DNA of 64,000 bases from Chitinophaga pinensis (GTDB taxonomy: Bacteria > Bacteroidota > Bacteroidia > UBA7662 > JAIXUI01): the NCBI GenBank assembly GCA_943373175.1, contig CALSBM010000007.1, forward strand, positions 2,502 to 66,501, given 5' to 3'. Positions 1 to 64,000 of the stretch are shown one piece after another (positions within the stretch are counted from its first letter, which is position 1; each line of letters starts with the position of its first letter). The notes below the pieces were generated by a model. It was given only the letters and a program-made list of their open reading frames with translations. It made no database searches and was not told the origin of the DNA. The translations under genes and the position numbers were made by a program.

Positions 1-1955
1 GCAGGATCTCCAAAGGTATATCGAGCGAGGTAAGGGAAGTCAGAGCCGATGTCTTGCTGTCCGGTAACTCCATAACCTATACGTAGTTTAAGATTAGAAA
101 GCTTCGACATATTACGGAAGATGCCTTCCTCTTTCAGCCTCCATGCTAATGCAGCCGATGGGAAAAGCCCCCAACGGGTATCAGGGCTGAAACGGGAAGA
201 ACCATCTTGACGTACAGTAACCGTAAGCAGATACTTCTCATTCAAGGTATAATTCAAACGACCATAAAAAGAAACTAAGGTGTTTTGAGTTTTGAATGGA
301 AGACCCGCTTTGTTGAGGGTATCTCCACGCTGGTTAACGTTAGGATAAGCCGGAACGCTGGTGTACCAATCCTGCCAGGAGTATCCTGCGGTTAAATCAA
401 TCTTACTTTTCAGACTTGGAATTTCCTTCACATAATTTCCGTAGAAATCAAGCACTTGATTGCGCTTATAGTTATTGAAGATGTTATTAGTTCCTCGGTT
501 CAGAAACCCTGCAGCATAGTTCGAATCAACTACAATGGTACCACGTCCTCGTCCTTCATCCATACCAACGTTAAGATTGAGTCGAAGTTCAGGCAAAAAG
601 TGAAGTTTATAGTCTAATTGAACATTCCCAATAGTTCGGTAAACAGTGGACTCATCAGTGCGAGCATTCAATAAGGAAACTGGGTTACGTGGTGCAAGCA
701 CATTAGGGAGACGGGTAGAAGGGTCAAGCCACTCGAAGTAACCACTATAAGCAGTGGTATCACTTTTAACATTCTGAGTGGGGTCAAAGGTTACTGCCGA
801 TCCGATGGCTCCTTGGTCAGCGAAAAAGTTCTGCGTCATAGCAGAACGTAAATTCATATTAACCTTAAGATGATTGTTGAAGAATGTTGGGCTCAAATTG
901 AAAGCACCACTCAAACGATCCATCGTAGAACGCTTTAAAATACCATCCTGCTTCAAATAACCGATTGAAGCACGATATGGGAGATTTTTCACTCCACCGC
1001 TAAAGCTAATGTTGTTATCTGAAGACATGGCCAGTCGGTAAATTTCTTCTTGCCAATCTGTGTTTGCAGTACCTACCAGACGTTGCATGTTAGCATTGCC
1101 TTTTTCAGCAATCAACTTACGAACTTCATCTCCGGTAAGTACATCCACTTTTCCGGGAAGTTGGCTAATGGAGTTAACGGTGTTAACGTTTACTTGAAGT
1201 TTAGTCGCACCGGCTGCACCCTTTTTGGTGGTAATGATGATTACCCCGTTAGAAGCACGATTACCATAAATAGCCGCCGCAGAAGCATCTTTCAAAATGG
1301 TAATGTTCTCAATATCATTAGGGTTTATTAAGTTAAGTGGGTTTGCAGATCCGCCAATACCGCCATTGTCGATGGGCACTCCATCGATAACAATGAGTGG
1401 ATCGTTGCTGGCATTCAGCGACGAACCACCACGGATGCGAATACGGCTTCCGGCTCCGGGTGCGCCACCATTCGAGGTTATCTGAACCCCGGCAACTTTT
1501 CCCTGAATCAGCTGATCCGCAGTTTGGATATTTCCTTGAACAAAATCCTTAGAAGAAATAGTAGCAATAGAGCCGGTTAGGTCAGATTTCTTCTGAGTAC
1601 CGTAACCAATGACCACCATCTCATTCAACTGAGTGGAGCTGCTCATATCGAAAGAGAGCTTTAAATTCTCTCCTTCCTTCAGGGTTACAGCCTTGGTCTG
1701 TTTCTGAAACCCTACGAAAGAAATGGTCAGCGTATATTGGCCTGCCGACAATCCTTGAAACTGGTAATTACCGTCCAGATCGGTAATGGTGCCTTTTTTT
1801 CCGGGCTCAAGCTGCACCGTGGCTCCTGCCAGGCTCTGCTTTTTGTCGTCCCGAACTACACCACTGATGCTGGCCTTCTGTGCAAAGGCTGCGCTTGTTA
1901 GTAGGCTGAACACCATTAAGGCTAGCCACTGAACTCGCTTGTAATGTTGGCTCAT
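1..1955 (-). CDS. TonB-dependent outer-membrane receptor, SusC/RagA-like (N-terminal ~650 aa; C-terminus runs off window start)
   Basis: Minus-strand ORF starting at ATG 1955 with no stop in the window (so absent from the ORF track). Translation begins MSQHYKRVQWLALMVFSLLTSAAFAQ (signal peptide). A carboxypeptidase-regulatory-like region, a TonB-plug region (GYGTQKKSDLTGSIATI...) and a beta-barrel with GY/DW-rich motifs follow. Confidence 0.8.
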   Translation of the reverse strand, partial: MSQHYKRVQWLALMVFSLLTSAAFAQKASISGVVRDDKKQSLAGATVQLEPGKKGTITDLDGNYQFQGLSAGQYTLTISFVGFQKQTKAVTLKEGENLKLSFDMSSSTQLNEMVVIGYGTQKKSDLTGSIATISSKDFVQGNIQTADQLIQGKVAGVQITSNGGAPGAGSRIRIRGGSSLNASNDPLIVIDGVPIDNGGIGGSANPLNLINPNDIENITILKDASAAAIYGNRASNGVIIITTKKGAAGATKLQVNVNTVNSISQLPGKVDVLTGDEVRKLIAEKGNANMQRLVGTANTDWQEEIYRLAMSSDNNISFSGGVKNLPYRASIGYLKQDGILKRSTMDRLSGAFNLSPTFFNNHLKVNMNLRSAMTQNFFADQGAIGSAVTFDPTQNVKSDTTAYSGYFEWLDPSTRLPNVLAPRNPVSLLNARTDESTVYRTIGNVQLDYKLHFLPELRLNLNVGMDEGRGRGTIVVDSNYAAGFLNRGTNNIFNNYKRNQVLDFYGNYVKEIPSLKSKIDLTAGYSWQDWYTSVPAYPNVNQRGDTLNKAGLPFKTQNTLVSFYGRLNYTLNEKYLLTVTVRQDGSSRFSPDTRWGLFPSAALAWRLKEEGIFRNMSKLSNLKLRIGYGVTGQQDIGSDFPYLARYTFGDP

Positions 1956-2273
1956 GCGAATGATTTTTGATTTAGGTTAAGATTATGTTAGGAAACGCGC
2001 TTCTAAATTATTGGGTCATTAGCAATTTCCCAATTAATGGAGCAGTTTATTTATTACTCTTTTTAGAAGCTATTCGCTTTACCGCTTCATTTTTCCGAAT
2101 TCCACAACAAAAAGGGAATACTATCGGAGTTTCTTTAGTGGATAAAAAAGTAATTTTTTATATTTATCGATTTGAAGGATTGTCAATTTTAACCTTTATT
2201 CTCAAGAATCGAAAAAGTGCCAACTGTTTCATCAATTGGCACTTACACAAAAATGTTACTCTTTTGGCTGAAC

Positions 2274-2687
2274 TCAACTATTCAATGTCCAAGTAAGACT
2301 GATTTCGGTGTTCAGCAATAATGAGATAGGGCAATTAGCCTTCGCTTCGTCTGCCAGCTCCTCAAAACGCTCTTTCGTAATCTCTTTAACCTTTGCATCT
2401 AGCACTAAGGAAGAGTTAACGATTTTTCCATTTTCTAAGACAATGGTGCAGGAAGTATCCAATGCATCGGCAGTAAAACCTGCACTGCTTATTAAAAAGG
2501 TCAGCTTCATAGTAAAACATCCGGCATGTGCCGCTGCGATAAGTTCTTCCGGATTGGTGCCTGTACCTTGCTCAAAACGGGACAAATACGAATACGGCGT
2601 TTCTGCTAACACACCGCTATCGGTACTTAAATGACCACTTCCTGTTTTTCCTGATCCTGCCCAATGGGCTGTAGCTGTTCTTTTCAT
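2274..2687 (-). CDS. OsmC/Ohr family protein (organic hydroperoxide resistance-like)
   Basis: Translation MKRTATAHWAGSGKTGSGHLST...GTNPEELIAAAHAGCF resembles OsmC. The internal Met at 2687 was preferred over the track start at 2741. Confidence 0.7.
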   Translation of the reverse strand: MKRTATAHWAGSGKTGSGHLSTDSGVLAETPYSYLSRFEQGTGTNPEELIAAAHAGCFTMKLTFLISSAGFTADALDTSCTIVLENGKIVNSSLVLDAKVKEITKERFEELADEAKANCPISLLLNTEISLTWTLNS

Positions 2688-2772
2688 TAGATGTTTGGTT
2701 TTCGCTACAAAATTGCACCCCGTCAACCAGTCTCCAAACAACTATTCTATATAACACCTGCATTTCGTCGGA

Positions 2773-4026
2773 TTGGCTATCTTTCCACCTATGCGTGATT
2801 CTGTTCCGGCTTCCAGCCAACGTCCGGTTTACACCCTCATCCTAGTAGCCGCTCTGGGCTACTTTGTGGACATTTACGACCTCATCTTATTTAATGTAGT
2901 CAAAAAGGCAAGCTTAGAGTCTTTGGGAATATTTGGTGCTGAGTTAGAAGAAAAGGGAATATTCCTTTTCAATATGCAAATGATGGGTATGTTGATAGGC
3001 GGCGTTCTCTGGGGCATCCTGGGAGATAAACGCGGTCGGTTATCGGTGTTATTTGGTTCTATCATCACGTACTCTATTGCTAATATTCTGAATGGATTTG
3101 TTACTGACGTTAATATGTATGCCTTGCTACGTTTTATCGCTGGTATTGGTCTGGCAGGCGAATTGGGTGCTGGAATAACCCTCGTTTCAGAAACCATGAG
3201 TAAAGAAAAACGAGGCATTGGCACCATGATAATCGTAACCTTTGGTGCACTGGGTGCTGTACTCGCAGCCTTAGTGGGTGATATGTTTTCATGGCAGGTT
3301 TCTTATTGGATGGGTGGAGTAATGGGCTTGGCTTTACTTGCCCTTCGTTTGGGCACGTATGAGTCGGGAATGTTTCTCAAGACAAAGCAAACCTCCATCA
3401 ACAGAGGGCTGTTTTTTAGCTTGTTCACTCAAAAAGAGCGTCGGGTTAAGTACCTGGATTGTATAGCAGTAGGTTTACCAATCTGGTTTGCAGTTGGGGT
3501 GCTAATAGCGCTACTCCCACAATTTAAACCCTTTTTGAAGTTGCAGGAAGATTGCTCGGTAGGCACAGCCATAATGTATTGTTACTTGGGATTGTCAGCC
3601 GGTGATTTGCTTTCAGGCATACTTAGTCAGATGCTCAAAAGCAGGAAAAAGGTGGTCATTGGTTATTTGGTAGCCTCATTTGTTTTGATGTTATTTTACT
3701 TATTAGGCTCCGGCCATAGCAGTTGGATGTTTCGACTGCTTTGCTTCCTGATTGGAGCTTCTACTGGCTATTGGGCTTTGTTTGTTACAATAGCCTCTGA
3801 GCAGTTTGGAACCAACATGCGTTCAACTGTTACTACCACCGTTCCCAATTTTGTGCGAGGTGCTGTTGTTCCGATTACGCTAATTTTCAGCGGATTATCC
3901 CCACTGTTAGGAGTAATTGGTGCAGCAGTTTTTGTAGGAAGTGTTTGCCTGCTTTTGGCTTTCCGGTCAATCTTTAGGCTGAAAGAAACCTTTCATGAAG
4001 ATTTGGATTACTTTGAAACTCTCTGA
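2773..4026 (+). CDS. MFS transporter
   Basis: 417 aa with about 12 predicted TM helices and MFS-like motifs (GxLxDKxGRL-like 'GILGDKRGRLS'). The stop overlaps the next ATG (TGATG). Confidence 0.75.
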   Translation: MAIFPPMRDSVPASSQRPVYTLILVAALGYFVDIYDLILFNVVKKASLESLGIFGAELEEKGIFLFNMQMMGMLIGGVLWGILGDKRGRLSVLFGSIITYSIANILNGFVTDVNMYALLRFIAGIGLAGELGAGITLVSETMSKEKRGIGTMIIVTFGALGAVLAALVGDMFSWQVSYWMGGVMGLALLALRLGTYESGMFLKTKQTSINRGLFFSLFTQKERRVKYLDCIAVGLPIWFAVGVLIALLPQFKPFLKLQEDCSVGTAIMYCYLGLSAGDLLSGILSQMLKSRKKVVIGYLVASFVLMLFYLLGSGHSSWMFRLLCFLIGASTGYWALFVTIASEQFGTNMRSTVTTTVPNFVRGAVVPITLIFSGLSPLLGVIGAAVFVGSVCLLLAFRSIFRLKETFHEDLDYFETL

Positions 4027-5153
4027 TGGCGGGGCTTTACCTTCATATTCCGTTTTGCAGAAAGGCCTGCCATTATTGCGATTTTCATTTTTCTACCTCT
4101 GGACGATTAAGAAAGGAAATCTTAACGTCTATCGTCAAAGAAATGGAAGTTCACGCTCATGCAGCTAATCTATATTCCTTCAAAACAATCTATTTCGGCG
4201 GGGGAACTCCTTCTCTTTTAACTCCTGAAGAGTTGATTTTTTTGTTTGAAGCCATTTATTACCATTTTCAGATTGCGCCTGAAGCAGAAATTACTCTTGA
4301 AGCCAATCCTTCCGATCTTAATAGTGCTTACCTCCGAGAACTGAAACAAACTCCCATTAATAGACTGTCCATCGGCTTGCAAAGTTTTGATGAAGCACAG
4401 CTCCGATGGATGAACCGCGACCATTCAGAATATGAAAGTGTTCAGGCGGTGAAACTTGCTTTTGAAGCAGGTTTCGAATCCCTAAATGTTGACTTAATCT
4501 ATGGTATTCCGGGAACCGACATGGCATACTGGGAAAGGCAGTTAGCCCGTATGAATGAGCTTCCAGTCCATCATCTTTCTGCGTACTGCCTAACCGTGGA
4601 GCCAGGAACTGCTTTGGCACATTTTGTTAAGAAAGGCAATAGTAAGCCAGTGGACGAGGAAATGGCTGCTACTCACTTCGGTATGCTTAAAACATGGGCA
4701 GCGCAACGTGGATGGGAACATTACGAAATGTCTAACTTTTGCCAGCCCGGCCACCAGGCGCGGCACAACAGTGCATACTGGAACCTGCAACCTTATCTGG
4801 GACTTGGCCCTTCTGCTCATAGTTATACCGGAAAAGAACGACACGCTAATGTTGCTTCTAATCCTAAGTATGTCAAGTGCTTGTCGGATAGTTTACAGAG
4901 TTGGGAAACAGAACATCTTTCCGAAACCGACCACTATCACGACTGGCTGCTTACCGGTTTCAGAACAAAAGAGGGCATTCAATTAGTGAACATGCCGGAA
5001 CTTCCAAACATAGTCAAAACTCATTTTGATCAAGAAATCCGGAAGTTGCTTGAGGCCGATAAAATCATCAAAACGCCGGCAGGGTACGTGATACCAAGCC
5101 ACCAATGGTTTACCATGGATCAAGTATTGGAGGCTTTATTTTACGTGGAATAG
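4026..5153 (+). CDS. hemW: radical SAM heme chaperone HemW (HemN-like)
   Basis: N-terminus LYLHIPFCRKACHYCDFH carries the CxxxCxxC radical-SAM motif, and the 375-aa length is typical of HemW. Confidence 0.85.
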   Translation: MAGLYLHIPFCRKACHYCDFHFSTSGRLRKEILTSIVKEMEVHAHAANLYSFKTIYFGGGTPSLLTPEELIFLFEAIYYHFQIAPEAEITLEANPSDLNSAYLRELKQTPINRLSIGLQSFDEAQLRWMNRDHSEYESVQAVKLAFEAGFESLNVDLIYGIPGTDMAYWERQLARMNELPVHHLSAYCLTVEPGTALAHFVKKGNSKPVDEEMAATHFGMLKTWAAQRGWEHYEMSNFCQPGHQARHNSAYWNLQPYLGLGPSAHSYTGKERHANVASNPKYVKCLSDSLQSWETEHLSETDHYHDWLLTGFRTKEGIQLVNMPELPNIVKTHFDQEIRKLLEADKIIKTPAGYVIPSHQWFTMDQVLEALFYVE

Positions 5154-5211
5154 CCCTAAGTAGGGGAAAAGCTTAGCAACTAAAGGGTGGAGGAAGGAAG
5201 GTCAGAAGAAT

Positions 5212-5231
5212 TAGCCGCCCCTTCGGGGCGG
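5212..5231 (-). terminator. GC-rich hairpin downstream (minus-strand sense) of the tRNA-Leu pair
   Basis: gccgcccc-ttcg-gggcggc forms a perfect 8-bp stem. On the minus strand it is followed by TAATTCTTCT. Confidence 0.4.
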
Positions 5232-5237
5232 CATCAG

Positions 5238-5321
<84 letters not shown>

Positions 5322-5330
5322 TATCTTCTG

Positions 5331-5412
5331 TACCCAGGGCCGGGCTCGAACCGGCACGACTTGCGTCACAGGTGTTTGAGACCAGCGCGTCTACCAATTC
5401 CGCCACCTGGGC
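5331..5412 (-). tRNA. tRNA-Leu (anticodon CAA), class II
   Basis: The reverse complement has D-arm GCGGAATTGGTAGACGC, anticodon loop CTCAAAC (CAA), variable-arm hairpin GAC-gcaa-GTC and T-arm GCCGG-TTCGAGC-CCGGC. The anticodon stem has one mismatch and the acceptor stem has a G1-U72 wobble. Confidence 0.7.
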
Positions 5413-5467
5413 TAAGCGGTTGCAAAAGTAAAGGTAAAATCCGCTTCACCAAACAAAGCGATTAAAT

Positions 5468-7420
5468 TTGTGGTTCAGTTTCACAAAACCTCTCATGTCT
5501 TCCTTATACTGCCCTAGCCTTACTGATTACAAACGTTTCTCCACTCGCGTGGTACAAATTGGCGATGTTGCCATGGGAGGGTCAAACCCCATTGTAGTTC
5601 AGTCGATGACTACTACTGATACCATGGACACAGAAGCAACCGTGGCTCAGTCGATACGGTTGATAGAAGCCGGTTGCGAAATCGTTCGTATTACTGCTCC
5701 GAGCCTGAAGGAAGCTGAAAATCTAGCGAACATCAAGCGCGAGCTGAAAAACAGAGGTTACCATGTTCCGCTTGTTGCCGATATCCACTTTACTCCTAAT
5801 GCTGCTGAAGTGGCTGCCAGAATCGTGGAGAAAGTGCGCATCAATCCAGGCAATTTTGTGGATAAGAAGAAGTTCGAACAAATCGATTATACCGAATCGT
5901 CTTACGAAGCTGAACTCGCTCGCATTAGAAAGAAGTTCATCCCTTTGGTGAAAATCTGCAAGGAATACGGCACTGCCATGCGCATCGGCACTAACCACGG
6001 CTCCCTTTCCGATCGAATTATGAGCCGCTATGGCGATACGCCTCTGGGCATGGTTGAATCGGCGATGGAGTTCCTCCGCATAGCACGAGAATTGGACTAT
6101 CATCAAATTGTACTTTCCATGAAGGCCAGTAATCCTCAGGTAATGGTGCAAGCTTACCGAATGCTGGTGAGCACCATGATGCAAAACAACATGGATTATC
6201 CGTTGCACCTTGGCGTTACTGAAGCCGGCGATGGCGAAGATGGCCGCATCAAATCAGCCGTTGGAATCGGAACTTTGTTGGAAGATGGCTTAGGCGATAC
6301 CGTTCGGGTGTCCCTCACCGAAGAACCAGAATTCGAAATTCCGGTAGCCCGGGCTTTAATTGATCGTTACAGCCAGCGTAAAGCTTCAAGACCAATTCCT
6401 GAACTTAGAAACCCTCATGACTTCCTTCATTACTCAAAAAGAGCAACGCATGAAGTCCTCAACTTCGGAGGCAAACATGTTCCTCCTGTGGTTGCTGATT
6501 TAAGTGGAAGAAGTTTAGACTACAACACCCTGAATGAGATCGGCTATCATTATGATGAACCGTCCGATAAATGGCATCTGGCTGATCAAACTGCAGATTA
6601 TGTCTTCACTCGCCAATTACCTGAATTCCGCAACTGGCCAACCACGCTGGGCGTTTTAGTGCCTTTCAAAGAATGGAAGCAGGGAATCGACCGTTGTTAT
6701 CCGGTTTTAACTGCAAGTGAATACCAGTCCGCAACCAACGCGGGAGTTGCGTTTCTACAGATTAGTTTACCAGAACTAACCGAAGAGTTGATTGAAATGA
6801 TTCGCAGCGATAAAAATCTGGTGCTGGTAATTGCTACCGACAACGCACATGCGATGCCCGAAATGCGCCGACTTTATCTGGAACTGCTGCATTATGGACT
6901 AACTAATCCTTCCATTGTTCATCGTACATACCAAGAATTGAATCAGGAACTGACGCAGCTCGCAGCTTCAACCGATGCTGGAGCACTTTTCTTAGACGGA
7001 TTCGGGGAAGGAATTTGGATTGGTAACGAGGATTTACATCCTTTAAACTCGTTCAATAGCCTCGCATTTGGCATTCTTCAAGCTACTCGTCTTAGAATTT
7101 CGAAGACAGAATATATTGCTTGCCCATCTTGCGGAAGAACTCTTTTTGATTTACAGGAAACAACTGCCAAAATCCGCAAAAGAACCAGCCACCTAAAAGG
7201 AGTAAAAATTGGCATTATGGGTTGCATTGTTAACGGTCCCGGCGAAATGGCCGATGCCGATTATGGCTATGTGGGCTCCGGTCAAGGAAAAATTACCCTA
7301 TACAAAGGCAAGGAAATAGTTAAACGAAACATTCCATCGTCAGGAGCAGTTGATGCTCTGGTTGAATTAATCCGCCATCATGGAGATTGGATTGAGCCTA
7401 CAGCTAACCCTTTCGGTTAA
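5468..7420 (+). CDS. ispG: 4-hydroxy-3-methylbut-2-enyl diphosphate synthase IspG (long Bacteroidota-type form with insert domain)
   Basis: VVQIGDVAMGGSNPIVVQSMTTTDT motif is characteristic of IspG. The C-terminal Cys cluster CPSCGRT...GCIVNGPGE is also present. The true start may be the Met at 5495. Confidence 0.9.
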   Translation: MWFSFTKPLMSSLYCPSLTDYKRFSTRVVQIGDVAMGGSNPIVVQSMTTTDTMDTEATVAQSIRLIEAGCEIVRITAPSLKEAENLANIKRELKNRGYHVPLVADIHFTPNAAEVAARIVEKVRINPGNFVDKKKFEQIDYTESSYEAELARIRKKFIPLVKICKEYGTAMRIGTNHGSLSDRIMSRYGDTPLGMVESAMEFLRIARELDYHQIVLSMKASNPQVMVQAYRMLVSTMMQNNMDYPLHLGVTEAGDGEDGRIKSAVGIGTLLEDGLGDTVRVSLTEEPEFEIPVARALIDRYSQRKASRPIPELRNPHDFLHYSKRATHEVLNFGGKHVPPVVADLSGRSLDYNTLNEIGYHYDEPSDKWHLADQTADYVFTRQLPEFRNWPTTLGVLVPFKEWKQGIDRCYPVLTASEYQSATNAGVAFLQISLPELTEELIEMIRSDKNLVLVIATDNAHAMPEMRRLYLELLHYGLTNPSIVHRTYQELNQELTQLAASTDAGALFLDGFGEGIWIGNEDLHPLNSFNSLAFGILQATRLRISKTEYIACPSCGRTLFDLQETTAKIRKRTSHLKGVKIGIMGCIVNGPGEMADADYGYVGSGQGKITLYKGKEIVKRNIPSSGAVDALVELIRHHGDWIEPTANPFG

Positions 7421-7458
7421 GAGGCTACCTATTCAGGCTTTCTAACTTTTTCATTGAA

Positions 7459-8763
7459 TTGAAAAAATTGGTCAATACGCTACTGATTCAAATCTCGAAC
7501 GATGAGGTTGTGCTCTCTCCTACCTTAATTATTCCAATAACTGAAACCAATTTCCCATACCAATACTGTAACCTTAGTAATTATAAAAAAATATTCTGGG
7601 AAGTAGAATTAACTGGATATTCAGAAGACACAAGTTGTTTGAAATTAAAAGTATTGAACTATAATGCCATTTTTGATGATAGATTAAAGAAGCAAAGACC
7701 AACGAGAAAAATTGAAAAACTTGAATTCGAAAAATTTGACTGGAGAAGTCTTGAAGCACTTTTAACCTCCTATAAAGCAGCGCAGTTAGATTCCTTCGTA
7801 GAAAAAAATCCAATAGCCTTCAACCATAGAACAGCATCTGGAAGTCATGTTGAATTTATAGAACCCCTTTCTCCAAAAAAAACTGAAAGCACTTCTTCCA
7901 CTCCTTCAAATGAAATAATAGAAATTTCTAAACAATGGAGAATAAAATTTGAGGATGCTTTTTTCGAATTGGGGTATATCCGATTTATAAAAGAATTTCC
8001 AGAGATAAAAAAAGCAGTTATAATAAAAATATTCAACGATAATTTATTGCCTGAATTCGAATTGATAAAACCGTGGTTTATAAAGAAGTTAGGCAAGACT
8101 TTTCAAGTTGAAATAAAAGCAAAAATTAATTCTGAACAACTCATTGATTACGATGCGACTTCCTCAATAATTAGCGCTATCAATCCTAATTTATTGGAAA
8201 ATATTCGTCAACAACGGATATGGGGGTTACAAAAAACACCTAATAAAACCGAAATTGACCAATCGCTATTCACTTCCGATGAAATATTTGAACATGCGAT
8301 TGATAAGGGTGGCAATTTGTTTCAACAAAATGAATTAGAAGTGCTAGAAATCCTATCACAATTAAATTCAGTCCGGAATAAAAGGCAATTAACCTATTTG
8401 GCGAGTCAGCTTCAAAATAATCATTCCAAACTTAGATTCACTTTAAATCCACATTTTGGATTTGTCTTTCACGTTATTGGAAAAACTCAACACCATTTCA
8501 TTTGGGAGCTTTTAAATAGTCATGCCACTTATGTGTGGAGCAGACCCAAAAATGAAATATCAGAAATAAATTTGTTTAAAGAATTAGAAGCAATCATCAA
8601 TTATATCCGATTAGAAGGAAGAGATACCTATAAAAGTGCTTACAGACAGTTCAAGAGAGACGAAAACTGGATTTTTAATTCCATTGATCACGAAGATGCA
8701 AACTCATCATTTAAAGATGGTTTTGTAAAATGGAAATATAAACTGGAAGAAAAACTGGTTTAA
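7459..8763 (+). CDS. hypothetical protein (low-GC orphan gene, no recognisable family)
   Basis: Uninterrupted 434-aa ORF at roughly 32-35% GC, against about 45% for its neighbours. The product is K/E/N/I-rich with no signal peptide or TM segment, and no motif I can assign. Confidence 0.5.
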   Translation: MKKLVNTLLIQISNDEVVLSPTLIIPITETNFPYQYCNLSNYKKIFWEVELTGYSEDTSCLKLKVLNYNAIFDDRLKKQRPTRKIEKLEFEKFDWRSLEALLTSYKAAQLDSFVEKNPIAFNHRTASGSHVEFIEPLSPKKTESTSSTPSNEIIEISKQWRIKFEDAFFELGYIRFIKEFPEIKKAVIIKIFNDNLLPEFELIKPWFIKKLGKTFQVEIKAKINSEQLIDYDATSSIISAINPNLLENIRQQRIWGLQKTPNKTEIDQSLFTSDEIFEHAIDKGGNLFQQNELEVLEILSQLNSVRNKRQLTYLASQLQNNHSKLRFTLNPHFGFVFHVIGKTQHHFIWELLNSHATYVWSRPKNEISEINLFKELEAIINYIRLEGRDTYKSAYRQFKRDENWIFNSIDHEDANSSFKDGFVKWKYKLEEKLV

Positions 8764-8799
8764 TGTTCTTCTTGTAGAAAAAGGTTAAACCCTTCTACC

Positions 8800-9183
8800 C
8801 TAATTAAACTTATTCTGTTTGAATTCTATTCCTGAAAATAAATACAGCATGATGATTCTACTGAAACGGAGAGAAAATGGAGAGAACAGTATCAACGCTG
8901 AAATAACAATAGCTAAATAGACCCAAACATCCGGGTCGTGAAGCAAAAAAAAGGTTCCGAAACCAAAAATGATACTTATTGCTACGCTGAAAGCATAGCT
9001 AACATACATAGCTCCCCAAAACAACCCAGGTTCAACTTCGTAATGCTGTCCACATACTGGACAATCAGAATTCATAATATGTCGCTTTGAAAACTGACTC
9101 ATAGGATAAGCATACACCTTGCCTTGCCTGCAACGAGGACAACGCCCTTCCGCGAGTGCACGAAAGTAACTAACAGTAGCCAA
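8800..9183 (-). CDS. DUF983-like membrane protein (CxxC...CxxC zinc-ribbon plus two TM helices)
   Basis: N-terminal CPRCRQG...CPVCGQ zinc ribbon followed by two hydrophobic helices. This family is commonly found at the distal end of caa3 oxidase clusters. Confidence 0.6.
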   Translation of the reverse strand: MATVSYFRALAEGRCPRCRQGKVYAYPMSQFSKRHIMNSDCPVCGQHYEVEPGLFWGAMYVSYAFSVAISIIFGFGTFFLLHDPDVWVYLAIVISALILFSPFSLRFSRIIMLYLFSGIEFKQNKFN

Positions 9184-9184
9184 C

Positions 9185-9415
9185 TTAACCTTGTTTACGC
9201 TTTCGCGTTTTAAAATAGTAAACTCCGCCTACTGTTCCTACAGCCAAGTATGGCAGTGAGAGCAAGTATAGGATTCCTTTATTTAAACCGTTTCCAACGG
9301 TTTTGCTTTCCTGCTGCTTACGGGAAGCTTCCAAAGCAGTCTTACACATCGGACATTGTGCTGAAACAACCAATGAACCGACAGAAAACAACAAGAGAAA
9401 GGCGAACTTCTTCAT
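9185..9415 (-). CDS. small secreted/membrane protein with CPMC motif
   Basis: 76-aa protein with signal peptide MKKFAFLLLFSVGSLVVSAQ, then CPMCK, one C-terminal TM helix and a basic tail. It is translationally packed between the DUF420 and DUF983 genes. Confidence 0.5.
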   Translation of the reverse strand: MKKFAFLLLFSVGSLVVSAQCPMCKTALEASRKQQESKTVGNGLNKGILYLLSLPYLAVGTVGGVYYFKTRKRKQG

Positions 9416-9416
9416 T

Positions 9417-9953
9417 TTAAAATTGGTAGTAAGGTGAAATCATGAGATAAACAACTACTCCGGTTACTGTAACATATAACCAAATAGGAAAAGAAAAGCG
9501 AACGAGTTTTTTGTGTTTAGCCACTTTTCCGGTTAATCCGTAATAAAACGATATCAACACCATGGGCAACACAATCGCTGCAAGCAAAATATGAGTAAGT
9601 AAAATAATTAGATAAACAGGCCTGATGGGATTGTCTTCCGGAAATCTTGTTTCTACTCCAAAAGCATGAAAGGTGACATAAGACAAGAGAAATAAGGAAC
9701 TGAGTGCAAAGGCTATGAGATTTAGCTTCTTATGTAAATCAATGTTTTTGCTTTTTATGGCCATAAGGGAAGCTATTAACAACAAGGAAGTTGACCCATT
9801 CAGTATTGCATTAAGCTTAGGAAGAAAGCGAACGAAGTCTGGCATTACTTCCGCTTTTGGCATCATAAACAGTACTACAACCGCTACAAACACTAACATC
9901 GAAACGATGTATATCCACCTTAGTGCGACTGTTTCCTTCACTGATTGTATCAT
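9417..9953 (-). CDS. DUF420-like four-TM membrane protein of cytochrome oxidase clusters
   Basis: 178-aa protein with four TM helices. It overlaps the SCO1 gene by 4 bp, and its position after the SCO gene is typical of caa3 loci. Confidence 0.6.
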   Translation of the reverse strand: MIQSVKETVALRWIYIVSMLVFVAVVVLFMMPKAEVMPDFVRFLPKLNAILNGSTSLLLIASLMAIKSKNIDLHKKLNLIAFALSSLFLLSYVTFHAFGVETRFPEDNPIRPVYLIILLTHILLAAIVLPMVLISFYYGLTGKVAKHKKLVRFSFPIWLYVTVTGVVVYLMISPYYQF

Positions 9954-10654
9954 TTCGAAAGCTTTCTATTTTCAACTGCCGAGGCAATGTCTTTGTTTTC
10001 GTATTCCTTCTTCAATAAACGAATAGCACCCATTAAATCATCGACTTCACGGTTATTGGTGCCATCAAAAATTCCTCGAATTCTTCGGTCTGCATCGATG
10101 AGAAGCATTTTCTCAGAATGAATAAATTGACCATCCTGCTGAGCATCGGGTGAAACCTGAGAGAGGAATTGCTGCTGAATCACTGAATATAAACTATCGC
10201 GACTGCCTGTAAGAAAACTCCACTTGCCCTTTACGGCCTTGTTCTCTATGCTATAATGCTTCAGTACCGAAGGGAAGTCCGTTTCAGGATCCACAGTCAT
10301 GGAAACCATCTGTACCCTATCGTTTTTTATGAAACTATCCTGAATTCGCTTCATCTGCTTTGACATATCAATGCAGATAGTTTTACAGGAAGTAAACATG
10401 AAATTAACTACGGTAAAGCGACCATCCAGCATACGCTCAGTCTGTATCAGACTGTCCTGATCTAAAAAGGTGAACGGCCCTACTTGGTGATAAATAGTAT
10501 CAACCACCGTACGGCCGTTAACCATATTTTCAAAGGGAATTTTCTCTCCGTAAATCGGAAGCTTTACATAATGGTTTGTACCGAAACCCACATAGAGCCA
10601 ATACAGCAGAGGGGGTAAAGCCAATATCAGAAAGAGAACAAGTCCTTTTTTCAA
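9950..10654 (-). CDS. SCO1/SenC family copper chaperone
   Basis: N-terminal TM anchor plus a thioredoxin-like domain. The FMFTSCKTIC sequence carries the CxxxC copper-binding motif. Confidence 0.8.
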   Translation of the reverse strand: MKKGLVLFLILALPPLLYWLYVGFGTNHYVKLPIYGEKIPFENMVNGRTVVDTIYHQVGPFTFLDQDSLIQTERMLDGRFTVVNFMFTSCKTICIDMSKQMKRIQDSFIKNDRVQMVSMTVDPETDFPSVLKHYSIENKAVKGKWSFLTGSRDSLYSVIQQQFLSQVSPDAQQDGQFIHSEKMLLIDADRRIRGIFDGTNNREVDDLMGAIRLLKKEYENKDIASAVENRKLSK

Positions 10655-10660
10655 GCTCTT

Positions 10661-10978
10661 TTAATAGCGGATATTCAACCAGTAATTGCTTTCATAAAGC
10701 AATGCTGCTATGATTCCAAGAATGAAAACCAGTGGAACAATAATGCTGTAAATCAGATTGATGCGTTCAAACTTAAGGTGCATGAAATAGGCAACAATGT
10801 AAAATGCCTTAAGCAACGTAAGTACGATGTAAATCACATTCTTGATGGGTTGCGCCATCACACTTTCAGGAATTGCCAGTGCGATGATAAACTCAACCAC
10901 TGTAATAAGGAGAAGTACAAAAAATACTTTCCAGATGCCTTTTATATCGAAACTGCTTTCGTGTTCTGCGTTAGACAT
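10661..10978 (-). CDS. cytochrome c oxidase subunit IV (caa3-type, CoxD/CtaF-like)
   Basis: About 105-aa protein with three TM helices, immediately downstream of coxC. Start taken at MSNAEHES (ATG 10978). Confidence 0.65.
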   Translation of the reverse strand: MSNAEHESSFDIKGIWKVFFVLLLITVVEFIIALAIPESVMAQPIKNVIYIVLTLLKAFYIVAYFMHLKFERINLIYSIIVPLVFILGIIAALLYESNYWLNIRY

Positions 10979-10989
10979 GATTTTGATAA

Positions 10990-11694
10990 TTAAACGAGGT
11001 AAAAGAAGGTAAATACAAAGACCCAAACCAAATCAACAAAGTGCCAATACAGGCCTACTTTCTCGACCATCTCATAATGACCTCTCCGCTGGTAAGTTCC
11101 TTTCATGGTGTTGATAAGAATTACAACATTAATTACAACGCCGGAGAATACGTGAAATCCATGGAATCCGGTAATAGTAAAGAAAAGATTAGCAAACTGC
11201 TGCGCATAATCCCTTGAAGGAGTACCTGAGAAAAATTCTTTGAGGTGCTCAGCATTTGGAGTACTTCCCCACCAGAAGCCGTCATGATGTAAGTGCGTCC
11301 ATTCCCATGCTTGGCAGCCCAAAAAAGCTAAACCACCTACAATAGTCCATACCATCCACTTCACAACTTCATTCTTCGCTCCACGATGGCCGGCTTCTAC
11401 GGCAAGAACCATTGTAACGGAAGACATAATCAGAATGAACGTCATGATTCCAACAAATACCAGAGGTAAGTTGGCATGATCAATAAAAGGAACCCCTTTG
11501 AATACCAAATCGGGATCAGGCCAAACTGGAGCTGAGAATCTCAAAGATCCATAGGCAAGAAGCAGAGAAGAGAAAGTAAAAGCATCTGAAAGTAAGAAGA
11601 ACCACATCATCAGCTTGCCATAGCTGGCTCCGTAGGGCTCTGATCCGCCGTCCCAAATGGATTTCGACTTTACCGTGAGTTGTTGTTGCGCCAT
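10990..11694 (-). CDS. coxC: cytochrome c oxidase subunit III
   Basis: Translation ...GFHGFHVFSGVVINVVIL...HFVDLVWVFVF matches the conserved subunit III core. Confidence 0.85.
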   Translation of the reverse strand: MAQQQLTVKSKSIWDGGSEPYGASYGKLMMWFFLLSDAFTFSSLLLAYGSLRFSAPVWPDPDLVFKGVPFIDHANLPLVFVGIMTFILIMSSVTMVLAVEAGHRGAKNEVVKWMVWTIVGGLAFLGCQAWEWTHLHHDGFWWGSTPNAEHLKEFFSGTPSRDYAQQFANLFFTITGFHGFHVFSGVVINVVILINTMKGTYQRRGHYEMVEKVGLYWHFVDLVWVFVFTFFYLV

Positions 11695-11704
11695 TTATCG
11701 AAGT

Positions 11705-12283
11705 TTAAGCGTTATAGTAGAGGAAGAAAAAGTACAGGTAAATCCAGACAATATCAAGAAAATGCCAATAAGTGCCGGTCATTCGAATACCGAGAAGCGA
11801 TTTAGAATGAACTTTGTAGCGAAAAGTATTCAATAAACTAACTGAAACTGCCAGAATTGCACTTATTATATGCGCTAAGTGAATTCCGGATATAAGATAT
11901 ACAAAGGAGCTATTGGTGTTCTCTCCTACTAAGAAAAATCCATTGCTGGTAAGCTCTTGGTAACTCAACACCTGAAATAAAAGAAAGGTAAGACCAAGAA
12001 AAAGAGTTAGCCCTAGAAAGAGCTTAACCTTGTTTATTTCATTCTCTTTGGCTGATCGATAAGCTAAATGCATTGTTCCTGAACTCAAGGCAATGGCAAT
12101 GGTTGACCACATGAAATTCTGTGGCATTGTAACCAACTGCCAGGATTTATCTCCGAAAGCAACAATGAATGCACTCGTTAATCCGGCAAACAGCATACTT
12201 ACCGATCCCAAAAAGAGCCACAATAAGAGCTCCTTTGCATTAACGTTAGACTTCTGTTTTTGATCTACAACGGTTGTTGCCAT
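11705..12283 (-). CDS. heme-copper oxidase subunit III family protein (second copy)
   Basis: TM protein ending ...GTYWHFLDIVWIYLYFFFLYY, a CoxC-like C-terminus. Start taken at MATTVVDQ; the track gives 12304. Confidence 0.7.
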   Translation of the reverse strand: MATTVVDQKQKSNVNAKELLLWLFLGSVSMLFAGLTSAFIVAFGDKSWQLVTMPQNFMWSTIAIALSSGTMHLAYRSAKENEINKVKLFLGLTLFLGLTFLLFQVLSYQELTSNGFFLVGENTNSSFVYLISGIHLAHIISAILAVSVSLLNTFRYKVHSKSLLGIRMTGTYWHFLDIVWIYLYFFFLYYNA

Positions 12284-12284
12284 A

Positions 12285-13181
12285 TTATATCTTTCCGAAT
12301 ACAACTGCTAATTGAACCAAAGGCAAATAAATGAAGGAAGCAAACATGAGCTTTTTTGCCCATGTGTTATCACAATTAATATAAAGTTTCCAAGCAATCC
12401 AGCTAAACCAAACCGAAGTAAGTGTGCAAATAACTGCAGCAATAATTCCGGTGAAGCCAAAGACATAAAGCAATGGTGAAATCGGAACTAAGACTACGGT
12501 ATAAAGTAGAATCTGAATGGCAGTCTTTCTAGTAGGGTTGTCTTCGTTAGGAAGTAGTTTAATTCCTGCTCGTTTATAATCTTCATTCAATAACCAAGCA
12601 ATAGCCCAGAAATGAGGAAACTGCCAAAAAAACTGCACAGAAAACAACAATACAGCTTCAAAATCCAACACTCCTGTTGCGGCTGTATAACCAATCAAAA
12701 CAGGCAATGCACCTGGAACAGCACCAATTAAAACTGCAATTGGGCTAATTCGTTTTAAAGGAGTGTAAAGGAAAGCATAGGAACATAGTGCTATAAACCC
12801 TAACCAAGCACTAAGTGAGTTCATTATCATGGCCAGCAGTACAACACCACTAAGACCCATCAACAAGGAAAGCGTTAATCCCTCGGCAACCGACATTCGT
12901 CCTGTTGCAACCGGACGATTAGAAGTACGAACCATCAACTTGTCGGATTCACGTTCAATAATCTGGTTGAGCCCATTTGATGCCCCCGTTATTAGGAATC
13001 CTGCTAACAACAACCAACCTAATTGTGCTGGAGATGAACCATTATGATAGCCCATCATATAGCCTATACCGGCGCTAAAAACAACCAGTAACGACAACCT
13101 AAGCTTCACTAACTGAACATAATCTGTCAGTTTAGCTCTAACTATCAGTCCGTAGTTGGCGGTTCTTACTATGCTTTGCAT
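12285..13181 (-). CDS. ctaB: protoheme IX farnesyltransferase (heme O synthase)
   Basis: UbiA-family prenyltransferase, 298 aa and 8-9 TM helices, located inside the oxidase operon. Confidence 0.85.
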   Translation of the reverse strand: MQSIVRTANYGLIVRAKLTDYVQLVKLRLSLLVVFSAGIGYMMGYHNGSSPAQLGWLLLAGFLITGASNGLNQIIERESDKLMVRTSNRPVATGRMSVAEGLTLSLLMGLSGVVLLAMIMNSLSAWLGFIALCSYAFLYTPLKRISPIAVLIGAVPGALPVLIGYTAATGVLDFEAVLLFSVQFFWQFPHFWAIAWLLNEDYKRAGIKLLPNEDNPTRKTAIQILLYTVVLVPISPLLYVFGFTGIIAAVICTLTSVWFSWIAWKLYINCDNTWAKKLMFASFIYLPLVQLAVVFGKI

Positions 13182-13182
13182 G

Positions 13183-14157
13183 TCAAATGGAGTTCTGAGT
13201 TTGTTTAGCCGAATATCCGTCTGTCTTCAATAAAAGCCATAGCTCAAATGAAGCCCCGAACAAAAGGCTCGACAAAAATACATGAAGTGTTTGAGGAATC
13301 GGACTAATTCCTGCATTTGCCATCCAATATCCCATCAACATTTGCAAAAAAAGCAATGTCAACATGGCTCTTGACATCAAAAGCACCCGCTTTCCTTCAT
13401 AACCTTTTAATCTAATTAACAATAAGATGGCCCAGACAATCAGCAATTGAACAACCACCTTATGAAAAAAGTAAGCCGACCCTTTTAAATGATTAAGAAC
13501 TTTGGAAAAATCATCAATTCTCATCTCTGCTTCATCAACAGCTTCTCGAACCTGTGTTCCAATAACTATTTGAACCAATATTAGAATAGGCATTATCGCA
13601 GAAATCCACTTCAACGATAATGAAGAGGTAGATTCAAGGTTAAAATCAATATCCCTAACTCTGGCAACCATTCGAGCTTTTTGCAACAAGGCTACAACTC
13701 CAAGGGCCAACACTAAATGAATGCTAATGAGAATCGGCTTTAAGTTGGTATTCACTACTTGTCCTCCTAACCAGCCTTGAAACAATACAACAATCAAAGC
13801 AGCTATGCTCCACCATGCAACCACCCTGGCTTTTTTCCAATAAGCTTTTACTGAGAAGTAAGTAGTCAAAAGGATAAAAAAGCCTGTAAGTACTCCAAAC
13901 AATCTATTTAAATACTCCGTCCACGTCTTTACTACGTTGAAAGTAGTATCCTTATAACCCCTATCATGATAAATCTGCTGATAGTTTAGAGGCAGCTCTA
14001 ACACATCGGTTGGTGGCACCCAGCGATCGAAACACTTTGGCCAATCTGGGCAACCCATTCCTGCTCCAGAACTTCTTACAACTCCACCAATAAGTATTAA
14101 AGCAAAAACGACCCCGATGGTCAAGAGGCTGAATAAAGCAAACAGTCTCTTGTTCAT
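13183..14157 (-). CDS. ctaA: heme A synthase CtaA/COX15
   Basis: N-terminal GMGCPDWPKCF cysteine motif typical of CtaA, with multiple TM helices. Confidence 0.8.
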   Translation of the reverse strand: MNKRLFALFSLLTIGVVFALILIGGVVRSSGAGMGCPDWPKCFDRWVPPTDVLELPLNYQQIYHDRGYKDTTFNVVKTWTEYLNRLFGVLTGFFILLTTYFSVKAYWKKARVVAWWSIAALIVVLFQGWLGGQVVNTNLKPILISIHLVLALGVVALLQKARMVARVRDIDFNLESTSSLSLKWISAIMPILILVQIVIGTQVREAVDEAEMRIDDFSKVLNHLKGSAYFFHKVVVQLLIVWAILLLIRLKGYEGKRVLLMSRAMLTLLFLQMLMGYWMANAGISPIPQTLHVFLSSLLFGASFELWLLLKTDGYSAKQTQNSI

Positions 14158-14200
14158 CGGGGTCGTTCTAATGAGCTTATGAATTACTTGAGAAACTCAA

Positions 14201-16105
14201 TTATGAGCGTCTCAGGCTTAAAAACGCTAATAATCGGGAGAATAACATTGAATCAGCTCTATTCTTTTCAGAAGGAAGTTCCTGACGATTAGGGGTTTCA
14301 ATGGGTGCACCTCCGCCATGATGTTCTTCGAGGCCTTCATTAGGAATATTTTGAGGAATAAAATCCTCAGTTGCTTCCGGAAGGCTATAGTCGTAAGGCC
14401 AACGATGAACGTGAGGAATTTCTCCAGGCCAGTTACCGTGCAAGTGCTCAACCGGGGCTGTCCACTCAAGGGTAGTCGAATTCCATGGGTTTTGAGGCGC
14501 TCTTTTCCCTTTGAAAATGTTTCCGAAAAAATTGTAAAGGAAGATAAGCTGTGCAAAGGAACTTAGAATAGCCGCTAACGTGATGAACTTATTCATATTC
14601 ACCCACTCAGTCATGTATTCAAAACCGGTAAAGCTGTAGTAACGGCGAGGAACACCATCAAGACCCATGAAGTGCATCGGGAAGAATACACAATAAACGC
14701 CAGCGAAGGTCAACCAAAAGTGGAGGTATCCAAGTTTCTCATTCATCATTCGGCCAAACATCCTAGGATACCAATGATAAATTCCGGCAAACATCCCAAA
14801 CATAGCCGCAGAACCCATTACTAAGTGGAAGTGGGCTACTACGAAATAAGTGTCATGCAAGTTGATGTCGAGTGCAGCATTTCCAAGATAAATTCCGGTA
14901 AGTCCTCCAGAAATGAACAAGGAAACAAGGCCGATTGCGAACATCATGCCCGGAGTGAACTGGATATTTCCTCTCCAAAGAGTAGCCAGATAGTTAAATG
15001 TTTTTACTGCTGAAGGAACCGCAATGACCAGAGTAAGAATCATGAATACATTTCCAAGGAAAGGATTCATACCGGTTATAAACATGTGGTGACCCCAAAC
15101 AACAAACGACAAAACAGCGATGCCCAAAAGTGAACCAATCATCGCACGATAGCCGAAAATAGGCTTACGTGAGTTAGTTGCAATAATTTCAGAGGTCAAT
15201 CCCAATGCAGGCATCAAAATGATATAAACCTCCGGGTGACCGAGAAACCAGAACAAGTGTTGAAATAGAATTGGACTTCCACCAGTTTGTGAAAGTGCTT
15301 CGTTACCGATAAAGATTTCACTCAAGTAAAATGCTGTACCGAAAGAGCGGTCAAAAATCAATAGAATAGCTGCTGCAAAAAGTACAGGGAAAGACAAAAC
15401 TCCAAGGATAGCTGTGCAGAAAAATGCCCAAATGGTTAATGGCATGCGGGTCATCTTCATTCCTGTTGTACGCAGGTTGAGGATAGTAGCGATGTAGTTC
15501 AGTGCACCCATCAAAGATGAAGCAATAAACAAGGTCATAGATACTAACCACAAGGTCATTCCAAGGCCGGAACCAGGCATCGCCTTTGGCAAGGCAGATA
15601 GCGGAGGATAAACGGTCCATCCACCTGAAGCTGGGCCGGTTTCTACAAAGAGAGAAATCAGCATCACAACAGAGGAAGAGAAGAAGAACCAATAAGAAAG
15701 CATATTGATGAACGGAGACGCCATGTCTCGAGCACCAAGTTGCAACGGAATTAAAAGGTTAGAGAAAGTACCACTCAATGCAGCAGTGAGTACAAAGAAT
15801 ACCATGATGGTACCGTGGATAGTCACTAATCCAAGGTAAAAATTGGGATCAAGTTTGCCCCCTTTTCCCCATTTACCAAGAACGGTCTCCATCCAAGGGA
15901 AAATCTCGTCGGGGTATGCCAATTGAATTCGAAAAACCAGTGACAATAACATTCCAACGATTGCCATCACAATTCCTGTAATCAGAAATTGCTTCGCAAT
16001 CATTTTATGATCCTGAGAAAAAACGTATTTGGTCAGGAAAGTGTCGTGATGCTCATGGTGATCGTGATCGTGATCATGAGCGTGTTCAGTAGCGCTGTGA
16101 GCCAT
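14201..16105 (-). CDS. ctaD: cytochrome c oxidase subunit I (caa3-type) with His-rich N-terminal tail
   Basis: 634-aa protein containing classic subunit I segments (WFFGHPEVYI, HHMF, GMPRRY-like 'GVPRRYYSF'). The N-terminus reads MAHSATEHAHDHDHDHHEHHD. Confidence 0.9.
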   Translation of the reverse strand: MAHSATEHAHDHDHDHHEHHDTFLTKYVFSQDHKMIAKQFLITGIVMAIVGMLLSLVFRIQLAYPDEIFPWMETVLGKWGKGGKLDPNFYLGLVTIHGTIMVFFVLTAALSGTFSNLLIPLQLGARDMASPFINMLSYWFFFSSSVVMLISLFVETGPASGGWTVYPPLSALPKAMPGSGLGMTLWLVSMTLFIASSLMGALNYIATILNLRTTGMKMTRMPLTIWAFFCTAILGVLSFPVLFAAAILLIFDRSFGTAFYLSEIFIGNEALSQTGGSPILFQHLFWFLGHPEVYIILMPALGLTSEIIATNSRKPIFGYRAMIGSLLGIAVLSFVVWGHHMFITGMNPFLGNVFMILTLVIAVPSAVKTFNYLATLWRGNIQFTPGMMFAIGLVSLFISGGLTGIYLGNAALDINLHDTYFVVAHFHLVMGSAAMFGMFAGIYHWYPRMFGRMMNEKLGYLHFWLTFAGVYCVFFPMHFMGLDGVPRRYYSFTGFEYMTEWVNMNKFITLAAILSSFAQLIFLYNFFGNIFKGKRAPQNPWNSTTLEWTAPVEHLHGNWPGEIPHVHRWPYDYSLPEATEDFIPQNIPNEGLEEHHGGGAPIETPNRQELPSEKNRADSMLFSRLLAFLSLRRS

Positions 16106-16119
16106 TTCCTATGGATTGT

Positions 16120-17556
16120 TTAATTATTAACGTTCAATTGGGCGGTCAGGTTTTCGGCTGGCTTGAAGTAAGTTCTCTGTTCCTTCAACCATTGCTGATA
16201 TTCAGCCTCTTCCACAACTCTTATTTTCATTCTCATATTAAAATGTGCAGCTCCACAGATTTTATTACAAGCAAGCTCGTAGTTAAAATCCATGTTGTTA
16301 AGCTTCTTGCGCATCTGCTCAGTTGTAATGGTAGGCACCATATAAAACTGAGTTGGCATTCCAGGAACTACGTTCATCTGTGCGCGGAAATGAGGCATAT
16401 AGGCAGAGTGAATTACATCTCTAGCACGTAACCGGAACAAGACTCCTTTATTAACTGGAAGCACAACTTCCATCGGATATAAATCATCTTGTGCTTTAGG
16501 GTCTTTCTTATCAATACCCAAGTTGTTGTCTTGGCTAATTAATCTATAATCATGGCGGCCCAAGGCTTTATCTGCACCGGTATAGCGCGCCTTCCATCCA
16601 AACTGATAGGCAAAAAGCTCTATAGTATTCACGTTTTCTGTTGGATGTAGTTGGGTTATATCCCGCCAAACTTTAGTTCCGTACAATACCAAAGCAGTAA
16701 GTACAATAGCTGGCACAATAGTCCATAAACGCTCTAAACTATGGTTATCCGGATAGTAGTATGCCTTGTGCCCTTCCCTTGTTCTGTATATATACGGGAA
16801 GGTAAAGAGGAGGATGTGAGTAGCCACGAAAACAATCATCGTGATAACGAGGGTAATCATGAACATTTGATCCGTGATAACCCCATGTTCAGAAGCAGAT
16901 TCTGGCAAAGTGTATTTACCATAAACTGCAAACTGGTAATACACGAAGTACATTCCAACTACAAGAAACACGAAGAATAAAATACCGTTGATAGCAGCCC
17001 AGTCGAGGATACGGATTCCTTTAGTTTTAAAGAAGGTACTGATGGATTTGATTGCATAGAGGAATGCTGCAAACAACAAAACGAACATCAATAACACCAT
17101 GAAAAACTTCTGAGTACTGCTTAAAGCATCCGGGTCTGCAGCGGCAGCAGCTCCACCAGCGGTTTGAGCCGGAGCTGCAGCGGCTAATTTTCCTTCTTCA
17201 GCTTTCACATAAGCTAAAACTGCTTTCACTTCCTCATCGGAAAGATCGAATGCAGGCATCTGAACATTGTTCCATTTAGCATAAAGATCTTTAGCGTAAG
17301 CGTCTCCGGAGTTAATAACGGATTGTGAATTCTTAATCCATTTAATCAACCAGGCCTCATCTCGACGCTCAGAGATGCCTTTAAGTGCCGGACCTACAAG
17401 GTCTGCATCAATTTTATGACAGGCGACACAGTTGGCGCTGTAAATAGCAGCACCATCAGGTTGAGCCTGTGCGCTGTTCCAGAGAACCGGAAGGCTCAGC
17501 AGCATAGTTAGCACCAGTGCGCGGAGCGCTGAGAGTAAATTCTTGGGCATGTGCAA
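16120..17556 (-). CDS. coxB: cytochrome c oxidase subunit II fused to an N-terminal class I cytochrome c domain
   Basis: Signal peptide, then a CVACH heme-binding site, then TM helices. The CuA centre appears at H-x34-CNKICGAAHFNM (C-x3-C-G-x2-H-x2-M). Confidence 0.85.
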   Translation of the reverse strand: MHMPKNLLSALRALVLTMLLSLPVLWNSAQAQPDGAAIYSANCVACHKIDADLVGPALKGISERRDEAWLIKWIKNSQSVINSGDAYAKDLYAKWNNVQMPAFDLSDEEVKAVLAYVKAEEGKLAAAAPAQTAGGAAAAADPDALSSTQKFFMVLLMFVLLFAAFLYAIKSISTFFKTKGIRILDWAAINGILFFVFLVVGMYFVYYQFAVYGKYTLPESASEHGVITDQMFMITLVITMIVFVATHILLFTFPYIYRTREGHKAYYYPDNHSLERLWTIVPAIVLTALVLYGTKVWRDITQLHPTENVNTIELFAYQFGWKARYTGADKALGRHDYRLISQDNNLGIDKKDPKAQDDLYPMEVVLPVNKGVLFRLRARDVIHSAYMPHFRAQMNVVPGMPTQFYMVPTITTEQMRKKLNNMDFNYELACNKICGAAHFNMRMKIRVVEEAEYQQWLKEQRTYFKPAENLTAQLNVNN

Positions 17557-17640
17557 AGGGGTTTTCCTTAATCACCGCAAATATAGCCGCCTCTTTTCAA
17601 ATTACACGGCCAGTTTCTGCCAATTGTTATAGATAGAAAA

Positions 17641-17666
17641 TAAAAAAAGCCTGAAAATTTCAGGCT
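17641..17666 (-). terminator. intrinsic terminator ending the minus-strand cco operon (between tauE-like gene and coxB)
   Basis: gcctgaaa(a)tttcaggc forms a perfect inverted repeat. A7 on the plus strand gives a T-run after the hairpin on the minus strand. Confidence 0.5.
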
Positions 17667-17688
17667 CTAGCTTTATCTGATTGAACTA

Positions 17689-18453
17689 TCACGGTTGTGA
17701 AGGTTTCTTGCAGCACTCCATCACTTGTTCTTTTTGAGAAGCGGTTTGCTTCAATTCCGGACTTAACATTGGAATTCCTAAATCCATTCCTCGCAGTGTA
17801 AGCAGGATTCCAGTAAGAAAAAGTGCATAAGGCACTAATCGTTTCATCATAGGCCGCAATCGGTCGGAGGCCCTTAAGCCTAACCACGAGACCAACAGCA
17901 AAACCGGAACTGAACCCAATCCAAAAGCACTCATATAGGTTGCTCCCCATAGCGCATTTCCTCCAGAAAGGCTTCCTGCCAACGCAATGTAAACTAAACC
18001 ACAAGGCAATAACCCATTCGCCATTCCAGTTATCCAAAACCTTAAGATGCCCGGTGTCCTTCCGGCTTTTTCAAACATCACGTTGCGAAAGGGCAACTTT
18101 AACTTTGATAAAAAGGTTAGCTTAAGTTTTCCACTGACATATAAAGCGGCCACTATTAACAGAATACCCCAGAAAACGGAAAGGGTTTGCTGCCATCTTC
18201 CAATAGCTAGAAATCCTCCAATAATGCCGCCGATAGTGCCTAAAATGGCGTAGATGCTAATTCGCCCAAAATGATAAATCAATCGCTCTGAGAAAAACCT
18301 CCATAAAGAATTTGATTGCATAGGTAAACTCAATACCAATGGCCCACACATGCCAAGGCAATGCAAACTTCCGGCAGTTCCTATGAGCAAACCTGCTACA
18401 ATTGCTTCACTAAAGGAAGTTAATTCACCCATGTTTGTTGATGCTGATACCAC
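17689..18453 (-). CDS. TauE/SafE (DsbD_2-like) family membrane protein with HCxxMCGP motif, terminal gene of the cbb3 accessory cluster
   Basis: Multi-TM protein with the SLHCLGMCGPL motif. It occupies the position held by a TauE/SafE-family gene after ccoH in Bacteroidota cbb3 clusters. An alternative start is MGELTS at 18432. Confidence 0.55.
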   Translation of the reverse strand: MVSASTNMGELTSFSEAIVAGLLIGTAGSLHCLGMCGPLVLSLPMQSNSLWRFFSERLIYHFGRISIYAILGTIGGIIGGFLAIGRWQQTLSVFWGILLIVAALYVSGKLKLTFLSKLKLPFRNVMFEKAGRTPGILRFWITGMANGLLPCGLVYIALAGSLSGGNALWGATYMSAFGLGSVPVLLLVSWLGLRASDRLRPMMKRLVPYALFLTGILLTLRGMDLGIPMLSPELKQTASQKEQVMECCKKPSQP

Positions 18454-18848
18454 TTATTTTGATACTGAAAACGAACTCTAACTTCCCAACGACCTTTTTT
18501 AAGTCCTTTGGTTGTAATTCCGGTTTCAGGATTCAACAACTTATAGTGTTGGTCTGCACTTGGATCATCAGGACGGTACAAGTGAATATCTCCTTGCTGT
18601 GGCTGAACTCCTTGAGGGAGGGTTACCCATAACTTACCTGATTCTGTTTCTAATTTCGGCGTAAGACCTTCGTCAACCGTTCGGTTGATAGCATCAATAT
18701 CATCCTGATAGTTCAATTCTTGTTGGTAATAGTCTTTGGCTACCAACTCAACTGGCTGCGATTTCGAGTAGATAGCGAATGCTATCATGAAAGAGCAAAA
18801 GATGATAAATGCGATGATGATGCCCAGTGGCCAGGGGTGCATTTTCAT
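18420..18848 (-). CDS. ccoH: FixH/CcoH family cbb3 oxidase assembly protein
   Basis: N-terminal TM anchor and a periplasmic domain, about 140 aa, lying between ccoG and the tauE-like gene. Confidence 0.75.
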   Translation of the reverse strand: MKMHPWPLGIIIAFIIFCSFMIAFAIYSKSQPVELVAKDYYQQELNYQDDIDAINRTVDEGLTPKLETESGKLWVTLPQGVQPQQGDIHLYRPDDPSADQHYKLLNPETGITTKGLKKGRWEVRVRFQYQNKWYQHQQTWVN

Positions 18849-18851
18849 GAG

Positions 18852-20252
18852 TTACTGATTTGGCCCGGTAAAACGGGTGGTTAAGGTTTCTACTTTCTTA
18901 TCACCGACATAAACTTCAACTTGAAGCTTCATTCCTGGTGCACGATAAAGTGCTTTCGGAATATCTACGAACATGGCGCCTTGCGCCAGACCCTGAGGTT
19001 GTAAGTGCAAATCGGCTCCAACCATCCTTATTCTGGCGGCTGGCATATCTTTTACAGCGAAGCGAACATCAATAGCTTCAAAAGTTTTATTGATTGATTT
19101 CAAGGTATAAAGATTAGCATAATAGGCTCCTTGTTCCATGTAGAGCTGGCCTTTCGCTCTCAATAAGGTTGTTTCTGTATCCGGCCTGGAAAACAGCATG
19201 TAGAAAAATATGGACAACAACACGGTAAGCACAACAGAGTATGCTTTAACTCGAGTTGTAAACACCTTGCTGGTCTTCTCGACAATGTTGTTATAAGAGG
19301 TATATCGAATTAATCCCTTTGGTTTATTCAAAGCCAGCATGATTTCATCGCATGCATCGATGCAATTGGTACAATTGATACATTCTAACTGAGTACCGTT
19401 TCTGATGTCTATACCAGTTGGACAAACCGCAACGCATTTCTTGCAATCAATACAGTCGCCGGCATCAGCCGGGCGATTCTTTATTACTTTATTCCGGCTT
19501 TCGCCACGTACAAAGTCGTAAGTAATGTTGATAGAATTCTTGTCAAGTAACACTCCCTGCAAACGCCCATAAGGGCAAACGATAATACAAGCTTGCTCTC
19601 TAAACCACCAATAAACAAAGAAGAAAATTCCTGTAAACAACGTGATAGTAAAAAGTCCGCCTAAATGCTGTTGGGGATTGTCGGTAATGATTTTAAATAA
19701 GTCGTCGGTGCCAATAATATAAGCAAGAAATGTGTTGGCAATCAGAAAAGAAAGCGTAAAAAACAAGATGAATTTCACCCCTCTTTTGCGAATTTTTTCT
19801 GCATTCCAAGGCATTCCAGCAAGTTTCCGTTGTTGAGCAGCATCACCTTCAATCCAATATTCTATTTTCCTAAATACCATTTCCATGAAGATGGTTTGAG
19901 GACATACCCAACCGCAGAAAAGCCTGCCAAATACTGCTGTAAACAAGAGAATAAAAACAATAAAACTAATTACTCCAACAACTAATACGTTGAAGTCTTG
20001 TGGCCAGAATGCAAGTCCAAAAATGATAAACTTACGCTCCAACACATTGAAGAGCATGAACGGATGTCCATTTACTCTCATGAAAGGACCAGAAAACAGC
20101 AGTGCCAGAAAGAACCAACTCAGGTAAGTGCGGTATTTGTAAAAAACACCTTTAACTCTTTTGGGGAAAATCCAAATGCGGTGTCCGTCTTCATCTACCG
20201 TTGCGATGGTATCTCTGTATGAGTTTTTCTTATCTGATGCTGCTGTTTCCAT
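18852..20252 (-). CDS. ccoG: cytochrome c oxidase accessory protein CcoG (polyferredoxin)
   Basis: Two 4Fe-4S ferredoxin motifs, CIDCKKCVAVCP and CINCTNCIDAC, plus N-terminal TM helices. Confidence 0.85.
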   Translation of the reverse strand: METAASDKKNSYRDTIATVDEDGHRIWIFPKRVKGVFYKYRTYLSWFFLALLFSGPFMRVNGHPFMLFNVLERKFIIFGLAFWPQDFNVLVVGVISFIVFILLFTAVFGRLFCGWVCPQTIFMEMVFRKIEYWIEGDAAQQRKLAGMPWNAEKIRKRGVKFILFFTLSFLIANTFLAYIIGTDDLFKIITDNPQQHLGGLFTITLFTGIFFFVYWWFREQACIIVCPYGRLQGVLLDKNSINITYDFVRGESRNKVIKNRPADAGDCIDCKKCVAVCPTGIDIRNGTQLECINCTNCIDACDEIMLALNKPKGLIRYTSYNNIVEKTSKVFTTRVKAYSVVLTVLLSIFFYMLFSRPDTETTLLRAKGQLYMEQGAYYANLYTLKSINKTFEAIDVRFAVKDMPAARIRMVGADLHLQPQGLAQGAMFVDIPKALYRAPGMKLQVEVYVGDKKVETLTTRFTGPNQ

Positions 20253-20275
20253 AATCTTTAGTGAGATATGCTTAA

Positions 20276-20833
20276 CTAATTCGTAACGAGTTCCCCTTGC
20301 GCTTCTTTAGGATTAGCAGGTTTAGTTCCATGCAAGCTGTGGATGTAGCTGGCTACTTCAACTATCTGAGCTGGTTTTAAACTTGCTTCCCAAGGAATCA
20401 TGCCTTTTTCAGGTACTCCTTTAGAAATCACCCTTACTAAATCCTCTACCTTATTACCGTGGAGATAATAATCATCGGTAAGATTTGGACCTACTAAGCC
20501 TTCTCCATTCTGACCGTGGCATGCGGCACAATTAGCAGTAAAGATGACTTTTCCTTTCTCTAGCACCCCGGCCTCAGAACTGAAAGCCAGTTGAACCAAT
20601 CCTTGAGCAGCTTCTGCTTTCTTACGAACAGCTTCTCCTTCTTTCATTTCTGCCAGATACTCTTCTTCTTGCGAGAGTCCGCTTCCAATGATGTGGTAAC
20701 GGGCTATGTACACCACAGAGAAAAGAATAGTGATGTAGAAAAGGTACAGCCACCACGGTGGAAGGTCATTGTCAAACTCTTTGATGCCATCATAATCATG
20801 ATCCAGCAATTCGTCTTTTACTTTCTTTGACAT
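20276..20833 (-). CDS. ccoP: cbb3-type cytochrome c oxidase subunit CcoP-like (FixP N-terminal domain plus one CxxCH cytochrome c domain)
   Basis: DNDLPPWWLYLFY FixP N-terminal motif, a TM helix and one heme site CAACH. The gene is preceded by an AGGAGG Shine-Dalgarno-like element. Confidence 0.75.
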   Translation of the reverse strand: MSKKVKDELLDHDYDGIKEFDNDLPPWWLYLFYITILFSVVYIARYHIIGSGLSQEEEYLAEMKEGEAVRKKAEAAQGLVQLAFSSEAGVLEKGKVIFTANCAACHGQNGEGLVGPNLTDDYYLHGNKVEDLVRVISKGVPEKGMIPWEASLKPAQIVEVASYIHSLHGTKPANPKEAQGELVTN

Positions 20834-20842
20834 GGTTAGTCC

Positions 20843-20998
20843 TCCTGTTAATTCAGTCTAATGGGATGTTTCGGTAATAATCGATATCGCTTTTTTTGGT
20901 AATTATTGCCTTAACCGAGAAAGCGATAAACACGGCAAGGAACAAGCTAAGTCCGATGATGGGAAATACATCGACATCTTGTATAGACTCTAAAACAT
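20843..20998 (-). CDS. ccoQ: CcoQ/FixQ-like small membrane protein (51 aa)
   Basis: Hand-translated from the minus strand: MIRNVLESIQDVDVFPIIGLSLFLAVFIAFSVKAIITKKSDIDYYRNIPLD. It has a single TM helix and sits between ccoNO and ccoP. It is below the 60-aa cut-off of the ORF track. Confidence 0.55.
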
Positions 20999-21013
20999 TT
21001 CGAATCATATTGA

Positions 21014-23155
21014 TTAGCGTTGAGCGGTTTCTTTTTTGGTTTGGATATCGGTGCCAAGGCGTTGCAGGTAAGCAATTAAGGCCACCATTTCAGATTCAGG
21101 TTTTGCTTTTATTCCAGATAATGCCAAATCTGCGACAATTCCATCTGCTTGGACTTTCATATCTGCAAGTGCCTGATGCTCATAGTTTTCTGGATAAGGC
21201 ACTCCAAGGTTGCGCATTACCCGGATTTTATTAGGAGTAACGCTCCATTTGGCATCGCTTTCTACTAACCAAGGATAAGGAGGCATCAGTGAACCCGGAC
21301 TCATGGAACGAGGATCAACCATGTGCTTATAATGCCATGCTCTTCCAGAGCCGGAGGGATATTTAGAACCTACCCGATGCAAATCAGGACCAGTACGTTT
21401 AGACCCCCAAAGGAATGGATGATCATAAACAAACTCACCTGCTTTAGAATATTCGCCATAGCGTTCGGTTTCTGAACGGAAGGGACGAACCAATTGCGAG
21501 TGACATGAGTTACAACCTTCTTTGATGTAAACATCACGACCCGTTAATTCGAGCGGTGAATAGGGTTTTACACTGGAAATGGTGGGGATGTTGGATTTCA
21601 CCAGGAAGGCAGGGAAGAATTCAACTGCTCCGCCGATTAATATAGCAACGGTAGTAAGCACTGTAAACAACACTGGTTTACGCTCAAGGACTCGGTGGCC
21701 ATAGCCAACTTTAGGATTTTCCTCATGTTTTTCGGCTACCTGAACGATAACATTCTCATTGGCTACGAGTTTCTTACCAGCCATAGTCATGATGAGGTTG
21801 TAAACCATTACAAGTGCGCCAACGAGGTAAAGAACTCCGCCAATTCCACGAATGATGTACATCGGAATTATCTGAGTAACAGTATCAAGGAAGTTCGGAT
21901 ACATCAAGTAACCGTCTGGAGTAAACTGCTTCCACATTAATCCCTGGGTTACACCAGCCCAATACATGGCCATTACCCAGAAAACAATTCCAATTGTACC
22001 TATCCAAAAGTGAAAATTGGCCAGTTTCTCAGAATACAGCTTAGTATTGAACAGTTTAGGAATAAGATAATAAAGCATAGCAAAGGTTAGGAATCCATTC
22101 CATCCGAGCGTTCCAACATGAACGTGAGCTGGAATCCAGTCTGTGAAGTGAGACAACGCATTTACATTCTTCAATGAATGCATTGGCCCTTCGAAAGTGG
22201 CCATACCATAAGAAGTGATGGCTACGACCAAGAACTTCAGCCTTGAATCTTCTCTTACTTTATCCCAAACTCCCCTGAGGGTAAGCAATCCGTTTATCAT
22301 ACCACCCCAAGAAGGAGCTATCAACATGATAGAAAACACAACTCCGAGAGATTGAGCCCAATCGGGAAGTGCAGAATAGAGCAAGTGGTGAGGTCCTGCC
22401 CAGATATACAGGAAAATCAGTGACCAGAAGTGAATAATAGAAAGGCGGTAAGAGTAAACCGGACGATCTGCCAACTTCGGCAGAAAATAGTACATCAATC
22501 CGAGGTACGGGGTGGTTAGGAAGAAGGCTACTGCATTGTGGCCGTACCACCATTGTACGAGCGCATCCTGAACCCCTGCATACATGGAGTAACTTTTGAA
22601 CAAGTTAACCGGTATTTCAAAGGAGTTAACTATATGCAGCACTGCAACCGTTACCAAGGTGGCGATGTAGAACCAGATAGCCACATACATGTGCTTTTCG
22701 TTCCTTTTGAGGATAGTTCCTATCATGTTGATGCCAAAGACAACCCATATCAGGGTAATGGCAATGTCAATGGGCCATTCTAACTCAGCATACTCTTTCG
22801 AGGTGGTGATGCCAAGAGGTAAAGTAAGTGCAGCCGCAACGATGATTAACTGCCAACCCCAGAAATGGATGTTGCTGAGCAAATCGCTGAACATTCTGGT
22901 TTTGCAAAGTCGTTGGAGCGAGTAGTAAATGCCCATAAAAATGGCATTACCCACGAAGGCGAAAATCACTGCATTGGTATGCAGCGGTCGGATTCGGCCA
23001 TAGGTGGTGTACGGATTGCCCAGATTGAGCGAAGGTTCCACAAGTTGGAAGGCAATGACGACGCCCACCAACATGCCTACAATGCCCCAAAGCATTGTAG
23101 CGACCGCGAAGTTCTTCACGATTCGGTTGTCATAGGAAACGCTGAGTTCGGCCAT
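21014..23155 (-). CDS. ccoNO: cbb3-type cytochrome c oxidase subunits I+II fusion (CcoN-CcoO)
   Basis: 713-aa protein. The N-terminal roughly 470 aa is a heme-copper oxidase subunit I (12 TM helices, conserved His ligands). The C-terminal part is CcoO with CNSCH heme site (GCNSCHSQLVRPF). Confidence 0.9.
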   Translation of the reverse strand: MAELSVSYDNRIVKNFAVATMLWGIVGMLVGVVIAFQLVEPSLNLGNPYTTYGRIRPLHTNAVIFAFVGNAIFMGIYYSLQRLCKTRMFSDLLSNIHFWGWQLIIVAAALTLPLGITTSKEYAELEWPIDIAITLIWVVFGINMIGTILKRNEKHMYVAIWFYIATLVTVAVLHIVNSFEIPVNLFKSYSMYAGVQDALVQWWYGHNAVAFFLTTPYLGLMYYFLPKLADRPVYSYRLSIIHFWSLIFLYIWAGPHHLLYSALPDWAQSLGVVFSIMLIAPSWGGMINGLLTLRGVWDKVREDSRLKFLVVAITSYGMATFEGPMHSLKNVNALSHFTDWIPAHVHVGTLGWNGFLTFAMLYYLIPKLFNTKLYSEKLANFHFWIGTIGIVFWVMAMYWAGVTQGLMWKQFTPDGYLMYPNFLDTVTQIIPMYIIRGIGGVLYLVGALVMVYNLIMTMAGKKLVANENVIVQVAEKHEENPKVGYGHRVLERKPVLFTVLTTVAILIGGAVEFFPAFLVKSNIPTISSVKPYSPLELTGRDVYIKEGCNSCHSQLVRPFRSETERYGEYSKAGEFVYDHPFLWGSKRTGPDLHRVGSKYPSGSGRAWHYKHMVDPRSMSPGSLMPPYPWLVESDAKWSVTPNKIRVMRNLGVPYPENYEHQALADMKVQADGIVADLALSGIKAKPESEMVALIAYLQRLGTDIQTKKETAQR

Positions 23156-23175
23156 AGGTTAAAAGTTTATCAGTT

Positions 23176-23334
23176 TCAGGGGTTAGTTTCTTCAGCTTGG
23201 TCTTCGAATAGCATTCTAACCGAAGGAGTGTAATCGTCCTCATACTGGCCACTTTTCACTGACTTGATGAAAGCGTAAAGGAAAAACCCTGCTACCAGCA
23301 GGCTCACTCCCATGAGAAAAGCGATTATCTCCAT
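23176..23334 (-). CDS. ccoS: cbb3 oxidase maturation protein CcoS (52 aa)
   Basis: Hand-translated: MEIIAFLMGVSLLVAGFFLYAFIKSVKSGQYEDDYTPSVRMLFEDQAEETNP. It has a single TM helix followed by an SGQYED motif (the family signature is GQ[FY]DD). It lies between ccoI and ccoNO and is absent from the ORF track. Confidence 0.65.
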   Translation of the reverse strand: MEIIAFLMGVSLLVAGFFLYAFIKSVKSGQYEDDYTPSVRMLFEDQAEETNP

Positions 23335-23418
23335 TTGCGATTAGAATTATTTAGATACAAATATCCTATTTTAATCGGACTTAACAGCCAACTTTAGATA
23401 TATTTTTACCTGTATATC

Positions 23419-25869
23419 TTATTTTTTTCTCTTTAGCATGCTCGCATCGAGACGAGAAGCACGATAATGAGCCTGACCAACTGCCAAGCTAACTACTGTA
23501 ATAGTGCTTAAAGGCATCATAATCGCTGACACCAACGGACTTAACGAGCCGGATAATGCAAAGGATAATCCCACTGCATTGTACCCAAGCGACATCATCA
23601 AGTTGTTTCTTAAGATCTTTCTGGAATTCGTAGCATACTGCAACAATACCGGCAAAAAGGGAACTTTTGCACCTTCAAGAATGGCATCGGAAGCAGGGCT
23701 GAATTGTGAACTGTCTTCGGCAACAGCCATTCCTACTTCAGCCTTTTTCAATGCGCCGGCATCGTTCAATCCATCGCCTACCATCAAAACACGCCTACCT
23801 TGAGCCTGTAGTTCTTGGATTTTCTGAAGCTTATCGGAGGGGCTTTGATTAAAATACATTACGGTATTTGTACCAAACATTTGGCGCAAACGTGGGGCTT
23901 CGGAATCGTTGTCGCCGGAAAGAATCACAACGCGGTAGCGGGCGGCAAGCAATGAAGCTGCTTCTTCCAAGCCGCTTCTCCATGCATTAGTAAAACTAAC
24001 GTACCCCCTTACTTCATTGTTGATGGCAATATAAACTGCGGTAAGGCCTGGATTACCACTCTGTGGGAGTCCTTCCATTACAAAAGTGCGGCTTCCAATA
24101 GTCACTTCTTGCCCATCAATAATGGCTAAAATGCCTCGTCCCTTAATTTCATCAAACAGGTCAACTTTTTTGCTTCCATTCCCGGGAAGATATTGGTAGA
24201 GCAGTTTGCTTAAAGGGTGAGTAGAGTTTCTGCACGCCGACTTCACCAATTCTTTATCTTCATCGGATAGAAACAGCTTGCTGCTATCGATTGTCTGTAA
24301 ATCTGTTTGAGTTAATGTCCCAGTTTTATCCAGTACAACCGTATCAATACGGGTTAACCGATCAATGACATCCGGATTTTTCAGATAAAGATGCTGAAGT
24401 CCTAAGCGATGCATCATGGTACTGTATGTGAATGGAGCGGAAAGTGCCAAAGCGCACGGGCAAGCGATAATAAGCACAGAAACTAAAACCCTTATGGCCA
24501 ATGGAAGCGAAGAAATCGACCAAAAGGCAAACCCTCCTATGGCCAAAGCAAGAACTAATGGGGTAAAGACTTTGCTTATCCGATCCGTAATGTTCTGATA
24601 AGGCTGATCAACCAACTTTTTAAACGCTTCGTCGTTCCAAAGCTGGGTCAAATAGCTTTGAGATGCCGGTTTCAAAACTTCTGCTTCTACCGCCCCGCCG
24701 ATTACCTTTCCTCCTGCAAAAAGAATATCTCCCCGAAACTTCTCCACCGGATGGCTTTCTCCTGTTACAAACGAATAGTCCATCAAGGTTTTATCGGAAA
24801 CCAACACAGCATCAGCGGGAACAATTTCTTCATTTCTTACCAGAACATAATCACCCGGAACCAACTGGGTAATGTTGATGCTTTCTTCCTTGCCATTCAC
24901 AATTTTAATGCTCGCTAATGGGAAAAAAGAGCGGTAATCGTGCTCGAAACTTAGTCTGTTAAAGGTTTTTCGCTGAAGGTATTTCCCTAACATGAGGAAA
25001 AACAACAATCCCCCGAGCGAATCGTAATATCCCGAACCTGTAGCAGACAAGGTTTCATACAATGACTGAAAGAAGAGTGCTAATATTCCAAGGCTAATGG
25101 GAACATCGATGTTAAGAATCTTTTGTTTTAAGCCGGCAAGAGCCGAAATGTAGTAATCCTTAGAAACATAGGTTACAACTGGAACTATCAACAACACATT
25201 CAATATGCTGATAGCCCTTTCAATCATAGGACTATTCAGACCATCTTCGGCAAGATACTCCGGAAAGCCCAGTAACATTAGATTTCCGAAACAGAAGCCT
25301 GCGATACCAATTCGGTACAACATGTGCCTGCTTTCCTTGTCCACAGCCTTTTTTTGATTGACAGCCATGTTAAGCTGAGGCTCATATCCAATTGCAGTTA
25401 GTGTTTCAACAATTTTTCTAACACTGAGAATTCGTGGGTCAAAGTCGAGACGAAGCTGCCTGCGGGGAAAATCTACCCTTGCGGCCAACACGCCCTCAAC
25501 CAACCGATGAAAGTTTTCTAACAAGTAAATGCAAGCCGAACAATGCATCTGCGGCAAGTGAAAGCTTAATACTGCTTGTTCCGCAGAATCAAAAGAAAGC
25601 AAGGATTTCGCGATAGCAGGTTCATCCAGAAAACCAAATCGCAAATCGGAGCGCATCTCCGAAAAACTCTGACCTTGATTATTGTTTAAATCGTAGTACT
25701 GACAAAGCCCTTTTTCTTCCAGTAACTCATAAACCGACTTGCAGCCGGTACAGCAAAAAACTTTATCCTTAAATAAGGTAGAAACAATAGGTTGATAACT
25801 AAACTGGTTACCGCAATGGAAGCAGGACGAAGCAGCAACTTTAGAGGGAGCATCAGAATAAGCAGCCAT
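23419..25869 (-). CDS. ccoI: copper-translocating P1B-type ATPase CcoI/FixI
   Basis: 816-aa protein with N-terminal Cys motifs (CFHCGNQF, CCTGCKSVYE), the CPC metal motif (IIACPCALALS), DKTGTLT phosphorylation site and GDGLNDAGAL hinge. Confidence 0.85.
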   Translation of the reverse strand: MAAYSDAPSKVAASSCFHCGNQFSYQPIVSTLFKDKVFCCTGCKSVYELLEEKGLCQYYDLNNNQGQSFSEMRSDLRFGFLDEPAIAKSLLSFDSAEQAVLSFHLPQMHCSACIYLLENFHRLVEGVLAARVDFPRRQLRLDFDPRILSVRKIVETLTAIGYEPQLNMAVNQKKAVDKESRHMLYRIGIAGFCFGNLMLLGFPEYLAEDGLNSPMIERAISILNVLLIVPVVTYVSKDYYISALAGLKQKILNIDVPISLGILALFFQSLYETLSATGSGYYDSLGGLLFFLMLGKYLQRKTFNRLSFEHDYRSFFPLASIKIVNGKEESINITQLVPGDYVLVRNEEIVPADAVLVSDKTLMDYSFVTGESHPVEKFRGDILFAGGKVIGGAVEAEVLKPASQSYLTQLWNDEAFKKLVDQPYQNITDRISKVFTPLVLALAIGGFAFWSISSLPLAIRVLVSVLIIACPCALALSAPFTYSTMMHRLGLQHLYLKNPDVIDRLTRIDTVVLDKTGTLTQTDLQTIDSSKLFLSDEDKELVKSACRNSTHPLSKLLYQYLPGNGSKKVDLFDEIKGRGILAIIDGQEVTIGSRTFVMEGLPQSGNPGLTAVYIAINNEVRGYVSFTNAWRSGLEEAASLLAARYRVVILSGDNDSEAPRLRQMFGTNTVMYFNQSPSDKLQKIQELQAQGRRVLMVGDGLNDAGALKKAEVGMAVAEDSSQFSPASDAILEGAKVPFLPVLLQYATNSRKILRNNLMMSLGYNAVGLSFALSGSLSPLVSAIMMPLSTITVVSLAVGQAHYRASRLDASMLKRKK

Positions 25870-25980
25870 GGGGCAAATTTAGTATTTTATACTTTTATAT
25901 CTTTTTATTTGTTAATCTTTTTTTCTTTTAAAATGAACATCAAAGGGGGTTGGATTGTCATAGATTTGCAACCTAATAGT

Positions 25981-26355
25981 ATGAAAAGCATTCTGACTAC
26001 ACTTTTGATTGCGGCCAGTCTAACCGCAATGGCACAAGGCGAATGGAAAGCGCCTGCATCTGCCAAGAGTACCAAAAACCCTGTAAAAGCTGACGCTGCT
26101 TCCATTGCAAGAGGGAAGACACATTTCACTAAAAACTGTGTAAGCTGCCATGGAGCATCGGGCTTAGGTGACACTCCAACAGGAAAAGCAGTTAAAGCGG
26201 CCAATCTGAAAGTAAAACTTCCTAAACAAGTTGATGGAGAAGTTCATTGGAAACTAATGAACGGAAAAGGAGCGATGCTAAAAATTTCTTCTTACAAGCT
26301 CAGTGACAAGGATGGTTGGGACATTATCAACTACCTTCGGACATTTGCAAAATAA
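25981..26355 (+). CDS. class I c-type cytochrome (monoheme, periplasmic)
   Basis: Signal peptide MKSILTTLLIAASLTAMAQG and one CVSCH heme site. Start chosen at 25981 because the track ORF beginning at 25792 would overlap the ccoI start. Confidence 0.75.
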   Translation: MKSILTTLLIAASLTAMAQGEWKAPASAKSTKNPVKADAASIARGKTHFTKNCVSCHGASGLGDTPTGKAVKAANLKVKLPKQVDGEVHWKLMNGKGAMLKISSYKLSDKDGWDIINYLRTFAK

Positions 26356-26375
26356 TCCTTTATCGGATAATTAAA

Positions 26376-26401
26376 ACGCAGCAATCGCTGCGTTTTTTTT
26401 G
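26376..26401 (+). terminator. rho-independent terminator after the cytochrome c gene
   Basis: acgcagc-aatc-gctgcgt has a perfect 7-bp stem and is followed by T8. Confidence 0.7.
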
Positions 26402-26427
26402 TTATTTGGACATATAATTCTCAGAAA

Positions 26428-26667
26428 ATGATTGAAGCACAACCTACAGGAAACGCCCCGATTGGAGTGTCACTGGAAGCCGGTTCGTATTGGTATTGCG
26501 CCTGTGGACAGAGTAGTAAGCATCCCTTTTGCGATGGCACTCACAAAGGGACTGGACTGGCCCCTATCAAATTTGAACTTGAAGAAGCAAAAAAAGTATG
26601 GTTATGCGCATGTAAAGCCAGTAGTGGGCAACCTTTCTGCGACGGCACCCATAAAACTAAAGGCTAA
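26428..26667 (+). CDS. CDGSH iron-sulfur domain protein (two CDGSH motifs)
   Basis: 79-aa protein with two copies of the C-x-C-x10-CDGTHK pattern (CACGQSSKHPFCDGTHK and CACKASSGQPFCDGTHK). Confidence 0.8.
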   Translation: MIEAQPTGNAPIGVSLEAGSYWYCACGQSSKHPFCDGTHKGTGLAPIKFELEEAKKVWLCACKASSGQPFCDGTHKTKG

Positions 26668-26672
26668 CCGGC

Positions 26673-28316
26673 TTGAATCGCGCTGCTTTTTCTCTCCGAA
26701 TAAAGGAAGCATTAACCGGATTGGCTGTTGCGGGTAGTCTGGCCTTTACCGATCAATACTTCGAGTTATCGAAGCAATTGGAAATTTTCGCCTCCATGTA
26801 CAAGGAAGTGAACACTTACTATGTCGATGAAATTGAACCTGCTCGTTTCATGCGTACCGGAATTGACGCTATGCTTAAAAGCTTAGACCCTTATACCGAT
26901 TATATCAGCGAATCAGAAATTGAAGATTTTCGGTTTATGACTACCGGGCAATATGGAGGAATTGGCGCATTAGTTTCTAATCGTGACAGTGTAATTGTTA
27001 TAACCGACCCTTATGAAGGGTTTCCGGCACAAAAGGCCGGAATAATGGCCGGTGATTGTTTGTTAGAAGTTGACGATAAAAAAGTTGGAGGAAAATCAAC
27101 TGAAGACATTTCTAAACTGCTCAAAGGTCAACCGAAGACTTCCGTTAAACTCAAGATTAGGCGTGGAAATGAATCTCCTAAAGAGCTAACGATAACCCGA
27201 GAAGAAATTTCGGTAAAGAGTGTTCCATATTACGAAATGCTCAATCAAGAAACCGGCTACATTAAATACACCGGTTTTAAAAGCCAAAGTGGACAAGAAG
27301 TAGCCGATGCCATCAAAGCACTGAAAGCCAAGCAAATGAAGAAATTGATTCTGGATTTGCGGGACAATCCCGGTGGTTCATTAGATGAAGCCATCCGAAT
27401 TTCAGGCTTTTTCATCCCAAAAGGCAGCTTAGTAGTAGATACTAAAGGCAAATACAAGGATTGGGACAAATCCTACAAAACTTCGGAGGCTCCATTAGAC
27501 ACTCAAATCCCGTTGATTGTGTTGATTAATGAAAGCTCCGCATCCGCATCAGAAATTGTATCAGGTGTTGTACAAGACTATGACAGGGCAGTTGTGATGG
27601 GAGTAAAATCGTTTGGTAAAGGATTGGTTCAAACAGTTAGACCATTAACCTACAACACTCAGTTAAAAGTAACAACCGCCAAATACTACACCCCGAGTGG
27701 ACGGTGCGTTCAATCAATCAATTATTCCCAAAAAGGGAAAACAACCCGACCTGACTCACTCAAAGTTGCCTTCAAAACCAAAAATGGACGAACTGTTTAC
27801 GACGGCGGCGGAGTTTCACCTGATTTAGAAGTGAAAGAGCTGGAAAGCCCTTTAGTCTTGAATGCGCTTTTTGAGAAACGGCTATTGTTTGATTTTGCTA
27901 CTAATTATCGTCTTCAAAATCCAACGTTAATCGGAGGAAAAGACTTCCAAATTTCGAACGGACTTTTCCAGGAATTCAAGGCATTTCTTAAAGAACGCAA
28001 GTTCGATTACCTAACTGAAAGCGAAAAAATGTTGGAACAGTTTAAGAATAAAGCGAAAAAAGAACATTACTACGAAGCAGTTAAGGACGAATTTGAAAAA
28101 TTAACGACAACTTACCACCACGACAAAAGTCAGGACGTTGATAAAAACCGACCCGTAATTGAACAAGCATTAAGAGAAGAAATTATCTCCCGATACCTGT
28201 TTCAAAAAGGAAGGATTGAAGCCTCATTATCCACCGATGTCCAGGTTAAGAAAGCGATGGAAGTACTTGGTCAACCAGACATGTACCAAAAATATCTCAA
28301 AAGAACGCAGCCGTGA
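26673..28316 (+). CDS. S41 family C-terminal processing peptidase (PDZ domain)
   Basis: 547-aa protein with a PDZ region (GIMAGDCLLEVDDKKV) and an S41 catalytic region (LINESSASASEIVSG...GVKSFGKG). Confidence 0.85.
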   Translation: MNRAAFSLRIKEALTGLAVAGSLAFTDQYFELSKQLEIFASMYKEVNTYYVDEIEPARFMRTGIDAMLKSLDPYTDYISESEIEDFRFMTTGQYGGIGALVSNRDSVIVITDPYEGFPAQKAGIMAGDCLLEVDDKKVGGKSTEDISKLLKGQPKTSVKLKIRRGNESPKELTITREEISVKSVPYYEMLNQETGYIKYTGFKSQSGQEVADAIKALKAKQMKKLILDLRDNPGGSLDEAIRISGFFIPKGSLVVDTKGKYKDWDKSYKTSEAPLDTQIPLIVLINESSASASEIVSGVVQDYDRAVVMGVKSFGKGLVQTVRPLTYNTQLKVTTAKYYTPSGRCVQSINYSQKGKTTRPDSLKVAFKTKNGRTVYDGGGVSPDLEVKELESPLVLNALFEKRLLFDFATNYRLQNPTLIGGKDFQISNGLFQEFKAFLKERKFDYLTESEKMLEQFKNKAKKEHYYEAVKDEFEKLTTTYHHDKSQDVDKNRPVIEQALREEIISRYLFQKGRIEASLSTDVQVKKAMEVLGQPDMYQKYLKRTQP

Positions 28317-29140
28317 TTTTAACCTATGACCTGATAATCCTGCTTGTAGCAGGGCTATCTGCCGGATTTCTTGCAGGATTATTAGGCGTAGGAGGAGGAA
28401 TTATCTTTGTGCCGGTGCTTTCTTGGTATCTCGGAAAAACTGGCGTTGATAGCCACGTTGAAGTAATTATGGTAATAGCTAACTCGCTTGCTTTAGCGTG
28501 TATTATGGGCATCAGTGGAACACTCAGCCAAAAGAAAAAAGGCTATTTCTTCCCTGCTCCTACTTTAGCACTTGGATTAGGAGGTGCTGTAACCTCAGTT
28601 GCAACAGCTTATCTTATTTCTCATACCCAAGTTTACGATAAACGGCTATTCGGAATTGTTTTCTCTATTCTGTTGATACCCTTGATTGTAAAAATGTTTC
28701 GGGCTAAAGAGAGTGAAGATTCAAACGAAACTTCTACTAATAGTTCCAGCAATTTTCCTCGTTGGAGGCTGCTATTAATCGGATTACTTACCGGCGTTGT
28801 TTCCGCCTTGAGTGGGTTAGGTGGAGGCGTAATCATGATTCCGTTGCTAAATTCTTGGGCTAAATTCAGCATGCGTAAATCGGGTGCTATATCCTTATCG
28901 AGCATTGTCATACTTTCATTTTTCATGAGTTTGTATTACATGACAACCAGTGCCACGGAAGTGCCCAAGATGCCTCTCACATTGGGCTACATTCACCTTC
29001 CAGTATTACTTCCTTTAGCGTTAGGAATCACCGTATCGGCACCCTTTGGTGTTAAGATGGCACATAAAGTTAATGGGCACACCATCAAGTGGATTTTTGT
29101 AGCGCTTTTCACTGTGATACTCATCCAAATGAATTGGTGA
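28313..29140 (+). CDS. sulfite exporter TauE/SafE family membrane protein
   Basis: Duplicated four-TM halves, each with a GxGGGxxxxP-like motif (GVGGGIIFVPVL, GLGGGVIMIPLL). Confidence 0.75.
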   Translation: MILTYDLIILLVAGLSAGFLAGLLGVGGGIIFVPVLSWYLGKTGVDSHVEVIMVIANSLALACIMGISGTLSQKKKGYFFPAPTLALGLGGAVTSVATAYLISHTQVYDKRLFGIVFSILLIPLIVKMFRAKESEDSNETSTNSSSNFPRWRLLLIGLLTGVVSALSGLGGGVIMIPLLNSWAKFSMRKSGAISLSSIVILSFFMSLYYMTTSATEVPKMPLTLGYIHLPVLLPLALGITVSAPFGVKMAHKVNGHTIKWIFVALFTVILIQMNW

Positions 29141-29548
29141 TATACTGCTAACTATTCACTTCTGATAATATCCCTCCGAGCAGCCTCAGCCTCAATACTA
29201 AAAAGTCCCCAAACGACTATCTCGATGGGGACTTTTGCATTGCGTAGTGTTGGATGGTACTTGGTATTGAGTGTGAAGCTAGAGAATCTTCGTCGATGCT
29301 GACACAGGTTAATTTCTAGTTTCCTTTGATGAAATGGGTCGATTCCGTAATGCCTTACATTTCGATTTTACCCTCCTTACCCAAAATAGTTAACTCATAT
29401 TGCTGATTTTAGCCATCTTTATCACATTTTTAAAGCATCTGCTATGATTACAAATTTTGCAACTAACTAACTATTTTCTTTGTCTTTTATGCTGTAATAA
29501 TCTTTGGTCGGAGCTGTGTATTAGTTTCTATCTATTGCCATTAATTAC

Positions 29549-29911
29549 TTATTTAAAATTATCTATTATTCTAGATTTGTCTTCATTTTCTTTATCGTTC
29601 TTATGATACAATTCAATGAATGTAATTTTTTGTTCGTCAGGAAAGTACGCATAAATTAATCTTAGACCTGAATTTACTCCTCTTCCTTTTAATGCCTTAC
29701 AAGCAATTTTTTTAACCTTAATGACACACGTTTCTAAACCCAAATTATCAATACGGAAACTAAAAGGAGGACTTTCACCAGGTTCGTCATTCAGGTCTAA
29801 CTTCACCACTTCCAAATCATCGTTGAGCGTTCTGTATTTTTTTAAAAGGTTCTTCAAATCCTTTTTAAATGTTGAAAGTTCATAAAATTCAATATTGTTC
29901 ATCATCTTCAT
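29549..29911 (-). CDS. RelE/ParE-superfamily type II toxin-like protein
   Basis: 120-aa protein. The core IKVKKIACKALKGRGVNSGLRLIYAYFPDEQKITFIELYHKNDK follows the RelE/ParE pattern: basic beta-strand, G(K/R)(R)G..R, hydrophobic Y.K, then a basic C-terminal region. It overlaps the upstream antitoxin-like gene by 23 bp. Confidence 0.55.
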   Translation of the reverse strand: MKMMNNIEFYELSTFKKDLKNLLKKYRTLNDDLEVVKLDLNDEPGESPPFSFRIDNLGLETCVIKVKKIACKALKGRGVNSGLRLIYAYFPDEQKITFIELYHKNDKENEDKSRIIDNFK

Positions 29912-30689
29912 AAACTCTAATTGAATAAGGTGGTCTTCTGTAAAAAGCCAATTCGTAATTTATTTCTTCACCTTCTTTTGATGCCTTCCAAGGTTTATCA
30001 CCGTGCGAATAGTTGCTGAGCATAGCCGCACTCCAATCACTCATTTGTTCCATAACCCTGTCAATAATATCTTTCTCGCTTGCCTTTAACTCAGTTAAAT
30101 CAGCTTTCTCTAAAGGCAAATAACGAGTTTGAGGATAACCATGATATTCGGTTTTTACTCTTTGCAACTGCCCTATTTCAATCATTTGACCAATAATCAT
30201 ATCAAAATTTTGCGGAACTGGCCCATAAGGTAATTTGCGATATGTAGCACCTGTTAAATGCTCCTCATACAATTCGTAATAATTAAAATCCGAAAAATAC
30301 AGTAACTTATATAGAACCGTTTCACCGACATTAGGCTTACCTGCACAGCGTTCAAGGATATACAATAAGACATTTTTGAACTTGCCGATTTGTAGAGTAG
30401 GCACAGAAATACGTTCTTCCACTTTCTTGGCCTTATTTTCTTCTTTGCCTTCAACCTCTTGATTTGCCGAGAAATTCTTAGACATAAAATCATCCAATGA
30501 AAATTTCAAAATCATAGCCAGTTTTTGCAGTTCAAGAATATCGACGCTTCTATTTCCTAACTCTATTTGAGCCAAAGACGGTCGGGAAATTTTGACACTT
30601 TTAGCCAAATCTTCTTGCGACAACCCCTTCATTTTACGAAGTTCGGTTAGCCTCTGACCTATTTGCTTTTGCGACAATTGCATGTTCAT
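29889..30689 (-). CDS. HTH-XRE DNA-binding protein fused to a DUF4065 (Panacea/SocA-like) antitoxin-type domain
   Basis: N-terminus QKQIGQRLTELRKMKGLSQEDLAKSVKISRPSLAQIELGNRSVDILELQKLA is a Cro/C1-type HTH. The C-terminal half, LYKLLYFSDFNYYELYEEHLTGATYRKLPYGPVPQNFD, matches the conserved core of DUF4065. Confidence 0.65.
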   Translation of the reverse strand: MNMQLSQKQIGQRLTELRKMKGLSQEDLAKSVKISRPSLAQIELGNRSVDILELQKLAMILKFSLDDFMSKNFSANQEVEGKEENKAKKVEERISVPTLQIGKFKNVLLYILERCAGKPNVGETVLYKLLYFSDFNYYELYEEHLTGATYRKLPYGPVPQNFDMIIGQMIEIGQLQRVKTEYHGYPQTRYLPLEKADLTELKASEKDIIDRVMEQMSDWSAAMLSNYSHGDKPWKASKEGEEINYELAFYRRPPYSIRVYEDDEQY

Positions 30690-31197
30690 ATCAATTTAAG
30701 TTTCGCTGTTCAACGGAACAAAGATAAGCAATGTTTCAAATTCAAACATACTTCTGTTTCCATACAAAACACTGCCTACACTTGCCAAATGCAATTGAAC
30801 TCAAAGAAAAACTGTTTAAAACCCTTTCTACCGGAAGAAACAAACAAAACATCCAACATACAGCCCGGCAAAAATGGACTCAACAAATGACACAAGCAGC
30901 CTCCGTAGTAAATGATTGCAACCGACGACAGGCAAGAACACCAACCGCCAACATACCACCGAAAATCTAAAAAGCCTCAAAAGACCCTTAGACTTCTTGG
31001 AGAGGATATAAAAAAGTTGATTATTTTGGAGACAGAAACAGGTAAAGAAGAAACACTACCCCAAAATGTGGTTTTCAACCTTAGTACTCACCTCCCATGA
31101 AAGCAAACTACACGCAGTGCGTGAAATCGACTACAGGAGCATGTATCGCGCAAGACTGCGTATATTAATCGTTATGTGCAATTTATAATCCAGACAA

Positions 31198-32109
31198 ATG
31201 AGCGGAGTTGTACAACCAGACTTCAGACAAGGAAATAGGTCTGAATATTTAGCGCAATATCTTCTTTCTTACTTGGGGACAACCGTTTTTGTTCCAAGAC
31301 AAGAAGACGTTGGCATCGACTTTAATTGTGCAATTTCTGTCGCTAGCGGACACGTTGAAGAAATCAAAGAACAATTTCATGTTCAAATAAAATCTAATAT
31401 CACGGACGATATAGAATTTGGTGAGGTTGCAAAGACAGGTAAAAATCAAAAGACCAAATGGAAACAATATGAACTTGAATGGCTCTTTAATCTAGACAAT
31501 CCTCTTTTCATTGGCATTGTAAATAAAGACGAAGGTAGCCTTGAGCTTTATTCAACCTCTTTCATGTGGTATAATTACTGGAACAGAAAATTCTTAACGG
31601 TCAAATTTCTTCCAAATCATCCTAGCGGTGACATGGCAGAAATACACGTTCAAGAAGACATCGATATTTCTGAATGGGCTAGTGACTTAGAAACTACGGA
31701 GCCCAAAGTGAAAACAGTTGTACCAATGGGACCACCTATTATTAAACTGACAAAAGAAAATATAAGACAATCGGAAGTACTGCCAACTCTTAAAAACCTA
31801 TTCAGACTTGCAATACAAATAGAACAAGCTAATATCACTTATAAAAAACTTAGACTGCCCTATTTTAACTGGCTTCATAAGATCTCGACAAATAGCAGTT
31901 TCGTTGGTGGTTTTTTTTACGCAATCGATAAAGTGCTAATTGAAGAACAACGACTATATCAATCTTTAACTCCATTACTAATTTCGCTTGCACTTCTTTA
32001 TAAGCAGACCAACGACCAAAGATTCGAGATTATTATGAACGCACTCAACTTAACTCCTCCGCAGTTCATTCCTCCTGAAGTTAAAGTAGCTCTTGGACTT
32101 CCTGCTTGA
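31198..32109 (+). CDS. hypothetical protein with N-terminal PD-(D/E)xK (DUF4365-like restriction-endonuclease fold) motif
   Basis: 303-aa protein. The N-terminus NRSEYLAQYLLSYLGTTVFVPRQEDVGIDFNCAI...EEIKEQFHVQIKS contains E...D-x-GID...Q-x-K, the typical DUF4365 / PD-(D/E)xK arrangement. The C-terminal roughly 180 aa are unassigned. The gene lies at low GC and is transcribed divergently from the TA pair. Confidence 0.5.
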   Translation: MSGVVQPDFRQGNRSEYLAQYLLSYLGTTVFVPRQEDVGIDFNCAISVASGHVEEIKEQFHVQIKSNITDDIEFGEVAKTGKNQKTKWKQYELEWLFNLDNPLFIGIVNKDEGSLELYSTSFMWYNYWNRKFLTVKFLPNHPSGDMAEIHVQEDIDISEWASDLETTEPKVKTVVPMGPPIIKLTKENIRQSEVLPTLKNLFRLAIQIEQANITYKKLRLPYFNWLHKISTNSSFVGGFFYAIDKVLIEEQRLYQSLTPLLISLALLYKQTNDQRFEIIMNALNLTPPQFIPPEVKVALGLPA

Positions 32110-32264
32110 CGTTAAACTGCACATAACAGCACCTACTTGCATTTTTTTGCGGGTTAGCGCTCAAATGCGTAAATTGACATAGCAAAAAACTGCAAGTAGC
32201 TCCAAAACGTTATGTCCATTCCTAAAACGACAACTACTGCAACTTCAACAATAATGTAAAGACA

Positions 32265-32354
32265 ATGGAAAGAAGAAAATTTATCATCACTACTGGAGGG
32301 TTTGTTTCAGCAACAATGTCTCGTCCTAAAAAAAGTTTACGAGTTAATTTCTAA
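32265..32354 (+). pseudogene. decayed N-terminal fragment of a Tat-secreted Gfo/Idh/MocA-type oxidoreductase
   Basis: A 30-codon ORF encodes MERRKFIITTGGFVSATMSRPKKSLRVNF. This matches the twin-arginine signal (RRxFI) followed by the K(K)xLRVGIIG Rossmann start seen in periplasmic Gfo/Idh/MocA proteins. It stops right there, and the downstream frames are scrambled. Confidence 0.45.
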
Positions 32355-32638
32355 ATAGTGTTGGCAGCCACATGGTACAAAGGATAAAGCTCTGGAAATT
32401 CTTTGTCGGTTCTAAAGTAGCGGTTCGGGGATGTGCTAAAGGGGTCTATAAGCTCCGGATTATCCAGCGATTTTCCCACCTCAGTGAATGCGTGTGCTTC
32501 TTAATTCAATGTCCATCTTGACTATTAGCCCAAGAAGAAGTATTTACCTATTTGTTTAGCCAGGTAAAAATGCAGCCTCCACAACCACCACGTTACTCCC
32601 TCGTCCGAGAGGGCTTCGGTTCAACAAATTCTACCCAA

Positions 32639-33271
32639 CTACCTATACAATTCCGGGAAATACTCTCGAAGAATAGACAATGGATTTTGATTGGTATGAT
32701 GGACAGGAGCAGTTATCCTTAACCGCTTTGCAGCTTCGCGGTGTTGTATCGAATCTTCAATAAAAAGACAATCTTCTGGATTGAGGTTTTGTTCGTTTAA
32801 CAAAAGCTGAAAAAATGCTTCCTCCGGCTTTCTGGTTCCACATTCATAACTCAGATAAACTTTAGTGAACATTTCCTGAAAGTTGAATATTCCCCTTTTT
32901 TCTAAACCCTGATAAATAGTCTGAATGTGCAATACATTGGTGTTAGAAAAAAGAAAGCAAGGAATATCATTCGCTCTTAATGGAGCAAGAAGTGCCAGCC
33001 TTTCATCTGGTAAATCAAGCAGAATGCTATCCCATGCCTCCCTTATTTGAGCATCTGTAAGGGCAAGACCGGATAGCCTTCTTATTTCTTGATAAAACTG
33101 GTTTTCAGAAATTTTGCCTGTTTCTAATAAATCAAAAACTACCTGTTGTTCCGCCTGGCTGTAACTGTTGCCAAAATCACGGTAGCCTAACGCTTCAAAT
33201 GCCTTACGGGGTGCCTGATAATCAATATTGATTAAAACTCCTCCGAAATCAAAAATTACTGCTTTCATCAA
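32639..33271 (-). CDS. HAD family hydrolase (subfamily IA)
   Basis: Motif I VIFDFGGVL is followed by downstream HAD motifs. Overlaps the SDR gene by 4 bp. Confidence 0.8.
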   Translation of the reverse strand: MMKAVIFDFGGVLINIDYQAPRKAFEALGYRDFGNSYSQAEQQVVFDLLETGKISENQFYQEIRRLSGLALTDAQIREAWDSILLDLPDERLALLAPLRANDIPCFLFSNTNVLHIQTIYQGLEKRGIFNFQEMFTKVYLSYECGTRKPEEAFFQLLLNEQNLNPEDCLFIEDSIQHREAAKRLRITAPVHHTNQNPLSILREYFPELYR

Positions 33272-34020
33272 TCAAAATCGCCGGCAATTGGTCGTAATAA
33301 TACTTCTTCCAGCACCGCAGATGGGGATAAATTCCAAGCCTGAAAAACGACTTCCGCCACATCAGAGGGTTGCATAAAACGGGAAGCGGGCAGTTCAGTT
33401 CCCGCCCAAGAGTTGGTTAGTGTAGCTCCCGGAAGCAAAGAGGTTACTGCTACTTGGGTGTTCTTCAATTCTTCCCGCAGCACTTTGCTCATTCCCAACA
33501 AAGCAAACTTACTGATGCAATAAGAACCTCCATTAACATAAGCAGTGATGCTTGCCGTGGAGCACATGTTCACAATCAATGCTTTATCCGACTTTTTTAA
33601 TTCCTGTAGCAATGCTCGGGTGAGGTGGTAAGCCGAGGCAACATTGGTGTTCATCTGTAATTCAAAAACGCCATCCGGCTCCTCAGCAATTGATCCTGGT
33701 CGAAAAACCCCTGCATTATTTACTAATAGGTGAACGGAGTTAAACCTTCGCTGCACCTCACCTGCAAACTTGATTACTTCATCCTTCACCGACATATCGG
33801 CCACAAGTCCGGCAAAAGATTGTTGAGGATAGCGTTGCACTAACTTGTCTTGAAGTTCTTTCAAATCCGATGCAGACCGCGCATTAAAAATGACCGAAAA
33901 TCCGGCCTGGGCTAAGCGTTCAACTACTGCCTTTCCGATGCCTTTACCAGCACCGGTTACTACTGCATTCAACACAATCCTATCGTTAATTAAATCGAAG
34001 CATGAGGTCGCCCTTCTCAA
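33268..34020 (-). CDS. SDR family oxidoreductase
   Basis: TGAGKGIGKA cofactor motif and Y-x3-K catalytic residues (YCISKFAL), 250 aa. Confidence 0.8.
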   Translation of the reverse strand: MRRATSCFDLINDRIVLNAVVTGAGKGIGKAVVERLAQAGFSVIFNARSASDLKELQDKLVQRYPQQSFAGLVADMSVKDEVIKFAGEVQRRFNSVHLLVNNAGVFRPGSIAEEPDGVFELQMNTNVASAYHLTRALLQELKKSDKALIVNMCSTASITAYVNGGSYCISKFALLGMSKVLREELKNTQVAVTSLLPGATLTNSWAGTELPASRFMQPSDVAEVVFQAWNLSPSAVLEEVLLRPIAGDFD

Positions 34021-34489
34021 CGGTTTGGCCGGGGGCTACCAGAATTTTACCCAGAACACCTTGCCCCGGCGATTTAATAACGTTCTCCATTTTCATGGAT
34101 TCCAAAACCAAGAGTGGATCGTTCTTCTTTACCTCGTCACCTTCATGAACCAAAAGTCGCAGCACAAGGCCGGGCATAGGAGCTTTTAGCTCGTTGAGTT
34201 TTTTGGCTACTCCTGCATTCAAGCCCAATTTCTTGAGCCAACGGTCCGTTTCGGTTAGAACTTGAAGGGAATATTCTCTTCCTCGAAAGCGCACAAGCAT
34301 CGTTTTCTCTTCTGCTTGTTGAGAAACCACCTCTACCGTATAAGATTGCTCCCCTACTAAAAGAGAATAAGTCCGCGGCTGACCGGGAACTGGAAGAAAA
34401 GAAACTGCTACCGGCTGACCATTGAGATTCAGTTCCGGTGCCATGCCGGATACTTCGAAAGCACGGCCATCTACCAAGGACTCTAACAT
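33986..34489 (-). CDS. biotin/lipoyl-binding protein (biotin carboxyl carrier protein-like)
   Basis: C-terminal biotinyl domain with the LVLESMKMENVI sequence (biotinylation motif of E-[AS]-M-K-M type). It overlaps the SDR gene by 35 bp, suggesting one operon. Confidence 0.75.
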   Translation of the reverse strand: MLESLVDGRAFEVSGMAPELNLNGQPVAVSFLPVPGQPRTYSLLVGEQSYTVEVVSQQAEEKTMLVRFRGREYSLQVLTETDRWLKKLGLNAGVAKKLNELKAPMPGLVLRLLVHEGDEVKKNDPLLVLESMKMENVIKSPGQGVLGKILVAPGQTVEKGDLMLRFN

Positions 34490-34611
34490 GCTGCGAATTT
34501 CGGTTTTCCTTTGGAAGGCTGAAAAGTTAAATAACGAATTTTTGCCTGAGGTTAAAGTTTTTTTAATTTCCTAATCTGAGCATATCCCTTAGTTTCGGCA
34601 CGATTTCCAAC

Positions 34612-35400
34612 ATGAAGAAAACTATCCTCGCTTTGGCCTTTGGGCTAACCGTTTTGAGCATGTCTTACCAGCTAATCTCGAATCCCACTGGAGCACCTCT
34701 CGGAAGAACAGGCTCGCCAGCCGATGGAGCAACTTGTTCCTCAAGTGGTTGTCATTTTGGTGCCCCCAGTCCATTGGCAAACGTGATTACCAGTAACATT
34801 CCTGCGACCGGCTATATTCCCGGTCAATCGTACACCATCACCGTCACAGTTCCCGGTTCAGGCAACAAAGGTTTTCAGGTTTCTCCCCAAAAAACAGATG
34901 GTACTCAATTAGGTTCATTGCAGGCTGCAGCAGGCAGCCAGGTTTTTGGAAAATACATAACTCACACCACTCCTAAAACCGGAACAGCCGTTTGGTCTTT
35001 TGGTTGGACAGCACCTGCCGCAGGAACCGGAAGCGTTACCTTCTACGGTGCATTCGCTCAAAGCCGTCAGGCTACCAGAACAAGTACCCTTACGGTTAGC
35101 GAAGCCATTGGTACCAGCGTTCAGGAAGTGAGAGCTTTCAGTAAAGTCACTATTTATCCAAACCCTTCTACTACCGAAGTCAACCTTGCATTCAACCTGA
35201 CTCGTAATGGTATGACAGAGGTTCGCTTGTTGGATTTGAATGGTAAAGAAATCAGTGTACTGCACCAACAAGTTCTGGATGCCGGCAGCCAAACCTTGAA
35301 GTTGAACCTTCCCGGTGGACTTAATGGCGGACATTACTTTGTTACCATTAAAGCAGAGGGTCAAATAAAAACCCTCCCCATCTTTGTAAAAGAGCAATAA
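34612..35400 (+). CDS. secreted protein with T9SS C-terminal sorting domain (CTD type A)
   Basis: Signal peptide MKKTILALAFGLTVLSMS. The C-terminal approximately 80 aa (KVTIYPNPSTTEVNLAFNL...GHYFVTIKAEGQIKTLPIFVKEQ) match the Por secretion tail. Confidence 0.7.
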   Translation: MKKTILALAFGLTVLSMSYQLISNPTGAPLGRTGSPADGATCSSSGCHFGAPSPLANVITSNIPATGYIPGQSYTITVTVPGSGNKGFQVSPQKTDGTQLGSLQAAAGSQVFGKYITHTTPKTGTAVWSFGWTAPAAGTGSVTFYGAFAQSRQATRTSTLTVSEAIGTSVQEVRAFSKVTIYPNPSTTEVNLAFNLTRNGMTEVRLLDLNGKEISVLHQQVLDAGSQTLKLNLPGGLNGGHYFVTIKAEGQIKTLPIFVKEQ

Positions 35401-35423
35401 TCTGCATCATCTACAAAACAAAA

Positions 35424-35456
35424 AAGCCCGACATCAAACTGTCGGGCTTTTTTGTT
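35424..35456 (+). terminator. rho-independent terminator
   Basis: aaaaagcccgac-atcaaact-gtcgggcttttttg has a 7-bp GC-rich stem followed by T6. Confidence 0.7.
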
Positions 35457-35540
35457 TCCAAGCCTAAACTCACGGTTACTTGTTACATCGCGGTAAATCA
35501 ATGAGCTTAAAAAGCTAGTTTGCCGTATTTTCGCGGCGCT

Positions 35541-37310
35541 ATGATGCGAACACATAATTGCGGAGAATTGCGTCCCGAGCACGTCGGGCAATCGGTAGTA
35601 CTGGCAGGTTGGGTGCAAACCCTGCGCGATAAAGGAGCCTTACTCTGGATTGACCTTCGCGACCGCTATGGAATAACTCAGCTTACTATGGAGTCTGAAC
35701 ATTTGACCGAATCCCTTTTTGATCAAGCAAGAAGTTTCGGCAGAGAATACGTGATTCAAGTAGAAGGCATGGTGCGTTTGCGTCATTCTCCTTCTCAGAA
35801 AATCCCCACAGGGGCAGTTGAAGTTGTCCCTAGCCGATTAACCTTACTCAACGCCGCACAACTTCCTCCCTTCTTGATTGAAGACGATACCGATGGAGGC
35901 GATGACTTGCGCATGAAATTCCGATATCTTGATTTACGCAGAAATCCGGTTCGCGAAAATTTGATTCTTCGTCACAAACTGGCTCAAGCTACCCGCAGAT
36001 ACTTAGATCAGCAAGGATTTCTTGAAGTAGAAACTCCTGTACTCATTAAATCTACCCCAGAAGGTGCAAGAGACTTTGTGGTTCCCTCGCGCATGAATGC
36101 CGGGGAGTTTTACGCATTGCCACAGTCGCCTCAAACCTTTAAGCAATTGTTGATGGTTAGTGGCTTTGACAAATACTTTCAAATTGTAAAATGCTTCCGA
36201 GATGAAGATTTGAGAGCAGACCGCCAACCTGAGTTTACTCAAATTGACTGTGAAATGGCTTTCGTGGAACAAGAAGACGTGCTTCAAACTTTCGAAGGAC
36301 TTATTCGAAGCCTTTTCCGTGAAATAAAAGGCATAGAATTTCCCAAAGAGCTTCAACGCATGACCTACGCCGAGGCTATGCGTCGTTTTGGAAACGACAA
36401 GCCTGACATCCGATTTGGCCTTGAACTAAGAAACCTTAAGGTAAACGGAACTTTGGAAGCTCCTTTTGACTTCCGCAATTTCGTTGTTTTTGATGCTGCC
36501 TCAACGGTAATTGCTATTAGCATCCCGGAAGCCGCTTCTTGGACTCGTAAACAAATCGACGCACTCACGGAGTGGGTTAAACGTCCGCAAATCGGCCTTA
36601 AAGGGTTAGCTTGGTTGCGCAAAGAGGCCGATGGAAGTGTAAAATCTTCCTTCGATAAATTCTTTGAACCAGAAACTTTGCAGCAAATGGCAGAATACTG
36701 CCACGCAAACACCGGCAGTTTAACCTTTTTTCTGGCCGGAGAAGAAAAACTTACCCGTAAGGCCGCAGCAGATTTACGCCTTGAGCTTGGCGAACAACTT
36801 GGGCTTCGCAATCGAAATGAGTACTCGGCTCACTGGGTGGTTGACTTTCCTTTATTAGAAGAAGACGAAGAAAGCGGACGCTGGCATGCTATGCACCATC
36901 CATTTACTTCTCCTAAACCGGAAGATGCGGATCTCTTATTCACCAATCCAGGAAGTGTACGCGCTAATGCTTACGACCTTATTATTAATGGGGTGGAAGT
37001 AGGCGGAGGCTCTATCCGAATTCACAACAGGGAAATGCAGGCTAAAATGTTTGAACGCCTCGGATTCAGTGATGAAGAAGCACGCAAGCAATTCGGCTTT
37101 CTGATGGAAGCTTTCACGTACGGTGCGCCTCCACACGGCGGTATTGCCTTCGGCTTCGACCGGCTTTGCGCACTTTTTGGGGGCAGCGATTCTATCCGAG
37201 ATTACATCGCATTTCCGAAAAACAATTCCGGCAGAGATGTCATGATTGATGCGCCATCGAGCTTAGATCAAGCTCAGCTTAACGAGTTAAAACTCCAAAG
37301 CCGGGCTTAA
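35541..37310 (+). CDS. aspS: aspartate--tRNA ligase
   Basis: [17 protein letters not shown] start and class II aaRS motifs ([35 protein letters not shown]). The track ORF starts 21 nt earlier, at 35520. Confidence 0.9.
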
Positions 37311-37314
37311 TCTT

Positions 37315-37944
37315 ATGAGTGAAGCCATACTTGCTTATGCTGAAGCCCATAGCCGGGCTGAGCCTGAGCTTTTGGCAAGACTAAGAAGAACGACGCATCT
37401 GCAAACACTCAACGCTCGGATGCTATCGGGCTGGGCTCAGGGTCAATTATTAGGTATGTTGGTGAAAATAAGCAACGCCAAAAGGTTGCTTGAACTGGGA
37501 ACCTTCACCGGATACTCCGCTTTGTGCATGATGCTTGAAGCCGGTGAGGATGTTTTTCTCGACACTATCGAACCCAATGCGGAGTTGGAGTACATTCATA
37601 AAGAATTTTTTGAAGCCGCTGGCTTACATCATCGTATTCGGGTTCATTATGCTGAAGCCAACGAGGTGCTTCCACAGCTAAAGGATTCGTACGATCTTAT
37701 TTTCATCGATGCAGATAAAAGAAGGAACGCCGAATACTACCATCAAGGGCTTCAAGTGCTGAAAAAAGGAGGATTGATGTTGGTTGATAATGTGCTTTGG
37801 GCCCATAAAGTAGCGTACGAAGAGCATCAAGATACCGACACCCGCCTGATTCGGGAGTTCAACCTGATGATAACAAAAGATCCTTCCGTAGAGGTTTTCA
37901 TGTTGCCAATACGTGACGGGCTCTCCCTTATCAGGAAAAAGTGA
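37315..37944 (+). CDS. class I SAM-dependent O-methyltransferase (caffeoyl-CoA OMT-like)
   Basis: LELGTFTGYSAL is motif I. The DADKRRNAEYY...GGLMLVDNVLW segment is typical of the O-methyltransferase family. Confidence 0.75.
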   Translation: MSEAILAYAEAHSRAEPELLARLRRTTHLQTLNARMLSGWAQGQLLGMLVKISNAKRLLELGTFTGYSALCMMLEAGEDVFLDTIEPNAELEYIHKEFFEAAGLHHRIRVHYAEANEVLPQLKDSYDLIFIDADKRRNAEYYHQGLQVLKKGGLMLVDNVLWAHKVAYEEHQDTDTRLIREFNLMITKDPSVEVFMLPIRDGLSLIRKK

Positions 37945-37957
37945 ATCTTTGTCTTCC

Positions 37958-39496
37958 ATGAAGTCCCCCCGCTTCCTACTCATCCTGTTTCTGGCTATCA
38001 CAGTCAGAGGCTGGGCACAAGGCCCAACCAAAAAGCTTTCAAAGGCCGAATATGTAGAAACGTATAAAAACTTTGCGATTCTCAACATGCACAACACCGG
38101 CGTACCTGCCAGTATCACCCTATCACAGGGGCTGCTGGAGTCGGGTGCTGGCAATTCCATGTTGGCTGTTAATGCCAACAATCATTTTGGCATCAAATGC
38201 CACAAGGATTGGACAGGGGAAACTTACACCATGGACGATGATGCCAAAAACGAATGCTTCAGGAAATACCCGGGTGCTTATGAGTCTTTTTTAGACCATG
38301 CCACTTTTTTGAAAGGAAGACCGCGCTACGCACCGCTCTTCCAATTATCCCCAACCGACTACAAAGGCTGGGCTCGTGGACTGAAGGAAGCAGGCTATGC
38401 TACCAATCCCAAATATGCTGAATTGCTGATTAACACCATCGATGAGCTCAAGCTACATCAATACGATTTGGTCACTAAAGCAGAATTTGAGGCACTCAAT
38501 GGCAAACCAAAAGTTAGCCCTTCAACTAAGGATCAGATTTCGGTTAAACGTCCTCCACTCATTGAAGAAATTAATGGCTTAAAAGCAACGTACGTTCAGC
38601 CGGGAGAAAGCATCTTCCAACTCGCTGAACGTGTAAACATCGAAGCCTGGAGATTAGTAGAGTTTAACGAGCTAAGCAAAGATTATCACTATAAACCCGG
38701 AGACCGAATGTTTCTTGAACGCAAGAATAAAAAAGCGGCGACGGATGTTTATGAAGTTAAAGCCGAAGATAATCTTCATGACATTGCCCAGCAGTTTGGT
38801 GTAAGGTTGGAAAGCCTGCGTTACCGAAACCGCCTTGAAGCAGGTGAAGAACCTGCCGAAGGAGAAGTACTGCTCCTTATCAAGAAGAGGGAAATTAAAC
38901 CCAAAACTCGGCCTCTTTCAGATATTGAAAACCGATACAGATTGAAGGAGGAAGCTGGAAAAGTGGCTGATTCAAAAGCCTTTGACGATTCCATTCGCAT
39001 TCTCATTGATAGTAGAGCTGAAAAAGTAAGCCAGGAGTCAATTGCCAGGATAAAGGAAAAAGATGAGCAAATCGAATCGCTTACTCTGGCAAGAGACAAT
39101 ATGCTCAAGGAGATTGATCAACTCAGAAAAGCGGTAAAATCCGGCACTAAACCAAAAACTGCGAAAAGAAGCACTCGTACTGAACCTGAGGAAGAAGACG
39201 TTCCTGATGCTATTGAAGACAGTAGTGCTGTTTCCGGCTCAACAACTATAAATCCTGAGCCCGTAAGACCTGCACCAAAGGATACCGCAAGAGCAGCCGT
39301 TCCTCCTGTTCAAGAGTTAAAATCTCCTGACAATGATATACCTGCTGGTAACACTAAAAAATACAAGGTTGAAAAAGGCGATACTTTGTTTAAAGTTGCC
39401 AGAAAGTTCGGTGTTAAGGTTGATCAAATCCGTAAGTGGAATCAAATGACCAACGACAATCTTAAGGCTGGCGAAGAAATCAAGGTTGGTGAATAA
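37958..39496 (+). CDS. glucosaminidase (mannosyl-glycoprotein endo-beta-N-acetylglucosaminidase) domain protein with LysM repeats
   Basis: Signal peptide MKSPRFLLILFLAITVRGWAQ. The GH73 segment is ITLSQGLLESGAGNSMLAVNANNHFGIKC. LysM-like segments follow (YVQPGESIFQLAERVNIEAWRLVEFN, YEVKAEDNLHDIAQQFGV, YKVEKGDTLFKVARKFGVKVDQIRKWN). Confidence 0.8.
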   Translation: MKSPRFLLILFLAITVRGWAQGPTKKLSKAEYVETYKNFAILNMHNTGVPASITLSQGLLESGAGNSMLAVNANNHFGIKCHKDWTGETYTMDDDAKNECFRKYPGAYESFLDHATFLKGRPRYAPLFQLSPTDYKGWARGLKEAGYATNPKYAELLINTIDELKLHQYDLVTKAEFEALNGKPKVSPSTKDQISVKRPPLIEEINGLKATYVQPGESIFQLAERVNIEAWRLVEFNELSKDYHYKPGDRMFLERKNKKAATDVYEVKAEDNLHDIAQQFGVRLESLRYRNRLEAGEEPAEGEVLLLIKKREIKPKTRPLSDIENRYRLKEEAGKVADSKAFDDSIRILIDSRAEKVSQESIARIKEKDEQIESLTLARDNMLKEIDQLRKAVKSGTKPKTAKRSTRTEPEEEDVPDAIEDSSAVSGSTTINPEPVRPAPKDTARAAVPPVQELKSPDNDIPAGNTKKYKVEKGDTLFKVARKFGVKVDQIRKWNQMTNDNLKAGEEIKVGE

Positions 39497-40079
39497 GCAC
39501 TCAGAAATGGAAAAAACACTGTGGTGCCACGGACGCCCTTTTGTACCTCATATTAAATACGATACGATCAGCCAAAAGTGTGCAGAAATTGGCAATGTAC
39601 TTCATGCTCATTACCGAAGCCGGAATCCTGTCTTTTTGGTAGTACTCAACGGAGCATTTATGTTTGCTTCCGAGCTGTTACGGCAATATCAGGGAAATTG
39701 TGAAGTCTCGTTTGTTAAGCTGGCGAGTTATTCGGGAACAAGCACCACAGGAAAGATAAAGGAACTGATTGGCCTCAATGAATCATTAAAAGGCCGGGAT
39801 GTAATTATTGTAGAAGACATAGTAGATACCGGCCATACTGTAGCTCAGATTCTGAGTCAGTTAGCGGCTATGGAAGTAGCTTCTGCGGAAATCGCAACGT
39901 TATTATTCAAACCAAAGGCTTTAGTTCAGCCTATTCAACCTCGATATGTTGGATTTGAAGCTGAAAATCATTTCTACCTTGGCTTTGGACTCGACTACGA
40001 CGGACTCGGCAGAAACTGGCCTCATATTTACCGATTAGCAGAAGGAGAAATGCAAGCTGAATCAAGCCTTAACAGCTAA
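39486..40079 (+). CDS. hpt: hypoxanthine phosphoribosyltransferase
   Basis: VIIVEDIVDTGHTV PRPP-binding motif. The more likely start is MEKTLW at 39507. Confidence 0.85.
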   Translation: MVNKHSEMEKTLWCHGRPFVPHIKYDTISQKCAEIGNVLHAHYRSRNPVFLVVLNGAFMFASELLRQYQGNCEVSFVKLASYSGTSTTGKIKELIGLNESLKGRDVIIVEDIVDTGHTVAQILSQLAAMEVASAEIATLLFKPKALVQPIQPRYVGFEAENHFYLGFGLDYDGLGRNWPHIYRLAEGEMQAESSLNS

Positions 40080-40121
40080 AGGCTTGCTTGCACCATCAAG
40101 TAAACGTATTTTCGGGGCTTC

Positions 40122-41168
40122 ATGAAACTCAAGGCCATTTGGGGGCTGGCAATTGCAGCCCTTTTTTCAGCATGTTCTACTGATTTAGACATCAACAGCA
40201 CATGGAAAGAGATTACACTCGCTCATGCACTTTTAGATCCTAACGATACAACCCACTACATCCGCATTTCCAAAGGCTTTCTTGACCCTAGCAGATCCGC
40301 TTTGGAAGTTGCCCGAATTGGTGATTCTATCAAGTATAGCAGCCTTGAAGTTACTGTTGAGCGTTGGAAAAATGGCAATCGCCTTCAAACGTTCCAATGC
40401 ACTCCCGCTTCCAACGTCCCGAAAGACTCTGGTACATTCGCCTTCCCGGAGCAGAACATCTACAGTTTCTCACACATTCTCGATGCAGAAAGTGAATACA
40501 GGCTTAAAGTGAAAACTCCGCTTGGGAATGAGCTCACTGCCAGCACCAACATCGTTAGGCCGTTCAGAATATACTCGCCTCAATTACAAGGACGAGTTTC
40601 ACTTCTTCCTACAGGTTCAACCAGAATTGGATTTTCAGCACCAGTTGCCGGAAAAAGCTATCAGATTATTGCTCGCTTGCATTATCTCGAAGGAAACCGT
40701 CTTGACTCTAGGCTGAATTACAAAAATCGTTGGGTTGATATGACAGTTGTTAACCAAGGCAACTTTAGGGATGCCATTGGTGGAGAAAGGGTTGAACAAA
40801 ACTTATTAGGCAGATCCATTCTTAATGCACTTAACGGAAATTTAGTTAGAAACGATACCATAGGTCGTATTTTTCAGGGGGTTGAATTCATCATTTTAAG
40901 TGGCAATTCAACGCTTACCGATTACATCAACATTAATCAACCTGTACAAGCTGTAAACGACGTTCGCCCGGTTTATACCAACGTCCAAAACGGAATGGGC
41001 ATCTTTGCTTCACGAACCACCTCGCCCAATTTGCGTGATTTTATGTCGAGGCCCAATTACCCGGTTCTCCCCAATGCAGACAATACTACGCAGTTTCGTG
41101 AAGTAGATGCGGGCCCGGGATATGATACTTTGGTAATCAACTACCCCCAGCTTGGTTTCAGAAGGTAA
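40122..41168 (+). CDS. hypothetical lipoprotein
   Basis: Signal peptide with lipobox (LAIAALFSAC). 348 aa with no catalytic motif recognised. Confidence 0.5.
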   Translation: MKLKAIWGLAIAALFSACSTDLDINSTWKEITLAHALLDPNDTTHYIRISKGFLDPSRSALEVARIGDSIKYSSLEVTVERWKNGNRLQTFQCTPASNVPKDSGTFAFPEQNIYSFSHILDAESEYRLKVKTPLGNELTASTNIVRPFRIYSPQLQGRVSLLPTGSTRIGFSAPVAGKSYQIIARLHYLEGNRLDSRLNYKNRWVDMTVVNQGNFRDAIGGERVEQNLLGRSILNALNGNLVRNDTIGRIFQGVEFIILSGNSTLTDYININQPVQAVNDVRPVYTNVQNGMGIFASRTTSPNLRDFMSRPNYPVLPNADNTTQFREVDAGPGYDTLVINYPQLGFRR

Positions 41169-41200
41169 GTTCAAGCGCTTTATACTCTAATTTTTTTTTA

Positions 41201-41716
41201 GTGATGAAGTTAGGAAATGAAGCAAGGCCGATTGTAAACATTGAGCTTTCTCCTTTAGAAAAACTATTGTCTGCAATATGTTGGGCAGGAAGCTTTTTAA
41301 GCCTTTTTTGGATGATTAGGTTCTATTCATCTTGGCCTGAAATCGTTCCTATACATTTCAATGCTTCTGGAAAGGCAGACGGTTATGGCCCTAAGGCTAC
41401 TTTGTTTATTCTTCCTGTAGTGATGATTGGCCTAACAACACTTCTTCAATGGCTTTCCAGAAAACCGTATTTATATAACTACCCAATAGAAATCACTCCT
41501 GAAAATGCAATTCGGGAATACTCTTTAGCTTCAAAAATGATTCGTATTCTTAATGCGATCATTATTACTTGCCTTACTACTGTAATTGTAACCACGCATG
41601 GCAGCGAAGGTGTTGACCCTCATGGCCCTGGCTTATGGTTTCTGCCGGTTTTACTCGTTGGCGTTTTTGGAACCATCATCGGCTATTTGATTGTCAGAAG
41701 CCGGAAACAGGATTAA
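41201..41716 (+). CDS. DUF1648-like membrane protein
   Basis: Four TM helices with a conserved-looking PxHFNxxGxxDxxGxK segment (VPIHFNASGKADGYGPK). Confidence 0.55.
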   Translation: MMKLGNEARPIVNIELSPLEKLLSAICWAGSFLSLFWMIRFYSSWPEIVPIHFNASGKADGYGPKATLFILPVVMIGLTTLLQWLSRKPYLYNYPIEITPENAIREYSLASKMIRILNAIIITCLTTVIVTTHGSEGVDPHGPGLWFLPVLLVGVFGTIIGYLIVRSRKQD

Positions 41717-42067
41717 TCCCTTCTTTGTTAACTTCTTACTTTATTAAGAAGGCATTATCCCAATGCTTTACATCGCTTTTTAGTTAGGCTTCTTATAATC
41801 AATTAATTGTTGCCGAATAGCTTCAAGGTGTTTATTCTTGGCACTGCCCTTTATCGAACAGTGAAAGAGCAAAAGCTTTTCTGAAAACTAAGAACCCAAG
41901 TTGAGAAATGTGGTCGTCGGGGATAAAGTCCCTCTCACTACTTCTCAAGTAACTCAGTTTCAGAGAAGTTTTAATTTCCATTAGGCAGGTGTTAACTATC
42001 GAAAACAAGTCATTGCGATTAACACACCATCTTCTGGCTTCTTGACTATTTTCCTTGGTAGTTTTAG

Positions 42068-43126
42068 TTAGTTCATCCCAATCGGGATATGATGGACACT
42101 CAACCCTAATGGCCGAAAAAGTGCCAATACGCGACTAGCATCAGTATCAGTAATAAACACTTGACCAAACTGATTTCCAGCCACAAGAGCCATCAGGTAA
42201 CTCAATCTGCTTTGATCCAGCTTTTCAAAGATATCGTCCAAAAGCAGGATTGGCTTCCTGCATTTCACTTCCTTAATATAATCGTGCTGCGCAAGCTTTA
42301 AGGCGATGATAAAGGTCTTTTGTTGACCTTGAGATGCAAATTTTCGAATGAGTTGCCCATTCAGTAAATACAACACCTTATCACGATGTGGCCCATTCAA
42401 CGTAGTTCCCGCTTCCTTTTCTTCACTTAAACTTTTGAATGGTTGCGGCTCTATTACAAAAGAAGGTTCTTCCTTCATTCCGGCCATAGTTTGATAATGA
42501 AGCCGAAAAACCGGTAATGCCTGTTGTATGAGTTCCTGCCGCCGAGATTGTATCAACGCTTCTAAAGGAATTCTTTGCATATCAAGTACTTCAATTAGCT
42601 CTTCTTCCCAAGAGTGGTGTTCCTTGCCTTGTTTAAGCAGTGCATTTCTTTGAAGAACCAGTTTATTAACTTTCAGCAATGCGTCGAGATAATCTGAATG
42701 GCATTGCGATAGCCATCCATCGAAAAAACGTCTCCTAATTTCAGAGCCTTCGGTGACGAGCAAGGTATCGGTAGGCGCTATAAGAACTACTGGTATCTGC
42801 CCAACATGATCGGCCAATCTAGCAACCGGTTGAGCATTTCTTCTAAACAACTTCTTTCCTGCTTGCCAACCACAACTTATGGGTAAAGTAGTGCCATTAT
42901 CGTCTAAAAAATGGCCTTCCAGATAAAAAACATCGCTTCCCTGAAGTAGCAATTGGGCATCTTGAAGGCCGGAAAAACCACGAGTCAGACAGAGGTAATA
43001 GATGGCTTCAAGGCGGTTAGTTTTGCCACAACCGTTAGGCCCACTGATCAAATTCAAGTTAGTAAAACTGCTGGAGTCGCTTTCGATATTCTTAAAGTTG
43101 CTGATTTCCAGCGACGACAGCATCAT
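42068..43126 (-). CDS. recF: DNA replication/repair protein RecF
   Basis: Walker A NLISGPNGCGKTN near the N-terminus and an SMC-like signature near the C-terminus (ASQGQQKT...LLLDDIFEKLD). Confidence 0.9.
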   Translation of the reverse strand: MMLSSLEISNFKNIESDSSSFTNLNLISGPNGCGKTNRLEAIYYLCLTRGFSGLQDAQLLLQGSDVFYLEGHFLDDNGTTLPISCGWQAGKKLFRRNAQPVARLADHVGQIPVVLIAPTDTLLVTEGSEIRRRFFDGWLSQCHSDYLDALLKVNKLVLQRNALLKQGKEHHSWEEELIEVLDMQRIPLEALIQSRRQELIQQALPVFRLHYQTMAGMKEEPSFVIEPQPFKSLSEEKEAGTTLNGPHRDKVLYLLNGQLIRKFASQGQQKTFIIALKLAQHDYIKEVKCRKPILLLDDIFEKLDQSRLSYLMALVAGNQFGQVFITDTDASRVLALFRPLGLSVHHIPIGMN

Positions 43127-43185
43127 GAAAGAATCAGGTTAATGGGTTTTTGTCTATTTTAGCGCCTCGAAAAAAGCGTGCCTGA

Positions 43186-44181
43186 ATGGCCAAAACAAAG
43201 ATAACCAAAGAAACCTACATCAACTGGTACGAAAGCATGCAGTTGATGCGCAAATTCGAAGAGAAATCTGCTCAACTTTATGGTCAGCAGAAGATTAAAG
43301 GATTCTGCCATTTGTATATCGGGCAAGAAGCCATAGTAGCCGGTACATACTCCGTCATTCGAAAGGACGACAAAGCTATTACTGCCTATCGCGATCACGC
43401 ACATGCACTAGCAGCGGGGATTAGTGCCAATGCTGTAATGGCAGAACTCTTCGGTAAAGCAACCGGCTGCTCCGGCGGAAAAGGTGGGTCTATGCACATG
43501 TTCTCTAAGGAGCATAATTTTTATGGTGGCCATGGTATCGTAGGCGGGCAAATTCCGCTTGGAGCCGGGTTAGCATTCGCTGATCAATACCGCGGTGGAG
43601 ACCAGGTTACCGTTTGCTATATGGGCGACGGTGCCATACGCCAAGGTGCTGTTCATGAGACTTTCAACATGGCCATGCTATGGAAACTTCCGGTAATTTT
43701 CGTTTGCGAGAATAACTTCTATGCTATGGGAACTTCTCTGGAAAGAACTTCTAATGTATCCGATATTTACAAACTTGGGCTTGCTTACGACATGCCTTCA
43801 AGATGGGTAGATGGAATGACTTGCGAGGAAGTTCACAAAGCTATGGATGAAGCTGTAGAACGTGCTCGTAATGGCGAAGGCCCTACCTTCCTCGAAATCC
43901 GAACCTATCGCTATCGCGGACATTCTATGTCTGACCCTGCGAAATACAGAACAAAAGAGGAATTAGAAGAATATCGCTCTCAAGATCCAATCGAAAAAGT
44001 GAGAGCTACCATTCTTAGTAAAAAATACCTTACAGAAGCCCAATTGGAAGAAATTGACGCTCGCATTAAAATAGTGGTCAATGAATCCGTAGAATTTGCT
44101 GAAAATTCTCCGTGGCCTGATGAATCAGCACTATTTAGAGACGTTTACGTTCAAAGCGATTACCCGTTCATTACTGACTAA
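43186..44181 (+). CDS. pdhA: pyruvate dehydrogenase (acetyl-transferring) E1 alpha subunit
   Basis: TPP-binding region GDGAIRQG...NNFYAMGTS and a YRYRGHSMSDP phosphorylation-loop-like motif. Confidence 0.85.
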   Translation: MAKTKITKETYINWYESMQLMRKFEEKSAQLYGQQKIKGFCHLYIGQEAIVAGTYSVIRKDDKAITAYRDHAHALAAGISANAVMAELFGKATGCSGGKGGSMHMFSKEHNFYGGHGIVGGQIPLGAGLAFADQYRGGDQVTVCYMGDGAIRQGAVHETFNMAMLWKLPVIFVCENNFYAMGTSLERTSNVSDIYKLGLAYDMPSRWVDGMTCEEVHKAMDEAVERARNGEGPTFLEIRTYRYRGHSMSDPAKYRTKEELEEYRSQDPIEKVRATILSKKYLTEAQLEEIDARIKIVVNESVEFAENSPWPDESALFRDVYVQSDYPFITD

Positions 44182-44189
44182 GAAAACTC

Positions 44190-44909
44190 ATGAGTCAAAA
44201 GGAAAAAGAAGCAGGTTCAACGAAGCCTGTTCAACAAGACGAAACCTTCGCTGATACCCTCGACCATCAGTTAGAAGACACCATCTCCCGTTCGGAGGCT
44301 TTCATTGAAAAAAACAAGAACAAACTGCTTGGCGGATTAGGCATTGTGCTCTTGGTATTCGGTGTTTACTACTATGTTTGGCACGTCTATCTGCCAGGAC
44401 AAGAAACCGAAGCTCAGGAACAAGCTTATATGGCTCAACGCTGGTTCGAAAACGATTCACTTGATCTTGCTATCAAAGGAAAAGGCCAGTATGCAGGTTT
44501 TGAAGCCATTGCCGACGAGTACAGCATGACGAAAATTGGCAACCTTGCACATTACTACCTCGGTATTGCGTACTTGCGTAAAGGCAAATACCAAGAGGCT
44601 ATTGATGAGTTGGATAAATTTAGTGCTGATGATATGATGCTGGCGGCTGTTGCAGTAGGTGCTAAAGGCGATGCAATGCTGGAAATAGGCCAAAAAGAAG
44701 ACGCTTTGTCGCAGTACGAGAAAGCAGCTGGGGTAAGCGAAAACCGTTTCACAACTCCTATCTACCTTCAAAAAGCAGCAGAATTGGCTGAAAACCTTGG
44801 ACAAAAAGAAAAGGCAATTGAAATTTTCAACCGCTTAAAAGAAGAATACAAGGAAACTAATGAAGGAATGAATGCCGATAAGTTCATTGCCCGAATTCAA
44901 GCACGCTAA
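44190..44909 (+). CDS. membrane-anchored tetratricopeptide-repeat protein (YfgM-like)
   Basis: One TM helix (LLGGLGIVLLVFGVYYYVW), then TPR-like helices (YYLGIAYLRKGKYQEAI). Confidence 0.6.
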   Translation: MSQKEKEAGSTKPVQQDETFADTLDHQLEDTISRSEAFIEKNKNKLLGGLGIVLLVFGVYYYVWHVYLPGQETEAQEQAYMAQRWFENDSLDLAIKGKGQYAGFEAIADEYSMTKIGNLAHYYLGIAYLRKGKYQEAIDELDKFSADDMMLAAVAVGAKGDAMLEIGQKEDALSQYEKAAGVSENRFTTPIYLQKAAELAENLGQKEKAIEIFNRLKEEYKETNEGMNADKFIARIQAR

Positions 44910-44922
44910 TGCGTTATCAACC

Positions 44923-46071
44923 ATGAAAAAGAAAAACCCCGTTCAACAATTGGCCGGGGTTTTTCTTTTATTATTCCTGATAGGACTCCAAGCTTCTATT
45001 ATTGGGCAAACCGTATATCCTGCTCCCCTTTCTTTATTCGAACCAGATCAGGGTCCTTCATGGTTTCACCCTGAACGAACCCTTAGGCTTCATTTTTCAA
45101 TAGTGCGCAAATCCGATGGCAGCGGAAACTTCGATGACAGCTCCGGAATTGCTTATATCAAAGATTTGGTTCGAATTGCCAATGAATTGCTTCGAAACAA
45201 CCAGCGCATGAATCTCCCGGAGTTAAATCCGCCAAGAGTGCTGCCGACTCTTCTACAGTATGTGTTAGTTGCTGATTCAGGCGCTCCTGAAGGCATCAGC
45301 TTTGTCCACAACGATTCGATGTATGTTTTTGCAAGAAGAAGAAACTTTAGTTCAGTTTTCGATGATAAAGTCTTTAAGCTTTATGGCAAAAAGAAGGAAT
45401 CTGTTCTTAATATTTTTATGCTTGAAAATACTGATGAATCCGAGGAAGGGGGCGGAGTTGGAATGCCTTTATTCGTTAAAATGGGTGCCTGCTTTTATCA
45501 TTATTCCAAATATGGAAGAGGGGCTTGGTTTATGGCTGGTTTATTAAATCACGAAATCGGCCACACTCTGGGTTTGGCTCATAGTTGGCAAAATGATGGT
45601 TGCGACGATACACCAGATAACGCCAATTGCTGGAACATCGACACAACCCAGACTCAATGCAGAAGGATTTCCAACAATGTGATGGATTACAATGTTTACA
45701 TGAATGCCTGGACTCCTTGCCAAATCAGCTTGATACATTATAATTTTCATGACCCTTACTTTCCAGCACGACGATTCCTTCGCCAAGATTGGAGTACACT
45801 TCAAGAGGGCAAGGACGTTTCAATAAAGAAAGGAGACACACTCGAATTAAACCGACCGATAGACCTGAAAGGAAATTTAACCTTAGAAAAAGGCGCAGTG
45901 GTTATAGTCAATCACAGGCTTAGTTTACCTGAAAAGGGGCGCTTAGTAATCCATAAAAGAGCTTGGCTTATATTGGGGCCTCAAGGCAGTCTCAACCATT
46001 GTATTATGGGCGCTTATAAACCCATGAGTATTCTTCCCAAATACTTAAAAAGGGTTAAAAAAACACCCTGA
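44923..46071 (+). CDS. secreted zinc metalloprotease (metzincin, M43 pappalysin-like HExxHxxGxxH)
   Basis: Signal peptide after MKKKNPVQQ. Zinc site LLNHEIGHTLGLAHSW. The track ORF starts at 44872, upstream of the likely signal-peptide start. Confidence 0.7.
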   Translation: MKKKNPVQQLAGVFLLLFLIGLQASIIGQTVYPAPLSLFEPDQGPSWFHPERTLRLHFSIVRKSDGSGNFDDSSGIAYIKDLVRIANELLRNNQRMNLPELNPPRVLPTLLQYVLVADSGAPEGISFVHNDSMYVFARRRNFSSVFDDKVFKLYGKKKESVLNIFMLENTDESEEGGGVGMPLFVKMGACFYHYSKYGRGAWFMAGLLNHEIGHTLGLAHSWQNDGCDDTPDNANCWNIDTTQTQCRRISNNVMDYNVYMNAWTPCQISLIHYNFHDPYFPARRFLRQDWSTLQEGKDVSIKKGDTLELNRPIDLKGNLTLEKGAVVIVNHRLSLPEKGRLVIHKRAWLILGPQGSLNHCIMGAYKPMSILPKYLKRVKKTP

Positions 46072-46151
46072 CTACGAATGAGTTAAGAATTAGCAAGCTT
46101 TACTTATATATGGTGAGTATATTTGTAACCTTGCTCATGTAATGCATTTTC

Positions 46152-46160
46152 GGGGGGGGG
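46152..46160. repeat. G9 homopolymer in the intergenic region about 65 bp upstream of the SLT/LysM gene
   Basis: Sequence ...cattttcGGGGGGGGGtataaaagc..., read directly from the window. Confidence 0.9.
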
Positions 46161-46224
46161 TATAAAAGCACCAAATTCCGGGATGCTGCGTTAGTTAGTT
46201 AAACCTGTAATCCTCTTACTGCCC

Positions 46225-47829
46225 ATGCTGAAAAAGACGCTCTTACTGCTGGTTCTGGGACTTTCCATCTTCCTCGGAACTATTCAGGCTCAGGATGTTA
46301 CTTATCCTGAGATGAACGAAGAAAGCGAGGCCATTCTGTCAACTCTTGACAGCCTGACTAACCTTCATTACTTCGATCTTAAAAAACGCAATCAGCAGGT
46401 TAAACGTCTTAATAAATATGGTTTTCGTCCGGACGATGTTCCTACTTATGACGACTCCATTTACAATTACAGAATTGCATTTCTTGAGCGCGACATGCCA
46501 TTTACCTATAATGAGTATGTGAAAGGCTTTATAAACCTCTACGCCGTTCGAAAAAGAAATTTAACCGAAAAGATTCTTGGGTTATCTCAGTATTACTTTC
46601 CCATATTCGAAGAAGCCCTTGAAAAAGCAGGACTTCCTCACAGTCTTAAGTACCTCGCTGCCGTTGAGTCAGCTTTAAATCCCAACGCAATTTCTCCGGC
46701 TGGAGCAACTGGCATCTGGCAGTTCATGTATGGCACTGCTCGTATGTACAATGTTAAGATTAACTATTACTACGATGAGCGCCGCGATCCTTATGCTGCT
46801 ACTCAAGCTGCCGTAGCCTTCTTCAAGGATTTATATTCTATTTACAAAGATTGGATGTTGGTTTTAGCTGCATACAATTGCGGCCCGGGAAATGTTAACA
46901 AAGCAATCCGAAAATCAGGAGGAAAACGCGACTTCTGGTCAATTCGCCCCTACCTTCCTGTTGAGACTCGCGGATATGTACCGGCTTTCATTGCCGTCAG
47001 CTATGTGATGAACTTCGCTGCTGAGCACAACCTCTACCCTACTCCATTGATTACCCTGCCTACCGTTACCGATGTGGTTGCAGTAGAAGGTCCGTTGTAT
47101 ATTAAAGACATTACTCAGCACCTGGAAGTTGAAGAAGAAACTTTAACCCTTCTCAACCCCGCGCTTAAGTTGCGCTACATTCCTCAAAGTCACGATTTCT
47201 ATAACCTTCGCCTTCCGGCAAAGTTGGTTTCCGTTTTCGAGCGTAAGAGAGAAAATATTGTTGCTGGATTACGTAAACCGGAAACTAACAGCTTTGTATC
47301 GACAGAAAATCCGAATAATAATTCTGTTAGCTTAGTTTCAAACGAAGTTAAAGACCCTTCCAACTCAAATAACGCTTCCAATTCCCAGGATGAAAAGGTT
47401 GCGAATGGTCTCTATAAAACGAAATATACCGTTGAAAGAGGCGATAACCTTCGCAGAATTGCCGAGAAGTACAGTGTTACAATAGCAGAAATCAGAGATT
47501 GGAATAACCTTCCGAACAACATTATTCGAGTTGGTCAAGGATTGGAGATTTTCGTGAAGCAACTTCCTGAGAATCAAACTGCTTTGCGAGATTCTGATAA
47601 TCAGCCCGAGGAAGACCGCTCTGTCTTTTCTTCCTTCCGCAGGGGGAAAAAGCATAAACAGGAGTCAAAACGCGATAAATACAAGACCTACACAGTTCGA
47701 AATGGTGATACACTTTGGTCTATTGCTCAGAAAACTGGGCATGAGGTAAGCGAATTGAAAAGACTAAATGGCATTAGAAAAAGTGCTAACCTCAAAAAAG
47801 GTCAAAAACTGAAGCTTCCCAAGGCTTAA
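46225..47829 (+). CDS. lytic transglycosylase (SLT domain) with C-terminal LysM repeats, MltD-like
   Basis: SLT motif LAAVESALNPNAISPAGATGIWQFM...AAYNCGPGNV and two LysM segments (YTVERGDNLRRIAEKYSVTIAEIRDWNNL; YTVRNGDTLWSIAQKTGHEVSELKRLNGI). Confidence 0.8.
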   Translation: MLKKTLLLLVLGLSIFLGTIQAQDVTYPEMNEESEAILSTLDSLTNLHYFDLKKRNQQVKRLNKYGFRPDDVPTYDDSIYNYRIAFLERDMPFTYNEYVKGFINLYAVRKRNLTEKILGLSQYYFPIFEEALEKAGLPHSLKYLAAVESALNPNAISPAGATGIWQFMYGTARMYNVKINYYYDERRDPYAATQAAVAFFKDLYSIYKDWMLVLAAYNCGPGNVNKAIRKSGGKRDFWSIRPYLPVETRGYVPAFIAVSYVMNFAAEHNLYPTPLITLPTVTDVVAVEGPLYIKDITQHLEVEEETLTLLNPALKLRYIPQSHDFYNLRLPAKLVSVFERKRENIVAGLRKPETNSFVSTENPNNNSVSLVSNEVKDPSNSNNASNSQDEKVANGLYKTKYTVERGDNLRRIAEKYSVTIAEIRDWNNLPNNIIRVGQGLEIFVKQLPENQTALRDSDNQPEEDRSVFSSFRRGKKHKQESKRDKYKTYTVRNGDTLWSIAQKTGHEVSELKRLNGIRKSANLKKGQKLKLPKA

Positions 47830-47835
47830 GTAAGA

Positions 47836-49122
47836 ATGAAAAACATATTGTTGTTAGGATCGGGCGGGCGCGAGCACGCACTTTCCCTTTCACTGGCGTC
47901 CAGCAAATTATGTGGACGCCTTTTTATTGCGCCTGGAAATGCAGGCACTGCAGAAGTTGGAACTAATGTCAACCTGAATCCTATTGATTTTGAGGCAATT
48001 GCCGGATTTATAGTGGATAATGCTATTGACTTGCTGGTCTGCGGGCCAGAAGAACCGTTAGTTAAAGGATTGAGAGACCATCTTGAGCATACACCCGGTT
48101 TGGAAAACGTTGGAATCATTGGCCCAGGGAAAGCAGGTGCTCAACTCGAAGGAAGCAAGGATTTCTCCAAACGATTCATGCAACGTCATTCCATCCCCAC
48201 TGCATCATACAGAAGTTTTCAACACAACCAACTCGAAGATGCGTTGGAGTACGTTGCACAGCATCCTCTTCCTATTGTCTTGAAAGCCGATGGCTTAGCA
48301 GCCGGAAAAGGGGTAGTAATTTGTGAAGACACTCCGACTGCGATTACCACTACCCGTTTCATGTTGGAAGGTGCTTTTGGTGAAGCGTCAAACACCTTAG
48401 TCATAGAGTCTTTCCTTAAAGGCACAGAACTATCCGTTTTCGTTTTAACCGACGGCAAAGAGGCTATTGTTTTACCAGAAGCCAAAGATTATAAACGAAT
48501 CTATGATGGTGATAAAGGCCCTAATACCGGAGGAATGGGAGCTGTTTCTCCAGTTCCGTTTTTCGAAGGAGAATTCCGAGAAAAAGTTTTGCAGAAAATC
48601 ATTCATCCAACCATCCATGGGCTTAAAGCTGAAGGGATTCCCTATATCGGATTCATCTTTTTTGGACTCATCAATCAGGATGGAGAACCTTATGTGATTG
48701 AGTACAATGCCCGATTAGGAGATCCTGAAACAGAAGCAATTCTTCCAAGACTAAATGAAGACTTTCTTGATTTATGTATTGAAACGGTTTCAGGTAAACT
48801 AAAAAGCAGAGTTGCCGAAGTAAAGCCTGATGTTGCCACAACCGTGATGTTAGTAAGCGAAGGGTATCCGGGAGCTTATGAAAAAGGAAGGAAAATAGAA
48901 TTTTCTACCGCGTCTAATGTAACGAAAGACACCTCGATAAGGCTTCATTCAGGAACTTTACTTGCCCCTGAAGGAACGCTAACGAATGGAGGAAGAGTGC
49001 TGGCGATTACAGCATTGGCATCAAATGCTCATGAATCGAGGGCTATTGCCTATCGAGCGGTGGAGGAAGTTTCATTTACAGGGAAATGCTTCCGTAACGA
49101 TATCGGGCTTGACCTGATGTGA
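47836..49122 (+). CDS. purD: phosphoribosylamine--glycine ligase
   Basis: MKNILLLGSGGREHAL start, an ATP-grasp domain and 428 aa. Confidence 0.9.
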   Translation: MKNILLLGSGGREHALSLSLASSKLCGRLFIAPGNAGTAEVGTNVNLNPIDFEAIAGFIVDNAIDLLVCGPEEPLVKGLRDHLEHTPGLENVGIIGPGKAGAQLEGSKDFSKRFMQRHSIPTASYRSFQHNQLEDALEYVAQHPLPIVLKADGLAAGKGVVICEDTPTAITTTRFMLEGAFGEASNTLVIESFLKGTELSVFVLTDGKEAIVLPEAKDYKRIYDGDKGPNTGGMGAVSPVPFFEGEFREKVLQKIIHPTIHGLKAEGIPYIGFIFFGLINQDGEPYVIEYNARLGDPETEAILPRLNEDFLDLCIETVSGKLKSRVAEVKPDVATTVMLVSEGYPGAYEKGRKIEFSTASNVTKDTSIRLHSGTLLAPEGTLTNGGRVLAITALASNAHESRAIAYRAVEEVSFTGKCFRNDIGLDLM

Positions 49123-49125
49123 CGA

Positions 49126-49581
49126 TTATTGCAATTTTCGCTTACCAGCTTCAGATATTGCACGGGAAGTATCCCGTGTCATGCTTTTGATGTATTCTGC
49201 TTTCCTAAAACGCAACGCACTCCAATCTTCATCAATCGCTACTTGTCTTACTCCTTCTAGCCCTGCCTTACCTAAAGATTCCCATCCTGTATCTCGGTTG
49301 AAATCACACTTAAAGCGTTTAGAAGTTCCTTTTGGGTAGGCCATCCAAACGATAGCATCACCTTCTAATAAAGGGGCTATGCTCTCAACCCATCGTTCAA
49401 TAGCTTCCTGTTCAGTAACAAAAATCATTACCCAGTTCACTAAAGAGTCAGGAATATGTTCCTGCACCACTAAACCGGTTTGCTTCCATTCCTCTAATTG
49501 TTTATAAAATGATTCAGGTGTATCCAGAACTAGCACTTGTTCTGAACCCTTATAGTTAAGCTTTTTCAATAATGCCTCCAC
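49126..49581 (-). CDS. hypothetical protein
   Basis: 151-aa acidic soluble protein with no motif recognised. It converges on purD with a 3-bp gap. Confidence 0.45.
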   Translation of the reverse strand: MEALLKKLNYKGSEQVLVLDTPESFYKQLEEWKQTGLVVQEHIPDSLVNWVMIFVTEQEAIERWVESIAPLLEGDAIVWMAYPKGTSKRFKCDFNRDTGWESLGKAGLEGVRQVAIDEDWSALRFRKAEYIKSMTRDTSRAISEAGKRKLQ

Positions 49582-49594
49582 AGATAAGAAGCGT

Positions 49595-50497
49595 TTATAC
49601 TGAAGTGGTCTCTCCCCTTCGGGAATTTACAAGGTAAACACCAGTTAAAATTGCGAGCATACCCATTACTTGAAATATGCCTACCGGCTCATTGTCGAGC
49701 CAACCCCAAAGCAAGGCAACTACGGGAATCAAGTAAGTTACCGAAGAAGCATACAAAGCCGAAGTTGCCAGAATAAGTCGATTGAAAAGGATAAGTGAAC
49801 CGGCAGTTCCCGCCAAACCCAGAATGGCTATGCAAGCTAGTGAAGTCCATGCTTGTCCGGATTCGTGGTGCTGAAAGGTTTCAACGGGATGCGAGAACGC
49901 TAAAAGCAACATGCTTGGCACCATAACCGCAGCAATAGGCAATGCAGAAATTATTAGCGGAGGAGTATCGGCGAGCTTATTTCGTACAGTATTTACACTA
50001 ATCGCATAAAAAACAGGTGCAAGTACTACTAACAATCCATATCGCCAATCCGACTGAAATCCACCGTTGGCATTCATTAAAATCAATACCATAGCACCAG
50101 CAAGGCTCGTGACAACACCGGCAATTTTCATGATGGTTAGCTTTTGTTTGAACAACCAAACGCCAATCATTAAAGTAAACAACGGAGTTAAAGCGTTCAA
50201 CACTCCGGTAACACTACTGTTCAAATGTGTTTGAGCAATGGTAAATAGAAAAGCAGGAATTCCATTTCCCAAAAAGCCAACAATAAGAAATGCCGGCCAT
50301 TTCCTTAGCGGCTCTTTTCTGAAATGCTTAAGGGTGATAGGCAATAAAGCTAGGCCACCGAAAGTAAGCCGCATCGAAGCTACTTGTAAGGGCGAAAAAA
50401 CCTCCAATCCTCTTTTCATCAGGATAAATGAGCTTCCCCAAACCAAGGCGAGGAGGAGTAAAATCAGTACCGGGGTTACCGGATTTTTATATTGCAC
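49595..50497 (-). CDS. DMT superfamily (EamA-like) transporter
   Basis: Ten TM helices arranged as a duplicated EamA pattern. Confidence 0.75.
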   Translation of the reverse strand: MQYKNPVTPVLILLLLALVWGSSFILMKRGLEVFSPLQVASMRLTFGGLALLPITLKHFRKEPLRKWPAFLIVGFLGNGIPAFLFTIAQTHLNSSVTGVLNALTPLFTLMIGVWLFKQKLTIMKIAGVVTSLAGAMVLILMNANGGFQSDWRYGLLVVLAPVFYAISVNTVRNKLADTPPLIISALPIAAVMVPSMLLLAFSHPVETFQHHESGQAWTSLACIAILGLAGTAGSLILFNRLILATSALYASSVTYLIPVVALLWGWLDNEPVGIFQVMGMLAILTGVYLVNSRRGETTSV

Positions 50498-50560
50498 TGC
50501 ACAAAGGTAGAAGTATCAAATGGCACCACAACAAAACACATATTTTCCGAACTTTCGGGC

Positions 50561-51550
50561 ATGACAAAAGTCCTGGTTACAGGAGGTACTGGCCTAGTTG
50601 GAAGCCATTTACTTGAGCAACTTCAATCACAACCCGTAACCATACGTGTATTAGCAAGAAATCCTGATCAAGCTTTGCAAAAGCCTTGGCTTCAAAAACT
50701 GCTTAAATTCCCTATCGAGTGGGTAAAAGGCGACATCCTGGATGTTGAAAGCTTAGAAGAAGCAATGGAAGGAGTCAGCCAGGTTTATCATTGTGCAGCA
50801 TCTGTATCCTTTGACAAAAAAAACAGCCGACAGCTTTGGCAGACCAATATTGCCGGAACTGCAAATGTAGTTAATGCAAGCTTGTACGCAGGAATCAGCA
50901 AATTAGCCTACGTAAGCTCAATTGCTGCTTTGGGAAGAAGTACTTCGGCTGGAATCGTCGATGAATCAACCGATTGGAAAGACGATCCGGGAAACAGCCA
51001 GTATGCCATTTCTAAATTCAGAGCCGAATTAGAAGTTTGGAGAGGCATTGAAGAAGGCCTGAACGCTGTGATGATCAATCCGGGTATCATACTCGGTCCC
51101 GGTGATTGGTCAGCCACTTCTTCTAGGTTAATCGCACAAATTGCCAAAGGATTTCCGGTAATTAGTCCGGGAGCTAATGGCTTTGTAGATGTTCGCGACG
51201 TTGCCGACAGCCTGATTTTTTTAATGAATAGCGAAATCAGCGCTAAACGTTTTGTGCTTGTGGGCGAAAACCTGAGTTATCGGCAACTTTTCGAAGCAAT
51301 TTGCCTCAGAACAGGCGCCAAAATGCCCACTTGGACACCCTCCTACTCCATGGCGATGTTAGCGGCACGCTTGCTTTCCATTTTTGGGATATTCAGTTCT
51401 AAAGAGCCCGCTTTAACTCCGGAAAAAGTGAAAACGGCTTTTTCCAACTATTCCTTCAGTTCAGAGCGAATCCTCTCAAGCGGTTTTAAGTTCCGAACAA
51501 TGAACGATACCTTTGACTGGGTTTGCGAAGCTTATCGCACTTCTCACTAA
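50561..51550 (+). CDS. NAD-dependent epimerase/dehydratase family (extended SDR) protein
   Basis: MTKVLVTGGTGLVGSHL Rossmann start and a YxxxK motif (YAISKFRAE). The track ORF starts at 50492. Confidence 0.75.
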   Translation: MTKVLVTGGTGLVGSHLLEQLQSQPVTIRVLARNPDQALQKPWLQKLLKFPIEWVKGDILDVESLEEAMEGVSQVYHCAASVSFDKKNSRQLWQTNIAGTANVVNASLYAGISKLAYVSSIAALGRSTSAGIVDESTDWKDDPGNSQYAISKFRAELEVWRGIEEGLNAVMINPGIILGPGDWSATSSRLIAQIAKGFPVISPGANGFVDVRDVADSLIFLMNSEISAKRFVLVGENLSYRQLFEAICLRTGAKMPTWTPSYSMAMLAARLLSIFGIFSSKEPALTPEKVKTAFSNYSFSSERILSSGFKFRTMNDTFDWVCEAYRTSH

Positions 51551-51581
51551 CGTTTTTTTGCCACTTTTCTACCCTTCGTTT

Positions 51582-52967
51582 ATGCCTCATTTCAAAGAAT
51601 TTAACTCTAGCAGCCTCTCCGATTGGCAAAATCAAGTCAGTAAAGAACTAAAAGGTTTAAGTTCAGAGAGTTTGAACTTTCAAACTTCATTAGGCTTCGA
51701 AATGCCGGCATTCGTAACAGAAGAAAATGCCCGCTTTCTACCAAAATCTACTGAAAGCAAGTGGCCATATACCCATGGATATTATGCGGAAGCAAAGCCC
51801 TGGGTGATTTCGGAAAGAATTTTTATTGACGCAAGCAATATCGATTCTTGCAACAAGCAAGCACTATTAGCACTAGAACAAGGTGCCACAGGTCTTCACA
51901 TCTGCGGTGATCCAGACAATGAAGACTCGTTCAAACGCTTTATGAGTGGAATCCTCCCAGAATATATCAGCATCTGGTTTAGCGGCACTCAACAATACCG
52001 GATGGCCCGATGGCTATCTCACCTCGCGCAAGAAAGAGGCATCAACCCTTCTCACTTGCACGGTGGGTTACTTGGAGATGGCAGTCTGGCTATTGCCAAT
52101 CAAGACCTGCCACATTTTGCGCAAATCGTTGCGGCATTACCCAATTTCCGATGCCTTTGGACTGATGCTTCCTCGTTTTATGAACAAGGGCTTAGTGTGG
52201 TTGACGAAGCTGCTTTTGCATTATTATCTGGAAAAAGACTGTTACAGCATTATACTAAAGCAGGAATAAGCCCAGATGAAATTGGCAAGTATATTCAGTT
52301 TCGATTCAGCAGCCCACTTCAATACTTTATCGGCATAGCCCGCCAACGCGCATTTCGCTATTGCTGGTCACAAGTGATGAGTTCATTTAATCCGGAACAT
52401 AATTGCAGTTCAGTAGCAAGCATCTATACTCAAACTGCTTACCGCCATCTAAGTAAACGGGATGTATTCAATAATCTTTTGAGGAATACTACAGCCTCGA
52501 TGGCTATGGTAATCGGTGGAACAGATGCACTTGAAGTCCTTCCTCATGATTCGGCATTGGGCATGGGAGATTCGAATATATTCAGTAACAGAATGGCCCG
52601 AAACATTCAATTAATACTTGCGCATGAATGTGGCTTCGATCAACTGGTTGATCCAGCAGGAGGTTCCTTTTATCTTGAAACAATGACTTTTCATTTAGCT
52701 GAGGCCATCCTCTTACGGTTAGAAGCTATTGAAAATGAAATGAATTGGGAAGATTGGGTAAAAAAAGGAATTATCGAACATGCTTTATCCGAACAGCAAA
52801 AAATTAAGGAAGAAGTTAATAATGGAACTCTTCCAATAATTGGCGTTAATCTTTATCCTAACAATCAGGAATTAATAAATGACCCTATGCTTTTAGATGT
52901 TCTAAAAAAGGTGGAAAGTAAATTTAGAGAAGCTGGAGATATGGAACGTCAAACAGTTTCTCATTAA
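51582..52967 (+). CDS. methylmalonyl-CoA mutase family protein, small-subunit (MutA)-like, lacking a B12-binding domain
   Basis: N-terminus SDWQNQVSKELKG...LNFQTSLGFEMPAF follows the MCM N-terminal pattern. The internal segment AHECGFDQLVDPAGGSFYLETMT matches the MCM TIM-barrel region. At 462 aa it has no C-terminal cobalamin domain. Confidence 0.65.
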   Translation: MPHFKEFNSSSLSDWQNQVSKELKGLSSESLNFQTSLGFEMPAFVTEENARFLPKSTESKWPYTHGYYAEAKPWVISERIFIDASNIDSCNKQALLALEQGATGLHICGDPDNEDSFKRFMSGILPEYISIWFSGTQQYRMARWLSHLAQERGINPSHLHGGLLGDGSLAIANQDLPHFAQIVAALPNFRCLWTDASSFYEQGLSVVDEAAFALLSGKRLLQHYTKAGISPDEIGKYIQFRFSSPLQYFIGIARQRAFRYCWSQVMSSFNPEHNCSSVASIYTQTAYRHLSKRDVFNNLLRNTTASMAMVIGGTDALEVLPHDSALGMGDSNIFSNRMARNIQLILAHECGFDQLVDPAGGSFYLETMTFHLAEAILLRLEAIENEMNWEDWVKKGIIEHALSEQQKIKEEVNNGTLPIIGVNLYPNNQELINDPMLLDVLKKVESKFREAGDMERQTVSH

Positions 52968-53080
52968 TCTATTTTAATATTTCGAAGGGTATTGAATGTA
53001 ACAAGTAGGGTTGATTACAAGCTAAATCACAATCCAACCCTTTGGTAATAATTCTAAGCGAATTGAAGACTAACACGCAT

Positions 53081-53112
53081 AAAAAAAGCCACCTTATCTG
53101 GTGGCTTTTTTT
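53081..53112. terminator. bidirectional rho-independent terminator between the convergent mutA-like and OMP genes
   Basis: The hairpin agccacc-ttatct-ggtggct is flanked by A7 on the left and T7 on the right. Confidence 0.7.
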
Positions 53113-53128
53113 ATGGTTATAATTAAAC

Positions 53129-53785
53129 TTAGTTTCCGAAGTTGAAACGGTAAGCAGCGCGGAAACCGATAAATCCAAGTGTTGTAGTACCTGCCACATC
53201 AATTTCCTGACCAGTAACCGGATCTTCTGTAGTTTCAGTAGTTGGAAAGCCTGGAGAAAGATCGTAACGTACTGAAAGGTCTAAAGCATTATCTCCGATT
53301 GGTAACGAGTATCCAATACGTGGAGCAAAACTGAACGTAGTTTTTGAACTTCCAGGAACATCAACAGAAATTCCCAGCACGGTTTGTTTAGTAGATCCCA
53401 GTGTAAACAGGTTCAATCCTAAATCAACACCAGCATACAAGCCTAAGTTCTCAACAGGAAACCAATTTGCACCAATGCGAATAGGAATTGCCGAAATTGA
53501 AGGAGTTGTTATCTCAGATGGAGGAAATGGAGGGAGATTGATAGTCGAAGTTTTACCACCAAAAGTCAAGTAACCAACTGAACCAGTTAAGTCAAGTGTA
53601 CCTTCAATTAGATTGTAATGAAACATTGCAGAACCTCCGAAGCCAATTCCATTACCAGTAGAGAAGTCGTCCCCCATTGGAAGACCAACTTCAGCACCTA
53701 CACTAACGCCCATTTTACTTTGAGCGGATGCGCTGAATGCTCCAAATGCGAGACAAACAGCAGTCATTAAGAAGATTTTTTTCAT
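53129..53785 (-). CDS. outer-membrane beta-barrel protein (porin/OmpW-like small barrel)
   Basis: Signal peptide MKKIFLMTAVCLAFGAFSASAQ, alternating amphipathic beta-strands and a C-terminal aromatic residue (…YRFNFGN). Start taken at 53785. Confidence 0.65.
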   Translation of the reverse strand: MKKIFLMTAVCLAFGAFSASAQSKMGVSVGAEVGLPMGDDFSTGNGIGFGGSAMFHYNLIEGTLDLTGSVGYLTFGGKTSTINLPPFPPSEITTPSISAIPIRIGANWFPVENLGLYAGVDLGLNLFTLGSTKQTVLGISVDVPGSSKTTFSFAPRIGYSLPIGDNALDLSVRYDLSPGFPTTETTEDPVTGQEIDVAGTTTLGFIGFRAAYRFNFGN

Positions 53786-53927
53786 GTTTAAATGTTTAGG
53801 TTGAACTATTTTTCGTGTTTCAAATATTAGGCCAAAAATGCCTTTTATAAAATAGGAAAAAATCAAAAACAATTAAGGCTATATGTGTAACGAATTGAGG
53901 CATTGAGGACTAATCCTTAGCAGCGCA

Positions 53928-53968
53928 TATAAAAAGAAACGGGCTGATCAGATTCTAACCAGCCCGTT
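53928..53968 (-). terminator. intrinsic terminator downstream of pgk (minus strand)
   Basis: The hairpin aacgggctg-atcagattctaac-cagcccgtt is followed by a T-rich run on the minus strand. Confidence 0.55.
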
Positions 53969-53984
53969 TTCAAGTTTTACGTTG

Positions 53985-55184
53985 TTAGCTTTTCAGTGCC
54001 GCTACACCTGGAAGTACTCTGCCCTCCATGTGTTCGAGCAATGCACCGCCTCCGGTAGAAACATAGCTCACCTTGTCAGAAAAGCCGAATTGATTCACCG
54101 CTGCGGCAGAATCGCCTCCGCCAATTAAAGAGAAGGCATCATTTTCAGAAGTAGCATCAGCAACAGCCTGTGCTATTGTTCGTGTTCCATTGGCGAAGTT
54201 CGTCATCTCAAATACACCCATTGGCCCATTCCAAAGAATGGTTTTAGAATTTCTGACTGCCTCAGCAAATTGAATTGTAGCTTCCGGGCCGATGTCCAAA
54301 CCCATCCAGCCTTCAGGAATTTCCATGTTTCCACTCAAACGTGTGTTTGCGTCATTCGAAAAATTATCTGCAATCACAGAATCATTTGGAAGTAACAACT
54401 TTACTCCTTTTGCTTTAGCCTTTTCTATTAAGCTAAGGGCGAGTTCAAGCTTGTCGTCTTCACAAAGGGATTTTCCAATATTTCCACCCATCGCTTTAAA
54501 GAAGGTATAAACCATTCCACCGCCGATAATCAGGTTATCTACTTTATCGAGCAGGTTTTCAATAATGAGAATTTTATCTGAAACCTTCGCCCCTCCCATA
54601 ATGGCGGTATAAGGGCGTTCAGGATGGCTCATTACTTTATCGGCATTTTCTAGCTCAGCCATCATTAAATAACCAGCCGCTTTTCGATTGGGAAAAAACT
54701 GAGCGATAACGGCAGTAGAGGCATGAGCACGATGCGCAGTTCCGAATGCATCGTTGATGTAAAAAGTACCCAGTTTAGCGAGTTTTGAGGCAAACTCCAG
54801 GTCTCCTTTTTCTTCTTCCTTGTAAAAGCGAAGATTTTCAAGAAGAAGTACTTCACCAGCTTTGAGGTCAGCAGCGAGATGAGAAGCTTTTTCGCCGATA
54901 CAATCGGGAGCAAACTGAACCGGAATACCCAGAAGTTCGCTGGTCTTGCTTACAATATGATGGAGCGAATACTTGTCTTCAGGGCCAGTTTTAGGTCGGC
55001 CTAAGTGCGACATCAGAATTACACTTCCACCATCCTCGAGGACTTTCCTTATAGAAGGTAATGCAGCGCTGATTCTGGTATCGTCGGTGACTTCGAAAGT
55101 TTGATTGTTAAGTGGGACGTTAAAATCAACCCTCATTAACACTTTTTCACCGGCAAAGTGAAACTGGTCTATAGAAATTGCCAT
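53985..55184 (-). CDS. pgk: phosphoglycerate kinase
   Basis: RVDFNVP N-terminal motif and GGGA/GGGD nucleotide-binding motifs, 399 aa. Confidence 0.9.
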
Positions 55185-55207
55185 AGCATGAAATTGAAAT
55201 TCTACAA

Positions 55208-56248
<1,041 letters not shown>

Positions 56249-56455
56249 TTAGTAGCGCGATTCCAATAGTTAGCTCAAGCAGGAAAAGAAGTGCTTGGGA
56301 AGAAGAGCTTCAGAAAAAATCATCATGAAGTACAGGTACATTCCCAATTGAAGCCACCAAGACTAAAAAAGAACGGCGTTTAGCCCTATATAGTGATGAA
56401 AAACAAGGAGGTAACCTCAAATGAGCTAACATTCAGGTAATTTTCGAAGATTTTT

Positions 56456-56488
56456 TTTGGCAGTTTGCCTAGTGATATACTATATTTG
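56456..56488 (+). promoter_or_regulatory. Bacteroidota-type promoter (-33 TTTG ... -7 TAnnTTTG) for tRNA-Glu
   Basis: A TTTG at 56456-56459 and TATATTTG at 56481-56488 are separated by 21 bp. They lie about 18 bp upstream of the tRNA 5' end. Confidence 0.4.
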
Positions 56489-56505
56489 CACCACTTTAAC
56501 GAAAC

Positions 56506-56580
56506 GGCCCGTTCGTCTAGGGGTTAGGACGCAAGATTTTCATTCTTGTAGCAGGGGTTCGATTCCCCTACGGGCTACCA
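56506..56580 (+). tRNA. tRNA-Glu (anticodon TTC), CCA encoded
   Basis: Acceptor GGCCCGT/ACGGGCT, anticodon stem CAAGA/TCTTG with loop TTTTCAT, T-loop TTCGATT, discriminator A and a 3' CCA. Confidence 0.85.
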
Positions 56581-56620
56581 AAACCGCCTTTTAGAGAATT
56601 CTGAGGCGGTTTTTTATTTT
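56581..56620. terminator. bidirectional terminator shared by tRNA-Glu (+) and hflX (-)
   Basis: The hairpin aaccgcc-(16 nt)-ggcggtt is followed by TTTTTATTTT, and A-rich sequence precedes it. Confidence 0.65.
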
Positions 56621-56729
56621 ACTATTAGCTGTTCAGTTCCGTTCAAGAAGAACAATTTGCTTTTGTAGAATCGAATCAGATTCTATCAACTATTAAGATT
56701 TTGAACTAATTTGATTTAAATAGCGATGC

Positions 56730-57845
56730 TTAACGTCGGCTTTCGACGTAATTCAAAAGCATTTTCAAACGGCTTCTTAAATCCTCAATTCCTTCCTTTT
56801 GGATAACAGAAATAAACACTGAATCTCGGTCTTTTGCCATCCAACTTTTTCGGAGGTGCTCAACTGTCATTTCGGGGTTATGTTTAAGAAACACATCCAT
56901 CTTATTGAAAACAAGCAGGTTCGGCTTATCAAGCACTTTCAACTCTCGTAAAGTTTCCTCAACCACCACCACTTGCTCTTCAAAATTAGGATGGCTGATA
57001 TCCACAACATGTAGCAAAATGTCAGCTTCTCTTACTTCATCCAGCGTTGATTTAAAAGACTCTATTAAATGAGTAGGAATCTTTCTAATAAACCCCACCG
57101 TATCAGAAATCAGGAAAGCAGTTTGGTCAAGTACTACCTTTCTGACAGTAGAGTCAACCGTAGCAAAGAGTTTGTTTTCTGCAAAAACATCGGCTTTAGA
57201 AAGTAGATTCATCAAGCTGGATTTGCCTACGTTGGTATATCCTACAAGTGCAACCCTGGTTAATGTCCCTCTTCCCTTTCGTTGGGTTTGATTTTGACGA
57301 TCGATGGTTTGGAGTTTTTCCTTTAAAACGGCTATTCGAGTTCGAATTACCCGTCGATCAGTTTCGATTTCCTTTTCTCCAGGCCCTTTCATTCCAATAC
57401 CTCCCTTTTGTTTCTGAAGGTGAGTCCACATACGGGTTAACCGGGGAAGCAGGTATTGATTTTGGGCTAATTCCACCTGTGTTCTTGCCTGCGCTGTTTG
57501 AGCGCGGGAAGCAAAGATGTCGAGGATAAGATTGGAACGATCCAGGATTTTACAGCTTAGCGATTGTTCCAGATTTCTGATTTGAGTAGGCGTTAACTCA
57601 TCATCAAAAACGACTAAATCCGCTTCGGCATGTTTAACAAAGTCGGCGACTTCTGCCAGTTTTCCTTTGCCTATGTATGAACGAGAATCAGGCCTTTCCA
57701 GCTTTTGTAAAAACCGGCCAATAGTTTCAGCACCTGCCGTTTCTGCTAGAAAGGCCAATTCATCCAAATATTCTTCTGCTTGCTCCTTAGTTTGTAACTG
57801 ACTAATTACACCTACTAAAACGGCCTTTTCTTTCTCTTTAATCAA
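56730..57845 (-). CDS. hflX: GTPase HflX
   Basis: G1 VALVGYTNVGKSSL, G3 DTVGF and G4 NKMD motifs, plus an HflX N-terminal domain. Confidence 0.9.
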   Translation of the reverse strand: MIKEKEKAVLVGVISQLQTKEQAEEYLDELAFLAETAGAETIGRFLQKLERPDSRSYIGKGKLAEVADFVKHAEADLVVFDDELTPTQIRNLEQSLSCKILDRSNLILDIFASRAQTAQARTQVELAQNQYLLPRLTRMWTHLQKQKGGIGMKGPGEKEIETDRRVIRTRIAVLKEKLQTIDRQNQTQRKGRGTLTRVALVGYTNVGKSSLMNLLSKADVFAENKLFATVDSTVRKVVLDQTAFLISDTVGFIRKIPTHLIESFKSTLDEVREADILLHVVDISHPNFEEQVVVVEETLRELKVLDKPNLLVFNKMDVFLKHNPEMTVEHLRKSWMAKDRDSVFISVIQKEGIEDLRSRLKMLLNYVESRR

Positions 57846-57847
57846 AA

Positions 57848-58759
57848 TCAGAATAATGCGGTTTCATGAAACACTCGTACAAGCACAAAAGCTAAAAAAG
57901 CTGCAATTAAGGACGCCTTATAAATTCCTGAGGGGAGGTGATTTTTAAACAGCATTACGTCGTTAGAGGCAAATCGAACGATGCTTCTGAAAACCACTAA
58001 CCAGTTAAACAATGCGAAAATCATGATAAAGATTTCATGTTTGAATGTAAAACTTAACCAGAATCTGAAACGTGTTGGCCCAGGGACGAACGCAAGAACG
58101 GCTACGGTGAGCGTAATCAAACACGGCAATGTAATAACGTTCCAAACAAACTTTCTTCGCCGTGATTGATCTCCACTTTCTGAAAGGATAAGATCAAAAA
58201 CTGGAGCACTCTCGTAGAACGACATTAGCATTTGTCTGAAAATTAAATACGAAACAAACAATGAGCAGAATACCATGCCAATTCTAACAATGGGGCTTGC
58301 CCCGAAATTCCATAGGACATAGTAACCCATTTCTTTAAAGGTGATAGCTCCTGCAAAGGGAGCCCCAAGTGATCGAATGAAAAACCAGAACGCCAACCAC
58401 AAAAAAAGCAGCTTCAAGGTAGTATAACTCTGTAAAGTCACACGATAAAGTCCATAAAAAATAGCTCCAGAGAAGAGGCTTAGCACTGGAGAGAACAGAT
58501 ATATCTCTGTTACATTACTTACATTCCAAGCATCCTTTGTAGCCATGGTGCTAATAGAAAGCAAGTAATATGTAGGATTCATATCATTGAGATAACATGC
58601 AAACCAAGTATAGAAGCTGTTCACCGCTAAACATATCAGGTATGCAAGAACGGATGTAGCTGTGTGATTCAGCAGTTGGGTTTTGTAGCTTTTATTAAGC
58701 TCTTCCTCAGTAAGAGTTGAAACCAGTATGAGATTAGGGTCTTGAGTTAGCATAATCAA
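57848..58759 (-). CDS. hypothetical polytopic membrane protein
   Basis: 303-aa protein with about 8 TM helices. Its start is 3 bp from the hflX stop. No motif recognised. Confidence 0.5.
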   Translation of the reverse strand: MIMLTQDPNLILVSTLTEEELNKSYKTQLLNHTATSVLAYLICLAVNSFYTWFACYLNDMNPTYYLLSISTMATKDAWNVSNVTEIYLFSPVLSLFSGAIFYGLYRVTLQSYTTLKLLFLWLAFWFFIRSLGAPFAGAITFKEMGYYVLWNFGASPIVRIGMVFCSLFVSYLIFRQMLMSFYESAPVFDLILSESGDQSRRRKFVWNVITLPCLITLTVAVLAFVPGPTRFRFWLSFTFKHEIFIMIFALFNWLVVFRSIVRFASNDVMLFKNHLPSGIYKASLIAAFLAFVLVRVFHETALF

Positions 58760-58785
58760 AAAAGAAGGCCTCCTAAGAGGCCTTC
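58757..58785 (-). terminator. intrinsic terminator downstream of the large T9SS cargo gene
   Basis: gaaggcctc-ctaa-gaggccttc forms a perfect 9-bp stem. It is followed on the minus strand by T6. Confidence 0.55.
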
Positions 58786-58820
58786 AAAGTTGTAAGAATT
58801 CTTTGAGTTTTAAGTAAAGC

Positions 58821-61800
58821 TTATTTGTTCAGTACAACCTTTTCAGTATGAATGCCTGTCGCTGAACTGAAACGAACCAAATAAGCAGCATTGGCCAAAT
58901 CTGATAAATCCATAGTGAAATTGCCTTCTAAAACTTTGGAAGCAGACTTCACTACTCTGCCGTTCAAATCAACAATGTCAATGTTCGTAGCTTCTTGCTG
59001 ACGTCCGAAATTTACAATGAGGTTGGAGTTAGAAACAAAAATCTCAGGTTTTACGAAAGTAAGATTCGGGATAGAAGTAGTGATGGCATTAATGTGTAGC
59101 ACAAAACGATCCTTACGATTAGTTGAAACGTGATTAAAAGGATAAGCACCTGTACGAAGGTTATGAAATGTTCCAGTAATTCTATCTTCAAGCATTACAG
59201 TCCAAATTGGATCAATGTTCTCAAGATTAGGCTCAATAGCATAATTTCCTGTGCCGTTATACTCGTAGAAGTACTCTTCACTAATGCCGTTTGCTGTCAT
59301 TGGACGGCTGTTTTGCATGAGTTTAAAATTAACATTAGTGATGCTATAAAGGCTATGTCCATTAAAACTGCCTGGGAATTGTGAGTCGTAATCCTGGTCA
59401 AGCCCATCCGTTGCCTGGCTTGCAATTAAAGACAAGGCTGTTGCTAAAGGCTGTCCATTCTGAGCCAGCTTAAGGCGCACAATTGGAAAAACATTCTGAG
59501 TGCGCAGGTTATAAGTAGAAGAAGAGTCGCTTGTTTGGCTTGTTCTAAACGTAAAGGTTGGTACAGTCGCGGAAGAAGCCTTTACTAAGAAAGATTGGAA
59601 TGGCGCAATAAAGTTAGAACCACTTCCAGTTTTTGTATTGCTAACAGCATTGTAGCTATCCCAAGATCCATAAGTAGAATTAAACAAGTAGATGGTTGAA
59701 CTGAGGTTCGCTACATCACCTGTTCCAAACATGTTCTCCCAATCTAAGGTAGAGAGATAAGGATTTCCCATTAACATCCAACCGTTGAAGTCACTATTAC
59801 TACCTACCCTACCAGGAGCTGTTATTGGAGTAGAATTAAGAGAACCGGTTAAGTCTAATGTAACCGGAGAGGTTAGATTCGCTATCCCATCGCTTGTTCC
59901 TGCATAAGCCAAAAATCCACGACCCGCGGTCATAATTCCGGCATTGGTTGCATTGATTCCTGTATCTGCTGCAATTCTCCAGTTCGAAACAGTTTTCCAG
60001 GAAGCACCAATCCAAACTGGCATATCTCTCATTGCGATAAGGTTTGCACCATTAACTCCCTGAACACCAACATTGATACTTCCACTAATATCGCTATAGG
60101 TAGCCGCTACAGGAGCAGAAAAGCCACGCCACTGGTTATTAACACCGGAGATATAACGCTGTGCAGTTACATTTCCGCTTACCGAACCCGCAGCAGCGAA
60201 ATTGATTCTCCCCTGATAAGAAGCACCACTTCCGACGGTTAAAAATCCGCCGGTTGTTAATGCGCCAGAAGCTTGGTTTACTACGCCTCTTACCTCAACG
60301 GCATTTCCTAAAGTAGTTGCACGGTTAGAGGTGTAGTTGTTAATTGCGTTTGCGCCACTAAGGAAGAAAGGATTCCCTGTTGAAGAAGCACCAAGTGTAA
60401 GGTTAGATGAACCATTTCCGGTAAGGGCATTCGTGGCACTACCACTGAAAGCACCGTTGATAGTAAGAGCGTTTGAGCCAATGGCTAGACTTCCACTCGT
60501 AAGGGTAAGTGCACCGTTGGTGGTTACATTTCCTCCCATATTGTCCGTAGCTCCACCACTAAGCGTAAGGTTGTGGTAAGTTAACGGCGAAATAGTTTGA
60601 GCAGTGGCAGAGGTATATTCAATAGTAGAACCACTGTTAAGGGTAGTGCTTCCTGCTGATAACCCACCGAAGCTACCTGCTGAAAGACCACTTGCATGGG
60701 AGGTCTGAACTGTTCCGGTTATAGAAGCAGTAGCTCCTGCGTTAAAGGTAATTGCATTACCTGCCATATTAAACGTATTTCCTGAAGCGATGGTTAGCGC
60801 TCTGCTGGCGGCAATGCTGGTAGTTCCGGAAGCTAGGTTTTTAGTACCGCTACCAGAAATAGTAAGGTTTCCATAAGCACGCGCATCAACCGTTTGGCCT
60901 GTTCCGTTGTAGTTTACCGTTGAAGTAGAAGCAAGGGTTACAGAGGTAAAAGTACTTCTGATAGCCGTAACTGTAGAACCATAAAGCCCATCAGGATCGG
61001 CAGTAATCACTGTTCCATTGATGAAAGCCTGTCCGTTAGAACCTCCTCCTGTATTGTTGTTACAATTAATCGCTCTGCTAGCCATGTCTAAGGTAGAACC
61101 ATTGCTAACCGTAAACGAACGACAATCGAAATCGGCAGATCCAGCCAACAAGGTATTTCCAGAAAAAGTAAAATACAGTGAATTGCCCCCAAACTCTCCA
61201 AAGAATGTTCCCCCGGCATTTCTCAAAATACCCGATGCACCAGTGAACGTTACAGTTTGGATTCCTGATCCGGAACGCACCCTTGAAGTTGGAGAACCTG
61301 CGACCAAGCTTCCGCCGAGGCTAACTCCAACTTGAAAGTCGAGGTCATCTGTCGAAGCAGTATTGATAGTCATATCATGTAACGTAGTAGGATGAGTACC
61401 AATTCCAGTGTAACTATAGTTTGCTCTGGTTTCAAAACTTCTAAGCGAAGCTGCCATAGGGTTGGAGGCAGAACCCGAGGCAGTAGAAGGGACAGACTGA
61501 TAAAAGAAGAAACGAGGACTAGTTCCTGATTGCCCACCTCCAGGGTTATTTACTCCATTAGGAAATACATCGTAAAAGAAATCCTGACCGCCTGATGGGT
61601 TGTTTGGTGCAAAGGCGTAACCGTACCAGTTAAAGGAAGTAGGCCTTCCACCTCCCGAACCATTGATATCGGACCAGCGAATTCTGCACTCCCGGTTTGT
61701 CCCGCTATTAGCCCTCTCCAGAATTGAACTGGAAGCTACCTGCTGACTCCACCCCCCTGAGCCATTTCGTTCCCAATACTCAATATAGGTATTGGTCCAA

Positions 61801-62135
61801 TAAACAGAAATGTCAGTTCTGAAAGGCGATTGAGTAGTATGGTTAAAGTGAAACTGATTAGAAAGATTGCCAACACTGCTAGTACCACCGCTTACCGGCT
61901 GCATAGGGTCTAAATCTGCTGCAAAGATAGCTGGCTCACTCCCTGACCCGCCTGTTTTGCCCAAATACAGGTAAGTGTTATCCCATGCCACAAACCAACC
62001 ATTCGTTCCAATGTTCGTGTAGTTGCCATATTCCGCTGCAGTGATGTTTCCATCAATGGTGGGCGGAGTTGACAAAAACTGCGCTTGCGTCTCTATTCCT
62101 AGGAGCAACGCAACGCCAAGTAGAAATTTCTTCAT
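58821..62135 (-). CDS. large (1104 aa) cell-surface protein with T9SS C-terminal sorting domain; G/S/T/N-rich beta-helix-like repeats
   Basis: Signal peptide MKKFLLGVALLLGIETQAQ and a long low-complexity G/S/T/N repeat region (…GSGTKNLASGTTSIAASRALTIASGNTFNMAGNAITFNAG…). The C-terminal approximately 90 aa match the Por_Secre_tail (…YLVRFSSATGIHTEKVVLNK). Confidence 0.75.
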   Translation of the reverse strand: MKKFLLGVALLLGIETQAQFLSTPPTIDGNITAAEYGNYTNIGTNGWFVAWDNTYLYLGKTGGSGSEPAIFAADLDPMQPVSGGTSSVGNLSNQFHFNHTTQSPFRTDISVYWTNTYIEYWERNGSGGWSQQVASSSILERANSGTNRECRIRWSDINGSGGGRPTSFNWYGYAFAPNNPSGGQDFFYDVFPNGVNNPGGGQSGTSPRFFFYQSVPSTASGSASNPMAASLRSFETRANYSYTGIGTHPTTLHDMTINTASTDDLDFQVGVSLGGSLVAGSPTSRVRSGSGIQTVTFTGASGILRNAGGTFFGEFGGNSLYFTFSGNTLLAGSADFDCRSFTVSNGSTLDMASRAINCNNNTGGGSNGQAFINGTVITADPDGLYGSTVTAIRSTFTSVTLASTSTVNYNGTGQTVDARAYGNLTISGSGTKNLASGTTSIAASRALTIASGNTFNMAGNAITFNAGATASITGTVQTSHASGLSAGSFGGLSAGSTTLNSGSTIEYTSATAQTISPLTYHNLTLSGGATDNMGGNVTTNGALTLTSGSLAIGSNALTINGAFSGSATNALTGNGSSNLTLGASSTGNPFFLSGANAINNYTSNRATTLGNAVEVRGVVNQASGALTTGGFLTVGSGASYQGRINFAAAGSVSGNVTAQRYISGVNNQWRGFSAPVAATYSDISGSINVGVQGVNGANLIAMRDMPVWIGASWKTVSNWRIAADTGINATNAGIMTAGRGFLAYAGTSDGIANLTSPVTLDLTGSLNSTPITAPGRVGSNSDFNGWMLMGNPYLSTLDWENMFGTGDVANLSSTIYLFNSTYGSWDSYNAVSNTKTGSGSNFIAPFQSFLVKASSATVPTFTFRTSQTSDSSSTYNLRTQNVFPIVRLKLAQNGQPLATALSLIASQATDGLDQDYDSQFPGSFNGHSLYSITNVNFKLMQNSRPMTANGISEEYFYEYNGTGNYAIEPNLENIDPIWTVMLEDRITGTFHNLRTGAYPFNHVSTNRKDRFVLHINAITTSIPNLTFVKPEIFVSNSNLIVNFGRQQEATNIDIVDLNGRVVKSASKVLEGNFTMDLSDLANAAYLVRFSSATGIHTEKVVLNK

Positions 62136-62360
62136 ATTTCAGTGTTACAGATTTTTTTCGGGTCTAAATTAAATACGGAATTGTTGATTAACAAAGTGTT
62201 AAAGATGGCTTTTAGATAAGGATTACAAAAATACCCCTCGGATTCACTACGAAAGTCCAAATTGAAGCAATGAAATTCGACCTAAAACCCCCTTAGTACG
62301 AATAAACACCCTTAATGGCTGATTTACAAAGTCTTTAGTGATTCCACGTTCCGAAAGGAT

Positions 62361-62400
62361 GTGGAAAAATTTCTTTGGGCAGGAAATGGGAACATGTGGT
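62361..62400 (+). promoter_or_regulatory. candidate MraZ operator: phased (G)TGG(G) direct repeats upstream of mraZ
   Basis: GTGG at 62361, TGGG at 62376, TGGG at 62387 and GTGG at 62396, with start-to-start spacing of 14, 11 and 10 bp. They lie 40-80 bp upstream of the mraZ ATG. Confidence 0.45.
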
Positions 62401-62438
62401 AGTAACGTTTACTTTCGTATTTGTAAAAGTATCGACAC

Positions 62439-62903
62439 ATGCTTAAGGGATTTTTTATGGGTGAATATGACGGAAAGTTGGATGACCGCGGTCGTCTGGC
62501 TATTCCTGTCAATTTACTTAAGGAAATCCCTGATAATGAGCGTGATGAGCTCATTGTAGCAAAAGGATTAGACGCCTGCCTTGAGGTAATGACCCAAAGT
62601 GAATGGCAGAAAGTCCTTGACGACATCCAGACTTTAGACCAGGATGTAGAAGTGAACCGCCTTTACTTCAGCAGACGAATAAGTGGCGGCGTAGGATGCA
62701 CCATAGATAATAGTAACCGCATTAATCTCCCCCCCCGATTAATGAGTTATGCCAGCCTATCCAACAAGGATAAAGTGGTGATTGTAGGCTCAATTCGAAG
62801 GATTCAAATCTGGAAAGAAGATGCCTACGATGCGCATTTGAACAAAGGGGGGACTATGTCGGAATTGGCCGAACAGGTCTCTAAGCTAAAAAAACGTGAC
62901 TGA
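62439..62903 (+). CDS. mraZ: division/cell wall cluster transcriptional regulator MraZ
   Basis: Two MraZ/SpoVT-AbrB repeats with DxxxR motifs (LDDRGRLAIPV; CTIDNSNRINLPP). A possible start is MGEYDG at 62457. Confidence 0.85.
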   Translation: MLKGFFMGEYDGKLDDRGRLAIPVNLLKEIPDNERDELIVAKGLDACLEVMTQSEWQKVLDDIQTLDQDVEVNRLYFSRRISGGVGCTIDNSNRINLPPRLMSYASLSNKDKVVIVGSIRRIQIWKEDAYDAHLNKGGTMSELAEQVSKLKKRD

Positions 62904-63807
62904 TCAGGCATATCATATTCCGGTTCTGGCACCCTCATGCCTTGAAGCGTTGAACATTCGCCCTGATGGCATTTATGTAGATGCTACGTTCGGAGGCGGA
63001 GGGCACTCACGTCTGATTATCAGCCACTTAGGCGAGAATGGTCGATTAATCGCCTTTGATCAGGATGAAGATGCCGCCGCAAATTTGCCTTCAGATTCTA
63101 GGATTACGTTCGTTCCTGCCAATTTCTGCCACATCCGAAGGTTTCTTCGGCTTCATCAAGCCTTGCCTGTTGATGGAATACTGGCCGACTTAGGCGTTTC
63201 TTCCCATCAGATTGACGCGGCGGAGCGCGGATTCAGCTTCCGATTTAATGCTCCGTTAGATATGCGCATGGATCGGCAAAGCGGGATCGATGCGGCTACA
63301 TACCTTAATGAAGTGGATGAAAGCTCCTTGACAAGGATTTTCAGGCACTATGGAGAACTTCAAAATGCGGCTAAACTATCGAGGCTTGTGATGGTAGCCA
63401 GAAGTAAAAGTCCATTAAAAACCACCTTCGACCTAAAACAAGCCCTAGAACCTGCATTGCCACGTGACCTACAGTCAAAATTTCTGGCTAAAGTGTTTCA
63501 AGCTATCCGCATTGAGGTAAATCAGGAAATGAAGGTGCTGGAAGATTTTCTTCATCAAACTATCAGTTGCCTAAAACCAGGTGGAAGGTTAGTAGTGCTT
63601 TCGTATCATTCTTTGGAAGATCGCCCGGTGAAAAACTTCCTCAGAAGTGGTGACATTGAAGGAGAAGAAACTAAGGACTTCTTTGGCAATTTAATCAGGC
63701 CGTTTACACCATTAGCAGCAAAAGCAGGAAAGGCTGATGAGCAGGAAATTCAGTTAAACCCGAGGGCACGAAGTGCTCGTTTACGTGTAGGAGAACGGAA
63801 CGCATGA
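62896..63807 (+). CDS. rsmH: 16S rRNA (cytosine1402-N4)-methyltransferase
   Basis: YHIPVL...GIYVDATFGGGGHS SAM-binding start and RsmH motifs (DLGVSSHQID, SYHSLEDR). Confidence 0.9.
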   Translation: MTDQAYHIPVLAPSCLEALNIRPDGIYVDATFGGGGHSRLIISHLGENGRLIAFDQDEDAAANLPSDSRITFVPANFCHIRRFLRLHQALPVDGILADLGVSSHQIDAAERGFSFRFNAPLDMRMDRQSGIDAATYLNEVDESSLTRIFRHYGELQNAAKLSRLVMVARSKSPLKTTFDLKQALEPALPRDLQSKFLAKVFQAIRIEVNQEMKVLEDFLHQTISCLKPGGRLVVLSYHSLEDRPVKNFLRSGDIEGEETKDFFGNLIRPFTPLAAKAGKADEQEIQLNPRARSARLRVGERNA

Positions 63808-64000
63808 ACGCACCTCGAACTAAGCCAGCTACTCCCGAAAAGGAAGCAACAGGAAAGAAAAGAAGCACTAAGGCTCTGCCATTACACCTTTTCGACCCTT
63901 CCAACTTCCTTCAAATCGACTTTCTCAGAAAGCATATACGCTTTATCTTCTTTCTGTTCTTTTTAATGATGCTCTATATCGGCAATGCCAATATGAATGA
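63804..64000 (+). CDS. ftsL: FtsL-like cell division protein (5' part; runs off window end)
   Basis: Its ATG overlaps the rsmH stop (ATGA). Translation MNAPRTKPATPEKEATGKKRSTKALP...FLRKHIRFIFFLFFLMMLY has a basic N-terminus followed by one TM helix, and sits in the mraZ-rsmH-ftsL position. Confidence 0.5.
   Translation, partial: MNAPRTKPATPEKEATGKKRSTKALPLHLFDPSNFLQIDFLRKHIRFIFFLFFLMMLYIGNANMN

Follow-up and report, generated by a model that had tools for sequence, protein, structure and literature searches.

What is the function of a 303-residue protein that carries a nuclease-like motif at its N-terminus, matches nothing recognisable over the remainder and lies head-to-head with a toxin-antitoxin (TA) pair? 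The preliminary description of this locus had listed the protein, here called X, as an orphan. X was analysed within the window, i.e. the whole 64-kb stretch of DNA under consideration, and across its homologs. The reading that we favour, and to which we give roughly even odds (about 0.5), is that X is a defence DNase gated by a trigger or by oligomerisation. X and its parts are located as follows:

31198..32109, plus strand: X, two-domain protein; complete ORF with ATG start, 303 aa plus stop
31198..31602, plus strand: N-terminal PD-(D/E)xK nuclease domain of DUF4365/DREN type, residues ~1-135
31603..32106, plus strand: C-terminal alpha/beta domain, family-specific, residues ~136-303
31243..31245, plus strand: E16 codon, acidic residue of helix alpha1 with 99% conservation among 114 members
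31306..31320, plus strand: D37-V-G39-I-D41 codons, the 'DxGxD' half of the DUF4365 signature, from conservation
31384..31392, plus strand: Q63-I-K65 codons, the 'QxK' half of the signature in strand beta3, from conservation

The ORF is real and intact, and purifying selection acts on it: against five orthologs pN is 0.12-0.26 and pS 0.68-0.81, which yields a pN/pS of ~0.15-0.33 with pS saturated. It is 100% identical in a second sample (L024), and its full-length homologs range from 81% identity, found in the closest named ortholog, from Ferruginibacter, down to ~23%. X is certainly no orphan, as an exhaustive profile search yields 1,178 clusters (50% identity, E<=1e-3), nearly all of them full length at ~300 aa, and still 679 at E<=1e-10; a word-indexed search with X gives 12 matches only. 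The distribution is patchy, since patterns for the close clade find only 5 loci in 185,579 species genomes. No relative was detected in IMG/VR viral contigs, a result that is uninformative either way on defence.

The N-terminal nuclease domain

The preliminary description had read an E...DxGxD...QxK arrangement at the N-terminus, which is indeed present as E16, D37-V-G39-I-D41 and Q63-I-K65. Its spacing needs correction: the gap before HVQIKS, given as 22 residues, is actually 14 residues long (S47-F60, after '...NCAI'), and 21 residues separate D41 from Q63. In an alignment of 114 diverse relatives spanning 20-81% identity, D37 is conserved at 99%, G39 and D41 at 100%, Q63 at 91% and K65 at 90%. 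The putative active site would comprise E16, D37, D41, Q63 and K65, where E16 may contribute to metal binding, judging from the general PD-(D/E)xK fold.

DxGxD...QxK is given as the DUF4365 signature in PMC11297309. The same motif is found in EAT16 (WP_082303719.1), an eCIS-associated toxin of Photorhabdus that shares with X a two-domain organization with DUF4365 at the N-terminus; its motif residues are D42/D46/Q66/K68, and it is toxic in E. coli, toxicity being lost on motif mutation (PMC11297309). Delivery of EAT16 relies on a contractile injection system, whereas no eCIS genes are found near X. The QxK pair of X, Q63/K65, is equivalent to Q66/K68 in EAT16, Q62/K64 in TmuRE and Q60/K62 in NbaSPARDA, and the catalytic signature stands at nearly the same position in NbaSPARDA (D41/Q60/K62) and X (D41/Q63/K65). 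Nuclease activity of the NbaSPARDA DREN requires these three residues (D41A/Q60A/K62A mutant), and an inactive TmuRE mutant was built by changing Q62/K64. The signature residues of X are intact, which is consistent with a DNA-cutting enzyme, and we infer from these analogies that it is catalytic and takes DNA as its substrate.

The motif also bears on whether X might be a catalytically inactive PD-(D/E)xK derivative that works as a DNA-binding or sensor protein. Inactive REase sensors are common in immune systems (PMC12839542), and the Q of QxK stands in for the classical acidic residue of (D/E)xK. However, QxK is the native, experimentally required configuration in active DUF4365 nucleases, and signature residues conserved at 90-100% contrast sharply with inactive REases, which are recognised by eroded motifs; we consider an inactive X extremely unlikely.

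Structure prediction points the same way as the motif. The AF2 model (pLDDT 96.5, pTM 0.91) presents, over residues ~1-135, the order alpha1-beta1-beta2-beta3-(beta hairpins)-alpha2-beta4-beta5-alpha3. Its top 13 PDB matches in Foldseek are all SPARDA DREN-APAZ chains, with probabilities of 0.80-1.00 (1.00 in 7 of the best 8). The aligned columns number ~118-129 in 12 of these 13, corresponding to the nuclease domain only, while the remaining match has a 220-column alignment with an rmsd of 23.5. The next PDB neighbours after the DREN chains are RecU/PrfA, at E 0.3-0.6 and probability 0.1-0.25. A PD-(D/E)xK fold match thus exists, and the DUF4365-type restriction-endonuclease fold that had been proposed for the N-terminus is upheld by motif, conservation and structure alike.

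As to formal family membership, the PF14280 (DUF4365) profile does match X, over residues 21-115 and profile positions 10-99 of 139 with E 0.0075, but its 16.8 bits fall below the Pfam-curated gathering threshold of 24.3 bits. Since the score lies under this cut-off, X is best placed, as judged from its sequence, in a sister or fringe group of PF14280 and not as a formal member. The profile is matched by 9 of 11 close members and by 47 of the 114 diverse relatives at E<=0.1 (best E 3.8e-6), and it is the sole recurrent Pfam family among the latter. A match of Big_14 in five close members (E 0.019) was judged spurious because it coincides with beta-strands of the nuclease and does not recur in the diverse members. 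NCBIfam finds nothing in X, PADLOC-DB 2.0 models have no match to it at E<=1, and across the 114 relatives PADLOC yields weak PDC-M02A matches only (<=8 members, best E 1e-5). A PDB sequence search with the single protein and two profiles returned only noise (E>=0.1).

The DREN of SPARDA (NbaSPARDA, XauSPARDA, TmuRE-Ago) is the closest structural relative of X: both have the same PD-(D/E)xK sub-fold (probability up to 1.00 over ~125 residues) in an N-terminal nuclease domain of ~130 aa, although only 13-16% of the aligned residues are identical. Beyond this domain they differ. X has neither an APAZ domain C-terminal to the nuclease nor a short Argonaute (MID-PIWI) gene next to it, and its C-terminal half is unrelated to SPARDA. 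No Piwi gene was seen in the surveyed loci.

The C-terminal domain and its possible role in gating

The remainder of X is folded with high confidence in the model; its secondary structure comprises strands (171-185), one long helix (194-217), a beta-hairpin (222-241) and then helices over 243-299. As had been remarked, it resembles nothing known: for its ~165 aa there is no sequence match in Pfam, NCBIfam, PADLOC or PDB and no structural match in a Foldseek search of the PDB, and no SRA, PUA, EVE or YTH-like domain, as would read modifications in a type IV (modification-dependent) restriction enzyme, emerges from Pfam or Foldseek PDB. Strong conservation is limited to L177, G178, P180, N212 and L264, and the domain changes at about twice the rate of the N-domain, with purifying selection still evident. 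The idea that this part is a sensor or effector module did not survive in its swappable form, as a profile built from the C-domain only retrieves nothing but ~290-305 aa proteins of the same architecture. The two-domain architecture is thus obligate, and the catalytic domain would be permanently fused to a family-specific partner.

Concerning regulation, DREN is monomeric and inactive alone and becomes active on assembly of a D2 tetramer. Activation in SPARDA comes from Ago filament formation, whereas gating of X would be intrinsic or based on the C-domain. Gating must exist because a solitary constitutive nuclease would be toxic. By analogy with DREN, the C-domain might control self-association and/or substrate recognition, and X would stay silent until a trigger appears, for instance DNA that is foreign or modified, or the breakdown of a system next to it. 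In the reading that we favour, X would then be a metal-dependent DNA endonuclease of the DUF4365/DREN branch of the PD-(D/E)xK superfamily, a single protein with a role in defence against, or exclusion of, invading DNA.

Divona, from the Vibrio cholerae superintegron, is likewise a single protein with an N-terminal DUF4365, and has experimentally shown anti-phage activity (bioRxiv 10.1101/2024.07.02.601686). Its described architecture, DUF4365 and an Mrr-type nuclease with a fused crr6 (PF08847) domain, differs from that of X; among the 114 family members neither PF08847 nor Mrr_cat is found at E<=0.1.

Genomic setting and flanking repeats

The copy in the window is a lone passenger in a small variable genome patch, whose features, together with the repeats around X, are:

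29141..32638, no strand assigned: low-GC variable islet between a TauE-family gene and a HAD hydrolase gene
31171..31185, no strand assigned: upstream arm of an inverted repeat, GTTATGTGCAATTTA, ending 12 nt before the ATG
32113..32127, no strand assigned: downstream arm of the inverted repeat, TAAACTGCACATAAC, starting 3 nt after the stop codon
32133..32199, plus strand: stem-loop with 18-nt arms, 94% complementary (inverted repeat I2)

GC is 0.34-0.38 over 29001-32000, compared with ~0.43 on average in the window and 0.41-0.44 in the adjoining bins 28001-29000 and 33001-34000. The islet contains a PanAT-type TA pair (29549..30689, minus strand), a 508-bp spacer and X. The antitoxin (29889..30689, minus strand) has an HTH_3 plus a SocA/Panacea domain (Pfam E 6e-22), and the overlapping 120-aa ORF (29549..29911, minus strand) encodes a RelE-like toxin. 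The neighbours of X are thus a HAD hydrolase, the HTH-Panacea protein, the RelE-like toxin, TauE and an S41 peptidase, with the flanks identified in L024. Besides the TA pair, no R-M, BREX or other recognised defence gene lies within 5 kb of X; Rfam has no match on 28.9-32.9 kb, and there is no tRNA near X that could serve as an integration site. We regard the islet as genomic context and not as an established functional unit.

The head-to-head pairing with a TA module, emphasized in the preliminary description, is real as an arrangement but recurs only in L024, which is not an independent observation because it is the same organism with a 100% identical X. X and the divergent PanAT pair could nevertheless form a three-gene module in which the antitoxin regulates X or X is a second toxin: they share the 508-bp intergenic region, the antitoxin carries an HTH DNA-binding domain, and just downstream of the close ortholog in L002 lies a TA pair of a different kind (71 aa plus PIN_3). 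Against such a module, the pairing is repeated in none of the 6 other close-ortholog contexts, and a Panacea or RelE pair is absent from these and from all distant ones. Moreover, the toxin belongs to a 116-member cluster that occurs across Pedobacter, Saprospiraceae and other Bacteroidota independently of X, and TA modules and defence genes often co-locate in variable islets without being linked. A joint module is very improbable, and TA linkage as a conserved feature was rejected, the HTH-Panacea/RelE pair being seen beside X only in the window and L024. In the reading we prefer, the gene would move as a solitary one-gene unit within the Bacteroidota clade of the window copy, and would have come to rest here in a small low-GC islet beside an unrelated PanAT pair.

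The inverted repeat that, unexpectedly, brackets X tightly raises another alternative, i.e. that the 15-bp repeats delimit a very small selfish mobile cassette with X as its cargo or its enzyme. Such a cassette would move between intergenic sites like a free-standing homing endonuclease or a miniature IS, immune-operon sites being tolerated insertions. The two 15-nt arms are complementary at 14 of 15 positions, which 0 of 100 shuffles reach, and the pattern ATGTGCARTTWA is found in the 64-kb window only at these two arms. The repeat is significant and covarying in both the window and L002, where the two arms share three substitutions and the position-11 mismatch despite 62% identity, an unrelated context and saturated synonymous sites. 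The upstream arm motif is kept upstream of the orthologs in L001, L026, L002 and L048, and a homologous downstream arm follows those in L002 and L025. Homology between ortholog loci ends just outside the arms, and the seven close-ortholog contexts all differ; synteny is not conserved. Two orthologs precede zinc-finger ORFs, one with six DUF4379 repeats and the other a His-Me-like nuclease only by our own reading of its sequence, and a resemblance of DREN tetramers to those of the PD-(D/E)xK homing endonuclease I-Ssp6803I has been reported.

Several observations speak against mobility. L001, L048 and all distant homologs lack the inverted arm pair, which is weak and poorly maintained in L025 and has a different sequence in L005. 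No target-site duplication or flanking direct repeat is evident at X, gene and motif pair each occur just once in the 64-kb window, and stand-alone PD-(D/E)xK transposases are not known. Copies within BREX or type I operons leave no room for external repeats, because they lie 3 nt from their neighbours or overlap them. We therefore hold a selfish cassette to be unlikely.

A further reading, which seems to us decidedly unlikely, takes X and its co-evolving 15-nt ends (GTTRKGTGCARTTWA) as a self-contained cassette of ~960 bp. The repeats might be the terminal repeats of an undescribed miniature mobile element with a DREN-type nuclease as its sole gene, or might pair the 5' and 3' ends of the mRNA, as in hok fold-back inhibition, so that a toxic nuclease is not translated before processing of the transcript. 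As to the transcript, the stable stem-loop downstream of X probably is a transcript-end structure: the RNA fold of 32105-32215 reaches -34.8 kcal/mol (z -3.8), a value matched by 1 of 200 shuffles. A T-tract terminator was not predicted there, and a promoter/terminator consensus scan gave counts not above shuffles, the sigma-70 consensus being unsuited to Bacteroidota.

Relatives in defence operons and significance

The window copy itself lies neither within nor beside a BREX or type I R-M core operon, and evidence for defence operons comes mostly from relatives at 25-35% identity. Among distant relatives, the gene stands in BREX loci in the orders PglX-X-PglZ-BrxL, with 3-nt intergenic gaps, and PglX-X-PDC-S02-PglZ-BrxL, in a type I R-M locus in the order HsdR-HsdM-X-HsdS, with two further cases of X-HsdS adjacency, and in the order PDC-S39-X-HEC-05/GmrSD adjoining a IIG methylase. 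One relative is adjacent to a C5-methylase. Altogether, the distant homologs L012, L015/16, L020, L021/22 and L031 lie within or beside a BREX or type I R-M core, as does the ortholog L048 (63% identity), which directly follows hsdR. Some relatives occur in mobile-element contexts, and in ~12 of the 21 distant contexts a defence gene is not recognisable or the sequence is too short for a verdict. The enrichment in defence genes is qualitative only. For the relatives (BREX, type I R-M, GmrSD), the earlier statement that nuclease-fold proteins of this kind recur in defence loci is borne out, and none of the homologs was seen to belong to a conserved metabolic operon.

These contexts also weigh on whether X could be a housekeeping structure-specific nuclease, e.g. 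a Hjc/RecU-like Holliday-junction resolvase or a repair enzyme. The topology of DUF4365 resembles Hjc/Hje, RecU/PrfA come next to DREN in structure, and the Ferruginibacter ortholog adjoins the rpsF-rpsR-rplI ribosomal-protein operon with no defence neighbour. However, the structural similarity to RecU/PrfA is weak, and Hjc/Hje, RecU/PrfA and I-Ssp6803I have in common with X a minimal PD-(D/E)xK core topology, but carry ExK instead of QxK, while X has the additional C-domain and a non-housekeeping distribution. The patchy occurrence, the lack of conserved synteny, the low-GC islet of the window copy and the embedding of relatives in BREX and R-M operons and mobile elements further argue against a housekeeping role, which we judge quite improbable.

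Returning to the gated defence DNase, one subclade of the family may serve as accessory or backup effector inside BREX and type I R-M operons. Auxiliary nucleases, including GmrSD, are embedded in BREX core loci, where the auxiliary effectors met most often are stand-alone PD-(D/E)xK REases (PMC12839542). Distant members of the X family stand in the same operon positions as such accessory nucleases (BrxU/GmrSD), flanked either by pglX and pglZ or by hsdM and hsdS. The pglX-pglZ position is that of BrxU. GmrSD is ParB/DUF262 plus HNH, a different fold and family from the DUF4365-like X, and the window copy, unlike the accessory nucleases, is outside such operons. Because it is repeatedly placed directly after the methyltransferase gene, the X family is a candidate auxiliary or backup nuclease of BREX and type I R-M systems; the effector step of BREX is still debated.

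DUF4365/DREN nucleases are understood mainly as effectors of SPARDA Argonautes, switched on by an external scaffold. The X family, a large, unstudied group of ~1,200 clusters at 50% identity, joins the same catalytic module to a well-folded domain with no Argonaute involved. Its members are small, single-gene and easy to test. If active, X would extend the defence repertoire by a compact gated DNase, and would provide a simple model of how DREN-type nucleases stay silent.

The nuclease domain of X

X is the protein encoded by the following open reading frame (ORF), which is a real gene since an identical copy, full-length homologs and purifying selection all attest to it:

31198..32109, + strand: X, ATG start, 303 aa

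The 100% identical copy lies on a contig from a second sample (locus L024) with gene order unchanged, and homologs matched end to end span 81% to about 23% identity. Compared with five orthologs, X shows non-synonymous divergence of 0.12-0.26 and synonymous divergence of 0.68-0.81 (saturated); purifying selection acts on both halves of the protein, the C-terminal one changing about twice as fast.

The Pfam match of X to DUF4365 is sub-threshold (E 0.0075, 16.8 bits over residues 21-115; gathering score 24.3 bits), and this score alone is weak support. The assignment is solid because of recurrence in relatives, the signature, the residues that experiment has shown to be required and the modelled fold. 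DUF4365 is the sole recurring family among the relatives scanned, matched in 9/11 close and 47/114 diverse members (best E 3.8e-6). The signature, published as DxGxD...QxK (PMC11297309), reads D37-V-G39-I-D41...Q63-I-K65 in X, and among 114 members of 20-81% identity conservation reaches 99% at E16, 99% at D37, 100% at G39 and D41, 91% at Q63 and 90% at K65. These are the residues required experimentally in other proteins, which supports the assignment: D41A/Q60A/K62A abolishes NbaSPARDA activity (bioRxiv 10.1101/2023.06.08.544223), Q62A/K64A inactivates TmuRE (PMC10810196), and the toxicity of EAT16 is gone once its DUF4365 motif is mutated (PMC11297309).

An AlphaFold2 model built from the 114-sequence alignment (mean pLDDT 96.5, pTM 0.91) has as its 13 best Foldseek PDB matches the DREN-APAZ chains of SPARDA complexes, DREN being the DUF4365 nuclease domain of these short-Argonaute systems. 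Their probabilities are 0.80-1.00 (1.00 in seven of the top eight), with E 3e-3 to 6.5e-2 and about 118-129 aligned columns in 12 of the 13; RecU/PrfA Holliday-junction resolvases come next. An earlier, shallower model gave weaker scores in an unchanged ranking. Signature, recurrent matches and structure thus agree with the DUF4365-type fold proposed in the preliminary description, whose quoted N-terminal residues were also correct apart from the stretch separating '...NCAI' from 'HVQIKS', which is 14 residues long rather than 22. We put the probability of this fold at roughly 0.9, and treat the N-terminal domain as a DUF4365/DREN-type PD-(D/E)xK nuclease with a predicted intact active site, formally outside the Pfam family boundary. 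X is probably catalytically active.

A two-domain family

Residues ~136-303 are confidently modelled by AlphaFold2 as an alpha/beta domain, with no match in Pfam, NCBIfam, PADLOC, PDB sequences or PDB structures, and only L177, G178, P180, N212 and L264 are strongly conserved. A profile of this domain alone retrieves solely proteins of the same architecture (257-305 aa) or their fragments, hence the two domains form an obligate unit; the same result rules out reading X as a nuclease with a swappable sensor attached.

A fast word-indexed search returned 12 relatives of X. Exhaustive profile searching of 1.84 billion representatives yielded 1,178 clusters at E<=1e-3, of which 679 have E<=1e-10 and 144 have E<=1e-30, so that X is not the orphan it had been called. 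Nearly all clusters are of ~300 aa and match over their whole length, and in every source that names them they are 'hypothetical', the one exception being a JGI entry labelled DUF4365.

At several Acidobacteriota loci (L013, L014, L041, L044) the match covers residues 1-120 only, at 35-38% identity, and the nuclease domain may be combined there with a different C-terminus. In a Planctomycetaceae MAG (L011, 9983-10795) the homolog frame ends after 162 aa while the tblastn match runs on, which probably marks a pseudogene with a frameshift or else a mistake in the assembly.

Genomic surroundings

Every close ortholog (62-81% identity) lies in different surroundings:

Window and L024: PanAT-type toxin-antitoxin (TA) pair, HAD hydrolase
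L001 (Ferruginibacter): rpsF-rpsR-rplI operon and glycosyltransferase
L002-4: LRR protein upstream; 71-aa and PIN_3 pair downstream
L005-9: followed by two zinc-ribbon ORFs that lack annotation
L025: followed by a protein carrying six DUF4379 treble-clef repeats
L026: secreted S8 peptidase
L048/49: X directly 3' of type I hsdR (T1RH-like_C, E 2.6e-118)

The cysteine-rich ORFs at L005 (7373-8798; 278 and 195 aa, no Pfam match) are read, from the motif CPILGIELD...PSIDRI...GY..N..I.S..AN..K, as putative zinc-ribbon plus His-Me/HNH-like proteins. Together with the cysteine-rich 438-aa protein of L025 (1286-2599), they may be additional genes, selfish or defensive, that move along with X.

In the window, X is flanked by these elements:

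29549-30689, - strand: PanAT-type TA pair, antitoxin and toxin ORFs overlapping by 23 nt
31171-31185: upstream arm, GTTATGTGCAATTTA, ending 12 nt 5' of the X ATG
32113-32127: downstream arm, TAAACTGCACATAAC, beginning 3 nt past the X stop
32133-32199: long, stable stem-loop directly 3' of the downstream arm, 18-nt arms, 31-nt loop

The antitoxin (266 aa) combines HTH_3 with a SocA/Panacea domain (E 6e-22). The toxin (120 aa) is RelE-like, and its 90%-identity cluster of 116 members, annotated RelE in several Bacteroidota, spans Pedobacter, Saprospiraceae and other Bacteroidota, hence the pair spreads independently of X. No independent context among the surveyed loci repeats the Panacea/RelE pair beside X, and the weight previously given to this pairing was misplaced. 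The two units diverge across 508 bp (30690-31197) within a 29.1-32.6 kb segment whose GC content is 34-38%, below the window average of ~43%. This spacer holds short overlapping ORFs only and has no Rfam match; it shows an unusual C-over-G skew on the + strand (GC skew -0.24 over 30001-31000). At ~32266-32355, a 29-codon ORF reading MERRKFIITTGGFVSATMSRPKKSLRVNF resembles a shortened twin-arginine signal peptide, and may have belonged to a gene cut short by the insertion of the islet.

The two 15-nt arms form an inverted repeat around X and are complementary at 14/15 positions, equalled in 0/100 shuffles, and their degenerate motif occurs within the 64 kb only at these two sites. At L002, where the ortholog shares 62% identity with X, the context is unrelated and synonymous sites are saturated, arms lie at 9949-9963 and 10922-10936, GTTGGGTGCAATTAA and the complement of GTTGGGTGCAGTTAA; three changes relative to the window are identical in both arms, and the single position-11 mismatch is common to both loci. 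The upstream motif is kept 5' of the orthologs in L001, L026 and L048 and the downstream arm in L025, and homology between ortholog loci stops just beyond the arms. On the other side, the downstream arm is missing in L001 and L048, complementarity is lost in the homologous register in L025, L005 has another, AT-rich repeat instead, and the distant homologs checked have no bracketing repeat. Overall this evidence is mixed. The arms could be the terminal repeats, now decaying, of a mobile cassette with a single gene; alternatively, they could pair as 5' and 3' elements of the mRNA or serve as operator sites. Folding of 32105-32215 gives z -3.8, and the stem-loop, which has no T-tract, may be a transcript-end structure.

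The defence picture is sharper in distant relatives (25-35% identity) than in close orthologs:

L021/22: PglX-X-PglZ-BrxL, 3-nt intergenic gaps
L020: PglX-X-PDC-S02-PglZ-BrxL
L015/16: HsdR-HsdM-X-HsdS
L012, L031: X-HsdS, one each
L018/19: IIG methylase ... PDC-S39-X-HEC-05/GmrSD
L034: C5-methylase adjoining X
L023: ThiF/E2/M78 cluster with IS256
L017: conjugative region with Fic, IS3

The other dozen distant contexts are short or uninformative, and a search of viral contigs found no relatives. Members embedded in BREX/type I operons have a distinctive N-terminus in common (...AEYLAQYILSA[IL]A[IV]T...) and, judged by it, look like one subclade. L015 and L016 carry an identical 309-aa homolog (P0164) in a type I operon; their difference is an annotation artefact, not a rearrangement, the gene caller having missed the L015 hsdM (75-aa fragment called), where a called 416-aa ORF matches the L016 HsdM over 409 aa at 100% identity. 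A recent survey (PMC12839542) reports that, among auxiliary effectors embedded in BREX loci, stand-alone PD-(D/E)xK REases are the most prevalent; the X family fits this category but does not appear to be named there.

Proposed working and relation to known systems

We regard it as established that the DREN-type active site is intact, that the second domain is obligate and that purifying selection is strong. The gene also appears to move on its own, and X and its relatives are often located in variable islets and immune operons. A constitutive non-specific nuclease lacking a cognate methylase would be lethal, hence X must be gated. A model comes from the best-studied relative, DREN: the domain by itself is an inactive monomer, and nuclease activity arises only once four copies assemble (PMC12205087). 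We therefore propose that X is a defence DNase in which the C-terminal domain would control how the protein self-associates, which substrate it selects, or both. It would be triggered by a signal, for example DNA that is foreign or modified. In the window's clade it would act as a solitary system; in the embedded subclade it would serve as backup effector to an adjacent methyltransferase-based system. For the window copy, we judge the chances of a defence role together with such gating to be about even.

Although its predicted nuclease resembles that of SPARDA, X has neither APAZ nor Argonaute and is not a SPARDA component; nor is it Divona, which by description has crr6 and an Mrr domain, both lacking in X. 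The eCIS toxin EAT16 is described as another two-domain DUF4365 protein, and X is absent from PADLOC 2.0. X is best seen as a nuclease of the DREN type whose two-domain architecture is new, independent of Argonaute and associated with defence operons. Nuclease-fold genes in defence neighbourhoods were already expected, and the bracketing repeats are a further, unexpected feature. The family is large, unstudied and experimentally tractable, and is placed to inform BREX and type I accessory functions.
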